From: an uncultured bacterium
GTDB taxonomy: Bacteria; Babelota; Babeliae; Babelales; Vermiphilaceae
Direction of reading: 5' to 3'
DNA length: 64,000 nucleotides
NCBI GenBank assembly: GCA_963701085.1
Contig: OY969561.1
Coordinates: forward strand, 768,001-832,000
Shown: positions 1 to 64,000 of the stretch, piece after piece
Layout of the letters: each line of letters starts with the position of its first letter
Position numbering within the stretch: the stretch's first letter is position 1
Made by a program: the position numbers and the translations under genes
Notes under the pieces: model-generated
Told to the model about the DNA's origin: nothing
The model's database searches: none
What the model saw: only the letters and a program-made list of their open reading frames with translations

Positions 1-2
1 AA

Positions 3-293
3 AACATTTCCGATAATTATCACAGCTCAATTGAACAAGAAGAAACACGTATCAAAACTCTCAGAACTCAGGTCAGCACATTTGGTTTACTTAATAAACC
101 AATAAGAAACAACATAGATACATTGCTCGCTCATAACAAACTTGAACTCCCAACAAATAAGTTCGATTATACAATGCAGGCATCAGAATCAAAACTTAAT
201 TCCTTAGCAAAAATAGCTAAAGATATGCCACAAATAATAACGTTTGACCCTAGTAAATTAGCAAAATGTCTCGAATTAGATCAAAAAAAGTAA
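3..293 (+). CDS. 3' part of a hypothetical helical protein running in from the left edge
   Basis: Frame 3 is open from the edge to TAA at 291-293 (...LELDQKK*), followed by a terminator-like hairpin; weak resemblance to the C-terminus of 343..1227. Confidence 0.7.
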   Translation, partial: NISDNYHSSIEQEETRIKTLRTQVSTFGLLNKPIRNNIDTLLAHNKLELPTNKFDYTMQASESKLNSLAKIAKDMPQIITFDPSKLAKCLELDQKK

Positions 294-304
294 ACACCTC
301 ATCT

Positions 305-334
305 GGGGCCAGAGCATATCTGGCCTCCTTTTTT
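305..334 (+). terminator. Intrinsic terminator
   Basis: GGCCAGA-gcata-TCTGGCC stem followed by a T run. Confidence 0.65.
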
Positions 335-342
335 ATAAGGAT

Positions 343-1227
343 ATGTACATGAAAAAAAATATTGCACATGCTCATTCATTGCTTCTGCTCCCATTAATTG
401 CTTCATTTTCTTTGCTAGGCATGGAGGAGCAGGCAATAACTACAACCGATGATCAAAAAAAGAATTTTGAAGAATCTGTATTAATACCACCAATACCAAC
501 AATCCGCGGCCTTGGTTTTGCCAGAGGACTCAAAGATTATATATGGAATGAAGAAGAGAATACTTACGCAGAACTCGTAAACAAACAAATAGATCTTACC
601 AATTCAAGCTATCATCGCAAATTGGATACCACCGTAGAAATTTACTCTTCCACAAGAAAAAATAGTGACCGCCTTGCAAGCGTCCTTACGTTGTGCCGGC
701 AAGAACCTTATAAAGGATTCATAAAAATTAATGATATCTCATCCTCCATGGCGCATATCTACCTTGTTCAAGAAAATAAAACCAAACAAACAAATCTTAA
801 AAACACCATAGAGGAAAAAGATAAAGCATTCATAGAGAACTACAATGGTTTACTTGAAGGGCTACAAGACTCTGTGAAAGAAAAAGTTGATACAATGAAT
901 ACACTGCTTAATTTGTATATCAAATCAAGAAATGATGATATTCAAGAAAAAGGTAATGAAATTAGAGTGCTTAAAAAAGCTCTCGTGAATCTTCACCACC
1001 TTAACAAAACATTCAAACTCCCCGAAGATAAAAAAACAGATGGTTACTGTTCAGATGAAGAAAAAAATCCAAACAATGTAGACACCTCTTACAATGACAA
1101 GCATCTGCTGGACAAAATAGATGCTACTTTTTCAATGAATGCAACAGAAACAAAAATTGAGCGTCTACTCAAAGCACTTCAGAATTTCAATGAAGCAATG
1201 CAAGGTATTCAAGCAGTCCGCTACTAA
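343..1227 (+). CDS. Secreted coiled-coil-rich hypothetical protein
   Basis: 294-aa ORF; hydrophobic signal peptide ending LLG-ME; AAGGA RBS. Confidence 0.8.
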   Translation: MYMKKNIAHAHSLLLLPLIASFSLLGMEEQAITTTDDQKKNFEESVLIPPIPTIRGLGFARGLKDYIWNEEENTYAELVNKQIDLTNSSYHRKLDTTVEIYSSTRKNSDRLASVLTLCRQEPYKGFIKINDISSSMAHIYLVQENKTKQTNLKNTIEEKDKAFIENYNGLLEGLQDSVKEKVDTMNTLLNLYIKSRNDDIQEKGNEIRVLKKALVNLHHLNKTFKLPEDKKTDGYCSDEEKNPNNVDTSYNDKHLLDKIDATFSMNATETKIERLLKALQNFNEAMQGIQAVRY

Positions 1228-1244
1228 AAAATTTCTAACTCAGT

Positions 1245-1274
1245 AGGCCAGCGTAAAACCTGGCCTTTTTTTTT
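1245..1274 (+). terminator. Intrinsic terminator between convergent genes
   Basis: AGGCCAG-cgtaaaac-CTGGCCT followed by a long T run. Confidence 0.75.
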
Positions 1275-1938
1275 ATACAACTCTACAAACAACTGCTACC
1301 GTGATTTTTCTTGGCTTTAATGCAAGCAACACTTTTGCTGCTGCACGCAACGTTGATCCTGTTGTCATTAAATCATCAATCAATAAAATATGCTTTCCCG
1401 CATATTCATGCGCCTGTACACCATTGAGCACAAACGCCTCCCTAAGATTCTCTACGCGCAGAGAGGAAACAAGCGTTGACTGGAATGCTGTTTTTTTTAC
1501 TCTTTTCAGCAGATGACACAAAGGAACATTTTTTTTCTTTTCTATAACACGCGCAATTTCATGCGCTTGATTAAATCCACGCCATGCATACCGGGTCCAA
1601 TGCAAAGGAATAGGCACGATTACATCATAATCAAGTTGTTGCAATGGCAAATGGTGCCACATCAGTTGCCCCATATTATGGCTTGCTAGTGCATCTGACC
1701 AACTTTTTGCCAAAATTAATTTTTTGAGAGGATCTTTATAATCTGAAATGGCGAGCACCGTCATAGAAAAACTGGGAGTCACATCAATGTGCTTGGATAC
1801 TATCGGAAAAATTTTATGCTTACATTCAGCACAAAAAATATCTGCTGTAGATAAAAAACATTTACAATATGCGCACAGGGATGGCATAAGAAACAAGCGC
1901 AAATTATTTTTTACAAGAGAAAAAAGAGAGTACAGCAT
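1273..1938 (-). CDS. comF: ComF family competence protein (double zinc ribbon + PRTase)
   Basis: CxxC...CxxC, VPIPLH..R..WRGFNQA, LLIDDLMTTGST. Confidence 0.92.
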   Translation of the reverse strand: MLYSLFSLVKNNLRLFLMPSLCAYCKCFLSTADIFCAECKHKIFPIVSKHIDVTPSFSMTVLAISDYKDPLKKLILAKSWSDALASHNMGQLMWHHLPLQQLDYDVIVPIPLHWTRYAWRGFNQAHEIARVIEKKKNVPLCHLLKRVKKTAFQSTLVSSLRVENLREAFVLNGVQAHEYAGKHILLIDDLMTTGSTLRAAAKVLLALKPRKITVAVVCRVV

Positions 1939-1940
1939 AT

Positions 1941-2396
1941 TTATTTTTCATATCGCAATAATAATATGCCAACACCAAGAACAATCATTGCATCTGCTAT
2001 GTTAAAAACAGGCCATGATAGCTCACCATAAGAGAGTACAATAAAATCAATCACTCCATGATAGAGCACACGGTCAACAACATTACATAATGAACCTGCG
2101 ATAATACAAACCTCTCCCCAAATAACATTACCGCGACGATAATTGTGGTATGCATACCAACACAACACTGCCGTGATCATTGTTATTATTAATGAAACAA
2201 AAATAAACAGTGCATCACTATCTCCATGAAACATGCCCCATGAAATTCCACGGTTAAACAGTACATCAAAAGATAAGAAGGCATTAACCACATACGCGTT
2301 TTCTGTACACCATGCAAGTGCTGCCAATTTGGTTATACGGTCAATAATAAAAATAAAGGCACCAAAAAAAAGGTACCCGTATATGTTTTTTTTCAT
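1941..2396 (-). CDS. lspA: Lipoprotein signal peptidase II
   Basis: DRITK, NRGISWG, NVVDR, VIDFI, WPVFNIAD; likely start MKKNIYG overlapping the pheT stop. Confidence 0.95.
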   Translation of the reverse strand: MKKNIYGYLFFGAFIFIIDRITKLAALAWCTENAYVVNAFLSFDVLFNRGISWGMFHGDSDALFIFVSLIITMITAVLCWYAYHNYRRGNVIWGEVCIIAGSLCNVVDRVLYHGVIDFIVLSYGELSWPVFNIADAMIVLGVGILLLRYEK

Positions 2397-4759
2397 TACC
2401 TGATCACCGCTCCCTGCTGCTGCAATTGCGCAATAACACGGCTCCACATTTCTTCAACTTCATCCGCAACCAACGTTTTTTCTTTATCACACATCTCCAC
2501 ATGGAATGTCATTGCCTTTTGATCTTTCCAATCAGGTTTAGCAAAAAAATCAATAAGTGCAACCGCTTCAATGCGTGAATCAACTGCCTTTATCATTTTC
2601 GTCAGCGCATCAGCAGTCACCATAACAGGAATTAACATACTCACGTCACGGCGCACGGATGGATATTTTGGTAACGGCTCAAAGCGAACAAGTGGACGCT
2701 TATATTCAATAAGATAATCAGCATTAATTTCAAAAATAAATGCAGCGCCACCGGCAGGTGAAAGTGATTGTATTACAGAATCATCAACCATGCCCGCAAT
2801 ACCAATACGTTTATCATCGTGCATAAGTACCGCTGTTTGATGTGCTGAGCACCATGAAAAATCAACCCCATCACGAATCGACCACACAACATTCATATGC
2901 AACTCATCAAACATACGCATAAGCATTGCTTTGCCGGCATAAAAATCTATACCTCCCGATTGATCAAAAAATATACCACTTACTGATTTTTGCTCAATAA
3001 TATCTTCACCCTGCATGTGCCATACGCGTCCCCATTCAAAAAATCGCAATGCGGTGTGATGAATGCTATTTTCACCAACAGCTTTAAGAAGATGTGGCTG
3101 CAATGTAGTAACTAAACGTGTATAATTTTCAGAAATAGGATTTTTTATTGCAACAAAATCGGTTGGCTGCCATGCAAGTTCACGCAATACTGATTCATCA
3201 AAAAAAGAGTATCCATACAACTCATGCATCATGAGACCATAACTCAAGAATTTTTTTATGGCACGAGTAGTATAGGTTTTATGCAAATCAGAGGGACGTA
3301 ATCGCAATGCAGGCATCACGCGTGGCAATGTATCATAGCCAATATATCGGCCAACCTCTTCTACAATATCTTCAGGAATTTTGACATCTTTTGTTGCACG
3401 GAAAGATGGCACCGTAATAGTATATATAATTTCTTCATGCTCAATAGATTGCGCTATGCCAAACCCAATGCGCTCTAAAATTGCAATAATGCGCTCAGGT
3501 TTAATAAGTATACCAAGACGCGCTTCAATAAAGTCATGCTCTACCGTAACATATTTTGGCTGTTGTAGGCGCCCCAATGATACAATATGATCACTTGTCT
3601 GATACATTACGCCTGCAGCATCAAGCAGAAAAAGATATCGCTTTAATGCATCAACGTTTTGATGAGGATCAAGACTTTTTTCAAAACGCATAGAAGCTTC
3701 GGTTCTTTTTTTATGACGCGCTGATGTACGTCTGATTGTTGTTGCATCAAAATTGGCTGATTCCAATACTACTGATTTTGTGCGCGCGGAAATACCGCTT
3801 TGTGCTCCGCCCATAATACCGGCAAGAGAAATTGCTTTACCACCATCAGCGATCACAATATCATCTGGTGTTAATTCAACTGTTTCACCATCAAGCAACA
3901 GTAATTTTTCTGCCTGCCCTTTGGAGCCTTGGCGAAATAGGGTCTGTGCGGTAGCAATAGTTATTTTTCTTGATTGCAGCACATCAGCATCAAAGGCATG
4001 CATTGGTTGACCCAGATCAAGCATGACATAATTAGTGAGATCAACAAGTAAATCTATAGATCTGCTATCAAGACGGCTTAATCTCACCACCATGTTCAAT
4101 TGCGATGCTCGTGGCGTAATTGATGGAATATACAATGCCGCAAAACGGCTGCACAAATCTGTTTGAATAGAAATGGTAAACGGATTATGAACATCAGCTT
4201 GTGCGGTTAATTCATGCGCGATAACATCTTTTTGCGCAATACATCCATCAAGTGGCCGCAGTTGCACATCAAGAATAGCAGCAATTTCACGCGCAAGGCC
4301 ACGATGCCCCCATAAATCGGGACGACTATTAATTGATTTATTATCAACTTCTATAACATAATCATGTAATTCTACGGTTGTCTTCCATCCACCTGAGCGT
4401 AAATCTGCTTGCACATCAAGAGCTGGCAATAGCATCTCTTTTGTTCCACCCAACATAACTGATGTTGCCCATTTCTGAGCATTGCCGGCATCAGTTATCA
4501 TGAATAACGCTCCCACAATAGCATCTGCACGTATTGGTAATATATATTTTTTATTACGCTCTACTGAATGCACGGTCACGCCATCAGCTGCAATTGCAAC
4601 AACTTCTGCAAGAGTGAGCTCATCGGTGTTGAGGGTAACTTTTCTCCACCCTTCAATTTCCGCCGTTGTCTTTATAAAATTATCAACAAGCTGTGCAACA
4701 TCTATACGTGATAATTCGCCTTTAATATGATCAAAAATCCAGTTCAATGATATTTTCAT
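2396..4759 (-). CDS. pheT: Phenylalanine--tRNA ligase beta subunit
   Basis: MKISLNWI start, SRPDLWGHRGLAREIAA, LGQPMHAFD, LESANFD, C-terminal FDX-ACB (YPSVRRDVS). Confidence 0.97.
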   Translation of the reverse strand: MKISLNWIFDHIKGELSRIDVAQLVDNFIKTTAEIEGWRKVTLNTDELTLAEVVAIAADGVTVHSVERNKKYILPIRADAIVGALFMITDAGNAQKWATSVMLGGTKEMLLPALDVQADLRSGGWKTTVELHDYVIEVDNKSINSRPDLWGHRGLAREIAAILDVQLRPLDGCIAQKDVIAHELTAQADVHNPFTISIQTDLCSRFAALYIPSITPRASQLNMVVRLSRLDSRSIDLLVDLTNYVMLDLGQPMHAFDADVLQSRKITIATAQTLFRQGSKGQAEKLLLLDGETVELTPDDIVIADGGKAISLAGIMGGAQSGISARTKSVVLESANFDATTIRRTSARHKKRTEASMRFEKSLDPHQNVDALKRYLFLLDAAGVMYQTSDHIVSLGRLQQPKYVTVEHDFIEARLGILIKPERIIAILERIGFGIAQSIEHEEIIYTITVPSFRATKDVKIPEDIVEEVGRYIGYDTLPRVMPALRLRPSDLHKTYTTRAIKKFLSYGLMMHELYGYSFFDESVLRELAWQPTDFVAIKNPISENYTRLVTTLQPHLLKAVGENSIHHTALRFFEWGRVWHMQGEDIIEQKSVSGIFFDQSGGIDFYAGKAMLMRMFDELHMNVVWSIRDGVDFSWCSAHQTAVLMHDDKRIGIAGMVDDSVIQSLSPAGGAAFIFEINADYLIEYKRPLVRFEPLPKYPSVRRDVSMLIPVMVTADALTKMIKAVDSRIEAVALIDFFAKPDWKDQKAMTFHVEMCDKEKTLVADEVEEMWSRVIAQLQQQGAVIR
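3912..3942. repeat. 31-nt palindromic module A inserted in frame inside pheT
   Basis: GCCTGCCCTTTGGAGCCTTGGCGAAATAGGG aligns with the intergenic copies at 10059, 13518 (reverse) and 28150. Confidence 0.8.
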
Positions 4760-4841
4760 TGCGATACTCTTTTTTAGTAAAAAAATAACCAAATATATAT
4801 CTAGGATAGCTCAAATGGCAGATCTTTCAATGAAACACCAT

Positions 4842-4881
4842 AAAAAAAAGAGGCTTGGAACTTATCCAAGCCTCTTTTTTT
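4842..4881 (-). terminator. Bidirectional intrinsic terminator downstream of the aquaporin gene
   Basis: A7-GAGGCTTGGA-actta-TCCAAGCCTC-T7. Confidence 0.85.
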
Positions 4882-4912
4882 ATTAACGTATCGATTAATT
4901 TTCAGAACACGT

Positions 4913-5542
4913 TTACTGTCTGTTGATGTACGCTTCAGATCTGAAATAATCAAACATAAGCGATGCGCCAAATGCACCAAGCAATGGTCCAGCAATATAC
5001 ACTATCACGCTTGCCATGCCGCCCATCACTCCATCTTTTGCCATGTTGCATGCCATTGATGCAATTGCAACTGCTGGATTAAAAAGACTTCCTGCAGAAA
5101 CTATTGCCATTAAAGTCAACCCAATAACAATTCCTGCAATTGCAGTATCTTTATAACGATTACTTACATTCATGGTTAAGTACACCCAACACAATACCAA
5201 CACCAATAATGCTTCAATCGCCATAGGACCAACAAGCGGACTTCCTGGTACCATATCTAACGTAAAGCTGTTATTGGTAATCATCATAAAAAAGCATAAC
5301 GCTGCAACCGCACCAAGAGATTGTGCTGCAATATACATTCCCATATCAGCAAGCTTTAACCTCTTTTGAACGAAACATGCAAAACTAATCGCTGGATTAA
5401 AATGAGCACCAGAAACGTGCCCACCAACATAGATCATCGCCATCAACATAAGCCCAATTGCAATCGGGTTGCCAATTAAACTAATCGCTACCGTCAAAAA
5501 GAACGTACCTACAAACTCCATTGCATACCGCTTCATACTCAT
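4913..5542 (-). CDS. MIP family aquaporin
   Basis: EFVGTF, SGAHFNPAIS and a second NPA motif, six TM segments. Confidence 0.93.
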   Translation of the reverse strand: MSMKRYAMEFVGTFFLTVAISLIGNPIAIGLMLMAMIYVGGHVSGAHFNPAISFACFVQKRLKLADMGMYIAAQSLGAVAALCFFMMITNNSFTLDMVPGSPLVGPMAIEALLVLVLCWVYLTMNVSNRYKDTAIAGIVIGLTLMAIVSAGSLFNPAVAIASMACNMAKDGVMGGMASVIVYIAGPLLGAFGASLMFDYFRSEAYINRQ

Positions 5543-5719
5543 CCTTCCTCATTTTTTGGACATATACAATACAACTACTAACCCTTCGATTATTAGCAGA
5601 TCATTAAAATTATGCAAGTTTTGTGTAAAAAATTACGCAAGTCTGCAATAAAAAGAAATTGCTGCCAAAAAAAAACGGTGATATAGTAAATATAACAACA
5701 GATTCATCACCTTCTTTCC

Positions 5720-6484
5720 ATGAAAAACATTACCATGAATAATGAAATTTTACGCATCAACTCACTCACAAAAACATATGATGGCAATGGTCACATTGTA
5801 CACGCACTTAATGATGTTTCATTCAGCATCAATACCGGTGAAATATTTAGCCTGCTTGGGGTAAACGGTGCGGGGAAAACAACCTTATCTTCTATTTTAG
5901 CAACCCTCCACCCACCAACATCAGGTGATGTTCTTTATAATGGATCATCAATTTATAATGATATTGATAGCTATCGCATGGATCTTGGCTTCTGCCCACA
6001 ACACCAAAACTTGGATCAATTTTTAACTGTTGAAGAAAATTTATATTTTGCTGGGCGTTATTTTTTAGTTCCAAAAAATATTCTTGCCGAACGAGTTGCC
6101 TATCTTCTTGAACATTTTGGATTACAGCAATATGCCAATTTTGAGATCAATGAACTTTCTGGCGGCAACAAACAACGTGTTCTTATTGCCCGTGCATTAA
6201 TACACAATCCAAAAATTATCATCTTTGATGAACCAACAGTTGGCCTAGACCCTGATATTCGTCGCGCATTATGGGAACAGATTAAATCATTAAAGAAAAT
6301 GGGTATCACCATTATTTTAACAACACATTACCTTGATGAAGCAGAACAACTATCTGATAGAGTCTGTTTTTTACACAGGGGAAAAGTAATTCTCATTGAT
6401 TCCGTGCAAAACTTAAAAACACAGTACAACAATAATCACCTTGAAGATATATTTATTGAACTTGTACGCGAACAAAAAGAGTAG
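5720..6484 (+). CDS. ABC-2 exporter ATP-binding protein (NodI/DrrA-like)
   Basis: GVNGAGKTT, LSGGN, FDEPT, TTHY. Confidence 0.93.
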   Translation: MKNITMNNEILRINSLTKTYDGNGHIVHALNDVSFSINTGEIFSLLGVNGAGKTTLSSILATLHPPTSGDVLYNGSSIYNDIDSYRMDLGFCPQHQNLDQFLTVEENLYFAGRYFLVPKNILAERVAYLLEHFGLQQYANFEINELSGGNKQRVLIARALIHNPKIIIFDEPTVGLDPDIRRALWEQIKSLKKMGITIILTTHYLDEAEQLSDRVCFLHRGKVILIDSVQNLKTQYNNNHLEDIFIELVREQKE

Positions 6485-6491
6485 GAGCCTA

Positions 6492-7283
6492 ATGAACACA
6501 TTTACCCATAATATCGCAATCTTTTGGGCGCTTATTACGCGAGATCTCAAAGTACTCAAACACCGCTTAAGCAACCTCATTATTGATGGATTAATTTTAG
6601 TGTGCGTAACCGTACTTACATTTGGTTATCTTTTACCATTGCTCGGCATGCCAACAACACTCATTGCACCAATTTTTCTTGGTAACTCGCTCTCATTTTT
6701 TCTTGCATCACTGGGGTACAACTTTGCAACACGCATGGTCTATGATCTTAAATTCGATCATTTTATCGATTATTTTTTAACATTACCATTACCAAGACGT
6801 TGGCTATTTGCCTATTTTATTAGCTCATTTATTATTGAAAGCAGCATTGTTACCTTACCACTCGTAACCTTTGGCATTATATTATTAGGCAAAAACTTTG
6901 GCCCCATTAATGGTAGCTTTATCACATTTTTAGCTGTTTATTTTTTGGTACTACTGTTTTGGGCACTTTTTTTCTTGGGCTCAAGTTTTACCTGCAGTTA
7001 TCAATGGTTCAAAAACAATATGTGGGCACGTCGCATTATGCCACTTTTTGTACTCAGTTCTGCATTTTTCACGTTCAAAACAGTTGCCTCTATTATGCCA
7101 ATATTTAGCACAATAATGCTCTGTAATCCATTGACCTATCTTGTTGAAGGGTTACGCACTGCACTGCTTGGTGGCACTGATTATCTACCATTAACAACCT
7201 GCGTGATGGGTATATTTGTTGCCATAATAATAATGTCTTTCAGATTACATTATGGCATCCACAAACAACTTGATCCGGTATAG
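6492..7283 (+). CDS. ABC-2 exporter permease
   Basis: Six TM segments, NPLTYLVEGLR; start MNTFTH after AGGAG. Confidence 0.88.
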   Translation: MNTFTHNIAIFWALITRDLKVLKHRLSNLIIDGLILVCVTVLTFGYLLPLLGMPTTLIAPIFLGNSLSFFLASLGYNFATRMVYDLKFDHFIDYFLTLPLPRRWLFAYFISSFIIESSIVTLPLVTFGIILLGKNFGPINGSFITFLAVYFLVLLFWALFFLGSSFTCSYQWFKNNMWARRIMPLFVLSSAFFTFKTVASIMPIFSTIMLCNPLTYLVEGLRTALLGGTDYLPLTTCVMGIFVAIIIMSFRLHYGIHKQLDPV

Positions 7284-7294
7284 GAATAAACAAC

Positions 7295-8092
7295 ATGTTA
7301 TCAAAAAAAACAGTCCAAACAGCGTACATTTTTATGCAATTTTTACGACGTGATGCATATGTCCACACACGTCAATTGCGTGATCATATAATCAATTACT
7401 CACTCATTTATCCCACGCTTTATATGTTTTGCTTTGCATACCTACAAACAGCAATCTACTTTCATGGACAAAGCCGCATTGGCGCAATTGTATTTTCTGG
7501 CACCTGTCTTGTTCCACTCGTGGTAATGGCATTCCATATTACGTTTGATTTATTGTTTGATTTAGAAAAAAATCGCCACATCGATTATCAAATGATGGCA
7601 CTCAAACCACACTTAATAATTATTGAACAAATTCTCTTTTCTTCTATTTTTACCTTTTTTATTATGATTCCGTTTTTTCCTCTTGCACGTATTTTTGCAA
7701 GCTCTTGTATTGACCTGAGGCATATCTCATGGCCATCACTTTATCTTATACTTTATTGTGGATCTCTCTGCGTTTCTGCGTATCACAAACTTGCAGCAAC
7801 ACTACTCACCGTGGAAAAAATTAGCATGTTTTGGACACGCATAAATCACATCTTGCTTGTACTTGGCGGCTTTTGGATTCCGCTTTATACCATACGTTCA
7901 TTTTCACCAACACTTGGTTTTATGCTTCGCTTTAATCCCATTGTCTATCTGACCGAAGGATTACGACAATCTATTGTTGGCGGCAATGATTTTTTACCAA
8001 TTTCCCAATGCGTTGCAGCACTACTTATTCTCAGCGTCCTGTTTACCGCACTCGCATGCCATTTCTTTAAAAAACGCGTTGACCATATATAA
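7295..8092 (+). CDS. ABC-2 exporter permease (second)
   Basis: Six TM segments, NPIVYLTEGLR. Confidence 0.88.
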   Translation: MLSKKTVQTAYIFMQFLRRDAYVHTRQLRDHIINYSLIYPTLYMFCFAYLQTAIYFHGQSRIGAIVFSGTCLVPLVVMAFHITFDLLFDLEKNRHIDYQMMALKPHLIIIEQILFSSIFTFFIMIPFFPLARIFASSCIDLRHISWPSLYLILYCGSLCVSAYHKLAATLLTVEKISMFWTRINHILLVLGGFWIPLYTIRSFSPTLGFMLRFNPIVYLTEGLRQSIVGGNDFLPISQCVAALLILSVLFTALACHFFKKRVDHI

Positions 8093-8167
8093 ATAACGTG
8101 AGTTCGACAGCCAAACCAATAAATGCTATAAAATGCATAATATTTTTGTAGCGCTCAAAAAAGGATA

Positions 8168-9070
8168 TTGATGAAAAAAAATCTATTAATCATCCCATCC
8201 CTTTGCACCATTCTTGCTCACGCAATGGAAACAAATTCTTTCAGTATTATGCACTACGGAACAATAATTAATCTCACCAAACAATCTTTATGTACTGTTG
8301 TCAATAATGTCGATCTTGTCATTGTTGGAAGACACGAACAGCAACTGTTACAATTTTCCTCACCTGATTTTTCCTATACACCAGGAGAAATGTACTATGC
8401 AGACAACACTATTTACACAAAAAATAAAGAGTATGATAGCGCTTCTGACGATGATACGTATAAACCATTTGCCGAGGAAAATAAAAGACTGCTTCGGAAA
8501 AAAACCGAGCAAAAAATAATAAGCAACATTGTAATACAGATTGCAGAACCACGCATTCCACAAATTATCTGGTATCGAGACCCTCGCACCAATACACCAA
8601 CCCCCACCCCTCATTATGAAACTACAAGACCCAATAAAAATAGCCCCTTTTTTAGTCATCACCTCACCTTCGATGGCGCTCAAGCTATTATCGAAGCTTC
8701 AAAAGATTTATCTCTATGTTACGCAACAGCTTTAACAGACGGACTTTATCAATTATTTAAAAAAAAAGATAAAAGCATAGCTCTTGCCACACTCAGCGCT
8801 GACGTTGGTTTTCCAAGAGAAAAAGCTGCACCAATTGCTGTAAAAGAAGTTCTTACATTTGTTAGAAACAATCCAAAAGCATATGCCCGCATAGAACTGT
8901 TTGTAAAAAAACGCTCAGAATTTACCTTATACAAACAACTCTTAAATGCATACTGGGAAAGAATATGCCCTTTGTATTGCGCACATAAAGATCAAGACAG
9001 CCTCTTATCAAATGTACCACGTGATATAATAGACTATATAACATGGCTCATGGAACAGATAAAAAAATAA
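8168..9070 (+). CDS. Secreted macro-domain-like protein, copy 1
   Basis: Signal ending HA-ME; SIALATLSADVGFPREKAAPIA resembles the macro-domain SIAFPxISTGxxGFPxxxAA motif. Confidence 0.75.
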   Translation: MMKKNLLIIPSLCTILAHAMETNSFSIMHYGTIINLTKQSLCTVVNNVDLVIVGRHEQQLLQFSSPDFSYTPGEMYYADNTIYTKNKEYDSASDDDTYKPFAEENKRLLRKKTEQKIISNIVIQIAEPRIPQIIWYRDPRTNTPTPTPHYETTRPNKNSPFFSHHLTFDGAQAIIEASKDLSLCYATALTDGLYQLFKKKDKSIALATLSADVGFPREKAAPIAVKEVLTFVRNNPKAYARIELFVKKRSEFTLYKQLLNAYWERICPLYCAHKDQDSLLSNVPRDIIDYITWLMEQIKK

Positions 9071-9088
9071 TATTTTTTAAGGATCTTA

Positions 9089-10006
9089 ATGCAAAAAAAT
9101 ATTCTCATACTCGCATCTCTTGCCACCACATTTATTCACGGCATGGAAACAGTTTCTTTACATCAGGCAACAATAAATTCTTGGAGCATTTTATACTATA
9201 CAACAAAAATTCATCTCACCCAAGAATCGTTGTTTGATGTAAGTGATAAAGTTGATATTACCGTTGTTGGTAAATATCAACAAAAGATGTTAGGTGATGA
9301 CGAAACTTATGCTTACGATACCATAGGAATAACATATTTTCCTGATCCTCCTATTATTTATCAAAAAAAAAATAATAATAGCTCTTCTGTTAATGATACC
9401 TATAACCCCTATCATCCAGAAAAAAAAAATTTACCAAGTGATAGCAAAATAATAGAAAGAAACCATCTGGTAAAAGTCGTGGAACCTTGCATCATTCAAA
9501 AATATCACACAAAAAAAATCGGTGGAAAAATTATCCGTACAATTACCAAAAGAAAAACAATTTCTAAAAATGTAACCTTAAAAAACAATATCCCCATATT
9601 TTCAGAAGAGAAAAAACATGCATTAGCTCGCTGCTATGATAATGTTTTATTGTCTCCTCGATTTACGATTATCATGAGTTATGCTATAAAGAATTATAAT
9701 AAAAAAAGAAGCATCGCCCTTCCAACACTCAGCGTTGATTTTGGTTTTCCAAGACAAGAAGCAGCTTCCATTGCAGTAACAACAATTGTTAATTTTATAA
9801 GAAACAATCAAAATATGTATGACAATATATACTTTATCATAGAAAAACAATCTGATTTTAATATATATAAAAAATTACTTTTAAAGCCTTGGAAAAAAAT
9901 AATTCTTTTTTTATGTGCATCTCAAGATAAGGGAAGTACTTTATCAATACTACCACCAGATATCATATGGCACATCGTGGCTGGGGATTTATCTTTTAAT
10001 TCTTAA
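9089..10006 (+). CDS. Secreted macro-domain-like protein, copy 2
   Basis: Signal ending HG-ME; LARCYDNVL, SIALPTLSVDFGFPRQEAA. Confidence 0.75.
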   Translation: MQKNILILASLATTFIHGMETVSLHQATINSWSILYYTTKIHLTQESLFDVSDKVDITVVGKYQQKMLGDDETYAYDTIGITYFPDPPIIYQKKNNNSSSVNDTYNPYHPEKKNLPSDSKIIERNHLVKVVEPCIIQKYHTKKIGGKIIRTITKRKTISKNVTLKNNIPIFSEEKKHALARCYDNVLLSPRFTIIMSYAIKNYNKKRSIALPTLSVDFGFPRQEAASIAVTTIVNFIRNNQNMYDNIYFIIEKQSDFNIYKKLLLKPWKKIILFLCASQDKGSTLSILPPDIIWHIVAGDLSFNS

Positions 10007-10042
10007 ATTATGTTATAATAATAAACAAACAATCTTATATTT

Positions 10043-10103
10043 CTCCTGCGCTCATCCTGCCTGCCCGACGAAGCCTTGGCAAAGTAGGGAACTTGTTGAA
10101 GGA
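10043..10103. repeat. Half of palindromic element B with module A nested inside
   Basis: TCCTGCGCTCATCCTG[CCTGCCCGACGAAGCCTTGGCAAAGTAGGG]AACTTGTTGAAGG, versus the uninterrupted form at 25281-25310. Confidence 0.8.
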
Positions 10104-10129
10104 TTAAGCGCAATAAAACAGGTCTTACT

Positions 10130-11119
10130 ATGAACAAAATAATTCTCTTCGCATCTCTTGCCACCACATTTATTCACGGCATGGAAACAGTTTCTTTACT
10201 CGGAATGACAAAAACTTCTTTGAATATGGTCTATAATGGAACAAAAATTAATCTCTCAAAAAAACCTTGGGAAGATGCGGTAGATACAAAAGTTCTCATG
10301 GTTATTGGCAATCAACAACAAAATATGTTGCAAGAAAGACATAATGGTCTTAATACCATAGGACACGCTTATTTTTCATATGGTACCGTATGTTATATTC
10401 GCAAAAGAAAAATGGCAGATGAAAGCGCTTCTGATGATGATACATATATAGAAGAAGCTCTTTCATTTAAATCATATCGTCAAATCGATAAACAAACATG
10501 GAGAGAGCACTATAAAGAGAAAAAAATCTACATGAAAATTGAAGAACCGTGCATTAGTAATTCTACCAGAGAAAAAATAATCAGTTTTTGCCAACCTGAT
10601 TCAGATTCAATGCAAACAATCACCATACCCGCTCAACTCATGAATACTTTTGTATACAATGTTCACAGAGCAGTACCTGACAGAGACGATGCGTATTATG
10701 ATTTGGTTTTTCAAGGTGATGAAGCAATTCAAGAAGCTTCAAAGGATTTAATTTTATGTTATAACAACGCTTTAACTGAAGGATTAAAATACTTCCAATC
10801 TGAAGCAAAAAAAAATAGAAGCCTAACTTTTCCAACGCTTGGTGCTGATACCGGCTTTCCACGAGATAAAGCCGCACCAATTGCCATAGCAACAGTTTTT
10901 GAATTTATCCAAGAACATCCAGATGAATATGAAAGTATTACTTTTTTTGTCAAAAAACGATCTGATTTTGCGTTGTATAAAAAATTGTTAATGGAATACT
11001 ACAAGCCAATACAAACAATATGTCTTTTATATTTTGCACATAAAAATAATGAAACCATTATATCTCTTCTGCCATTCAATGTGATAAACCACATAACTTG
11101 GTTAATGCATAATTCATAA
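10130..11119 (+). CDS. Secreted macro-domain-like protein, copy 3
   Basis: Signal ending HG-ME; SLTFPTLGADTGFPRDKAA; nearly identical to copy 4. Confidence 0.78.
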   Translation: MNKIILFASLATTFIHGMETVSLLGMTKTSLNMVYNGTKINLSKKPWEDAVDTKVLMVIGNQQQNMLQERHNGLNTIGHAYFSYGTVCYIRKRKMADESASDDDTYIEEALSFKSYRQIDKQTWREHYKEKKIYMKIEEPCISNSTREKIISFCQPDSDSMQTITIPAQLMNTFVYNVHRAVPDRDDAYYDLVFQGDEAIQEASKDLILCYNNALTEGLKYFQSEAKKNRSLTFPTLGADTGFPRDKAAPIAIATVFEFIQEHPDEYESITFFVKKRSDFALYKKLLMEYYKPIQTICLLYFAHKNNETIISLLPFNVINHITWLMHNS

Positions 11120-11131
11120 TATTCAACTCAA

Positions 11132-11175
11132 AAAAGATAAATTCCCAACTTGGACTGTTGGGGTATTTATCTTTT
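11132..11175. terminator. Long hairpin terminator, repeated at about 12225-12268 with a variant at 13348-13372
   Basis: AAAAGATAAATTCCCAAC-ttggact-GTTGGGGTATTTATCTTTT. Confidence 0.65.
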
Positions 11176-11180
11176 AATTC

Positions 11181-11242
11181 TTAAATAACAAAAATTATGT
11201 GCTATACTAAAATTAATAAATTTACTCAGAGGGGCACATATC
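11181..11242 (+). promoter_or_regulatory. Duplicated promoter/RBS block (extended -10 TGcTATACT, GAGGGG RBS), also at 12274-12335 and 13633-13694
   Basis: Near-identical block found three times, ahead of macro copy 4, macro copy 5 and trhO. Confidence 0.7.
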
Positions 11243-12205
11243 ATGAACAAAATAATTCTCTTCGCATCTCTTGCCACCACATTTATTCACGGCATGGAAA
11301 CAGTTTCTTTACTCGGAATGACAAAAACTTCTTTGAATATGGTCTATAATGGAACAAAAATTAATCTCTCAAAAGAACCTTGGGAAGATGCGGTAGATAC
11401 AAAAGTTCTCATTGTTATCGGCAATCAACAACAAAATATGTTGCAAGAAAGACATAATGGTCTTAATACCATAGGACACGCTTATTGGTCATATGGTACC
11501 GTATGTTATATTCGCAAAAGAAAAATGGCAGATGAAAGTGCCTCTGATGATGATACATATAAACCATATCGTAAAATTGATAAACAAACATGGAGAGAGC
11601 ACTATAAAGAGAAAAAAGTCTACATAAAAATTGAAGAGCCATGCATTAGTAATTCTACCAGAGAAAAAAGCATCAGTTTTTGTTCACCTGATTCAGATTC
11701 AATGGAAACAATCACCATACCCGCTCAACTCATGAATACTTTTGTATACAATGTTCACAGAGCAGTACCTGACAGAGACGATGCGTATTATGATTTAGTT
11801 TTTCAAGGCGATGAAGCAATTCTAGAAGCTGCAAATGATTTAGTTTTATGTTATGACAACGCTTTAACTGAAGGATTAAAATACTTCCAATTTGAAACAA
11901 AAAAAAATAAAAACATAGCTTTTCCAACGCTCGGTGCTGATACCGGCTTTCCACGAGATAAAGCCGCTCCAATTGCCATAGCAACAGTTTTTGAATTTCT
12001 CCAAGCATTTCCAGATAAATATGAAAGTATTACTTTTTTCGTCAAAAAACGATCTGATTTTGCGTTGTATAAAAAATTGTTAATGGAATACTACAAGCCA
12101 ATACAAACAATATGTCTTTTATATTTTGCACATAAAAATAGTGAAGGCATTATATCTCTTCTGCCATTCGATGTGATAAACCACATAACTTGGTTAATGT
12201 TATAA
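11243..12205 (+). CDS. Secreted macro-domain-like protein, copy 4
   Basis: NIAFPTLGADTGFPRDKAA; recent tandem duplicate of copy 3. Confidence 0.78.
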   Translation: MNKIILFASLATTFIHGMETVSLLGMTKTSLNMVYNGTKINLSKEPWEDAVDTKVLIVIGNQQQNMLQERHNGLNTIGHAYWSYGTVCYIRKRKMADESASDDDTYKPYRKIDKQTWREHYKEKKVYIKIEEPCISNSTREKSISFCSPDSDSMETITIPAQLMNTFVYNVHRAVPDRDDAYYDLVFQGDEAILEAANDLVLCYDNALTEGLKYFQFETKKNKNIAFPTLGADTGFPRDKAAPIAIATVFEFLQAFPDKYESITFFVKKRSDFALYKKLLMEYYKPIQTICLLYFAHKNSEGIISLLPFDVINHITWLML

Positions 12206-12335
12206 TGCATAATATTCAACTCAAAAAAGATAAATTCCCAACTTGGACTGTTGAGGTATTTATCTTTTAATTCTTAAATAACAAAAATTATGTGCTATAC
12301 TAAAATTAATAAATTTACTCAGAGGGGCACATATC

Positions 12336-13325
12336 ATGAACAAAATAATTCTCTTCGCATCTCTTGCCACCACATTTACTCACAGCATGGAAACAGTTTC
12401 TTTACTCGGAATGACAAAAACTTCTTTAAATATGATCTATAATGGAACAAAAATTAATCTCTTAAAAGAACCTTTATCAAGCGCAGCAAACAAAGCCAAG
12501 ATCACCTTTGTTGGTGACAAACAGCAAGAATTGTTATCTGGACAATTTGACACTTCCTCTTACACTGTAGGAACAATATGGAATGCTTGTGATAATCTTC
12601 TAGACTCCAGCACACGACACTTTGGTGAGTCTATTTCCTTATATGAAAAAAATAAGGATGATGATAGCGCTTCTGATGATGATACTTACAAATCATATCC
12701 TTATAATCCTGACAATAAAAAAGAAGCACTATGGAAAAGTACATATAAAAAAACAGCAAGCTTTATAAAAAATGTTGTAGAACCATGCATCAATCAATCA
12801 GCAGAAGGCTTTATATATTATTCATGTCGACGCGATCCAAATTACCATTGGAGTAACAACAAAATCTTGCTAACATTTACAGGTGATGAAGCAATTGAAG
12901 AAGCTTCAAAAGATTTAGACTTGTGTTATAGAGAAATTTTAAGAATAGGAGCTGGATATTATATATCAAGATCAGAATCTAAAATTTGGTATACCAGACC
13001 ACAAACAAAGCAGAACACAACTATAGCAATTCCACCTCTGAGCGTTGATGTTGGTTTCCCACGAGATAAAGCTGCACCCATTGCTATAGCAGCTATTTTT
13101 AATTTTCTTTAAGATTACACTGAAGGATATGATACTATAAATCTTGTCGTCCAAAAACGATCTGACTTTGCGTTGTATAAAAAATTGTTAATGAAACACT
13201 ACAAGCCAATACAAGCAATATGTCTTTTATATTGTGCAAACAAACATAAAAACAATGAACATATCATATCTCTTCTACCATTCGATGTGATAAGCTACAT
13301 AACTTGGTTAATGTATAATGCATAA
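12336..13325 (+). pseudogene. Macro-domain-like copy 5 interrupted by an in-frame TAA at 13110-13112
   Basis: The same frame continues DYTEGYDTINLVVQKRSDFALYKK...LLPFDVISYITWLMYNA* as in the paralogs, which have CAA at this codon. Confidence 0.8.
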
Positions 13326-13379
13326 TATTCAATTCAAATAAACTTAATCCCCAACGATCCAAGTTGGGGATGTATCTTA

Positions 13380-13632
13380 GAACCTATTCCTAAACTAATT
13401 TTTATCCCCGCGCTCGTTTAACCTCATCTTCATTCTTTCGATGGGGACCCCGATTGGAACGAAGTGGAAATTGGGGGATAAAGGATATCCTCGAGCGCTC
13501 GAAGAAAACCCTTCAAGCCGTCCTTCGCCGAGGCTTCGGAGGCCAGGCGGGTGTTTACTGCTGAGCAACGTCGAAGCATCAGGGCGAGCGCGGGAAGGAA
13601 ATTTAATATTTTTCGACTTTAGAGATAGGCTC
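13380..13632. mobile_element. MITE-like element, 253 bp, with TTA target duplication
   Basis: TTA|GAACCTATTCCTAAA...TTTAGAGATAGGCTC|TTA; the paralogous intergenic regions at about 11180 and 12273 lack it. Confidence 0.8.
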
Positions 13633-13694
13633 TTAAATAACAAAAATTATGTGCTATACTAGAACTAACAAATTTACTCAGAGGGGCACATACC

Positions 13695-14612
13695 ATGAAC
13701 AAAATACTCCTTTTTTATAAATACGTTGCCATTGAATACCCAAAACAGATTATGAAATGGCAACAACAAATATGCCAAGAACGAGCACTCCTGGGCAGAA
13801 TTCTGATTAGCCACGAAGGTATCAATGGCACCTTGGGCGGATCGGCACAAAACCTTGATGAATACATGCGCCTCATGTTAGCCCATGAACTGTTCGGTGA
13901 AATAGATTTTAAAGAAAGCACTGGCGGCCCTGAATGCTTCCCTCGCCTTTCCGTTAAAGTACGCAATGAGGCGGTATCGCTGGGCATTCCTTATGACCAA
14001 CTCACTCCACGCACGGGCGGCCAACACCTTACTCCAGAAGAAACACACGCAACTTCTTACCGATAAACCTGAAGATCTTATAATTTTAGACGCACGTAAC
14101 AATTATGAGTGGGAAATTGGGCGTTTTGAAAATGCACTACTGCCTGATATTCAAAACTTTAGAGATTTGCCACACTATCTTGATGAAAATCTTGATCAAT
14201 TTAAAGACAAACAAGTACTCATGTATTGCACGGGTGGCATCCGTTGTGAACGCGCAACAGCATATCTTAATGAAAAAAATGTTGCCAAAAAAGTATATCA
14301 AATAAAGGGCGGCATTGTTCGTTATGCAGAACAGTATCCTGATGGCTTTTTCCGTGGCAAAAATTATGTTTTTGATGCACGCATTGCAGTAAAAATAAAC
14401 AATGACATTCTTGGTTCTTGCACCCTTTGCACACAACCATGTGATGATTACCACAACTGCCTCAATGCTTCATGCAATAAACATTTTATTGCTGCGCTGA
14501 CTGCATCAATACCTACAATAAAACCTGCAGTCAAAACTGTAAAATGTTGATTCAAGAAAATAAAACTCACCTACGACCCGAATTTAATAAAACCTGCTCA
14601 TTACCTCAGTAA
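13695..14612 (+). pseudogene. trhO: Rhodanese-domain tRNA U34 hydroxylase TrhO (UPF0176) with two frameshifts (about 14049 and 14492); pseudogene or read errors
   Basis: LLFYKY, GRILISHEGINGT, DARNNYEWEIGRF, MYCTGGIRCE, GKNYVFDAR; the Cys-rich tail CADC..TCSQNC resumes in another frame to TAA at 14610-14612. Confidence 0.88.
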
Positions 14613-14618
14613 AACATT

Positions 14619-15602
14619 ATGCATAAAGAACCATCTAGCGAAACAAATACTATAAACAGTCTATTGATCCAAACAAATGTTCCGCTTGCGGACAAAAATT
14701 GGTTTGGCACGGGTGGTTCTGCACGTTTTTATTGCGAACCAACAACCGCGCAACAGTTCCAAGAAGCTATTATCTATGCCGACACCCATAAACTTGAAAT
14801 TTTTATTTTGGGACAAGGCGCCAATATTCTCATCAGTGATGATGGCTTTGATGGTCTCGTTATTCGTCCATTTTTGATGGATATAACAACAATCTCCACC
14901 CATGACGGCGTTGCACTTGTTAAAGCTGGCGCTGGCGTAACCATGCCAAATTTAATTGATTATTGCCTCAACAACACTATGATTGGTCTTGAAGAGTTTA
15001 GTGGCATACCGGGCACCGTTGGTGGTTCTGTGTATATTAATTTGCACTACTTTGAATTTTTACTCGCCAACTTCCTTGTTTCTGCGGAAATTTTACACAA
15101 AAAAAATGGCTCCCTGGAAACAGTGGATGCCGCTTGGTTTAATTTTGGTTATAACGATTCAGAGCTCCATAAAAAAGATTATTTTTTGGTGAACGCAACG
15201 TTCAAACTAAAAACCGCAACCGACGAACAAACCGCCTTTGCCAAAGGTCGCAAAACAGAAATTATTCGTCATCGTGCACATCGCTATCCGCAAGTACGCA
15301 CCTGCGGTAGTTTTTTTAGAAACTTTTTTTCTCATGAAGTTACGCTAGAAATTGAAAACAAAAAAATAATTTTTGTCGCGTATTATCTTGATAAGATTGG
15401 TATTAAAGGAACGTTACGAAAGGGCAATGCAATTGTTTCTCCGCAGCATGCTAATATGATTGTTAATATTGGCAATGCAACAAGCACTGATATCATCACC
15501 CTTGCCCATGAAATGCAAAGATTGGTACTTGATACATTTAACATTGTGCCGCAACCGGAATGTCAGCTGATTGGGTTTAAAAAATACCCACTACTACAAT
15601 AA
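14619..15602 (+). CDS. murB: UDP-N-acetylenolpyruvoylglucosamine reductase
   Basis: LGQGANILISD, GIPGTVGG, CGSFFRN, HANMIVN, QPE. Confidence 0.95.
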   Translation: MHKEPSSETNTINSLLIQTNVPLADKNWFGTGGSARFYCEPTTAQQFQEAIIYADTHKLEIFILGQGANILISDDGFDGLVIRPFLMDITTISTHDGVALVKAGAGVTMPNLIDYCLNNTMIGLEEFSGIPGTVGGSVYINLHYFEFLLANFLVSAEILHKKNGSLETVDAAWFNFGYNDSELHKKDYFLVNATFKLKTATDEQTAFAKGRKTEIIRHRAHRYPQVRTCGSFFRNFFSHEVTLEIENKKIIFVAYYLDKIGIKGTLRKGNAIVSPQHANMIVNIGNATSTDIITLAHEMQRLVLDTFNIVPQPECQLIGFKKYPLLQ

Positions 15603-15609
15603 ACTTTTA

Positions 15610-16152
15610 TCAAAGCGGTAATTTTTTCTCAATCCAATAACGCGCAAAAAGTCCGATCGCAACAAAAATATCTCTATCCTCAGCAGAAACCGGCCTACCT
15701 GTCTCATTTATTTTAGCTTGCTCAAGCTGCTTACCAAATTCGTATGTTACGCGCGCAATAAAATTAAGATCGCCTGGGCGTTGGCTGCATTTTTCAAGCA
15801 GCATATTAATGCAATAAATACAGTCATCTGATGAAAGCAATTTCAACATATGTTGAATGTTTTTCACAGGACGATCAAAAAAAGAATAGGAAGATGGAAT
15901 ACATACTTTTATGACAAATTCATCATATCCAAATACTTTTGCGCCAATTTCTACTGTGTGAGTTTTTCTTCCCCACCACAATTCTGATCTATTTTTAAAA
16001 ATATACTTTTCAAAACGTTTATAATGCTGATGATAAGCCTCTGTGGTTACCCTTATCTTTTTTATATCTTCTCTTACCCAAGCGTAAGAACTCATAACCT
16101 GCAAACCAACGAGCAAACTCATTATAAATCTATTAATAGAAAACTGAGACAT
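15610..16152 (-). CDS. Secreted hypothetical protein
   Basis: Start MSQFSIN after GGAG; signal peptide ending SYA. Confidence 0.65.
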   Translation of the reverse strand: MSQFSINRFIMSLLVGLQVMSSYAWVREDIKKIRVTTEAYHQHYKRFEKYIFKNRSELWWGRKTHTVEIGAKVFGYDEFVIKVCIPSSYSFFDRPVKNIQHMLKLLSSDDCIYCINMLLEKCSQRPGDLNFIARVTYEFGKQLEQAKINETGRPVSAEDRDIFVAIGLFARYWIEKKLPL

Positions 16153-16180
16153 ATAAACTCCCAAAAAACAGTTCACACCA

Positions 16181-17290
16181 TTACTTAACCCTAAAATCTT
16201 CTTCCAAGTAATGCCTAAACGTAAAATTACACAGTGTGACAAACATATATTCTTCTCTTTTTATTTTTCCTTTTTTTACAAACTCATCCATTTTTATCGG
16301 CTCTTTTTTTAAAAGATCTCTATCCTCATCCGTAACATTTATTTTGTCAACTGCGTGTCCGTATAAAAATTCTGCCAACTCACTTTGGTTAATCGTTTTT
16401 GCATTGGCCAATATACTGCTTTTAAACGCTTTTTCCAACTCTTGCATATAATCAACACCATCTTCAAGACGAGCAAAAACTTCCTCTATTGCATTGTGAT
16501 CAGTAAAAAATTCAAAAGGGATGCTATCGTATGCGTACCCACTAACTCTGAACGTTGCAGCCCATTTCCCAACAGTTTTTGCTAAACCAATATCATACGC
16601 AACAGTTTCAGTAACATACTTTTTGATAACCGGTGCATCACGCCTCAATTTTTCTGCCGTAATATCTAATAAATAAGCATGATGCTTATGATGATCATCA
16701 GTACTTTTTGTGAGTTTTAGTTCTTCTTTTTCAATAGATGCATCATTGTCATGATCAAAGTATTTTGCAAGATAATAATATAAATGTTTATGGGCATGTT
16801 CAGACTTAGTCGGGCTAACAACATTATGATTATTCTGAGACGTTGTAGTAATAACATAATCATTGTTTATTGCTTGGCACACAACTCTTCTCTCACAATC
16901 AAGCGTAATAAAACTGCCATCAGTAATTTTTTTAGTCGCTTCACGTACACCAACAATTACCGGAATACGGAACTTTTGCCCCAAGGATAACGCATAGTTA
17001 TCATTAATACCTTTTTCCGTAATAATTCCCGCAGATAAATGCAATCCACAGCCCCATGATTCATGTATATAAGGCGCAACAACAATATCTCCCTCACGCA
17101 GCTTCCTTAGATGCTTATACTCCGTGACAATAGATACTCTTCCGGTGACATTATCACCATAACTAAACTTGCCAACTGCCACTATTTTTTTATATTCAGG
17201 CTCCATTGCAGACAAGAATAGTATAGACAAGCATAAAAAACAGATTACAATACCAATAAGTCGAATAGATGATATCTTTTTTATAAACAT
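16181..17290 (-). CDS. Secreted protein with a PEP-utilizer mobile (swivelling) domain lacking the His
   Basis: Signal ending SA-ME; EGDIVVA...AGIITEKG.....A....FRIPVIVGVREATKKITDG.FITLD. Confidence 0.75.
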   Translation of the reverse strand: MFIKKISSIRLIGIVICFLCLSILFLSAMEPEYKKIVAVGKFSYGDNVTGRVSIVTEYKHLRKLREGDIVVAPYIHESWGCGLHLSAGIITEKGINDNYALSLGQKFRIPVIVGVREATKKITDGSFITLDCERRVVCQAINNDYVITTTSQNNHNVVSPTKSEHAHKHLYYYLAKYFDHDNDASIEKEELKLTKSTDDHHKHHAYLLDITAEKLRRDAPVIKKYVTETVAYDIGLAKTVGKWAATFRVSGYAYDSIPFEFFTDHNAIEEVFARLEDGVDYMQELEKAFKSSILANAKTINQSELAEFLYGHAVDKINVTDEDRDLLKKEPIKMDEFVKKGKIKREEYMFVTLCNFTFRHYLEEDFRVK

Positions 17291-17419
17291 AACAATCTCC
17301 CCGTAAATCCCGAGCTTGTTAAAACGGTTTATTTTTTTTAATTTTATTAATTACGATATACTATTAATTATTTATACTATAACATAAAAATAAAAAACTA
17401 GAAAATTGTACTTTTAATT

Positions 17420-18091
17420 ATGAATGAATTAATTTTTATCTTCCACACCGTCATTATCGCAACTTTTGCCCTTGGCGCTCTCGCCTTGGGCCGCTCCGCT
17501 CTTGTTGCCTTTGTCTGCACCCAGTGCATACTCGCCAACCTTTTTGTGGTAAAACAGATCACCCTTTTTGGTCTTACCGCCACCTGCGCCGATGCTTTTA
17601 CCGTAGGAGCAACAATTGGCCTTAATCTATTGCAAGAATATTTTGGCAAAGAAATCGCCAAAAAAACGATCTGGATTAATTTCTTTTTACTTATTTTTTA
17701 CGCAATCGTATCACAAATACATCTTATTTATATCCCCCACAGTGCTGATATCATGCATCTGCACTTTATGCCACTGCTTAATCTTATGCCTCGCATTGTG
17801 ATAGCTTCATTTTCCGTCTATCTTATCTCCCAAATGGCAGATTTCTACCTTTATGGCTTTTTAAAAAAAACCTTTCAAGACCGCTATATCATCGTACGCA
17901 ACTATGCTTCTATTGCATTCTGCCAGCTACTCGATACTATATTATTTAGTTTTTTGGGCCTTTATGGCATTATCGATAACATTTGGGAAGTTATCACCAT
18001 TAGCTACCTCATCAAGTTGGCTAGCATTATCATTGCCACCCCATTTGTTGGCTTTTCCCGCCGGGTATATACAATAACAAATTCAAACTAA
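17420..18091 (+). CDS. yhhQ: Queuosine precursor transporter (YhhQ/Vut_1)
   Basis: ANLFVVK, LLQEYFGKEIAKK, PRIVIAS...SQ, RN..S...QLLDT; close to tgt. Confidence 0.9.
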   Translation: MNELIFIFHTVIIATFALGALALGRSALVAFVCTQCILANLFVVKQITLFGLTATCADAFTVGATIGLNLLQEYFGKEIAKKTIWINFFLLIFYAIVSQIHLIYIPHSADIMHLHFMPLLNLMPRIVIASFSVYLISQMADFYLYGFLKKTFQDRYIIVRNYASIAFCQLLDTILFSFLGLYGIIDNIWEVITISYLIKLASIIIATPFVGFSRRVYTITNSN

Positions 18092-18113
18092 TTTAAAGGA
18101 AAAAACAACCGAT

Positions 18114-18761
18114 ATGAAAACAAAAAAACTCACGGCTATTTTTATGGCAATAACAGCAATCAACAACACTAATCTCTGTATGGAAACACAAGAAAAAGAT
18201 CTTAAACAGCTTATTGTCATGAGAGTAGATCATGCTTATAAAGATTTAAAAAATATTTTACAAAAAAATATTATCGACAATTATAGTGCTATTCATCCTG
18301 CTCTACAACATGAAATGCTTAAAACCTGCATAGACAACAATAATATGAAAGGCTTAGAAATATGCCTTAAGCATAATTTTAACCCAAATCGCTATCATAA
18401 AGGCCTCAGTTTATTACATTGTGCTATAGAACGGAATAACCCAGCAGCACTATGGTTTCTCGCAGATGCCAATCCTGATCTAATCCCACGTAACGATGTA
18501 GGAGAAACTCCTTTAGATTATGCAGTAAGGTTAAAATTTCATAACTGTATTGATGCAATGTCCCGTATAATCGCAATAAAACGAGATGAACTCTTCCAAC
18601 ACAGGAAACATTGCGGACTGACAAAACACATTTTACGACCAGAACAACCTTGTTCAAAGTGCATAAGTGCATTAACCAATCAATTACAATGGCATGGTAT
18701 ACAACCTTACAGCAACAGTTCCGATAGCTCAAGCCATGCCAGCCTAGGTTCTCATTCGTAA
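18114..18761 (+). CDS. Secreted ankyrin-repeat protein
   Basis: GLSLLHCAI, GETPLDYAV; signal-like N-terminus ending LC-ME. Confidence 0.8.
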   Translation: MKTKKLTAIFMAITAINNTNLCMETQEKDLKQLIVMRVDHAYKDLKNILQKNIIDNYSAIHPALQHEMLKTCIDNNNMKGLEICLKHNFNPNRYHKGLSLLHCAIERNNPAALWFLADANPDLIPRNDVGETPLDYAVRLKFHNCIDAMSRIIAIKRDELFQHRKHCGLTKHILRPEQPCSKCISALTNQLQWHGIQPYSNSSDSSSHASLGSHS

Positions 18762-18834
18762 CCTTGTTTGTTTTCTGATATACTAATAAGGCAGTAAATA
18801 ATCCTTAAACGCTCCAAAGGAGCGCAAAAATCTT

Positions 18835-19965
18835 ATGTCATACTTTAGATTTGAACTTATTCACCAATCCAAAAAATCACGTGCTCGTGTTGGCCGCATT
18901 CACACACCACACGGCATTATTGATACACCAAATTTTGTTGGCGTTGGCACCAACGCGACAATGAAATCAGTCGATCCTGTCACCGTATCACACATTGGCA
19001 TGCAACTTATGTTTTGCAATACCTATCATCTTATGCTGCAACCTGGCACAGAAATCATCAAACAAGCTGGGGGCCTCCATACATTCATGAATAGAAACAT
19101 GCCCATTATTACCGATTCTGGTGGATTTCAGGTATTTAGTCTTGCATACGGCACCGTTAAGGATGAACTCAAAAGCCGCGGACAAAAAAAGGGTGATAAT
19201 TTAGTCCTTAAAACATCAGAAGATGGCGTACTATTTAGATCTTATCGTGATGGTACCAAAATATTATTAACACCAGAAACATCCATCGCTGCCCAAAAAG
19301 ATCTTGGCGCTGATATTATTATTCCTTTTGATGAGTTACCTCCCTATCACATTGACGAGCGCAAACTTATTGATTCATTACATCGCACTCATCGCTGGGA
19401 AAAAAGATCTCTTGATGCCCATTTAGCCAACAAGCAAAATCAGGCTATGTATTCAGTTATTCATGGCGGCATCAGCAAAGAATTACGCAAAGAAAGTTGT
19501 GAGGTGCTCACCAAATTACCTTTTGATGGCCATGCAATTGGTGGAAGCATGGGAAAAAACAGACAAGAAATGGTTGATATGCTCACGTTTGTCATGCCGT
19601 TATTACCAACCGATAAACCAAACCATCTGCTTGGCATCGGTGATTTAGCATCAATTGAACCATGCGTTGCACTTGGCGTTGACACCTTTGATAGTTCGCA
19701 TCCAACCCGTTGCGCACGTCATGGATTGCTCTTTACCACCAAAGGATTTGTTAAAATTGGCAATGCAGAAAACAAAATGGCATTCCGACCAATTGATGAA
19801 GCATGTAGCTGTTATACCTGCCAAAATTTTACTCGTGCATATCTGCACCATCTTTTTAAGGCAGGTGAGCTAAGTTCATACACGCTCGCAACCATTCACA
19901 ATCTCCATTTTATGGTAAAGTTAATGGCAGACTATAGAAATAGAATTTTAAATGACGAATTATAA
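18835..19965 (+). CDS. tgt: tRNA-guanine transglycosylase
   Basis: ARVGRIHTPHG, NTYHL, TDSGGFQ, HLLGIG, CSCYTC...YLHHL, TIHN. Confidence 0.97.
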   Translation: MSYFRFELIHQSKKSRARVGRIHTPHGIIDTPNFVGVGTNATMKSVDPVTVSHIGMQLMFCNTYHLMLQPGTEIIKQAGGLHTFMNRNMPIITDSGGFQVFSLAYGTVKDELKSRGQKKGDNLVLKTSEDGVLFRSYRDGTKILLTPETSIAAQKDLGADIIIPFDELPPYHIDERKLIDSLHRTHRWEKRSLDAHLANKQNQAMYSVIHGGISKELRKESCEVLTKLPFDGHAIGGSMGKNRQEMVDMLTFVMPLLPTDKPNHLLGIGDLASIEPCVALGVDTFDSSHPTRCARHGLLFTTKGFVKIGNAENKMAFRPIDEACSCYTCQNFTRAYLHHLFKAGELSSYTLATIHNLHFMVKLMADYRNRILNDEL

Positions 19966-19977
19966 CGAAATACTTTT

Positions 19978-30037: not shown

Positions 30038-30448
30038 GTGTTCATTTATTTATTTTTAATTGCGGCAGTGGCGACAACTTCGCCGGATTTACCAACAGTT
30101 GAAGCTACTACTGCTAAACCAACAAATGAAATTATCATCACCAATGCCATTGAAGCAAACATGCTTGAATACAAACATTGGACCGGCACCTATAATCCTG
30201 AAACATTCACCATCATGGTCAATGGTATAGAAGTAGCTCAAGGCGCTCAACACACACTACCAGCAGAAACAAAAAATGTTGATGTCATGCTTTCATATTC
30301 ATTCATGAATGGTATACGCAAAGGAACAAAAACGGTATCCTATGCTTTACATGAAAATAGTACGCAAGCAAAAATTACGTTTTCATGGAAAGATGATTGG
30401 CAGGTATTGGTTGATAATGGTAAGGCAATTAAGAAAGTAAGTACGTGA
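30038..30448 (+). CDS. Secreted beta-rich hypothetical protein
   Basis: 136-aa ORF, GTG start after AAGGA, overlaps the lgt start. Confidence 0.7.
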   Translation: MFIYLFLIAAVATTSPDLPTVEATTAKPTNEIIITNAIEANMLEYKHWTGTYNPETFTIMVNGIEVAQGAQHTLPAETKNVDVMLSYSFMNGIRKGTKTVSYALHENSTQAKITFSWKDDWQVLVDNGKAIKKVST

Positions 30449-31230
30449 AGCTCAATTTCTCCCCCGAATTAATTCATCTCTACGGCCCATTGGGCATCCA
30501 AAGCTACGGCCTTTTTATTGTTCTTGGCATTATCATAAGCATTATCGTCGGCCGCTACAACAAACGCTTTGCGCAGCTCAACCTTGAAAATTCATACATT
30601 GATATTATCATGATAAGCATTCTTGCAGGCTGCATTGGTGGACGATTCTTGGAAGTTATATCAGAACCTCTTTTATATCCACACTGGTACGATTGGTTTG
30701 CACTCTGGCAAGGAGGATTTTCTATTTTAGGCAGCATTATTGGCGTTATTACTATTGTCCCCTTTTATCTGAAAAAAATTAATGTGCCCATTATTCCCCT
30801 TTTTGATCTTGTTGCCATTTATGCTCCATTATGCCAATCCATTGCACGCTTAGGCTGCTTTACCGCTGGATGCTGTTATGGTGTTGCAACAAAAAGCATT
30901 TTTGCGGTTGTATATACCAATCCTCATACATTAGCAGCATATGGCATTCCTATCCATCCAACACAGCTGTATAGCTCCGCACTATTATTCGGCATCTTTC
31001 TTTTTATGTATTTTGTTGGTCAACGTATGTGCACAAAAGATGGACAACTTTTTTCTCTCTATCTTACCCTTGTAACACTTGAACGTTTCTTTGTTGATTT
31101 CTGGCGCGCCGATCGCATTATGATTGGCAATATTCTATCATTTCATCAAATTGTAGCGCTGTGCATAATTATGGCCATCATCATTTTCAACTACACTTGC
31201 ATCACAATGAACAAAAAAAAATCCCTCTAA
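30445..31230 (+). CDS. lgt: Prolipoprotein diacylglyceryl transferase
   Basis: YG, GGR, WQGGFS, ARLGCFTAGCCYG, HPTQLY, RFFVDFWR. Confidence 0.95.
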   Translation: MKLNFSPELIHLYGPLGIQSYGLFIVLGIIISIIVGRYNKRFAQLNLENSYIDIIMISILAGCIGGRFLEVISEPLLYPHWYDWFALWQGGFSILGSIIGVITIVPFYLKKINVPIIPLFDLVAIYAPLCQSIARLGCFTAGCCYGVATKSIFAVVYTNPHTLAAYGIPIHPTQLYSSALLFGIFLFMYFVGQRMCTKDGQLFSLYLTLVTLERFFVDFWRADRIMIGNILSFHQIVALCIIMAIIIFNYTCITMNKKKSL

Positions 31231-31305
31231 TTGTTACAATTTTGCCAATACAAAAATAAACATGTTATCCTATTTCCATTCTCAATAATAATGAAAGGAA
31301 ATAGC

Positions 31306-32439
31306 ATGACACATCGTCTTGATATCCTTATCGCTATCCATATTTCTATTGTGGCATCATGTACTGCAATGGAATTGCCATCTATAAAAAATCCCCAACA
31401 AGCTCTGTTTTTGACCAATGATCATGTTATTATAAGCCATAAACACGGATGCACCATTATTGATATAAAAACAAATAAAGAAATTATAAAGCTCAACAAA
31501 AAAAGCTTTCCACACCTTGCACTACATCCAAATAAAAAAAAAGTAGCTATCACACATGACAACTCGGTAAAAATATATACTACAAAAACAGGACAACTCG
31601 AATGGAACGTAAAAAAATCTTTAATTCATACACCCGTTGCATCGTCTATCTTTAGTCCATTATCAGATGATACAATTTTTATGAGCTATCAATGTGTTCC
31701 TATCATAATAAAATACACATACCCACAAAACAGATTCTGTATTTTAGGAAGTAGTCAGTTGCGGTTGTTTCAACAAAATCCACCAACTATTGCATTCCAT
31801 CCAACCAAGCCTCACACCTGTTCTGCATACAATCCAGGAAAAATATCTATTTTTAATGAAGAAACTTTTGAAACAAAAACAATTTTACCGATAACAGATA
31901 TGCACCCTTTTTGCGAATATAGTCCTAATGGATCGTATATCGCAGTAGGTAATCAGCACGATATTCTTATCTTGGATTCTTATACTGAAACAGAAATATC
32001 AGATTACTCTCAATCTATTGAAATGTTTTCTTTATCAAAAAAAGATAAAGATCAATTCTTAACTATGACATTTCATCCAAACAGCGCAATTCTTGCAACA
32101 TTATCCAACCACAATGGCATTGTGCACTATTGGGATGTTGCAACACGTAAACCAATTATCGAACTGCCCCCATTACACATCAATGCTACAAAAATTTATA
32201 AAGGTAAACGCCCCTGTCTTTCATTTTCACCTCACGGGAAAGACCTCATTATTACGTTTAAAAACAATTGTTATATGATGCCCGTACCATTTGAAGCAAT
32301 TTACCAAGCTGACGCAAAAAACATAGCTCCATTTGTTTGCTGGATATTTAAAAACTATCTTTTTGATGCAGACAACATGTTACCACATGACATTACACGG
32401 CTCCTTGTTTATACTTTACTTGAAACTCTTAAGCGTTAA
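31306..32439 (+). CDS. Secreted WD40-like beta-propeller protein, copy 1
   Basis: Signal ending CTA-ME; YSPNG, FHPNS, VHYWDV, FSPHG. Confidence 0.85.
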   Translation: MTHRLDILIAIHISIVASCTAMELPSIKNPQQALFLTNDHVIISHKHGCTIIDIKTNKEIIKLNKKSFPHLALHPNKKKVAITHDNSVKIYTTKTGQLEWNVKKSLIHTPVASSIFSPLSDDTIFMSYQCVPIIIKYTYPQNRFCILGSSQLRLFQQNPPTIAFHPTKPHTCSAYNPGKISIFNEETFETKTILPITDMHPFCEYSPNGSYIAVGNQHDILILDSYTETEISDYSQSIEMFSLSKKDKDQFLTMTFHPNSAILATLSNHNGIVHYWDVATRKPIIELPPLHINATKIYKGKRPCLSFSPHGKDLIITFKNNCYMMPVPFEAIYQADAKNIAPFVCWIFKNYLFDADNMLPHDITRLLVYTLLETLKR

Positions 32440-32465
32440 AAAACCCATAATAAGATGGAACCCCT

Positions 32466-33554
32466 ATGAACAATCGCCTTACTCTTATTTTTACTGCTTA
32501 TCTTTTGATTGGTATAAGTTCATGTAACGCAATAATTCATTGGCCACCGCAAAAACAAATTCAACCACTCGTTATCAACACTATCTATACAAATTTTACC
32601 GTAACAGAACCAGTGCTTATTGATCTTTTTAATAGTCCCGTTATGGAACGCATTAAGCATGTCCGACAACAGGGAACTTTGGATTATGTTATTAAACAAA
32701 AAAAAGAATACACCCGCTACGAACATTGTGTTGGTGTATGGGGACTCCTGAGAATGTACGGAGCAACACTCGAAGAACAGATAGCAGGGTTACTGCACGA
32801 TGCTTCTCATACAGTATTTTCTCACGTAGGAGATATACTCTTTAATCATAATTCAGCAGATAGTTCATACCAAGATGATATTCACGAATGGTATCTTACA
32901 CAATGGGGCGTTGATAAACTGCTTGAACAACACCATATATCTCTTGGTAGCATATTGCATAAAAGTGGCACGCACACCATGCTGGAACAAGATTTACCAA
33001 ATATATGTGCCGACCGCTTAGAATATAATCTCCAAGCGGGAATATTGACCGATATGCTCACTACTGATGATATTGCAACCATTCTTAAAGATCTGCAGTA
33101 TGATAACGGCCAATGGTTTTTTGTTAAACAAGAAAGCGCAATAAAATTGGCGTTAGTTTCTTTATTCAACACAGAACATGTTTGGAGTAGCCCCGTAAAT
33201 CAATTGATTTATCAGTGGACAGCACACGCCTTAAAAAGAGCCTTGGATATTGGATTACTCACCACTGATGATATCCACTTTTCGACCGACCCAATTGTAT
33301 GGGACAAACTGTGGATAAGTAATGACGATGTTATTGCCAACTACTTGAACAAAATAATTCATTATAAACAACTGATTACCCCTCAATCAGAAAATAACAA
33401 AGTACTACGCACAGGAAAATTCAGAGGACTCGATCCATTCGTGCAAACAGATAATACATTACAAAGATTAACGAGCATTAACAGCACCTATTGCAATGAA
33501 TACAATCGCGTTAAAGCACTATTTGACGATACTACCAAAAAAGAAACACTATGA
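32466..33554 (+). CDS. HD-domain phosphohydrolase (SAMHD1/dNTPase-like N-terminal motifs) with signal peptide
   Basis: MERIKHVRQ, TRYEHCVGV, LLHDASHTVFSH, ADRLEY. Confidence 0.85.
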   Translation: MNNRLTLIFTAYLLIGISSCNAIIHWPPQKQIQPLVINTIYTNFTVTEPVLIDLFNSPVMERIKHVRQQGTLDYVIKQKKEYTRYEHCVGVWGLLRMYGATLEEQIAGLLHDASHTVFSHVGDILFNHNSADSSYQDDIHEWYLTQWGVDKLLEQHHISLGSILHKSGTHTMLEQDLPNICADRLEYNLQAGILTDMLTTDDIATILKDLQYDNGQWFFVKQESAIKLALVSLFNTEHVWSSPVNQLIYQWTAHALKRALDIGLLTTDDIHFSTDPIVWDKLWISNDDVIANYLNKIIHYKQLITPQSENNKVLRTGKFRGLDPFVQTDNTLQRLTSINSTYCNEYNRVKALFDDTTKKETL

Positions 33555-34912
33555 AACAATACATTTATTTAAAACCTATCTCTAAACTAATTTTTTCTTG
33601 CGCTCGCCCTGAACTTGTTGAAGGGTTTTCTTCGAGCGCTCAAGGATATCCTTTATTCCCCAATTTCCACTTCGTTCCAATCGGGGTCCCCATCGAAAGG
33701 AACAGAAGATGGGGTCAAACAAGCTCAGGACGAGCGCGGGGAGGAAACTTAATATTTTTCAACTTTAGGGATAACCTCAAATTACTCATCACCGCCCATT
33801 TTTTGATTACTGCATCATGCACTGCAATGGAAAATACAGCACAGATCACCAAGCCAAACATTCTTGCGGAACTAACCTGCATAAAAGAACCTTTTAACGC
33901 TCTTTATCTTGCAGAAAACCGCATTCTGATAAATGGTAGAGACCACTGCAGTGTTGTTGACCCCACTACCAATAAAGAAATTAAAAGAATATTTGATCAT
34001 AACGGATGGTCATCAAAGATATCAGTACATCCAAACAGAACAAAATTCGCTTTCTCTGGTTATTATGGTGCACGAGATAATGAACAACAAAAAATAACAA
34101 TCTATAACACTAAAACGTATGAGATAGAACATACTATAAACTGTGATGGTGCTACGATTAACTCATTACTCTTTAGCCCATCAGACGATACCATTGCAGC
34201 AAATGAGTATGGTGTTGTTGTAACACTCTATAATTACAAAACAAATAAGACTACTATCATTGATATTAAAGAGGCGGCAAGAGAACGAGGCGACTACGAA
34301 CCAATCTTCTCATTTCATCCAACTCAACCACTCATCTGCCTTGCATGGAAGAATATATATATTCACAACCTAAAAACATCTGAGACAACAGCAAAGTACG
34401 GCGGATCAGCCTATCATTCATTTTGCGAACATAGTCCTGACGGATCTTTCATCGCAGAAGGCACGAACTCTAAAATTATTATCATGAAGCACAACCAAGA
34501 CACAGGCATAATAGATGTTATTAAACAAGACTTTGTTAGCTATTTTGACAAAATCGCATTTCATCCCAACAATAAAATTCTTATAACATTATCAAACCCA
34601 GGAGGGTTTTTAAATTATTGGGATGTGAGCACGTTTCAACACATTACTACAATGATTCCAATCTGTAGCATAAATAGTTGGGCACCATCCCTTTCTTTTT
34701 CTCCCAATGGTACAAAATTATTATTGGTGCTGGATGGCAAATGCATGGTACTCGAAGTTCCATTCGATGTACTGTACCGACCTAGCGCAAAACAGAAGGC
34801 TCTATTTGCCTATTGGTTACTCAAAAATTATCGAATCGATCAACACAATATTCTACTAGATGAAATTGCACAGTTGATCATGTATACTTTACTTGAAACG
34901 TATAAACGCTAA
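33551..34912 (+). CDS. WD40-like beta-propeller protein, copy 2, with the MITE read in frame in its signal peptide
   Basis: About 69 extra codons between MKQYIYL and KLLITAHFLITASCTAME compared with the paralogs. Confidence 0.85.
   Translation: MKQYIYLKPISKLIFSCARPELVEGFSSSAQGYPLFPNFHFVPIGVPIERNRRWGQTSSGRARGGNLIFFNFRDNLKLLITAHFLITASCTAMENTAQITKPNILAELTCIKEPFNALYLAENRILINGRDHCSVVDPTTNKEIKRIFDHNGWSSKISVHPNRTKFAFSGYYGARDNEQQKITIYNTKTYEIEHTINCDGATINSLLFSPSDDTIAANEYGVVVTLYNYKTNKTTIIDIKEAARERGDYEPIFSFHPTQPLICLAWKNIYIHNLKTSETTAKYGGSAYHSFCEHSPDGSFIAEGTNSKIIIMKHNQDTGIIDVIKQDFVSYFDKIAFHPNNKILITLSNPGGFLNYWDVSTFQHITTMIPICSINSWAPSLSFSPNGTKLLLVLDGKCMVLEVPFDVLYRPSAKQKALFAYWLLKNYRIDQHNILLDEIAQLIMYTLLETYKR
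33572..33778. mobile_element. MITE copy, about 207 bp, in frame within the WD40 gene
   Basis: TTA|AAACCTATCTCTAAACTAATTTT ... AATATTTTTCAACTTTAGGGATAACCTC; arms match 13380-13632. Confidence 0.8.
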
Positions 34913-34937
34913 AAACTCATAACAAACAACACAAACT

Positions 34938-36125
34938 ATGAAACATAACCTCACATTACTCATCACCGCCCATTTTTTGACTACTGCATCATGCACTGCA
35001 ATGGAAAGCGTACTCACCAAACCAAAATTTTGTCTTTTTTACTCTGATACTATTGTCATAGTTGCGGGAGACAATGGGTGGACTTTTTTTGATACTACAC
35101 AAAAAGCACATACAAAAATTAATGAACAAAAAATCCAAGCCCTTGGTATAAATGAAAACATAGCAGCGTTGGTCACCGGAAAAAATAAAGATACATTAGA
35201 CATTTACACTATAACAGAAGAAGGCGCACTCAGAGCCGCATGGAAATTTGAGTCTCACTCTAAAATATGCCCCATTACTGTCAGCAACCATACAGTCTTT
35301 GCTTATCACAAAGATGAAATCAAAGCTTATGATTATAGAGATAAAACAAGACATAATATTAAAGTTCCCTATCATAAATCAGCTACCATTTTTCCCCGTA
35401 TTTCATGTCATCCAACAAAAACAGAAATTATATACCCAAGCTCTCAACAAACATTATCAATTGTACAACCTTATAGCGAACCTCTTATTAAGGCCCATCT
35501 TACAATAGATTTATGCATTTGCACTGGAGGTGAATATAATCCCAATGGTACCATGCTCGCGCTTAATAATCATCATTGCCGATACTTTATATACAATGAA
35601 GAAATGCGTGATTCATTCGCTTATGAACTTGGTACAGATAACAAAAAATATATCTCTCTCGCATTCCATCCACACTATTACACGTTACTGCTTTTATCCG
35701 AAGATAACAGTCTGGAATGTTGGGATTACCTACGACGCACATTACTCTTTACCACACACCCATTAGCAAAAACTAATTATGCCATAACGGAACATTGTGC
35801 ACTCAGCAAACGCCTTGCTTTTTCTCATGATGGAACACAGTTGCTTGTTGCCTTAGAAGATGAATGGAAAATTATAACCATTCCACAGAATAATCTTTTA
35901 GTTATCTGCTGGTTACTTTATAAAAACAATCTACCAAATAATCTTAAAAACATCATTGTACGCACTATCATTGGTAACACTCCATTTTCGCAATTAAATC
36001 TTGCGGAACTCTCCACAATTGCAACACTCCCTCCAATACGCGGAGGAGTAGATTTATCCACGCAAGCAGAAAAACCAACAGAAAATATAAAAATAACCGC
36101 CGTTTACCAAAACAAACAATCATGA
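34938..36125 (+). CDS. Secreted WD40-like protein, copy 3 (divergent)
   Basis: Same signal peptide; YNPNG, AFHP, ECWDY, AFSHDG. Confidence 0.82.
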   Translation: MKHNLTLLITAHFLTTASCTAMESVLTKPKFCLFYSDTIVIVAGDNGWTFFDTTQKAHTKINEQKIQALGINENIAALVTGKNKDTLDIYTITEEGALRAAWKFESHSKICPITVSNHTVFAYHKDEIKAYDYRDKTRHNIKVPYHKSATIFPRISCHPTKTEIIYPSSQQTLSIVQPYSEPLIKAHLTIDLCICTGGEYNPNGTMLALNNHHCRYFIYNEEMRDSFAYELGTDNKKYISLAFHPHYYTLLLLSEDNSLECWDYLRRTLLFTTHPLAKTNYAITEHCALSKRLAFSHDGTQLLVALEDEWKIITIPQNNLLVICWLLYKNNLPNNLKNIIVRTIIGNTPFSQLNLAELSTIATLPPIRGGVDLSTQAEKPTENIKITAVYQNKQS

Positions 36126-37267
36126 AAAATAACATTTATTTATTAATCACCGCCCATTTTTTGATTACTGCATCATGCACTGCAATGGAAAATGCAGCAC
36201 ATACCACCAAGCCAAACATTCTTGCAGAGCTGACCTGCATAAAAGAACCTTTTAACGCTCTCTATCTTGCAGAAAACCGCATTCTGATAAATGGTAGAGA
36301 CCACTGCAGCGTTGTTGACCCCACTACCAATAAAGAAATTAAAAGAATATTTGATAATAACGAATGGTCATCCAAGATATCAGTACATCCAAACAGAACA
36401 AAATTCGCTTTCTCTGGTTATTATGGCGCACGAGATAATGAACAACAAAAAATAACAATCTATAATGCTAAAACGTATGAGATAGAACATACTATAAACT
36501 GTGATGGTGCTACGATTAACTCATTACTCTTTAGCCCATCAGACGATACCATTGCAGCAAATGAGTATGGTGTTGTTGTAACACTCTATAATTACAAAAC
36601 AAATAAGACTACTATCATTGATATTAAAGAGGCGGCAAGAGAACGAGGCGACTCCGAACCAATCTTCTCATTCCATCCAACTCAACCACTCATCTGCCTC
36701 GCATGGAAGAATATATATATTCACAATTTAGAAACTTCTACAACAATACAAAAAACTGGTTCTCGTTATTATCAACACTTTTGCACATATAGCCCTGATG
36801 GATCTTTCATCGCAAGAGGCTCAAACACTAAAATTATTATCATGAAGCCAGACCAAAACCCACATACGAGTATCGCTCAACAAAATAAAAATCACTCTTT
36901 TTTCGATATATCAATTCATCCCAACAACAAAATTCTTATAACACTATCAAACCCAGGAGGGTTTTTAAATTATTGGGATGTGAGCACGTTTCAACACATT
37001 ACTACAATGATTCCAATCTGTAGCATAAATAGTTGGGCACCATCCCTTTCTTTTTCTCCCAATGGTACAAAATTATTATTGGTGCTGGATGGCAAATGCA
37101 TGGTACTCGAAGTTCCATTCGATGCACTTTATCAACCGAGCACAAAAGAAAAAGCCATCCTTGCACACTGGCTACTCAAAAATTATCAAATCGATCAACA
37201 CAATATTCTACCAGATGAAATTGCACGGCTGATCATGTATACTTTGCTTGAAACGTGTAAACGCTAA
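36122..37267 (+). CDS. Secreted WD40-like protein, copy 4
   Basis: Long blocks nearly identical to copy 2. Confidence 0.87.
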   Translation: MKNNIYLLITAHFLITASCTAMENAAHTTKPNILAELTCIKEPFNALYLAENRILINGRDHCSVVDPTTNKEIKRIFDNNEWSSKISVHPNRTKFAFSGYYGARDNEQQKITIYNAKTYEIEHTINCDGATINSLLFSPSDDTIAANEYGVVVTLYNYKTNKTTIIDIKEAARERGDSEPIFSFHPTQPLICLAWKNIYIHNLETSTTIQKTGSRYYQHFCTYSPDGSFIARGSNTKIIIMKPDQNPHTSIAQQNKNHSFFDISIHPNNKILITLSNPGGFLNYWDVSTFQHITTMIPICSINSWAPSLSFSPNGTKLLLVLDGKCMVLEVPFDALYQPSTKEKAILAHWLLKNYQIDQHNILPDEIARLIMYTLLETCKR

Positions 37268-37300
37268 AACCATAACACCCATAACAATATGACCCAAACT

Positions 37301-38350
37301 ATGAAACATAACCTCAAATTACTCATCACCGCTCATTTTTTGATTACTGCATCATGCACTGCAATGGAAAATGCAGCACATATCACCAAGCCAAACATTC
37401 TTGCAGAATTAACCTGCATAAAAGAACCATACACTGCTTTCTATCTCACAGAAAACCGTGTTCTTATCAATGGCAGCGACCAATGCAGTGTTGTTGACCC
37501 CACTACCAACAAAGAAATTAAAAGAATTTTTGATAATAACGAATGGTCTTCATGTATATCAGTACATCCAAACAAAACAAAATTCGCTTTCTCCGCTCAC
37601 TATCCGCCAGACAATAAGCAAAAAATAACAATATATGACACTAAAACGTGCACCGTAGAACATACTATAAACTGGGATGGCGCTACCTTAGAATCATTGC
37701 TCTTTAGCCCATTAGACGATACCATTGCAACAGTTATATTTAATTCTGTTAATGCAAAATTCTATAATTATAAAACAAACAAAACAACTATTACTGATAT
37801 TGAAGAAGCAGCAAGAAGAATAAAACAAACGATACCCAATAGGCCAGCCTCCCATTCATTTTGCGAACATAGCCCTAATGGATCTTTCATCGCAAGGGGA
37901 ACGGGCTCTCAAATTATTATCACGAAGCCCAATCAAGACACATATACAATAGATGTTCCTAAAATATACAACACTAGCTGCTTTAACAAAATAGCATTTC
38001 ATCCCAACAGTAAAATTCTTATAACATTATCAAATCCAGAAGGGTTTTTAAATTATTGGGATGTGAGCACATTTCAACACATTACTACAATGACTCCAAC
38101 CTCTGCTAGGGCAACTTGGCCAGTATCATCATCCCTGTCTTTTTCTCCCAATGGTACAAAACTGCTACTCGTGGTACATGGAAAATGTACGGTACTTGAA
38201 GTTCCATTCGATGTACTGTATCAACCTGGCGCACAACAGAAGGCTCTATTTGTCTATTGGCTACTCAAAAACTTAAACAATGACCCTGATCTACCACAAG
38301 ACGTAAGGCATTTATTGGTACACACAACACTTGAAACACTCAAACGTTAA
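37301..38350 (+). CDS. Secreted WD40-like protein, copy 5 (about one blade shorter)
   Basis: MKHNLKLLITAHFLITASCTAME; lacks the EPIFSFHPTQPLICLAW segment. Confidence 0.85.
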   Translation: MKHNLKLLITAHFLITASCTAMENAAHITKPNILAELTCIKEPYTAFYLTENRVLINGSDQCSVVDPTTNKEIKRIFDNNEWSSCISVHPNKTKFAFSAHYPPDNKQKITIYDTKTCTVEHTINWDGATLESLLFSPLDDTIATVIFNSVNAKFYNYKTNKTTITDIEEAARRIKQTIPNRPASHSFCEHSPNGSFIARGTGSQIIITKPNQDTYTIDVPKIYNTSCFNKIAFHPNSKILITLSNPEGFLNYWDVSTFQHITTMTPTSARATWPVSSSLSFSPNGTKLLLVVHGKCTVLEVPFDVLYQPGAQQKALFVYWLLKNLNNDPDLPQDVRHLLVHTTLETLKR

Positions 38351-38559
38351 TCAATACTACGTAATTAAAAAAGTTTATTGCGTATGCTGGCCGACACGGT
38401 ACACTAATATTTATATGTAACTTATAAAAAAACCAGTAAACAACATTAATTTCTCATTGCGCTCGTCAGATTCTTTTAATGGGGTCCCCAGGTAAAAATC
38501 TCTAAATAAGGGCACCCGACTGTAACGTAGTGAAAGTTGGGTTAAGAAATTGGGGCAGA

Positions 38560-40344
38560 ATGAATTTATTTAGTTTTATTAAAGAACGCGTTTCAATTCT
38601 TGATGTTATTAATGAGTACGTCACGCTCAGAAAGGCTGGTGGGTACCACAAAGGCACCTGCCCATTTCACCATGAAAAAACAGCCTCTTTTACCGTAAGT
38701 CCTGATAAAGAGATATTCTATTGTTTTGGTTGCCATCTTTCCGGTGATGCCATCTCATTCATTGCAAAAATTGAAAACTGCTCACAAAAAGATGCTGCAA
38801 AGCTGTTAGCTGAAAAATACAGTATTGATCTTCCCCAGAACATCTCTTTTGAGCTATCAGAAAAACATACGGAAGAAAAAAATCACTATTTCTCTATCTG
38901 CAAGGCAGTAGCGCTTTGGTGCAATGAACAGTTGCTTAAAAATCCGTCAGCGCAGACATACTTCCAACGCCGTGAATTCGGGAAAGACAGCTTTGACTAT
39001 TTTACGCTTGGCTACTTTCCGAGCGGCAATGCAAGTATTAATGATTTACTCTATTCAATGAAGCGGCAATCAATTCTGCCGCGCGATCTTATTGATGCAC
39101 ATATTTTAGCCGAGGGCCGCACAACACTCTATTCGCCATTTGAAGAACGTCTTATTTTCCCTATCAAAGATATTTTAGGCAGACATTGTGGCTTTGGTGG
39201 TCGTATTTTTAAAGATCATGATACCCGGCCAAAATATTATAACTCTCGTGAAAATGAATATTTTATCAAAGGTTCACTGCTTTTCAACCTTGATAAAGCA
39301 AAAAAAAGTATCCAAGAAACGGGAAAAATATTCCTCGTGGAAGGATATACCGATTGCATGGCAATGACACAACAGGGATTTCCTAATACCGTTGCCACCT
39401 TGGGCACTGCATGCACCATTGAACATCTTAAACAACTTGCACGGTACGCGGAGCATATTTACGTTGTCTATGACAATGATTCAGCGGGCAAACAGGCGGT
39501 GCTACGCCTGACCGAACTGTGTTGGCAGGTAAATCTGGAACTTAAAGTTATTTTATTACCCCAAGGGGAAGATCCTGCATCATTCTTTGCAAAAAAAGGT
39601 GATATGCAAGCACTCATCCATGCTGCACAAGACATTTTCCTCTTTTTTATTGATGCACTTGGGCAGAACTTTATCAGTAAACCACTCAGCCAAAAAATTC
39701 AAATAACACGCTCATTTATCAATGTTATCGCCGATATTGCTGATCCGCTTAAAAAAGATATTCTCCTACAAAAAGCTGCCAAAACATTCGATATCCCCTT
39801 TGGGTCTCTCAAAGAAGAGTTGGGACGAACTGAAAATATATTCGATGACAGGCAACCAACTGCTGCACGAACGAGCAATACCCTTCAAACACCCTCTTTA
39901 TCAGGCGAATTAGTCCCATTGCTAGAAAAACGAATCTTTTGTGCTATAATGAATAATATGCAGCTCTTTGTGGGGGAAAGCAGGCTACGTCTTATAAAAT
40001 ACCTACCATCACCCCTGCGAGATATTTTAGCAAAACTAAAGGCAACTAAAGAAAAGGCAGAAGAAGTTACCTTTGGTCTTTTTTTTGATACACTCAATGA
40101 ATTAGAGAGACAGTATGTTAGCAAATTACTCCTTGAAGAGAATGAAATAGTAGACATCACTGCATTTGATAAACTTCTTGAACAGCTACAAAAAAAACAG
40201 TGGAAAATTATCGTACGCGATATAAAAATACAGTTGGCTCGGGCAAAACAAGAAGGCGATGCGGGTAAAATATCTCTTATATTGCGTGATTTAATGGAAT
40301 TGCAAAGCAAACTCATTCCAGCACCACACCCAGATAGCCTCTAA
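38560..40344 (+). CDS. dnaG: DNA primase
   Basis: [45 protein letters not shown]. Confidence 0.97.
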
Positions 40345-40363
40345 CAGTAATTATAATAAAAAT

Positions 40364-42331
40364 ATGGCGGGGAGAATAACAATGACCAAGGCTAAACCTA
40401 CTGCTAAAAAAACTATTAAAAAAGTAGCTACAAACGTTGATTTGCATAAAGAGGTTATTGAAGAGTTTATTGAAAAATGCAAACTTAATGGTTTACTCAG
40501 CTATGAAGATCTTATTGCATTCAGCGATAAAAACAACGTAACTGACGCAGAGGTTACTGATATTCTGCGCCTTCTTGAAAAAGAAAACGTTGAACTTGTT
40601 ACTCAAGAAGAGCTTGAAAGCGAAAGTCTTGAAAAAGATGAACTTGAAGAGATCGAACCATCCCGCTTAAAACTCAAAACAAAACTTGAAACCTACGGTC
40701 TTGAATCAGGTGAGTTTGGAGAAGAAGAGGAAGAAGAAAATGAGGAAGAGGAAGAAGAGACTGAAGTTAAGCGCGATACCGAATCAAGCGTTGCTGATAG
40801 TGTCAAATCATACTTACGTGATATTGGTAAAATACCTCTTTTAAACAAAAAAACTGAAACAACCATTGCTGATCAGATCTCTCAAAGTAAGAGCAACAGC
40901 ATTGAAGCAATCTCCCGCTTTCCATTCCTTCATAAAGAATTTGTCCTGATGGGCGAAAAGCTTGAAAAAAATATTCTCAATCTTAAAGATTTTATTCAAT
41001 TTTCAGAATTTGATGAAGAAAACATTCCAAAGGTTGAAGAAGAAAAACGAGCACTTCTTAAAACAATCCACAATGTGAGCGACCTTATTGATAATGAGGA
41101 AAAAATTTATCATACCTACCGTAGCCAACTTGCTGATCCTAAAAAGAAAAAGGAAATGCTTGATGCGGTCAAGGAAAATAAAGAAAAAATTGGTGAAACA
41201 ATCCGCACCATCCGATTTTCCAACAAACTCATTAGAAAGTTTTGTAAAAGAATCGAAAAATACATTACCAAATTTAATGAAAAAGAGGTTGTTGCTCAAG
41301 AATCTGCTGCTCAATTAAAAAGGTTTACTGACCTTACAACACTGACCCCAACGCAAAAAAGTGATATGGAAGAGCTTGAGTCTTCTATGCGAGCTGCAAC
41401 CAAAACACTCAAAAAGCTTGAGGTGGAAATTGGTCTACCAAAGCATCTTATTTTAAGCTATTACAACCAACTTATTTTGGGCCAAAAGCAAGATAAGATA
41501 GCAAAAGACAACCTTGCAAAAGCAAACTTACGTCTTGTCGTTAATATTGCCAAAAAATACGTCAATCGTGGATTGCACTTTTTGGATCTTATTCAAGAAG
41601 GTAACATTGGCTTGATGAAAGCTGTTGAAAAATTTGAATTTGAACGTGGTTACAAATTCTCTACCTATGCTACTTGGTGGATCCGTCAAGCAATTACCCG
41701 AGCAATTGCTGATCAGTCCCGTACTATTCGTGTTCCGGTGCATATGGTTGAAACACTTAACAAAATAAATAAAATTAAGCGTACCTTTATTCAAGAAAAT
41801 GGCCGCGAACCGACATATGCCGAACTTGCAAAAGAACTTAATCTTGATGAGAAAAAAATTAAAAATATCATCAAAATTTCTAAGGAACCAATATCACTTG
41901 AAACACCCGTAGGCGACAGTGAAGATGCATATATCAAAGATTTTATTGAAAACGATAAAGAATCTTCACCTGCTGATACCGTTGCAAGTGCAGACCTTAA
42001 AGACCGCGTGCGTGAAGTACTTAAAACGCTGACCCCACGTGAAGAAAAAGTCCTTAAAATGCGTTTTGGTATTGATGTTGCTTCAGAACATACGTTGGAA
42101 GAAGTTGGTAAAGATTTCTCTGTTACGCGTGAACGTATCAGACAAATTGAGGTAAAAGCCTTAAGAAAATTACGTCATCCTTCACGGAGCAAGAGACTGC
42201 TTGCCTTTTTCGAAAAAGAATTAGATGATAAAGAAAATTTTGATGAAACAGGCAGTGATGATGCGCAAGATGATGATCTAGACGTAGATACAGAACATGA
42301 TAAAGATGAAAATGATGATGAAAAACAATAA
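40364..42331 (+). CDS. rpoD: Primary sigma factor
   Basis: [47 protein letters not shown]; follows dnaG. Confidence 0.97.
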
Positions 42332-42352
42332 AAAAGAAGAAAGAGTTGACAC

Positions 42353-43639
42353 ATGGAACCATATCAGCTTAGTCAGCTAGTTACACCCTTTATTTTATTA
42401 TGCATTGCGCTTTGTTTTCGTGCAGTGCTTTCATTTTTAGAAACAAGCATTACAGCGTTACGTCTTTTTAGACTCAAGGAACTTGCTCACACAACAACCC
42501 AATATCTGCCTCTACTGCAAACATTAGAAAAAAATCCTCAACGTGTACTCATCACCATCCTTGTAGCAAATAGCTTTATTGATGTGAGTGCAGCTTCCTT
42601 AGCAACCTTTATTATGAGTACTATTTTTACTCATATTGGTTTTTCGGGGGGTATTGGATTTACGTTTGGAATCACGTTTGCTTCAATAGGTATTGTTGTT
42701 TTTGGTGAAATTTTACCAAAAAGTTTTGCCAAAATTCGCAGTGAGCACGCCTTCAAATCAGTCCTCTGGCTCATCAATTGCATCTATTACACACTTTACC
42801 CGTTGGTTATTGTTTTAGTAAAGTTCTCCGATTACGTCATGTATAAAATTGGCGGTAAAGAAGCTCTTGAAAGCTCCTCTCAATGGATTTCATCAGAACG
42901 AGAAATTCAATTTTTGATTAACTATATTCATGAAAAAGGTCTTCTTGAACTTGAAAAAAGGGAAATGCTTCAAAATGTTTTTCAACTTGGTAACACTCCC
43001 ATAAAAGAAGTGATGATGCCAAGCGAAAAAATTATTTCTGTTGCAGCTGATACCTCCATGGAAAAAACTCTCAAATTTTTTAGAGATCACTCATACACAC
43101 GTATTCCCGTTTATGAAAAACAACAGGAAAATATCATTGGCATGGTTCACCAAAAAGATCTCTTTTTTATGCTTTCTAAAGGTGAACAAAAAAACCTACG
43201 CGACATAATGCGCCCTATCATGTTTGTACCGGAAATGATGACAGTCATTGAACTTTTGGCAAAATTCAGAGAAAAACAACTCCACATTGCTATGGTAATT
43301 AATGAAGAAGGTGCATTGACTGGACTCGTTACACTTGAAGATCTTATTGAAGAAATTATTGGAGAAATCAGCGATGAACATGAATCAACCATTGGCAAAA
43401 TAATGCAAATGGGAGAAGATGAATGGCTTGTTGATGCAACTATCACTTTGGAAAATTTAGGCAAAATTTTGGGTATTATTTGTGTCTCTGAAGGAGCTGT
43501 TTCTCTTGCTGGATTTTTGACGGAGCTCTTGGGACATATTCCACAACAAGATGAAGAGATTTTATACAAAGACTTCCTTTTCAAAATCCAAAAAGCTACT
43601 GCCCTCCACGTACAATTCGTTCACATATTTAAACAGTAG
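42353..43639 (+). CDS. CNNM/HlyC-CorC family membrane protein (DUF21 + 2 CBS + CorC)
   Basis: ETSIT, FGEILPK, YTRIPVY, VTLEDLIEEIIGEISDE. Confidence 0.92.
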   Translation: MEPYQLSQLVTPFILLCIALCFRAVLSFLETSITALRLFRLKELAHTTTQYLPLLQTLEKNPQRVLITILVANSFIDVSAASLATFIMSTIFTHIGFSGGIGFTFGITFASIGIVVFGEILPKSFAKIRSEHAFKSVLWLINCIYYTLYPLVIVLVKFSDYVMYKIGGKEALESSSQWISSEREIQFLINYIHEKGLLELEKREMLQNVFQLGNTPIKEVMMPSEKIISVAADTSMEKTLKFFRDHSYTRIPVYEKQQENIIGMVHQKDLFFMLSKGEQKNLRDIMRPIMFVPEMMTVIELLAKFREKQLHIAMVINEEGALTGLVTLEDLIEEIIGEISDEHESTIGKIMQMGEDEWLVDATITLENLGKILGIICVSEGAVSLAGFLTELLGHIPQQDEEILYKDFLFKIQKATALHVQFVHIFKQ

Positions 43640-43732
43640 CTGCTATTACATTGCTTTATCTTCGTTATTTTGCTATAAAATAGGGAATAAATTTTAGACT
43701 CATTATCAGCAAATGTAACGGAAGCACCATTC

Positions 43733-44734
43733 ATGCACACTATAACAAAAACTAATCTCATGTTTCTTGTAGCGATGACTTTATCAATAGGCTCGGTAGT
43801 AGCAATGGAACAAGAGTCTGAAGCAATAAGATACTCATTGTATAATATGAACTATTATACAAGAACATTATCGGGAGAAATCGACTCACTACTCAAAAAC
43901 TATGATGTAAAAAAATTATATGAAGATATTGGAACAGAAGCCAATGCGCGAACAGAAAATTATCATATAGACGATGAAAACATTTTACCATTACTCAAAA
44001 AACCTTGTAACCGCAGACAACAGCATACTGTTGAGTATAATGTTTCTCAAGGAAAGTCATTCACCATTGAAACAGAGCATTGCAAGCCATCTGAGTGTTT
44101 TTTTAAAATAAAAAAAGGCGTCACCCAGATTGTTTTTAAACCAACACCCGACAAAGAACTTCTGATAATAAGCCACGTAAGAGGCAACATTTTCAATGAA
44201 AAAATAGTTACGGAATTAGGATACGATGAGCTCAATAAAAAAGTGCTTGCAGAATTAAGGCACAATTTCAATAAAAAAGATTTTGCAAAATTAGGGCACA
44301 CCATTCTCAATGCAAACGTGCTCAAAAAATTAGGGTACGATAATTGGGGTAACAAAGTGCTCGCGAAATTGCAAATAATATACCCACATAGATTAATGAC
44401 AATAGAAAACCAACTCCATAATAAAGTATTTCTGAATGTGGTAGACCCTAGTAATCTTTCAAATTTGTCTCCTTACGCTTTTGTAGACAAGAACACAACA
44501 AAAGATTTTCTTATTTCAGAAAAAGAAATGGCTCACCAAACTATTACATTTCCTGGGGCATCCGATACAGTAAAACTACCAATAGAAGCAACAAAAACAC
44601 GTTTTATTATTACGCACGACCCTAATAGTAAAGATTTTTTTATGACAGATGCTCTTATAATAAATGCTGCATCTAAATTTAATGATTCTGGAGAAGTTAT
44701 CGGTAGCTTGACTGGGCTGACAAACGAAAAATAA
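43733..44734 (+). CDS. Secreted hypothetical protein with internal 12-13-aa repeats
   Basis: Signal ending VA-ME; five NxxVLxxLGxx units. Confidence 0.8.
   Translation: MHTITKTNLMFLVAMTLSIGSVVAMEQESEAIRYSLYNMNYYTRTLSGEIDSLLKNYDVKKLYEDIGTEANARTENYHIDDENILPLLKKPCNRRQQHTVEYNVSQGKSFTIETEHCKPSECFFKIKKGVTQIVFKPTPDKELLIISHVRGNIFNEKIVTELGYDELNKKVLAELRHNFNKKDFAKLGHTILNANVLKKLGYDNWGNKVLAKLQIIYPHRLMTIENQLHNKVFLNVVDPSNLSNLSPYAFVDKNTTKDFLISEKEMAHQTITFPGASDTVKLPIEATKTRFIITHDPNSKDFFMTDALIINAASKFNDSGEVIGSLTGLTNEK
44192..44371 (+). repeat. Degenerate 36-39-bp tandem repeat, about 5 units
   Basis: FNEKIVTELGYDE / LNKKVLAELRHN / FNKKDFAKLGHTI / LNANVLKKLGYDN / WGNKVLAKL. Confidence 0.7.
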
Positions 44735-44750
44735 AAATAAAGGAAGAAAA

Positions 44751-45152
44751 ATGATGCCAACAAAAATCAATCTCATGCTCTTTGTAGTTATGACATTATC
44801 AACAGGCTTAATTACAGCAATGGAAGAGCCCAGCACTATAAAATGACAATAGAAAACCAACTATACAGTAAAATGTTTCTCAATGTACCAAACCCAAATA
44901 CTATTACGGACCAGTCTCCTTACGCATGTGTAAAAGGCAGAAAAACAAGAACATTCCTTCTTTCTCCAGAAGAAATAGCTAATCAAACTATTGCTATTCC
45001 TGGAGGGTATCCTTCTAATAAAGAACAGCTACCAATAGAGAAAAAAGAAACACGTTTTATTATTAAGAACCATTACTTATCAGGAACTTATTATAGAAGA
45101 TGATTCTAAAAAAATTATCGCTGAACTAAGCATAGTGTGTAATGCAAAATAG
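44751..45152 (+). pseudogene. Frameshifted short paralog of 43733..44734 (signal peptide plus C-terminal domain)
   Basis: MMPTKINLMLFVVMTLSTGLITAMEE, shift near 44830 into MTIENQLYSKMFLNV..., second shift near 45078 ending ELSIVCNAK*. Confidence 0.7.
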
Positions 45153-45256
45153 AATAAGGCCAAGTAAACATAAATAAAAATTCATTGACCTCTCCTTTTG
45201 ATACCTTCTATAGTTAACAGCAAAAGAATATCAAACCCCTCAAAGGGAGAAGTTCA

Positions 45257-45664
45257 ATGAATTCCATTTCAATAAAAGCCCTTCTCATTATAGCAACGCT
45301 CACAACCGCTTCTGCATTTGGCAAAAGGCCAAAAAAAGAAAAACCTCCCAAACAACCCAGACCTGCTCTTACTCAAGAACAAAAACAGGTCATTGTAGCA
45401 AATGCTGCACAAGTTGTGGGTGGTATCTGCAATATAGCACTCGACCCACATAATCCTTACAATATTGGCAGTTCAGTTGGCGGCATGATTCAGGCACTGA
45501 TTAATATCATTGTTGAAAAATTTGCCCACCGTTCAATAGATCTTAATGATACATATGTACTACAAGAATGTCTTAATGAATTGGGTAAAGATATTACTAA
45601 AGAAATAACTGAAATAATTATCAAAAGAAATCTTTTACAAAAGCATTATAACCATAACAATTAA
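45257..45664 (+). CDS. Secreted hypothetical protein
   Basis: GGGAG RBS; signal ending SAFG. Confidence 0.72.
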   Translation: MNSISIKALLIIATLTTASAFGKRPKKEKPPKQPRPALTQEQKQVIVANAAQVVGGICNIALDPHNPYNIGSSVGGMIQALINIIVEKFAHRSIDLNDTYVLQECLNELGKDITKEITEIIIKRNLLQKHYNHNN

Positions 45665-45734
45665 TTGATTATTTATCATCATGATGATAAGTTTAATAAA
45701 TATAATAGATACTTTTTGTGAAAATAAACACACT

Positions 45735-46199
45735 ATGAAACCATCGATAAAAACTATAATCAAACAATTTTCCGCACTTCTACTCATCGCCTCAATTTCA
45801 ACTACATGGCAAATACAAGCTATGAAACCAAAACAACGCCCACCAAAATCACTCGAATACAACAATTGCATCACGATCAAAAATGACAACCCAGACACTT
45901 TTATGCAAGTACTTTTTAAACGTAAAAAATATGATGCTTATGCAAAAAAATATTATCCGCTCAACGAATCTGGATTTATAGGTGATAAGCGAGAATGCAG
46001 GATGGAGAGAACCTATAATGATAGCTCCCAACTTACATTAGTCGATCCTGTTTCCCAAGAAAAAGAGCTCTTTTTATCAGCATATGACCAAGATCTTATC
46101 ACAATACATGCAATCAACAATAGAATGGCCCGTGTAACTGTAGAAAATAACAGTGAAAACCATCCAGAAGTAGAATTAGGTCACTTTACCTACAAATAA
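45735..46199 (+). CDS. Secreted hypothetical protein
   Basis: Start MKPSIK; signal ending IQA-MK. Confidence 0.7.
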   Translation: MKPSIKTIIKQFSALLLIASISTTWQIQAMKPKQRPPKSLEYNNCITIKNDNPDTFMQVLFKRKKYDAYAKKYYPLNESGFIGDKRECRMERTYNDSSQLTLVDPVSQEKELFLSAYDQDLITIHAINNRMARVTVENNSENHPEVELGHFTYK

Positions 46200-46220
46200 C
46201 ATCTTCTTATAGTATAAAAT

Positions 46221-46267
46221 AATAATAAGCAATCCCGGATTTTAACGGTCCGGGATTGCTTATTATT
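46221..46267. terminator. Perfect 19-bp-stem hairpin terminator
   Basis: AATAATAAGCAATCCCGGA-ttttaacgg-TCCGGGATTGCTTATTATT. Confidence 0.85.
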
Positions 46268-46294
46268 GACATACTAAAAACTTATACGTAATCT
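46266..46294 (+). promoter_or_regulatory. sigma70 promoter of the leader/transport operon
   Basis: TTGACA-17 nt-TAATCT. Confidence 0.65.
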
Positions 46295-46334
46295 AACTAT
46301 TGAAATTGATTAATTTAACAAATCAAGGAGCATC

Positions 46335-46451
46335 ATGATATCGTTGCAATTAGAACGATTACAGTATTGCGCAAACCCTCTCTATACGCTACAATTCAAT
46401 TATTCTGCGTCCTTTTTTACTATTCTTACCTCTTGGCGCCGTTGGTGCTAA
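46335..46451 (+). CDS. Putative 38-aa leader (attenuator) peptide, aromatic-rich, ending WRRWC
   Basis: AAGGAG RBS; MISLQLERLQYCANPLYTLQFNYSASFFTILTSWRRWC*; below the ORF-track cutoff. Confidence 0.6.
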   Translation: MISLQLERLQYCANPLYTLQFNYSASFFTILTSWRRWC

Positions 46452-46615
46452 ACCCCTTTTTTCTCATTTATTTCTAAAAGTTTCTCCATTTTTTATATCA
46501 GCAAAATAACCGTAATTCGACTACCACAATGCTACAGTTGCGTCATTTCTGCCATTACTATAGCAATAATGATGACACTTATGCCATTAATTTTTTGTAA
46601 CTATAAGGATCTCAT

Positions 46616-47467
46616 ATGAAAATATATACTCATGTAACTTACCTCGTTATGTCATTTGTATGCATCAATGCAATCGCCATGGAACAAACAATAACGTTCC
46701 ACAAGGCAAACCAAACTGATACCCTGCACATACTTAAAGTAATCAATGAACAGGCCATCCAAGACCATAAAAAAATAGTCATTTTACCTAAAAAATTTAG
46801 AGAAAGTGCTATTGAGCGGGACATTCTCAATAACAGGCTCTATGTGGCAAGGGAGAAACATTCAGACAACATAGTCGCCTTTAAGAAACTTTTTATTATA
46901 GATAATGAATCGGAATACAACGATATTACCAATGATGAAATACGGTGTTTTGGAGAAAAAAACCACTTTGTAGATGCGCACATTACAAACCAATGTTCTC
47001 AAAAAACCGCTATTACTCCCAATCAAATACCCTCATTTACGTTACATGATAGTGTCGTAATATATTTTGGTGGAGATTATACTGTTCCAACATATCGCAA
47101 CAAACAAATTAATTCTCAACTTATCCGGTATACATTTGAACAAGTGAAGAATGACATCGTTGACGCCATACAAACAAAAAACCTACAAAACATCGTTCTA
47201 CTCTACGGCCTCACCAAATTTAATGCTGGCGAAACATTGAATGGAATTGACCGAACGCCATCAATCATCGGTGCATTTGCACCGTTTGCCAAAAAAATAG
47301 CTACTCAATGTGGCAAAGAAGGCAGCAACACTCTTTATCACAGCCGCTACCAAGCGTTTATGCCAACATTTGATCCAGAAGACACAGAATGCAAACCACT
47401 ACCCGATGACCAAGCAATCCCTGGATACGGCAATGTGCTCATTTTTCCGTTAACCAGACAACAATAA
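46616..47467 (+). CDS. Secreted GNAT-like protein
   Basis: Signal ending IA-ME; ITFHKANQTD, LYVA...IVAF, YFGGDYTVPTYRNKQINSQL resembles GNAT motif A. Confidence 0.55.
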   Translation: MKIYTHVTYLVMSFVCINAIAMEQTITFHKANQTDTLHILKVINEQAIQDHKKIVILPKKFRESAIERDILNNRLYVAREKHSDNIVAFKKLFIIDNESEYNDITNDEIRCFGEKNHFVDAHITNQCSQKTAITPNQIPSFTLHDSVVIYFGGDYTVPTYRNKQINSQLIRYTFEQVKNDIVDAIQTKNLQNIVLLYGLTKFNAGETLNGIDRTPSIIGAFAPFAKKIATQCGKEGSNTLYHSRYQAFMPTFDPEDTECKPLPDDQAIPGYGNVLIFPLTRQQ

Positions 47468-47487
47468 ATGTATAACAAGGAACAAAG

Positions 47488-48501
47488 ATGAATAATCGCA
47501 CACTATTACTTACAATAGCTCTTACTATCGGAGCAGCTTCTATTGGGTATTATCTTGTAAAAAAACAACCAAAAAACAAAGATGGCCAAACATATCGCAT
47601 TGCCATTTTTGAGCCAGCATCTCACCCTGCGATGGATGAAATTGCACAAGGCTTTACCGATACTATTACAAAAAACAGCTCTGCCGATTATACCTTTAAG
47701 CGCTATAATGCAAACGGAAATCAAACACTTTTGCGCGCTCTCGCTGAAGAAATTGTTCAACAAAACTATGATCTTGTAATGACAATCGGTGCTGATCCAA
47801 GTAAAACAATGCATGAATTAACAACAAAGAAAAAATTATCTACTCCGATAGTTTTTGATGCAGTTTCTGATCCGATTGGTCTTGGCATAATTGCATCACG
47901 ATCATCATCAGGGAACAATATCACTGGGGTAGAAGAAGTTCATGATTATACAGATCAGCTCAATAGACTTCTTGCCGTAAAACCAAACACAAAGAATATA
48001 TTACTCGTCTATGATCCAGTGATTAAAGCAGGCATTCATGAAACATGGGCACAAGAAGTAACAAAGATCGCTGCTACCATGGGCATTGCTATTCACTATG
48101 CTAAAGTGTTTCACACCAATGAAATTTCCACAAAAGTACAACCACTCCTTAATAATATAGATGTCATGATGATTTTTACTGATCACACAACCGTCTCTGG
48201 TGTTGATAGCCTTATTACGTTATGTAATAGATACGGTATTACCCTCTATGCTTCAGATCTTAATTCTGGAGATAAAGGTGCAGCACTTGCCTATGGTATA
48301 CTGCAATACGATCTGGGCGTTGATGCGGCAGAATTAGCACTTATCATTTTGGAACAACATAAAAAACCAAACGAAGTGCCTATTATAAGCCCAAAAACTA
48401 AACGACTAAAAATAAATACAAAAACTATGGCAAAACAAGGCCTCACACTTTCCGATGAACAACGTGAAAATATTAAAAAAAGTGGTGGGATTTTTGTATG
48501 A
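47488..48501 (+). CDS. ABC substrate-binding protein (ABC_sub_bind / TrpX-like aromatic amino acid family)
   Basis: HPAMDEIAQGF, NANGN, PIVFDAVSDP, NITGV, TDHT, INTKT; N-terminal membrane anchor. Confidence 0.85.
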   Translation: MNNRTLLLTIALTIGAASIGYYLVKKQPKNKDGQTYRIAIFEPASHPAMDEIAQGFTDTITKNSSADYTFKRYNANGNQTLLRALAEEIVQQNYDLVMTIGADPSKTMHELTTKKKLSTPIVFDAVSDPIGLGIIASRSSSGNNITGVEEVHDYTDQLNRLLAVKPNTKNILLVYDPVIKAGIHETWAQEVTKIAATMGIAIHYAKVFHTNEISTKVQPLLNNIDVMMIFTDHTTVSGVDSLITLCNRYGITLYASDLNSGDKGAALAYGILQYDLGVDAAELALIILEQHKKPNEVPIISPKTKRLKINTKTMAKQGLTLSDEQRENIKKSGGIFV

Positions 48502-49691
48502 TCTCTTTTTTACAAAAATATCTCACCATTAATACATCACAACCCAATCCTGATTATGCATCAGTCTGCGCCCTTTTTAAGGCGCAGGCTGAATCTGATG
48601 GATTTTTATATAATGAAATTTTGCTCCCATCCGGAAAACCGGTTATCGTAATTACTTATGAGGGAACAGATGCTTCATTACCATCACTCATTCTTAATCA
48701 TCATATGGATGTAGTCCCTGCGTTAAACACCGAAAAATGGATACTACCACCGTTTGCAGGAGCTATTGATAATGACATCATCATTGGTAGAGGTGTTCAG
48801 GATATGAAGGGAGTTGGTGTTGCACATTATTATGCATTAAAAGAATTGCGCGATGCTGGCGTACAACTTACACGTACGGTGCATATTGTGGCAGTCCCTG
48901 ATGAAGAGATTGGTGGTTTTACCGGAACCAAACAATTTATAGAAACAGATTTTTTTAAAACAATGAATTGCGGCTTTGTTATTGATGAGGGTATTCCTTC
49001 TGGTGATGCCGCAAACTTGGCCATAAAAGTTACCGAACGCAAACCATTGCAAATACAAATCACGGTCACGGGATCACTTGCCCATGGCTCAAAACTCAAC
49101 TGTTTTAATGCGATTCATGAGCTGGTGAATATCTTAAACACAATAACTACTCATCATCAGATGCAACAAAAGGAAAGCGCTACACAACCTGACGGATTGC
49201 TGACTTCCATGAATATTACCTCACTCACTGCGGGCATGCACAGTGATAATCAAATATGCCTCAACATGGTCCCTGACTGCGCATCTGCGACGGTTGATAT
49301 ACGCGTTCCCCCAACAATGCGCATGCATGAAGCAACTGATTTTATTGAAAACCTGATCAACAAACACACCAATTGCACATATACTGTTCATGCTGCCGTG
49401 CCTGATCAGCATGTTAAAGATTCATATACAACGCCACTGTATAACAGCCTTGAACAGGCAATAAAAGAATGCGGCATTAGATCAGAACCGCTTTTTTTTG
49501 AAGGCTCATCAGATCTACGCTATTATAAAGCATTAAATATTGATGGGGTTGGATTTACCCCATTTACCACTACAAATGCTATCCATTGCACCAATGAATC
49601 ACTGCCTGTAGCCGACCTCATTCAAGGAAAAAATATTATGGTCCATTTTCTCAAAAAATTTTGCATAACCAAGGAGAACACCAATGGTTGA
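48498..49691 (+). CDS. M20 N-acyl-L-amino acid amidohydrolase (aminoacylase-1-like)
   Basis: INTSQPNPDY, LILNHHMDVVP, GRGVQDMK, VPDEEIGG, IDEG, SDLRY, HCTNE. Confidence 0.88.
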   Translation: MISFLQKYLTINTSQPNPDYASVCALFKAQAESDGFLYNEILLPSGKPVIVITYEGTDASLPSLILNHHMDVVPALNTEKWILPPFAGAIDNDIIIGRGVQDMKGVGVAHYYALKELRDAGVQLTRTVHIVAVPDEEIGGFTGTKQFIETDFFKTMNCGFVIDEGIPSGDAANLAIKVTERKPLQIQITVTGSLAHGSKLNCFNAIHELVNILNTITTHHQMQQKESATQPDGLLTSMNITSLTAGMHSDNQICLNMVPDCASATVDIRVPPTMRMHEATDFIENLINKHTNCTYTVHAAVPDQHVKDSYTTPLYNSLEQAIKECGIRSEPLFFEGSSDLRYYKALNIDGVGFTPFTTTNAIHCTNESLPVADLIQGKNIMVHFLKKFCITKENTNG

Positions 49692-50562
49692 AACTATTCT
49701 TATTATTACGGAACAAGCGCTGTTGCACTTTCCTTTAATTCTTGGGGCATATATCAGTGTATCTCTGATGAAGGTACCTGATTTAAGCATAGAAAGCGCG
49801 TATGTATTTGGCGCCCTATGTGCAAGCACTGTCCTACCATTTGTTCACCATCTTCCGTCTCTGATAAGTCTCCCTATTATTATATTCGCTGCTCTTATTG
49901 GTGGTGCATGCGTTGGGCTTACTTCGGGATTGTTGACACAAAAAGCACACATACCACATCTTCTTTCCAGCATTATCACCATTGGTATTTTTCATGGCGT
50001 TAGCCAACTTATTGCAGGAGTGTATATTTCTCTCAGTGGCTATACAAACATTCTAACACTTGATATGATTCCGCTGCACCCAGAATTACCACTTTTGGGT
50101 ATCATTTTTATAGTAGGTACACTGCTCGCTATCTATTTTTTTAAAACAGAACTTGGTTATTCACTCGCGGTATATGGTAACAATCCCAATTTCTTTGCTA
50201 ATTACGGCATATCATCAGCATACATATTTATGACTGGCATTCTTATTGCCAATGCGCTTGCGGGGCTGAGCGGCTATCTGTTCGCTCAATCAAATGGTTT
50301 TGCGGATATTAATATGGGCTTTGGAAAGTTATTACTCTGCGTAACCGCACTCATTTTGGGCAAAAGTATACATAACAAAACCTTATCATTTATTACCCCA
50401 ATTGCTGGACTGTTTGGCTATTTTACACTCCAACAATTGCTGCTTAAAGTTGGTTTTGATCTGCGTTATTTTACGGCAGTGCAAGCGCTGGTGATTGTTG
50501 CTATTCTCATCTCACAATATAAAAAAAATGAATCCCTTAATACTGATCATCTTGGAGTCTAA
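49684..50562 (+). CDS. ABC permease (BPD_transp_2, TrpY-like)
   Basis: PDLSIESAY, LLSSII, TELG, ANALAGLSG, GFADINMG. Confidence 0.88.
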   Translation: MVETILIITEQALLHFPLILGAYISVSLMKVPDLSIESAYVFGALCASTVLPFVHHLPSLISLPIIIFAALIGGACVGLTSGLLTQKAHIPHLLSSIITIGIFHGVSQLIAGVYISLSGYTNILTLDMIPLHPELPLLGIIFIVGTLLAIYFFKTELGYSLAVYGNNPNFFANYGISSAYIFMTGILIANALAGLSGYLFAQSNGFADINMGFGKLLLCVTALILGKSIHNKTLSFITPIAGLFGYFTLQQLLLKVGFDLRYFTAVQALVIVAILISQYKKNESLNTDHLGV

Positions 50563-50565
50563 CCC

Positions 50566-51267
50566 ATGAAAAAACTCATTATTAATAATATGTCTTTTAA
50601 ATTTAACGGCCAAAAAAATTACTTTTTCCACAACGCTCACATCACCTTTGAATCAGGCAATACCTATTTTATTCAAGGAAAAAATGGCGTAGGAAAATCA
50701 ACATTTTTTTCTATTTTGCAAGGCACAATACCACGCAATGCAACACTCACCGGCACCGTTATTTTTGACGCAGCAGAATTTATCATACAAAACAATTGCT
50801 TTGACCAAAAGCTCTGCTCTCAGATCAAAACAGTAGTCCAAGATGTTAATAGCATGATAGTCAACGCAATGACCGTAAAAGACAATTTACAGCTTGCGCA
50901 TTTACCAATGTATCCACGACTTATTCCGCTTGCTTACACGGTTACGATGTCAAAAATTATGCATCAATTTAATATTGACCAAGTGATGACCGTACAACAA
51001 TTATCAGGTGGCCAGAAACAGATTCTTGCAATCATGATGGCGCTCCAAAAACCAACGCAAATATTACTGCTCGATGAACCAACAGCAGCGCTTGATGAAA
51101 AAAACACGCACATGGTGATACAATTTTTAACTGATCTTGCAAAAACATTGGATTTAATCATCATCATTATTACGCATGACAAAGAACTAACCACCACGTA
51201 TGCAAAAAATCACGCGGTCACTATAAACATAGAAGACAATGGAACCCGTTCCATTAAACTATTGTAA
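50566..51267 (+). CDS. ABC ATP-binding protein
   Basis: GKNGVGKS, LSGGQ, LLLDEPTAALD, ITH. Confidence 0.92.
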   Translation: MKKLIINNMSFKFNGQKNYFFHNAHITFESGNTYFIQGKNGVGKSTFFSILQGTIPRNATLTGTVIFDAAEFIIQNNCFDQKLCSQIKTVVQDVNSMIVNAMTVKDNLQLAHLPMYPRLIPLAYTVTMSKIMHQFNIDQVMTVQQLSGGQKQILAIMMALQKPTQILLLDEPTAALDEKNTHMVIQFLTDLAKTLDLIIIIITHDKELTTTYAKNHAVTINIEDNGTRSIKLL

Positions 51268-51352
51268 ACAGCATAATTTAATTGCGAATTCTGCCGATTC
51301 TCACTATTATTATCACAATCACACCACATAATTTTAACAAAAAGATTCACCT

Positions 51353-51811
51353 ATGAAACATTATATGCTAATTGCAACCATTATTGCATCAACAAATCTC
51401 ATAATTACAATGGAACCAGAATCACGGTACGAAAAAACAATTGTTCAACAAGCAAAGTCTTCTAAAGCAAATGATTCACACTATTCTAACCTTAAAGAAG
51501 TCAAGGCTGCTGCTGAAGGAAAACCTTCCATTACTTTGATTAATAGTGATAAAGAGGAAAACCTCCGCATAAACATGGGCGATTTAAATAAGGACTCGAT
51601 GACAACGTCATTAAGTTTATTTAGAAACACTCAAATAACATTATGTCCATATCTATTTCCTGACTCTCTCAATAAAAAACAAATACAAAATGGCGCTATC
51701 ATTAAATTAAGTTTGATTACACAAAGACTGCGCTGTTTTGTTCCATATATTGATGGCAATCCAGCCATACGACATAAAGAAAGGTTTACTTTGCCATTAC
51801 ATAGAAAATAA
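51353..51811 (+). CDS. Secreted hypothetical protein
   Basis: Signal ending IT-ME. Confidence 0.7.
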   Translation: MKHYMLIATIIASTNLIITMEPESRYEKTIVQQAKSSKANDSHYSNLKEVKAAAEGKPSITLINSDKEENLRINMGDLNKDSMTTSLSLFRNTQITLCPYLFPDSLNKKQIQNGAIIKLSLITQRLRCFVPYIDGNPAIRHKERFTLPLHRK

Positions 51812-52273
51812 AAATAAAACTTATCCTATACACAATGTAAAAGAGATAGAAAATGGCATTATACTGACGACTCCGTAATCTTCTTGAAAAAAGCTCACAT
51901 GATTTCAACTTACCTATTGGTGGCGATTCAACCGTGCAATTTGGAGATACGATCCGTATCGATTGTGATACAAGCAACAATAAACTTCATATTATACATA
52001 ATGATACAAAAATATTTGAAACACTCCCTATCACCAACCGCACCCTCAATCTTGGCCGTATCAAAACTATAAATAGACTTCATACCTATTAACAAAAATC
52101 GATTTTTGCAAGAAGATCCTGATTTTAAAAATGAACTTGCTAGTATATATCCATTAGATGATGATCTAGACGAACAATAATCATATTCCCTTGTGAACAA
52201 TGAAAAATATGTTACAATTATAATATAAAAGTAACATATTTTTCATTAATACCACTATTTGAGGGGTAAATGT

Positions 52274-53185
52274 ATGATTTTTTCTCCAACACAAGAACCT
52301 CCCAAAGCACCTAGTGTGATTGTATGGATTCATGGCACAAAGCCCGATAACCATCTCCCTCCTTTTCTTGAAAAATTAACCAAAAATGTATCTCACCTGC
52401 TTTGTGGCGATACAAAAGGCCTCCACAGAACAGCCGAGCTTGACGCACAACATTATCCCTTTTTACGCGCCAAGGCACTTGCAGTAGCCGATCCGGCACG
52501 ATTTAACGCAGAACACTTTTATACCTTTGGCTGGTCAGGCGAACTCACCCTGAAAGCACGCAAAAATGCTGCTCACGATCTTTTCAATGCTCTCAAAGGC
52601 TTGATAATCTCTTATCAAGAAAAATATTGCTCTACCCCTGAAATTATTCTTATTTCTCACAGCCATGGCGGCAATGTAATCTTACATTTAGCAGAAATCG
52701 ATGATCCTGATTGTAAGCTCTGTATATCAAAGTCAATATTACTCGCATGCCCCGTTCAAAAACATACCGCTCACTTGATTAGCTCACCCATTTTTGAGCG
52801 TATTTATTCACTCCACTCGCACACGGATATGATCCAAATAGCTGATCCACAAGGTTTACACAACAAAAAAAAATCAAGGCCATTATTATCACTCAGGCAC
52901 TTTGACGCTCATCCAAAACTAGTCCAAGTATTAATTCGTTGGAAAGAATATCCTCTCTGGAATACTGATGATTATGAAACCAATAAATTTGCCCTCAAGG
53001 GATTAATCAAAGCAATTAATACGCTGAACCTTATCAAAAAAGGACGCGGGCTCTTTCATGTTGAGTTTGGCTTACTTCCCTTTATTCGCCAACTCCCTGC
53101 CATTATTAATCAATTAGATCTACTTTTTGATACTGATAACAATTGTCCTTCACATAAAGATCATGACATTATCATAGAATTATAG
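52274..53185 (+). CDS. Alpha/beta hydrolase (Ser nucleophile)
   Basis: WIHGT, FGWSG, ISHSHGGN, LLACP. Confidence 0.82.
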   Translation: MIFSPTQEPPKAPSVIVWIHGTKPDNHLPPFLEKLTKNVSHLLCGDTKGLHRTAELDAQHYPFLRAKALAVADPARFNAEHFYTFGWSGELTLKARKNAAHDLFNALKGLIISYQEKYCSTPEIILISHSHGGNVILHLAEIDDPDCKLCISKSILLACPVQKHTAHLISSPIFERIYSLHSHTDMIQIADPQGLHNKKKSRPLLSLRHFDAHPKLVQVLIRWKEYPLWNTDDYETNKFALKGLIKAINTLNLIKKGRGLFHVEFGLLPFIRQLPAIINQLDLLFDTDNNCPSHKDHDIIIEL

Positions 53186-53244
53186 TTGACATCATTTGCC
53201 TTTTTTTCATATACCTAATACGTAAGGAAAAAATAAAAAGGTAA

Positions 53245-54207
53245 GTGATGAGAAAATGCATTACTCCTGATAAATATCGATTTTTTCTTTCTATTGTTCT
53301 CATACTCTTACCCGGATGTGTTCACCGTAGGCACGTTGACCGACAAAAATTACATATTGATATTCCCGCCACAAAAAATGCAATCGTTCATACATCTGAC
53401 ATTCCACCCACCATCACCATTTGGATCCACGGCACACTCATGTTCTACACACCAGAATATCATCAGATATTCAACAACAGTTCATGCTTGATGTCCGTTG
53501 CCGCATTCCCTGAAAACCATCATTTCCGCGTACTTGCTGAAACCATTGCCGAACACGATCCTGAACACTTCCCTATCCAAGAATTCTATATTTTTGGCTG
53601 GTCAGGAAAATTAAAACAAGAGGAACGTGAAAAGGCCGCCAAAAAACTCCATCAAGAGATCGTAACGTTGCGAGATGAGTATCAAAAAAAATATGGGTGT
53701 GTACCCATTATTCGAATTATTGCTCACAGCCATGGTGGTAATGTAGCGCTCAATATGGTAAAAATAAAATCTGCTTACCCCCCATTGCTTATAAAATCAC
53801 TGATACTCCTTGCATGCCCGGTACAAGAAAAAACAATGCATCTTATCAGCACCCCCATGTTCAACCGCGTCTACTCACTCTATTCCAGCTTTGATATGAT
53901 CCAAATCCTTGCCCCACAGTTTAAACGTACAAAACAGATACATAGGCAAACAACCCACCATAAAACCTGCTACTACAGTTTATTACCATTCTCATCACGT
54001 CTTTTCCCGACCTACAGCCACTTAACCCAAGCAAAAATAAAAATAAATGATTATCCAATATCCCATACGCGATTTTCAACCAAAGAATTCACCATACTCT
54101 TGCCAACAATTCTCAAAAAGCTCGATTTATGGCATGATGAAAGTCTTGCTACCAATAAAATTTCAAAACACAAACTTTTATGTATTTACAACAACAAAAA
54201 ATATTAA
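53245..54207 (+). CDS. Alpha/beta hydrolase lipoprotein, paralog of the previous gene
   Basis: Lipobox LPGC; WIHGT, FGWSG, IAHSHGGN. Confidence 0.82.
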   Translation: MMRKCITPDKYRFFLSIVLILLPGCVHRRHVDRQKLHIDIPATKNAIVHTSDIPPTITIWIHGTLMFYTPEYHQIFNNSSCLMSVAAFPENHHFRVLAETIAEHDPEHFPIQEFYIFGWSGKLKQEEREKAAKKLHQEIVTLRDEYQKKYGCVPIIRIIAHSHGGNVALNMVKIKSAYPPLLIKSLILLACPVQEKTMHLISTPMFNRVYSLYSSFDMIQILAPQFKRTKQIHRQTTHHKTCYYSLLPFSSRLFPTYSHLTQAKIKINDYPISHTRFSTKEFTILLPTILKKLDLWHDESLATNKISKHKLLCIYNNKKY

Positions 54208-55195
54208 CTATCATTTTACTCTTTTTAATACCACCAATAGCCGCAGCGCCAACGCAAACACCCTGGTATGAACAGTGCTTTAGCAAAGAAGAAGGCAAAA
54301 AATATGTTGAAAATTGCAAAAACATGTGCAACAAAATAAGCAAAGCTGTTCTTTTAAGATACTACTGGACAACGCAATCAACGATAGACCAAGCACTGTC
54401 ACTAATCCAAGAACAACTTATTGCATTTGAAACACAACTCATTGCAGCAGAACAAGAAGCGCTCATTGCCATCAAAAAAAATATCACGTGAGTGATACAA
54501 TATGGCAACAATACATCACCGAGATAGAACAGATCAACAATCATTATAATAACGCACTACAGCAGAATCACCCCACTATTACCCATGATCCCACCATTCC
54601 TGCTGATATACAAGAAACAATCATCAAGTTATTGCACCAAAACGGCATTAATCCACAAAGCATTTACTTAGAAATGATTACTGACCAAAAAAAAATTGAT
54701 GATAATCCAAACACCATGGCACAAGTAATTAGTTCGGTTAGGCTCCTAAAGCAACCAAAAAATGGTTTTCTCTTTTCCCTTACCTATGAGCCATATATTC
54801 TTGAAATCTTCCCTGATATAGTTAGCCGCTCAATCTCCAGCAAAATTGGCTATTGCGCCCATGAAATTCAACACATACTCCAACATACTGGCATCAGCAC
54901 AACCGTCCTTAGCTCCTATCTTACTTATTACTATGGCATTGACCCAGCAGAGCTTAAACAAACCCCAGAATACCACCAACTGAGAAAAATCCATGAAGCA
55001 CAGGCAGAAGTAGGATCTGCAATAAAAAACCCGCAAATCGCTGACGCATTAAAAACAATACGTTCAAAAAAATATTATCCAAACCATCTTTACGAAGAGC
55101 ACTTTTTTGCTTTAGCTTCCATTGATATGCTTTGGAAAGTTCATGAAGGACTTAAACTTATGTATCAAGATGGCTCTTTTTTGTACCAAATGTAA
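54180..55195 (+). pseudogene. Secreted HExxH zincin-like protein split at an A8 tract (54474-54481)
   Basis: Removing one A joins ...IAIKK to YHVSDTIWQ...; HEIQH...E motif; similar layout to 62564..63421. Confidence 0.6.
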
Positions 55196-55246
55196 AACAC
55201 ACTTTACATTTAGACGATCCAAATGTTAAACTGACTTTACATTTAG
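55186..55246. promoter_or_regulatory. Two tandem 28-bp palindromic operator-like boxes, 33-bp period
   Basis: CCAAATGTAAAACACACTTTACATTTAG and CCAAATGTTAAACTGACTTTACATTTAG. Confidence 0.7.
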
Positions 55247-55271
55247 TACACATTTAATGTAGGGGATAAAA

Positions 55272-56445
55272 ATGATCATACAACGTCCTTTCTGGAAAAA
55301 ACTGATAGAACAGGCTTGGGAAGAAAAAAATATCATCTGGCTCATGGGTGTTAGACGAATTGGCAAAACAAGCCTCTGCCATAGCTTTGAAAATATTACA
55401 TACTTTGATTGTGAATTACCACGTGTGCGTGAGCTATTTGTTGACCCTGAAGGCTTTTTAGAAAGCCAAAATGGCAAGACACATCGCCCTTGATGAAATA
55501 CATAGACTTGATAACCCTTCTGAACTGTTAAAAATAGCTGCAGATCATTATCCCACCGATATAAAATAATTGCCACCGGATCATCAACATTAGGCGCAAG
55601 TGCCAAATTTAAAGATACGTTAACGGGGAGAAAGCGGGAAATATGGCTAACTCCCATGCTTTTGGAAGAAATGACTTTATTTGGCAACCCAGACATTAGA
55701 CACCGATTTTTATTTGGCGGTTTTCCCGCATTTTTTACGAGAAAACGACTACCAGAACCTGACTTTAATGAATGGATTGATGCGTATTGGGCAAAAGATA
55801 TCCAAGATCTATTCAGCGTTGCCAAAAGATCCGCATTTCAAAAATTTGCGGAACTGTTGCTCGCAAATAGTGGTGGCATATTTGAAGCAACCCGATTCAC
55901 CGCTCCTTGTGAAGTAAGCAGACCAACACTCATGAATTATTTGGCAGTGCTAGAAGAAACCTTTGTTGTACATGTCGTCAGGCCCTATTCAACACACAAG
56001 CCAACAGAAATTGTTATGGCACCTAAAGTGTATGGTTTCGATACCGGCTTTATTTGTTATACCAAAGGACGCAGTGAGTTGCGCACAGAAGATACTCGGT
56101 TTTATGTGGGAACATTGCATCTTAAATGAACTCCACGGCCACCTCCAAACCCGTTCAATCAATTACTGGCGCGATAAGCGTGAGAATGAAATTGATTTTG
56201 TTATTAGTAACAGAGCGGGAAACAATCTCACCGCAATCGAATGTAAGTTTAATTATTTCTCTGATGATACACTCTCAAGCAGTATTACTAAAAATTTTGA
56301 AGCATTCCGCAACCATTATCCAAATGGAGAGAACTTTGTTGTTGCACACAATATTGATACACCGTTCACGCGCAGCCATAAAGGTGTGACAATATCGTTT
56401 GTTAATCCAAAAGATTTAATCAAAAGATTAGCACCAAAAAATTAG
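55272..56445 (+). pseudogene. AAA+ ATPase with DUF4143 and C-terminal PD-(D/E)xK-like domain, three frameshifts
   Basis: GVRRIGKT, LDEIH, ATGSS, LTGR, GGFP, PKVYGFDTG, EIDFV..AIECK spread over several frames. Confidence 0.85.
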
Positions 56446-58334
56446 CGCTCTTCTGATAATTTTTTAACAGCACTAACAATAGCGGCTGCATCAATACCTT
56501 CAAAAGCCAACAACTCCTCAGGTGTGCCTGAGCGGGGTAAATGGCAAACTGCAAGTGAATGAATAGTGATCTTTTCATTACACAGCGCGTGTGCTACCGC
56601 TTCCCCAATGCCACCTTCTGGGTAATGATCTTCAACCGTGATAATTTTATTGCCTGATGCTCGAGCAACGAAAATGACCCCAGCCGCGTCGAGGGGCTTG
56701 ATTGAGTATAAATCAATAACGGAAATGAAAACGTTTTGTTTTGCCAGAATATCATACGCCTTAAGAGCCTCATGCAACGTCACCCCTGCAGCAACAACAC
56801 ACGCAACATCTTTATCCGATGTGCGCAGCACTTTGCATCCACCAATCGGAAACTGTTCATCATTATCGTATAACACCGGTGTTGTCATACGTGTTGTACG
56901 TAAATAACTAATGCCTTCACCATGCCGCGCCATGTGTTCCACAAGTTTATGAGTACTCACTGCATCAGAAGGGTATAACACAATGGAATTAGGTAAACAG
57001 CGCATAAGCGCGATATCTTCCAGCCCCATTTGTGATGGGCCATCTTGCCCAATTGATACACCGCAATGAGAACCAACTAAGCGCAACGCGCTTTTGCCAA
57101 TTGCAGCCATACGGATTTGATCATGCGCGCGTGAAAAAAATGAACTAAAAGTGGAAATAAACGGAATTTTGCCACGGCAATCAAAACCAACTCCCATACC
57201 TATCATATTTTGCTCAGCAACAAAGCATTGAAAAAAACGTTCCGGATGCATGCTTTCAAAAATTTCTGCGTAGGTGGAATTTTTTACTTCAGCATCAAGA
57301 CTAACAACAGCATCACACACATCACCAAGCAATGCCAGCGCCGTACCATATGCTTTACGCGTTGCAATCATCTCACCTTTTTTATAATCAGAATTTTCCA
57401 TGATAACTATTGTTGTTGCACCGATGTATGCAAGAGCGTTGGGATGCGGACGCGGTGCTTTCCAATCAAGATCATCATGGTAATGTTGTGCAGCATCAGG
57501 AAAATTATTTTGTAACTGTTTAAGCGCTTCTTGTTCCTGCTCACCAGTAAAAGCTTTACCGTGGAACCCTTGCAGGCCAGCAACAAAATTTATTCCATAA
57601 CCTTTAATTGTTTTTGCAACAATCATGACCGGTTTACCGGTAACATGACGAGCTTTATCAATGACTTCCATCAAACTTTTTATACTATGACCATCAACAT
57701 CAAACACCTGCCAGCCAAACGCAGTACAAATATCAATGTACCGCTTAATGTTATAATCAAGCATTGTTTCTGTGCTTTGACCAAGATTATTAACATCTAT
57801 AAAACAGATTAAATTATCAAGATTATAATGCGCCGCTAATTGTACTGCTTCCCACACGCTTCCTTCTGATGATTCACTATCACCCATAAGAACGTACGTG
57901 CGATAATCACGCTTATCAAGCTTGGCACATAATGCTTCCCCCACACCAACAGAAAGACCAATCCCGAGTGATCCTGTTGCTGTTTCAGCGTACGGAAATC
58001 GACGTGTTGGATGACCTTCCAAAGTAGAATTTAACTTCCGGTATGAAAGCATTTCTTCATCAGTCAATAAACCAAGCTCACGCCATGCTGCATATAACAA
58101 TGGAGCTGCATGCCCTTTGGATAAAATAAAGCGATCATTATCAGGATTTTGGTAATGGTACGGATCATACCTCATGGCATAAAAAAAAAGTACCGCAACA
58201 ATATCTGCTGCGGATAAACATGATGTTGTATGACCTGAACCTGCTTGCGCTGGCGCTTTTACCGACCAACAACGCATTTTGTATGCTTTATACTCAATAA
58301 ATTCAACCATTTGTTGTATAGTCATTTTTTTCAT
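56442..58334 (-). CDS. tkt: Transketolase (single chain, animal/archaeal-like motif set)
   Basis: GSGHTTS, DRFILSKGHAAP, LEGHP, ATGSLG, GDSESSEG, GQDGPSQM, VEDH. Confidence 0.93.
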   Translation of the reverse strand: MKKMTIQQMVEFIEYKAYKMRCWSVKAPAQAGSGHTTSCLSAADIVAVLFFYAMRYDPYHYQNPDNDRFILSKGHAAPLLYAAWRELGLLTDEEMLSYRKLNSTLEGHPTRRFPYAETATGSLGIGLSVGVGEALCAKLDKRDYRTYVLMGDSESSEGSVWEAVQLAAHYNLDNLICFIDVNNLGQSTETMLDYNIKRYIDICTAFGWQVFDVDGHSIKSLMEVIDKARHVTGKPVMIVAKTIKGYGINFVAGLQGFHGKAFTGEQEQEALKQLQNNFPDAAQHYHDDLDWKAPRPHPNALAYIGATTIVIMENSDYKKGEMIATRKAYGTALALLGDVCDAVVSLDAEVKNSTYAEIFESMHPERFFQCFVAEQNMIGMGVGFDCRGKIPFISTFSSFFSRAHDQIRMAAIGKSALRLVGSHCGVSIGQDGPSQMGLEDIALMRCLPNSIVLYPSDAVSTHKLVEHMARHGEGISYLRTTRMTTPVLYDNDEQFPIGGCKVLRTSDKDVACVVAAGVTLHEALKAYDILAKQNVFISVIDLYSIKPLDAAGVIFVARASGNKIITVEDHYPEGGIGEAVAHALCNEKITIHSLAVCHLPRSGTPEELLAFEGIDAAAIVSAVKKLSEER

Positions 58335-58620
58335 AGGAATCCAATAGTATTGGTCGATCACCCACCATAACCATATGTGGTAGATAAACAAGCCCTTGCT
58401 TTACTCTCTCTATTTTTTCTTGTTCTGGCAAAGATGAGTACATCAACTCTTTTATATCTTTTTTTACCTTTTTTACATCAGCTTGACTAAAAACAGTAGG
58501 AAAATAAAAATTAACCCGAGAACAATAATCACATATTCCCGTAACTATTTGTTTATCATTATTCATTGAATGGAGAGAAAAAGAAACGATTGAAAAAAAT
58601 AAAAAGACTTGATGTTTCAC
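58303..58620 (-). CDS. Small secreted hypothetical protein
   Basis: Signal ending HS-MN; CxxC; overlaps the tkt start. Confidence 0.55.
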   Translation of the reverse strand: MKHQVFLFFSIVSFSLHSMNNDKQIVTGICDYCSRVNFYFPTVFSQADVKKVKKDIKELMYSSLPEQEKIERVKQGLVYLPHMVMVGDRPILLDSYEKNDYTTNG

Positions 58621-58707
58621 GGTGAGCCCTTTTTGTTATTTAATATTCAATTCTGAACATTTAACAGCATATATGGCTACTACGAAACATCAAGTTTTAT
58701 AGGATTG

Positions 58708-58926
58708 TTACTTGTGATGCTTATTCAAACTTTTTGGATGGGTACGACGCCAGTTTTCACCATGAGCCCATGACATAGACCTCATAATATCGTAACTACC
58801 GTGAGACATACTTTTACATTTTTTTGATCTATAAAGACTCTGTAAATACTGTTTGACTCTTTTTGACCAATGACGCATTCCTTTTTCTTGAGAATGATCG
58901 TGTGGACCGTGATTATTAAGCTTCAT
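58708..58926 (-). CDS. Small basic His-rich hypothetical protein
   Basis: AGGAG RBS; 72 aa. Confidence 0.5.
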   Translation of the reverse strand: MKLNNHGPHDHSQEKGMRHWSKRVKQYLQSLYRSKKCKSMSHGSYDIMRSMSWAHGENWRRTHPKSLNKHHK

Positions 58927-59189
58927 ACCTGCTCCTATGAGTAAAAGAATGAGTAATCTTTTACTTTAATAATAATCAACCAAATATTTTAAACGCAAGT
59001 AGTTTTATGACTATTGTTGGAACTCTATGAAAATGTCACCCTTGAACTTTATAGAAATGTCACATGAGGGGATTGTTAATACACTTGAATTATACTGCCT
59101 CAAAGAGAGTATCATAAAAAAAGTAAAGTTATGGGCATTCCACTTGAAAAACAAATAGAATACCCCACAACCTTTAAATACAGTTAAAT

Positions 59190-59678
59190 TTAATCGTAGT
59201 ATTTCCGCGTAAACTTATTACGGTCTGTTATCTTTGTTCTTTTATCAATCCAGTTAATCTCTGAAATAGAGAGATAATTTGAATGACCATTTATTACTAG
59301 ATCGGCTTCTATCGTTTTTCCAGAATAATATTCTTTATAAAGACGATTAACCTCGTCAAGTATACTTTTATTATAATAAGCTGTCCTCTCGATATTTGTT
59401 GGTACGGTAACAACAGGTCCAGCCGTAAGATGTTTTGGTCCTCCCATAGTCGACATATTTATCTGCTCAATCTCATTTACCCTGGATATAACGTGTCTCT
59501 CAACATTAAGAATAAATCCTTTAAATGTTCCATCCTTATACTTAAACTCTACTGATAATGGATACATACAATCATTCACTAGACATATGGTAAGATCTTT
59601 GTTTGCTTCCATACCAATAGCTGCACCAGTTGCAAAAAACAATAATAAACTCGCCAAACCTACATTGTACTTCTTCAT
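59190..59678 (-). CDS. Secreted hypothetical protein
   Basis: AGGAG RBS; signal ending IG-ME. Confidence 0.72.
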   Translation of the reverse strand: MKKYNVGLASLLLFFATGAAIGMEANKDLTICLVNDCMYPLSVEFKYKDGTFKGFILNVERHVISRVNEIEQINMSTMGGPKHLTAGPVVTVPTNIERTAYYNKSILDEVNRLYKEYYSGKTIEADLVINGHSNYLSISEINWIDKRTKITDRNKFTRKYYD

Positions 59679-59806
59679 AGTCATTCTCCTTCGTATAAAC
59701 ATTATTGAGCATACTGCCATGCACTATGTCTCTTATTTTTACCATAGGGCCCCCTAGGTATCCTAAAATTAGCAAATAACTTATTCAGATTGCAATAATT
59801 TTATGA

Positions 59807-60799
59807 CTATTTTATAAATCTGGCCTTCCATTGGGCATCTTCGAGCAAATGTAACACTATTGGATTTTTATGAGGAATACGATACGTCGTGTCATATGCG
59901 CTTTTGTTAGACACAAACCCTTTAATTGATTCTTGCGCACACACTTCAAGCTGACCCGTACCAGCTCCTTGCGCCATCCTAATTTTCTTACTATCTAATT
60001 CCAAAGCAAAAAGGGAGCCCTCATGCAGAAACAACTCCTGTTCCGTTGCGATCCCTTTTAATGAAATATCACCTTTATCATTACTGTGTGCCTGTAACAA
60101 CTTTGTTTCTACTGTCAGATCAATTAAAGAACTACCTGTCCGATACATCAAAAGAAGATCCTCTACCTTAAAACACGTATCATCTTGCGCTTTCAACAAA
60201 CTATTATCTCCCTCAACAAGCAACTCCACTATTTTTGCATAAACAGATGGCACGTGCATAGTTGCTCCGGATGTAACACTAAGATATAATTTTTCCGATT
60301 TTATAGAAGAAAGAAATGTTGTATCAACAGCATTATGAGTTTCTATTTTTTCATAATTTTTAAGCGCCACAAAAATAATTATATCTTTAAAAAGGTGGGC
60401 CACTTGATCCATACGACGTAATCCAATCTCAAAACGAGCTCCCTGATGAACCACCGCTATATACGGAAAAATATTTTTTTCTGCCCGAATAGTAATCTCT
60501 CCTGATGTATTATCATCAGTAAGTTGAGCAATGTTAAGCTTTACTCGACCAGATTGAATAACGTCACGCTTTCCCCATTCACCACTATTTATAACAAGAG
60601 TATCGACACCATGCGCCATATATTTTTTTATTTTTTCTTTATACAGAGAATGCATAACACAATAATTCTCTATTGGATATAAACCAGACTGATCATAACT
60701 AATCATTGGCATCAAACGTGCATCTTCACATACATCCATTGATTTACTTGTTTCACCATAAAAAAATAACCCTATCACCACACATAAATATTTAAACAT
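59807..60799 (-). CDS. Secreted beta-rich protein, possibly GIN/DUF2807-like
   Basis: Signal ending KS-MD; repetitive beta-solenoid-like C-terminal half. Confidence 0.55.
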   Translation of the reverse strand: MFKYLCVVIGLFFYGETSKSMDVCEDARLMPMISYDQSGLYPIENYCVMHSLYKEKIKKYMAHGVDTLVINSGEWGKRDVIQSGRVKLNIAQLTDDNTSGEITIRAEKNIFPYIAVVHQGARFEIGLRRMDQVAHLFKDIIIFVALKNYEKIETHNAVDTTFLSSIKSEKLYLSVTSGATMHVPSVYAKIVELLVEGDNSLLKAQDDTCFKVEDLLLMYRTGSSLIDLTVETKLLQAHSNDKGDISLKGIATEQELFLHEGSLFALELDSKKIRMAQGAGTGQLEVCAQESIKGFVSNKSAYDTTYRIPHKNPIVLHLLEDAQWKARFIK

Positions 60800-60946
60800 A
60801 CTCTCTTCCAAATAAAAACTTTAAACTCTCTATCTACTTGCGCAATAGTGTATCAGACGCATAAAAAAGAACAAAATTTAAACGAAAATATGCGAAAAAT
60901 GTCAGTTTTTGTTGTTAGGAATTATGGTATACTCACAATAAGTACC

Positions 60947-61903
60947 ATGAAAAAAAAGACACAATGGCGCCAGTCGCTACTCAAAAGCATACAATTGCAG
61001 CTTTTTATATCATTCATCTCTCTACCATTTTTAATAGGCTGGGGACTTGCAGTTTCTCTCCTTACTCCCGTAAGCACGCTTATTTTTGGTCCTTTTTTAA
61101 CCTGTTTTTTATTCGTTTCATCACTTATATTCTTTTTAGAACTTCTTTATCTTCCCAACTCAGCACTCATCTGGTGTCTTGAACAAATTACCGCCATATG
61201 GCTTGCTTGCCTGAATTTGGAGCAGCGAGCATGGCTCATTGGATTTACCAAACCACCACTATTTATTCTTCTTATTATTCCCTGTATTGCATTAATTGCT
61301 GTTCACAGCAAAAGAATTACCACGATATCAACACGAACGGCATTACTTGCAATACTCCTTGTTGCAATATGTAGTGCCTTAAAATTCTTTCCCTACCCAC
61401 ATAACACGCTCGAAAAAATCCCTTACAACAACGGGGATATAACGCTCATAAATTTAGATAAAACTCTTATTTTGATTGACCCTGCTTTTATCGCATCACG
61501 CCCTTCCTATGAATCATCTATCTCATACACACTGATTCCAGAAATAATACAAAAAACAGGATGTATGCATATTGACCATTTTATTGTATATAAATTCAAT
61601 AAACGCATTCTTGACGCGCTCCAATTTCTTGCAACCAAAATGACCATAAAAAATGTATATTTACCAACATGGAAAGGACGAATTCCACCATTTGCATGGC
61701 GATCATATGCGCAACTCAAAAAAACAATTCTTGCTAACAATGGAAAAATTATATCAGTCTCATACAAAAAACAACTTTGCAGCGATAACGTATGTACGCT
61801 TTTTATTGAACCAGCTACCACAAAAAATGTATCTTATTATGACTCTACGTATCAACCATTATGCGTAAAGGGAACCATTAATAATCAAACATTTTCACTT
61901 TAA
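60947..61903 (+). CDS. ComEC-like fragment (C-terminal membrane part plus degenerate MBL-like domain)
   Basis: QLFISFISLP...SLLTPVSTLIFGP TM pattern, then TLILID...IDHFIV. Confidence 0.55.
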   Translation: MKKKTQWRQSLLKSIQLQLFISFISLPFLIGWGLAVSLLTPVSTLIFGPFLTCFLFVSSLIFFLELLYLPNSALIWCLEQITAIWLACLNLEQRAWLIGFTKPPLFILLIIPCIALIAVHSKRITTISTRTALLAILLVAICSALKFFPYPHNTLEKIPYNNGDITLINLDKTLILIDPAFIASRPSYESSISYTLIPEIIQKTGCMHIDHFIVYKFNKRILDALQFLATKMTIKNVYLPTWKGRIPPFAWRSYAQLKKTILANNGKIISVSYKKQLCSDNVCTLFIEPATTKNVSYYDSTYQPLCVKGTINNQTFSL

Positions 61904-61919
61904 AAAATAGGATTTGAGC

Positions 61920-62462
61920 ATGGATGCAATAACAGTATTACTTATAATTGCTTCAGAAGGATTTCAGCAGATTGAATATGGTATAACAAAAAAAATAATC
62001 GTCGATGCCGGTTTTACCGTTATTACCGCAAGCGATCAATCTGGCAAAGCGGTTGCAGAGAATGCCTCAACAACACACGTTGATATCACTCTCGATCACG
62101 TAAGAATGGATAACTATGAAGGTATCTTTTTTATTGGTGGTCCAGGAGCATTAGAGCATTTAGATAACAACACAAGTTATAAAGTAATTCAAGAAGCGTT
62201 TCATCAGAACAAACCAATTGGCGCAATTTGCATTGCAACAAGAATACTGGCAAAAGCTGGTGTACTGAGAGATAAATATGCAACAGGATGGAATGAGGAT
62301 GGCCTTCTCAACGCTATTTATGCAGAATGCGGCGCAGTTTATTTACCAGAAGAAAAAGTTGTCGTAGAATCCAGTATTATTACCGCAACAGATCCATCCG
62401 CTGCTCAACAGTTTGGTGAAAAAATTGTTGAATTATTACACAACAGACAAAGCTGGGGATGA
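61920..62462 (+). CDS. DJ-1/PfpI family protein
   Basis: GFQQIE, FIGGPG, GAIC, LAKAGVL, IITA. Confidence 0.9.
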   Translation: MDAITVLLIIASEGFQQIEYGITKKIIVDAGFTVITASDQSGKAVAENASTTHVDITLDHVRMDNYEGIFFIGGPGALEHLDNNTSYKVIQEAFHQNKPIGAICIATRILAKAGVLRDKYATGWNEDGLLNAIYAECGAVYLPEEKVVVESSIITATDPSAAQQFGEKIVELLHNRQSWG

Positions 62463-62563
62463 CCTTACCCCTCCTTTGCTAAGCTAAAAAACCCCTATTA
62501 GACACTATACACATATATTATATACTGAATATATAAAACAAATGTATATTAGGGGTATTCAAA

Positions 62564-63421
62564 GTGAATCAAAACAAAACCATTCTCAAAGCGTTCAGTC
62601 TCTCATTGCTACTATTTTCATCATCAATTCTTCCGATGATGCAATGGCTCAGAGACAAGCCAAAACACGATGCCGAATTAAAAAAAATCAAAAGACTTAC
62701 AACCGTATCAGCCGTTGAAGATCAAATAAACTTCATAAAAAGTAAACTCTACACTGAATGTTTGACAGAACTTAATCACATCACAGAGATACCATACGAA
62801 ACCTTAAAAGAGCAATTCGATAGCGAAAGAATTCTGATAAAAGAAGCCTTACAAAAAGAACATTCATACATCACTCAAGAACACGATAGCGGTATGCCAC
62901 CATCTCTCTATAAAGACTTAAATGCGATAATGGTAAAAGAAAAAATCAATCCAAAAAATATGATCCTTAAATATGCAGCCGAGAACCTCGATAATCCAAG
63001 AATTATCATGCTCTCTTCTGCAACAGGCGGCAGCTTAAAGTATTATCCCCACTTTTTTATAAAACCAAGAATAACAATACATGAGCCGCTATTTCAACAG
63101 TATAAAGCCTTTCAACATTTTACAGGCTGGCATGAATTATATCACATTTTCTTACGACACACCTCAATGAATGAAATGACAAGGCCCTATACATCTAATA
63201 ATAACCGCTTAATTTCAATCCAAGAAAGAGAAGCGGATATACATGCAGCATCGAAAAATACTCACGCTGCTCGTGCTGGCAAAGAAATGAACTGCATTTT
63301 TGGTTATCCTCAAATTATCAATAGACAAAGCCACTGCAAAGAGATGGAAATCATGTACGCACTAATGCAGCAAAAAGAAACTATCTCCAGACAAATTCAA
63401 CAAAAAGAGAGGTTATCATAA
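62564..63421 (+). CDS. Secreted HExxH zincin-like (M48-like) protein
   Basis: Signal peptide; HELYH...EREAD. Confidence 0.7.
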   Translation: MNQNKTILKAFSLSLLLFSSSILPMMQWLRDKPKHDAELKKIKRLTTVSAVEDQINFIKSKLYTECLTELNHITEIPYETLKEQFDSERILIKEALQKEHSYITQEHDSGMPPSLYKDLNAIMVKEKINPKNMILKYAAENLDNPRIIMLSSATGGSLKYYPHFFIKPRITIHEPLFQQYKAFQHFTGWHELYHIFLRHTSMNEMTRPYTSNNNRLISIQEREADIHAASKNTHAARAGKEMNCIFGYPQIINRQSHCKEMEIMYALMQQKETISRQIQQKERLS

Positions 63422-63468
63422 ACCTCCCCATCCAATTTATTTATTAGTCGTCATCAGAATGGCCCGTG

Positions 63469-63496
63469 CCCTACTTCGCTGAAGCTACGAAGGGCG
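63469..63496. repeat. Module A variant forming the end of the cyclase gene
   Basis: CCCTACTTCGCTGAAGCTACGAAGGGCG; its arms match the outer shell at 28095-28198. Confidence 0.75.
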
Positions 63497-64000
63497 CTTA
63501 GCTATAAGAATAGCACGCGCAGGAGCAGCTTCAAGACCAATGGAATACAGCGGCAAACAGACAAAAAAATAACTGCCTGGTTGCACATGTCCCAATCGCA
63601 GCCCTTCAATAATAGCCACATCTGCATGCATTAAATTTTCATGCGTTGGGTGACCAGGTTGACTGTGTTCAATGCCAAGATAATCAATACCAACAACTTT
63701 TATTTTTTTCTCTGCCAAATAAATAGCCCCACTTGCTTCAAGATAGACAAAATGAGGACTAAATTTATCGGTAGGAGAAATATCACTATTAGTTGTACGT
63801 AGTAAAACAATACCACCTTCAACAATGTCATTATCATGAGCCATAAGACAGTCACGCGTAATTCGTTCTGCACACGTTGTCATATCAAGCACTACACAAT
63901 CACCAACAAAACGCTCTAACGGCATCTCATCAATCGTCTTACCATCCCTCAGAAAATGCGATGGTGCATCAATGTGCGTTCCCGTATGAGAACTCAGTTG
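63485..64000 (-). CDS. Cyclase family protein (KynB kynurenine formamidase-like), 5' end outside the window
   Basis: SHTGTHIDAPSHF at the edge, VGIDYLGIE, IIEGL, LPL...EAAPARAI. Confidence 0.9.
   Translation of the reverse strand, partial: QLSSHTGTHIDAPSHFLRDGKTIDEMPLERFVGDCVVLDMTTCAERITRDCLMAHDNDIVEGGIVLLRTTNSDISPTDKFSPHFVYLEASGAIYLAEKKIKVVGIDYLGIEHSQPGHPTHENLMHADVAIIEGLRLGHVQPGSYFFVCLPLYSIGLEAAPARAILIAKRPS

Follow-up and report, generated by a model that had tools for sequence, protein, structure and literature searches.

A Possible Tryptophan-Starvation Module Combining a GNAT-Fold Protein, a TrpX-Type Importer and an ACY1-Like M20 Amidohydrolase in Dependentiae

Organization of the Operon

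The locus described here raises the question of why a GNAT-fold protein with an export signal, an ABC importer and an aminoacylase-like hydrolase would be encoded together. It lies in a window of 64,000 nucleotides, which is the whole stretch of DNA that was analyzed. The host of the operon belongs to Dependentiae/TM6. The original prediction interpreted the locus as an amino acid scavenging system, in which the exported GNAT acetylates host amino acids, the importer takes up the N-acyl form and the cytoplasmic aminoacylase releases it. All of the elements that it described at 46266-51267, namely a promoter-like site, a leader and five packed genes, were confirmed, and its interpretation was partly supported.

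All features were located on the forward strand. The first gene, identified by ORF calling and fold comparison, encoded a 283-aa GNAT-fold protein (46616..47467). It was followed by genes for a TrpX-like substrate-binding protein with an N-terminal membrane anchor (47488..48501; PF04392 ABC_sub_bind, 4.9e-51), an ACY1-like M20 amidohydrolase (48498..49691; PF01546, 1.7e-32, plus PF07687), an ABC permease (49684..50562; PF02653 BPD_transp_2, 1.6e-17) and an ABC ATPase (50566..51267; PF00005, 9.8e-22). The M20 gene shared 4 nt with the preceding binding-protein gene and 8 nt with the permease gene that follows, and the other intergenic gaps were 20 nt and 3 nt.

A Conserved Leader with Tryptophan Codons in a Hairpin

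The promoter-like site (46266..46294) consisted of TTGACA (46266-46271), a 17-nt spacer and TAATCT (46289-46294), and the terminator hairpin of the upstream gene (46225-46265) was directly 5' of it. A generic promoter scan gave 30 sites against 29.9 expected, i.e., not above chance. In several relatives, TTGACA with TAxxxT about 17 nt further on was aligned where the leader begins (e.g., G007, G005, G199, G071 and G043). The leader (46325..46451) comprised a Shine-Dalgarno sequence, AAGGAG (46325-46330), and a 38-codon ORF (46335-46451) that begins with MISLQ and ends with TSWRRWC-stop, so that the last five codons include two Trp codons. ATG-started leader ORFs of 25-59 codons that end in a W motif were observed in 19 of the 21 aligned loci, with an SD-like sequence in 14. 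Similar leaders were present upstream of 26 of the 44 related loci, compared with about 4 expected (0.089 expected per 650 nt), and the whole 1.2-Mb genome contained only 2 such leader ORFs. Leaders ending in W-R-x-W-R-stop or alike headed linked, importer-only, GNAT-M20-only and GNAT-only loci. Because both the promoter and the leader recur in relatives, we considered them credible.

A terminator-like hairpin, TTGGCGCC-GTT-GGTGCTAA (46433..46451, with a T-run to 46462), enclosed the two Trp codons and the stop of the leader; it had 8 pairs, 4 of them G-C. On its 3' side, ACCCC was followed by six T (46457-46462); since the T-run begins 5 nt past the stem, the hairpin would be a weak intrinsic terminator. 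Its folding energy was -9.7 kcal/mol (z -2.26 against shuffles), and the entire window leader folded no better than shuffles (z 0.23). Trp and stop codons lay under hairpins in all 21 aligned loci, with a mean dG of -8.0 and a mean z of -2.5. The 20-nt hairpin pattern occurred once per genome and was found at this operon in six genomes. A search against Rfam found no T-box.

These features suggest how the operon may be controlled. Transcription from the conserved promoter would run through the leader, with its Trp and stop codons inside the hairpin. When charged tRNA-Trp is scarce, the ribosome would stall in the leader and hold the hairpin open, and RNA polymerase would continue into the genes. 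Alternatively, a tnaC-like arrest might block Rho. In the genome, trpS was present and trpB was not found.

The Importer and Its Probable Ligand

The binding protein scored 162.9 bits against the TrpX equivalog model (cut-off 390), and its PDB matches ranged from 1e-26 to 1e-19. According to the available text of PMC6816091, solved PF04392 relatives bind Phe, Trp or Tyr; among the structures given there and in the available part of PMC9382623, the ligand is Trp in 3LFT, Phe in 3LKV and Tyr in 6HNI. A Gln of the binding protein matched Gln-284 of the Trp-binding SP1069, which is the Trp-specificity position (PMC6816091, available text). Two ligand-contact positions were altered, from Asp to Glu and from Asn to His. 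The Glu aligns with Asp152, a ligand contact in S. suis TrpX, so the acidic character was retained; an acidic residue stood at this position in 10 of 19 linked binding proteins and in 5 of 7 importer-only ones, and its loss did not follow linkage. Family membership and pocket residues thus support the predicted aromatic-amino-acid (Trp/Tyr/Phe) type of the importer. Judged from the Trp-codon leader and the Gln at the specificity position, the system looks tryptophan-specific rather than general.

Importer-only operons with the same leader were found in G001, G008, G217, G002, G005 and G019, with GNAT remnants in G002 and G005. The G001 binding protein was 68% identical to that of the window, and all six of its mapped pocket motifs were the same or closely similar. 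Because these operons keep the leader and the pocket motifs, the importer appears to work without M20, most simply by carrying free tryptophan. The proposal that it carries the N-acyl form found no support here; close relatives keep the importer and its pocket motifs after losing GNAT and M20. The same observation favors a plainer explanation, which we regard as unlikely but worth serious attention, namely free-tryptophan import with two co-regulated, chemically uncoupled helpers. M20 would then release tryptophan from short peptides or N-blocked amino acids that derive from the host, and the exported GNAT would be a host effector induced by tryptophan hunger; it might, for instance, acetylate host proteins and so slow host translation or raise free amino acids.

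A GNAT Fold with an Export Signal

The 283-aa protein of the window had no match of its own in Pfam or NCBIfam. Its AF2 model (pLDDT 93.9, pTM 0.88) gave 225 PDB matches in Foldseek at E<=0.001, which were all GNATs among the matches listed. The highest Z in VIA-align was 13.7, for EctA (157 of 160 residues aligned), and 191 chains reached Z>=8. The top VIA matches included protein N-terminal acetyltransferases, which agrees with the host-effector role in the plain-import explanation. Weak Pfam matches occurred among the 42 family members (Acetyltransf_7 in 15 and Acetyltransf_1 in 10). The model and these matches support the GNAT fold that had been predicted from the sequence. The invariant or near-invariant residues of the family clustered in the beta4-alpha3 'motif A', GGDYTxPxYRNKGINS, from which the window protein departs by YRNKQINS in place of YRNKGINS (Q for the first Gly). 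To date, the family is almost confined to Dependentiae.

The N-terminus of the protein, MKIYTHVTYLVMSFVCINAIA|ME, had the look of a cleavable signal peptide spanning residues 1-21 (AIA|ME). A hydrophobic N-terminus closing in A-x-A|M-E was preserved across the family, in line with the signal peptide originally proposed. The signal alone is weak evidence of export, because a hydrophobic N-terminus was present on 373 of the 872 long ORFs of the genome (about 43%). A Sec signal reaches the periplasm only, and the periplasm contains no acetyl-CoA; that the GNAT goes on to the host thus has to be assumed in addition. Two secretin-domain genes were present in the genome. For one cultured member of Dependentiae, the available part of PMC6561590 describes outer-membrane vesicles and signal peptides on 44% of CDS, presumed host effectors included. 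With these, a route past the periplasm is conceivable, and the abundance of signal peptides on presumed effectors would also suit plain import with an effector GNAT.

The protein might instead remain in the periplasm and act there without acyl-CoA, as a binding or transfer protein with another donor, together with M20 on an envelope or nutrient substrate. The Sec signal alone predicts this location, the anchored M20 form described below is predicted to face the same compartment, and the window protein lacks one Gly of motif A. Conservation in the family is nevertheless highest in the cofactor loop typical of CoA-using GNATs, and we know of no periplasmic acyl donor for a GNAT fold. We regard this explanation as very improbable.

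The M20 Hydrolase and Its Dependence on the GNAT

The best NCBIfam model for M20 was TIGR01880 (eukaryotic N-acyl-amino-acid amidohydrolase), with 265.1 bits against a cut-off of 338.6, and the best PDB match was human ACY1 (1q7l, 5.1e-33). Those ACY1 metal and catalytic residues that could be seen in the 1q7l alignment were retained (H in HHMD, D in QDMK, EE in PDEE and E in IDEG), which bears out the assignment as ACY1-like.

Linkage was surveyed in 261 Dependentiae genomes. M20 was present in 32, all of which also carried the GNAT; in 30 of the 32, the GNAT was upstream of M20 on the same strand within 1.3 kb, so the predicted operon linkage held. No genome had M20 without GNAT, and 12 had GNAT without M20; locus inspection identified GNAT-only loci in G003 and G009. 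The GNAT-only cases are consistent with plain import and uncoupled helpers, but a host-only substrate hardly explains why M20 never occurs without GNAT and lies directly downstream of it in 30 of 32 genomes. Moreover, proteins are not known to be commonly acetylated on an N-terminal tryptophan, so little N-acetyl-tryptophan should arise from host turnover.

The one-way dependence and fixed gene order would also fit an effector-antidote pair, in which the exported GNAT would do harm by acetylating an essential amine of the host or of competitors and M20 would shield the producer by reversing this. Tandem GNAT paralogue expansions, which are common in effector families, were found in G035, G241 and G130. 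Such a pair would give no reason for the tryptophan-codon control, nor for why TrpX-type importer operons have repeatedly been joined to it in three different gene orders, and activity of the GNAT precursor before export is unlikely. We consider this explanation improbable.

M20 Topology in Relation to the Importer Genes

The window M20 had neither signal nor anchor and was thus predicted to be cytoplasmic. Where ABC genes were alongside on the same strand, M20 lacked a hydrophobic N-terminus in 16 of 16 resolved loci. Where they were not, M20 carried a hydrophobic N-terminal extension of 33-50 aa in 13 of 13 loci (class B, the anchored form), and the extension resembled the anchors of the binding proteins. 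Eleven of the 13 genomes with anchored M20 had no PF04392 protein at E<=1e-15. Both forms were found in four family-level groups. On the best M20 tree, the switch required 4 changes, only 1 of which was forced by well-supported branches; the topology switch thus rests on few independent events. Anchoring of M20 exactly where importer genes are not alongside, and the absence of M20 wherever GNAT is absent, fit the topology of the original prediction. Plain import leaves the shift of M20 outside the membrane unexplained.

The anchor also bears on a cytoplasmic route of acetylation, processing and deacetylation for salvage or detoxification like Bacillus yxe/scm, in which a GNAT at the inner face of the membrane would mask the amine of an amino-acid derivative after import and M20 would unmask it. 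A GNAT, an ABC importer and an M20-type deacetylase also make up the yxe pathway (PMC9706529, available text). None of the loci inspected had a conserved middle enzyme, and acetylation followed directly by deacetylation would amount to a futile cycle. In addition, the GNAT N-terminus has the form of a signal peptide with an A-x-A site, and the M20 anchor resembles those of binding proteins, which must face outward. We see only a slim chance for this route.

Comparison with Known Systems

The gene combination had been thought undescribed. In general terms this was wrong: the Bacillus subtilis yxe (scm) operon contains the GNAT YxeL, the ABC importer YxeMNO and the deacetylase YxeP, with YxeK or 2SL, and there, as is proposed here, the ABC system imports the substrate, the GNAT N-acetylates an amino acid and the amidohydrolase later frees it (PMC9706529, available text). 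As far as that text describes it, the yxe reactions take place in the cytoplasm on cysteine adducts and require a middle enzyme; no such enzyme is conserved here. The present operon differs by its GNAT with an export signal, PF04392/PF02653 importer, ACY1-like M20 and Trp-codon leader control.

Streptococcal TrpXYZ, as covered in the available parts of PMC9382623 and PMC6816091, shares the PF04392 binding protein, the Trp-specificity Gln, the permease and ATPase types and a putatively tryptophan-responsive leader with a terminator. The leader here is translated rather than a T-box, and the operon contains two additional enzyme genes.

Leader-peptide control of tryptophan genes is exemplified by the E. 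coli trpL attenuator and the tnaC arrest peptide. Both resemble the present leader in being a short translated ORF with Trp codons near its end and an adjoining terminator or termination site, upstream of tryptophan-related genes; the trpL comparison stands here without 1:2/2:3/3:4 alternative pairing or an antiterminator. Here, the Trp and stop codons are inside the terminator stem itself, and the genes under control are not those of biosynthesis or catabolism but encode an importer, a deacylase and a GNAT with an export signal.

M20 resembles aminoacylase-1 (ACY1) in its M20 plus dimerization domain architecture and its metal and catalytic residues, and differs in being a bacterial protein encoded within an operon and in carrying an N-terminal membrane anchor in 13 relatives. 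The preferred substrates of mammalian ACY1 are aliphatic N-acetyl amino acids. Among the secreted GNAT effectors of intracellular bacteria are Eis of Mycobacterium and VipF of Legionella, and like them the present protein would be a GNAT-fold enzyme that leaves the bacterium and uses host acetyl-CoA, with Sec export here only predicted. Eis and VipF target host proteins or drugs and are paired with neither a deacylase nor an importer.

Proposed Role of the Operon

We tentatively prefer to view the operon as a tryptophan-starvation module, in which M20 recovers tryptophan that the exported GNAT has N-acylated outside the cytoplasm. The GNAT would be exported by its Sec signal and arrive where acyl-CoA is available, most probably in the host cytosol; there it would N-acylate tryptophan and make it unusable by the host. 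The TrpX-type importer would take up N-acyl-tryptophan, and probably free tryptophan too, and the cytoplasmic M20 would strip the acyl group. In genomes without the importer in the locus, anchored M20 would deacylate outside the cytoplasmic membrane. Relative to the original acetylation, import and deacetylation proposal, the fold, signal, linkage and topology agree, and the general amino acid scope gives way to an apparent tryptophan specificity. If true, the module hints at a new way for a tryptophan-auxotrophic intracellular parasite to take tryptophan from its host cell.

Organization of the operon and its genomic context

Dependentiae (Babelota) are widespread parasites of protists and are almost uncultured, and to our knowledge their acquisition of amino acids has been inferred from transporter lists only. 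The original prediction had named a promoter, a leader peptide, a signal-bearing GNAT-like protein, an ABC binding protein, an ACY1-like M20 aminoacylase, a permease and an ATPase as a single packed operon, and every one of these elements was found at 46266-51267 of the window, which is part of one contig of 1,198,634 bp. A strong hairpin (46225-46265) ended the preceding gene and was followed by a promoter-like site on the forward strand, recognized by reading the sequence (TTGACA at 46266-46271, a 17-nt spacer, and TAATCT); a generic promoter scan gave no excess over chance. The five genes, all on the forward strand, encoded a GNAT-fold protein of 283 aa (46616-47467), the binding protein (SBP; 47488-48501, PF04392, E = 4.9e-51), the M20 hydrolase (48498-49691, PF01546, E = 1.7e-32, and PF07687, E = 1.4e-10), the permease (49684-50562, PF02653), and the ATPase (50566-51267, PF00005). 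The M20 gene overlapped its two neighbors by 4 nt and 8 nt, and the remaining gaps were 20 nt and 3 nt. The combination of a PF04392 SBP, a PF02653 permease, and an ABC ATPase is the architecture of TrpX-type importers.

In the window's genome (completeness 92.6%), no trpB was found, and trpS, secretin genes, and a gene for Rho were present. By a crude measure, 373 of the 872 ORFs of at least 150 aa had a hydrophobic N-terminus. According to the available part of one report (PMC6561590), a cultured member of the Dependentiae is bounded by an inner and an outer membrane, nearly lacks amino-acid biosynthesis, and encodes signal peptides on 44% of its CDS.

Several neighboring genes were also inspected. 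Downstream, two tandem paralogues (52259-53185 and 53245-54207) shared the pattern WxHGT...GWSG...SHSHGG and look like alpha/beta-hydrolases by their motifs; homologues lay near the operon in several relatives (L009, L010, L011, L012, and L024). Upstream, an 86-aa ORF (44843-45103) repeated the C-terminal part of the preceding 333-aa ORF (43733-44734; MTIENQL..KxFLNV..P..SPYA) and is probably either a gene remnant or the product of a local duplication. Signal-like N-termini were observed on both of these ORFs and on those at 45257, 45681, and 51353.

The first gene encodes a GNAT-fold protein with a predicted export signal

An AlphaFold model of the 283-aa protein, built on 42 aligned sequences, reached a pLDDT of 93.9 and a pTM of 0.88. 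Structure comparison of this model with the PDB matched GNATs, in agreement with the fold that had been supposed. Foldseek returned 225 matches at E ≤ 0.001, and all among the matches listed were GNAT acetyltransferases, with insect arylalkylamine N-acetyltransferases at the top (2.7e-6); the TM-scores were modest (0.28-0.40 on the query) because of about 100 extra residues. An independent aligner, VIA-align, superposed the model on EctA with Z 13.7 and rmsd 3.0 over 157/160 residues and placed 191 chains at Z ≥ 8. The language-model neighbors of the protein were likewise GNAT clusters, scoring as high as 0.94. At the profile level, the window protein had no GNAT match in Pfam even at E ≤ 1 and no match in NCBIfam; among its 42 relatives, 15 matched Acetyltransf_7 (best 6.7e-5) and 10 matched Acetyltransf_1 (best 7.6e-4), all weakly. 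Among 5.8 billion proteins, 49 homologues were found at E ≤ 0.01, none of them named. Record titles of relatives found with this protein read candidate division TM6, Candidatus Babeliales, or simply uncultured bacterium, and one contig was titled Parachlamydiaceae.

The pyrophosphate loop in motif A of GNATs has the form Q/R-x-x-G-x-G/A. The best-conserved stretch of the family, GGDYTxPxYRNKGINS, was located at the position of this cofactor loop, and the window protein carried YRNKQINS there. Motif A thus read R-N-K-G-I-N in the family and R-N-K-Q-I-N in the window, with the Arg and its position kept and both glycine positions varying or different. The N-terminus had the n-h-c organization of a signal peptide, AIA being followed by ME, and nearly all relatives had a hydrophobic N-terminus; only the Parachlamydiaceae-titled copy and a copy truncated at a contig end did not. 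The protein was also considered as a lipoprotein and rejected as such, since visual inspection around Cys16 revealed no lipobox. Collectively, the fold evidence is strong, and the models and alignments point to a GNAT-fold protein with a predicted export signal.

Outside Dependentiae-titled records, the GNAT-M20 pair was found only once, on a contig titled as a Parachlamydiaceae MAG (L020:5900-10036). In this pair, the GNAT had no signal and the M20 had no anchor, and a second, partial M20 (residues 160-390) lay 1.5 kb downstream, beyond small toxin-antitoxin-like ORFs. This copy may reflect gene transfer or a binning error. Tandem GNAT paralogues were observed in three genomes: at least two in G035 (C3:36077-38077, where two long open frames gave several partial matches), two in G241 (L060, 5712-7428), and two or three, partly broken, in G130 (L061, 340-2285). 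Tandem paralogues are a pattern often seen in host-directed effector families.

The M20 hydrolase depends on the GNAT across Dependentiae

We surveyed 261 Dependentiae genomes with cut-offs of E ≤ 1e-5 for the GNAT, E ≤ 1e-30 for the M20, and E ≤ 1e-15 for the SBP. The GNAT family was found in 44 genomes, the ACY1-like M20 in 32, and the SBP family in 90. All 32 M20 genomes also had the GNAT, and 12 genomes had the GNAT without the M20. The linkage of the GNAT to the operon, which the original prediction had made a point on which it could fail, was recovered in relatives: the GNAT lay upstream of the M20 in 30 of the 32 genomes, within 1.3 kb and on the same strand, and the two exceptions were fragmented assemblies. 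These results indicated that the M20 depends on the GNAT, not the reverse.

Three gene orders were observed, namely GNAT-SBP-M20-permease-ATPase, as in the window, GNAT-M20-SBP-permease-ATPase, and SBP-GNAT-M20-permease-ATPase; therefore, the pair and the importer must have come together, or been reshuffled, at least twice. Importer-only operons, that is, ABC genes without GNAT and M20, occurred in G001, G008, G217, G002, G005, G020, and G019. GNAT remnants were kept in two of these, G002 and G005, which appear by their sequences to have lost GNAT and M20 recently and retained the importer. In both (L056 and L057, respectively), about 400 nt separated the leader from the SBP, with decayed GNAT fragments inside, including three stops in G002.

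The predicted topology of the M20 hydrolase switches with the importer genes

The catalytic domain (PF01546) and the dimerisation domain (PF07687) were both present in the M20 protein. The best of 50 NCBIfam models was TIGR01880, the eukaryotic N-acyl-amino-acid amidohydrolase, at 265.1 bits, below the cut-off of 338.6. In the alignment to 1q7l, the metal ligands and the catalytic Glu were kept, namely the HxD motif (HHMD), QDMK, PDEE, and IDEG, and the C-terminal His was outside the coverage of that chain. The protein is described here as ACY1-like, a predicted N-acyl-amino-acid hydrolase.

ABC genes lay alongside on the same strand in 18 genomes (in G050, 1.1 kb upstream of the pair; in G035 and G158, in a locus split over contigs). 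It was observed that the M20 began directly at the catalytic domain in 16/16 resolved loci with ABC genes alongside, two more being cut or unclear. An N-terminal extension of 33-50 residues with a hydrophobic helix was found on the intact M20 in all 13 genomes without same-strand ABC genes. The start codon was ATG in twelve of these and GTG in one (G071). Beyond these 13, the locus of G069 held only broken copies. No PF04392 protein was found at E ≤ 1e-15 in 11 of the 13 genomes with an anchored M20, and in G258, also among the 13, an importer operon adjoined the pair on the opposite strand. Both M20 forms were found within four family-level groups, and the best 120 of 451 metagenomic homologues fell into two groups by length, one near 400 residues and the other near 427.

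The M20 anchors resembled those of the SBPs, which must face outward, in having a hydrophobic run with aromatic residues at its end. The N-termini of the anchored form often started with MNK(Q/K), again as in SBPs. A possible origin of the anchor is an in-frame deletion fusing an SBP anchor to the M20 within a GNAT-SBP-M20 operon. When 31 M20 sequences were placed on a quick maximum-likelihood tree, four changes of the anchor trait were needed, only one of which was forced by well-supported branches; an independent-pairs test of anchor against importer found one pair on supported branches, and significance is not claimed. The association between anchor and importer was thus perfect, but it is based on few evolutionary events. 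Where the importer genes lie alongside, the M20 is predicted to be inside the membrane, and elsewhere outside it.

A leader ORF with tryptophan codons precedes the operon

A Shine-Dalgarno sequence, AAGGAG (46325-46330), preceded by 4 nt the ATG of a 38-codon leader ORF (46335-46451, forward strand). This ORF ended in SWRRWC-stop, with two Trp among its last five codons, and its end coincided with a terminator-like hairpin (46433-46451, forward strand) followed by ACCCC and six T. A short translated ORF with such codons and an overlapping terminator hairpin with a T-run are two features of leader-peptide transcription attenuators. The T-run started 5 nt past the stem in the window and 1-2 nt past it in G007, G002, and G005. 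An ATG-started leader ORF of 25-59 codons with a Trp-containing end was found in 19 of the 21 aligned upstream regions, and an SD-like sequence preceded 14 of the 19. The end motifs in relatives were WRRWC, WRWWR, WRSWR, WRWQR, WRWCH, WRWHA, WPWA, CWRWANSWR, WFNIWA, and similar. When every small ORF with Trp among its final residues and a T-rich tail was counted, 26 of 44 upstream regions had one, against about 4 expected from a background rate of 0.089 per 650 nt in the same loci. A stricter two-Trp pattern matched two ORFs in the window's whole genome, one being the operon leader.

The Trp and stop codons lay in or against the hairpin in all 21 aligned loci. The 21 hairpins had a mean dG of -8.0 kcal/mol and a mean z of -2.5, with z < -1.5 in 17, and their stems varied by lineage with the pairing kept (GGCGC/GCGCT, GGCC/GGCC, TTGGGC/GCCCAA, and GGCGG/CCGCC). 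In six genomes of the genus, the 20-nt hairpin pattern occurred once, at the operon. A copy with one mismatch was noted far from the operon in G016 (C1:183379-183398). On these comparisons, the leader ORF of the window is not accidental.

The leader preceded linked operons and importer-only operons, and it also preceded GNAT-M20 pairs without an importer (G012, G239, G043, G071, G053, G065, G073, G196, and G024) and one GNAT-only locus (G009). The presence of the leader before the latter two kinds of locus indicated that both enzymes are themselves members of the tryptophan-controlled set.

A T-box or other known RNA was considered and rejected, as Rfam at E ≤ 10 gave sub-threshold chance matches only over 46150-46700; the best, Thr_leader (36.4 bits, 55 needed), fell on the terminator of the upstream gene. 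The fold of the whole leader (46290-46620) was as stable as shuffled sequences (z 0.23) and contained no prominent antiterminator pairing; GCGC/GCCAA candidate segments were seen by eye in the aligned leaders. With Rho encoded and no prominent antiterminator in the fold, control may work through a stalled ribosome that occludes the terminator, as in trpL, or through a block of Rho, as in tnaC.

Free tryptophan is the simplest substrate of the importer

Among solved PF04392 relatives, 3LKV binds Phe, 3LFT Trp, and 6HNI Tyr, and the preference is set by two residues, according to the text available from PMC6816091. By alignment, the window SBP carried Asp where CD0873 has Glu-263, and Gln where the Trp binder has Gln-284. 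The ligand contacts given for S. suis TrpX in the available portion of PMC9382623 are T108, A127, T129, D152, N233, and Q273. These were mapped by sequence only, through a HMMER alignment to 3lft and a MAFFT table, and the window SBP had Ala at A127, Ser at T129, Glu at D152, His at N233, Gln at Q273, and probably Ala at T108. Against the TrpX equivalog NF041285 it scored 162.9 bits, below the cut-off of 390.

The SBP of the importer-only operon in G001, 68% identical to that of the window, had identical or closely related residues at each of the six mapped motifs. Adaptation of the pocket to an N-blocked ligand was examined and rejected: the acidic equivalent of Asp152 was lost in 9/19 linked and 2/7 importer-only SBPs, with no clear association. 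In G016 and G139, for example, this position was hydrophobic. As the pocket motifs are shared with G001 and the acidic loss does not track linkage, nothing shows adaptation to an N-acyl ligand. Free tryptophan would be the simplest substrate, and the existence of importer-only operons suggests that uptake of an N-acyl form is at most an added ability. A second PF04392 paralogue, 25% identical, was observed outside the window (G000:C1:903268-904182); no leader of the operon's type was found elsewhere in the window's genome.

Proposed function and comparison with known systems

Four facts constrain the reading of the locus: the dependence of the M20 on the GNAT, the export signal of the GNAT, the topology of the M20, and a Trp leader in an auxotroph. 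The locus holds a conserved opposing pair, an acyltransferase and a deacylase, predicted for different compartments, and the form of the deacylase, cytoplasmic or membrane-anchored, switches with the same-strand presence of importer genes alongside. It was originally proposed that an exported GNAT acetylates host amino acids, that the importer takes up the N-acyl form, and that a cytoplasmic aminoacylase releases the amino acid. We keep this scheme in outline and narrow it to tryptophan. The reading that accounts for most of the four facts is offered tentatively, as something short of probable: the exported GNAT would make N-acyl-tryptophan outside the cytoplasm, and the M20 would recover tryptophan after import or at the cell surface. 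The GNAT would have to reach a compartment with acyl-CoA, most plausibly the host cytosol. Delivery to the host is conceivable from the secretin genes, the many signal-bearing presumed effectors, and the vesicles, the latter two being described for Dependentiae in the accessible part of PMC6561590.

The gene combination had been thought undescribed. This did not hold, since the Bacillus yxe operon, in the part of PMC9706529 available, already combines a GNAT with an ABC importer and a deacetylase, serving an acetylate-process-deacetylate route. The window operon differs from it in the predicted export of the GNAT, the absence of the middle enzyme, the TrpX-type importer, the switch of deacylase topology among relatives, and the Trp-codon leader, in which the sensed codons are inside the terminator. 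Literature searches found nothing joining Dependentiae with an aminoacylase and, among the matches listed, no Trp-codon leader described for Dependentiae; for N-acetyltryptophan, aminoacylase, and ABC transporter, and for Dependentiae, tryptophan, and acetyltransferase, nothing pertinent was among the matches listed. Among the listings, we found no paper on an exported GNAT, a TrpX-type importer joined to such a pair, a topology switch, or a Trp leader in Dependentiae.

A further reading, which we regard as rather unlikely, is that Dependentiae privatise host tryptophan. Under tryptophan hunger, a secreted GNAT would act on host tryptophan or host Trp-tRNA and produce N-acyl-tryptophan that the host cannot use. 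The bacterium alone would reclaim it, either importing it for a cytoplasmic aminoacylase or hydrolysing it with an aminoacylase anchored at the surface. The Trp-codon leader that governs the process would be of a new kind, sensing Trp codons inside its terminator. If true, this would be a new strategy of nutritional parasitism, in which a scarce host nutrient is reserved by the parasite. Even should the idea of acyl-tryptophan fail, the leader identifies a tryptophan regulon in these genomes and gives a first functional context to a previously unannotated protein family.
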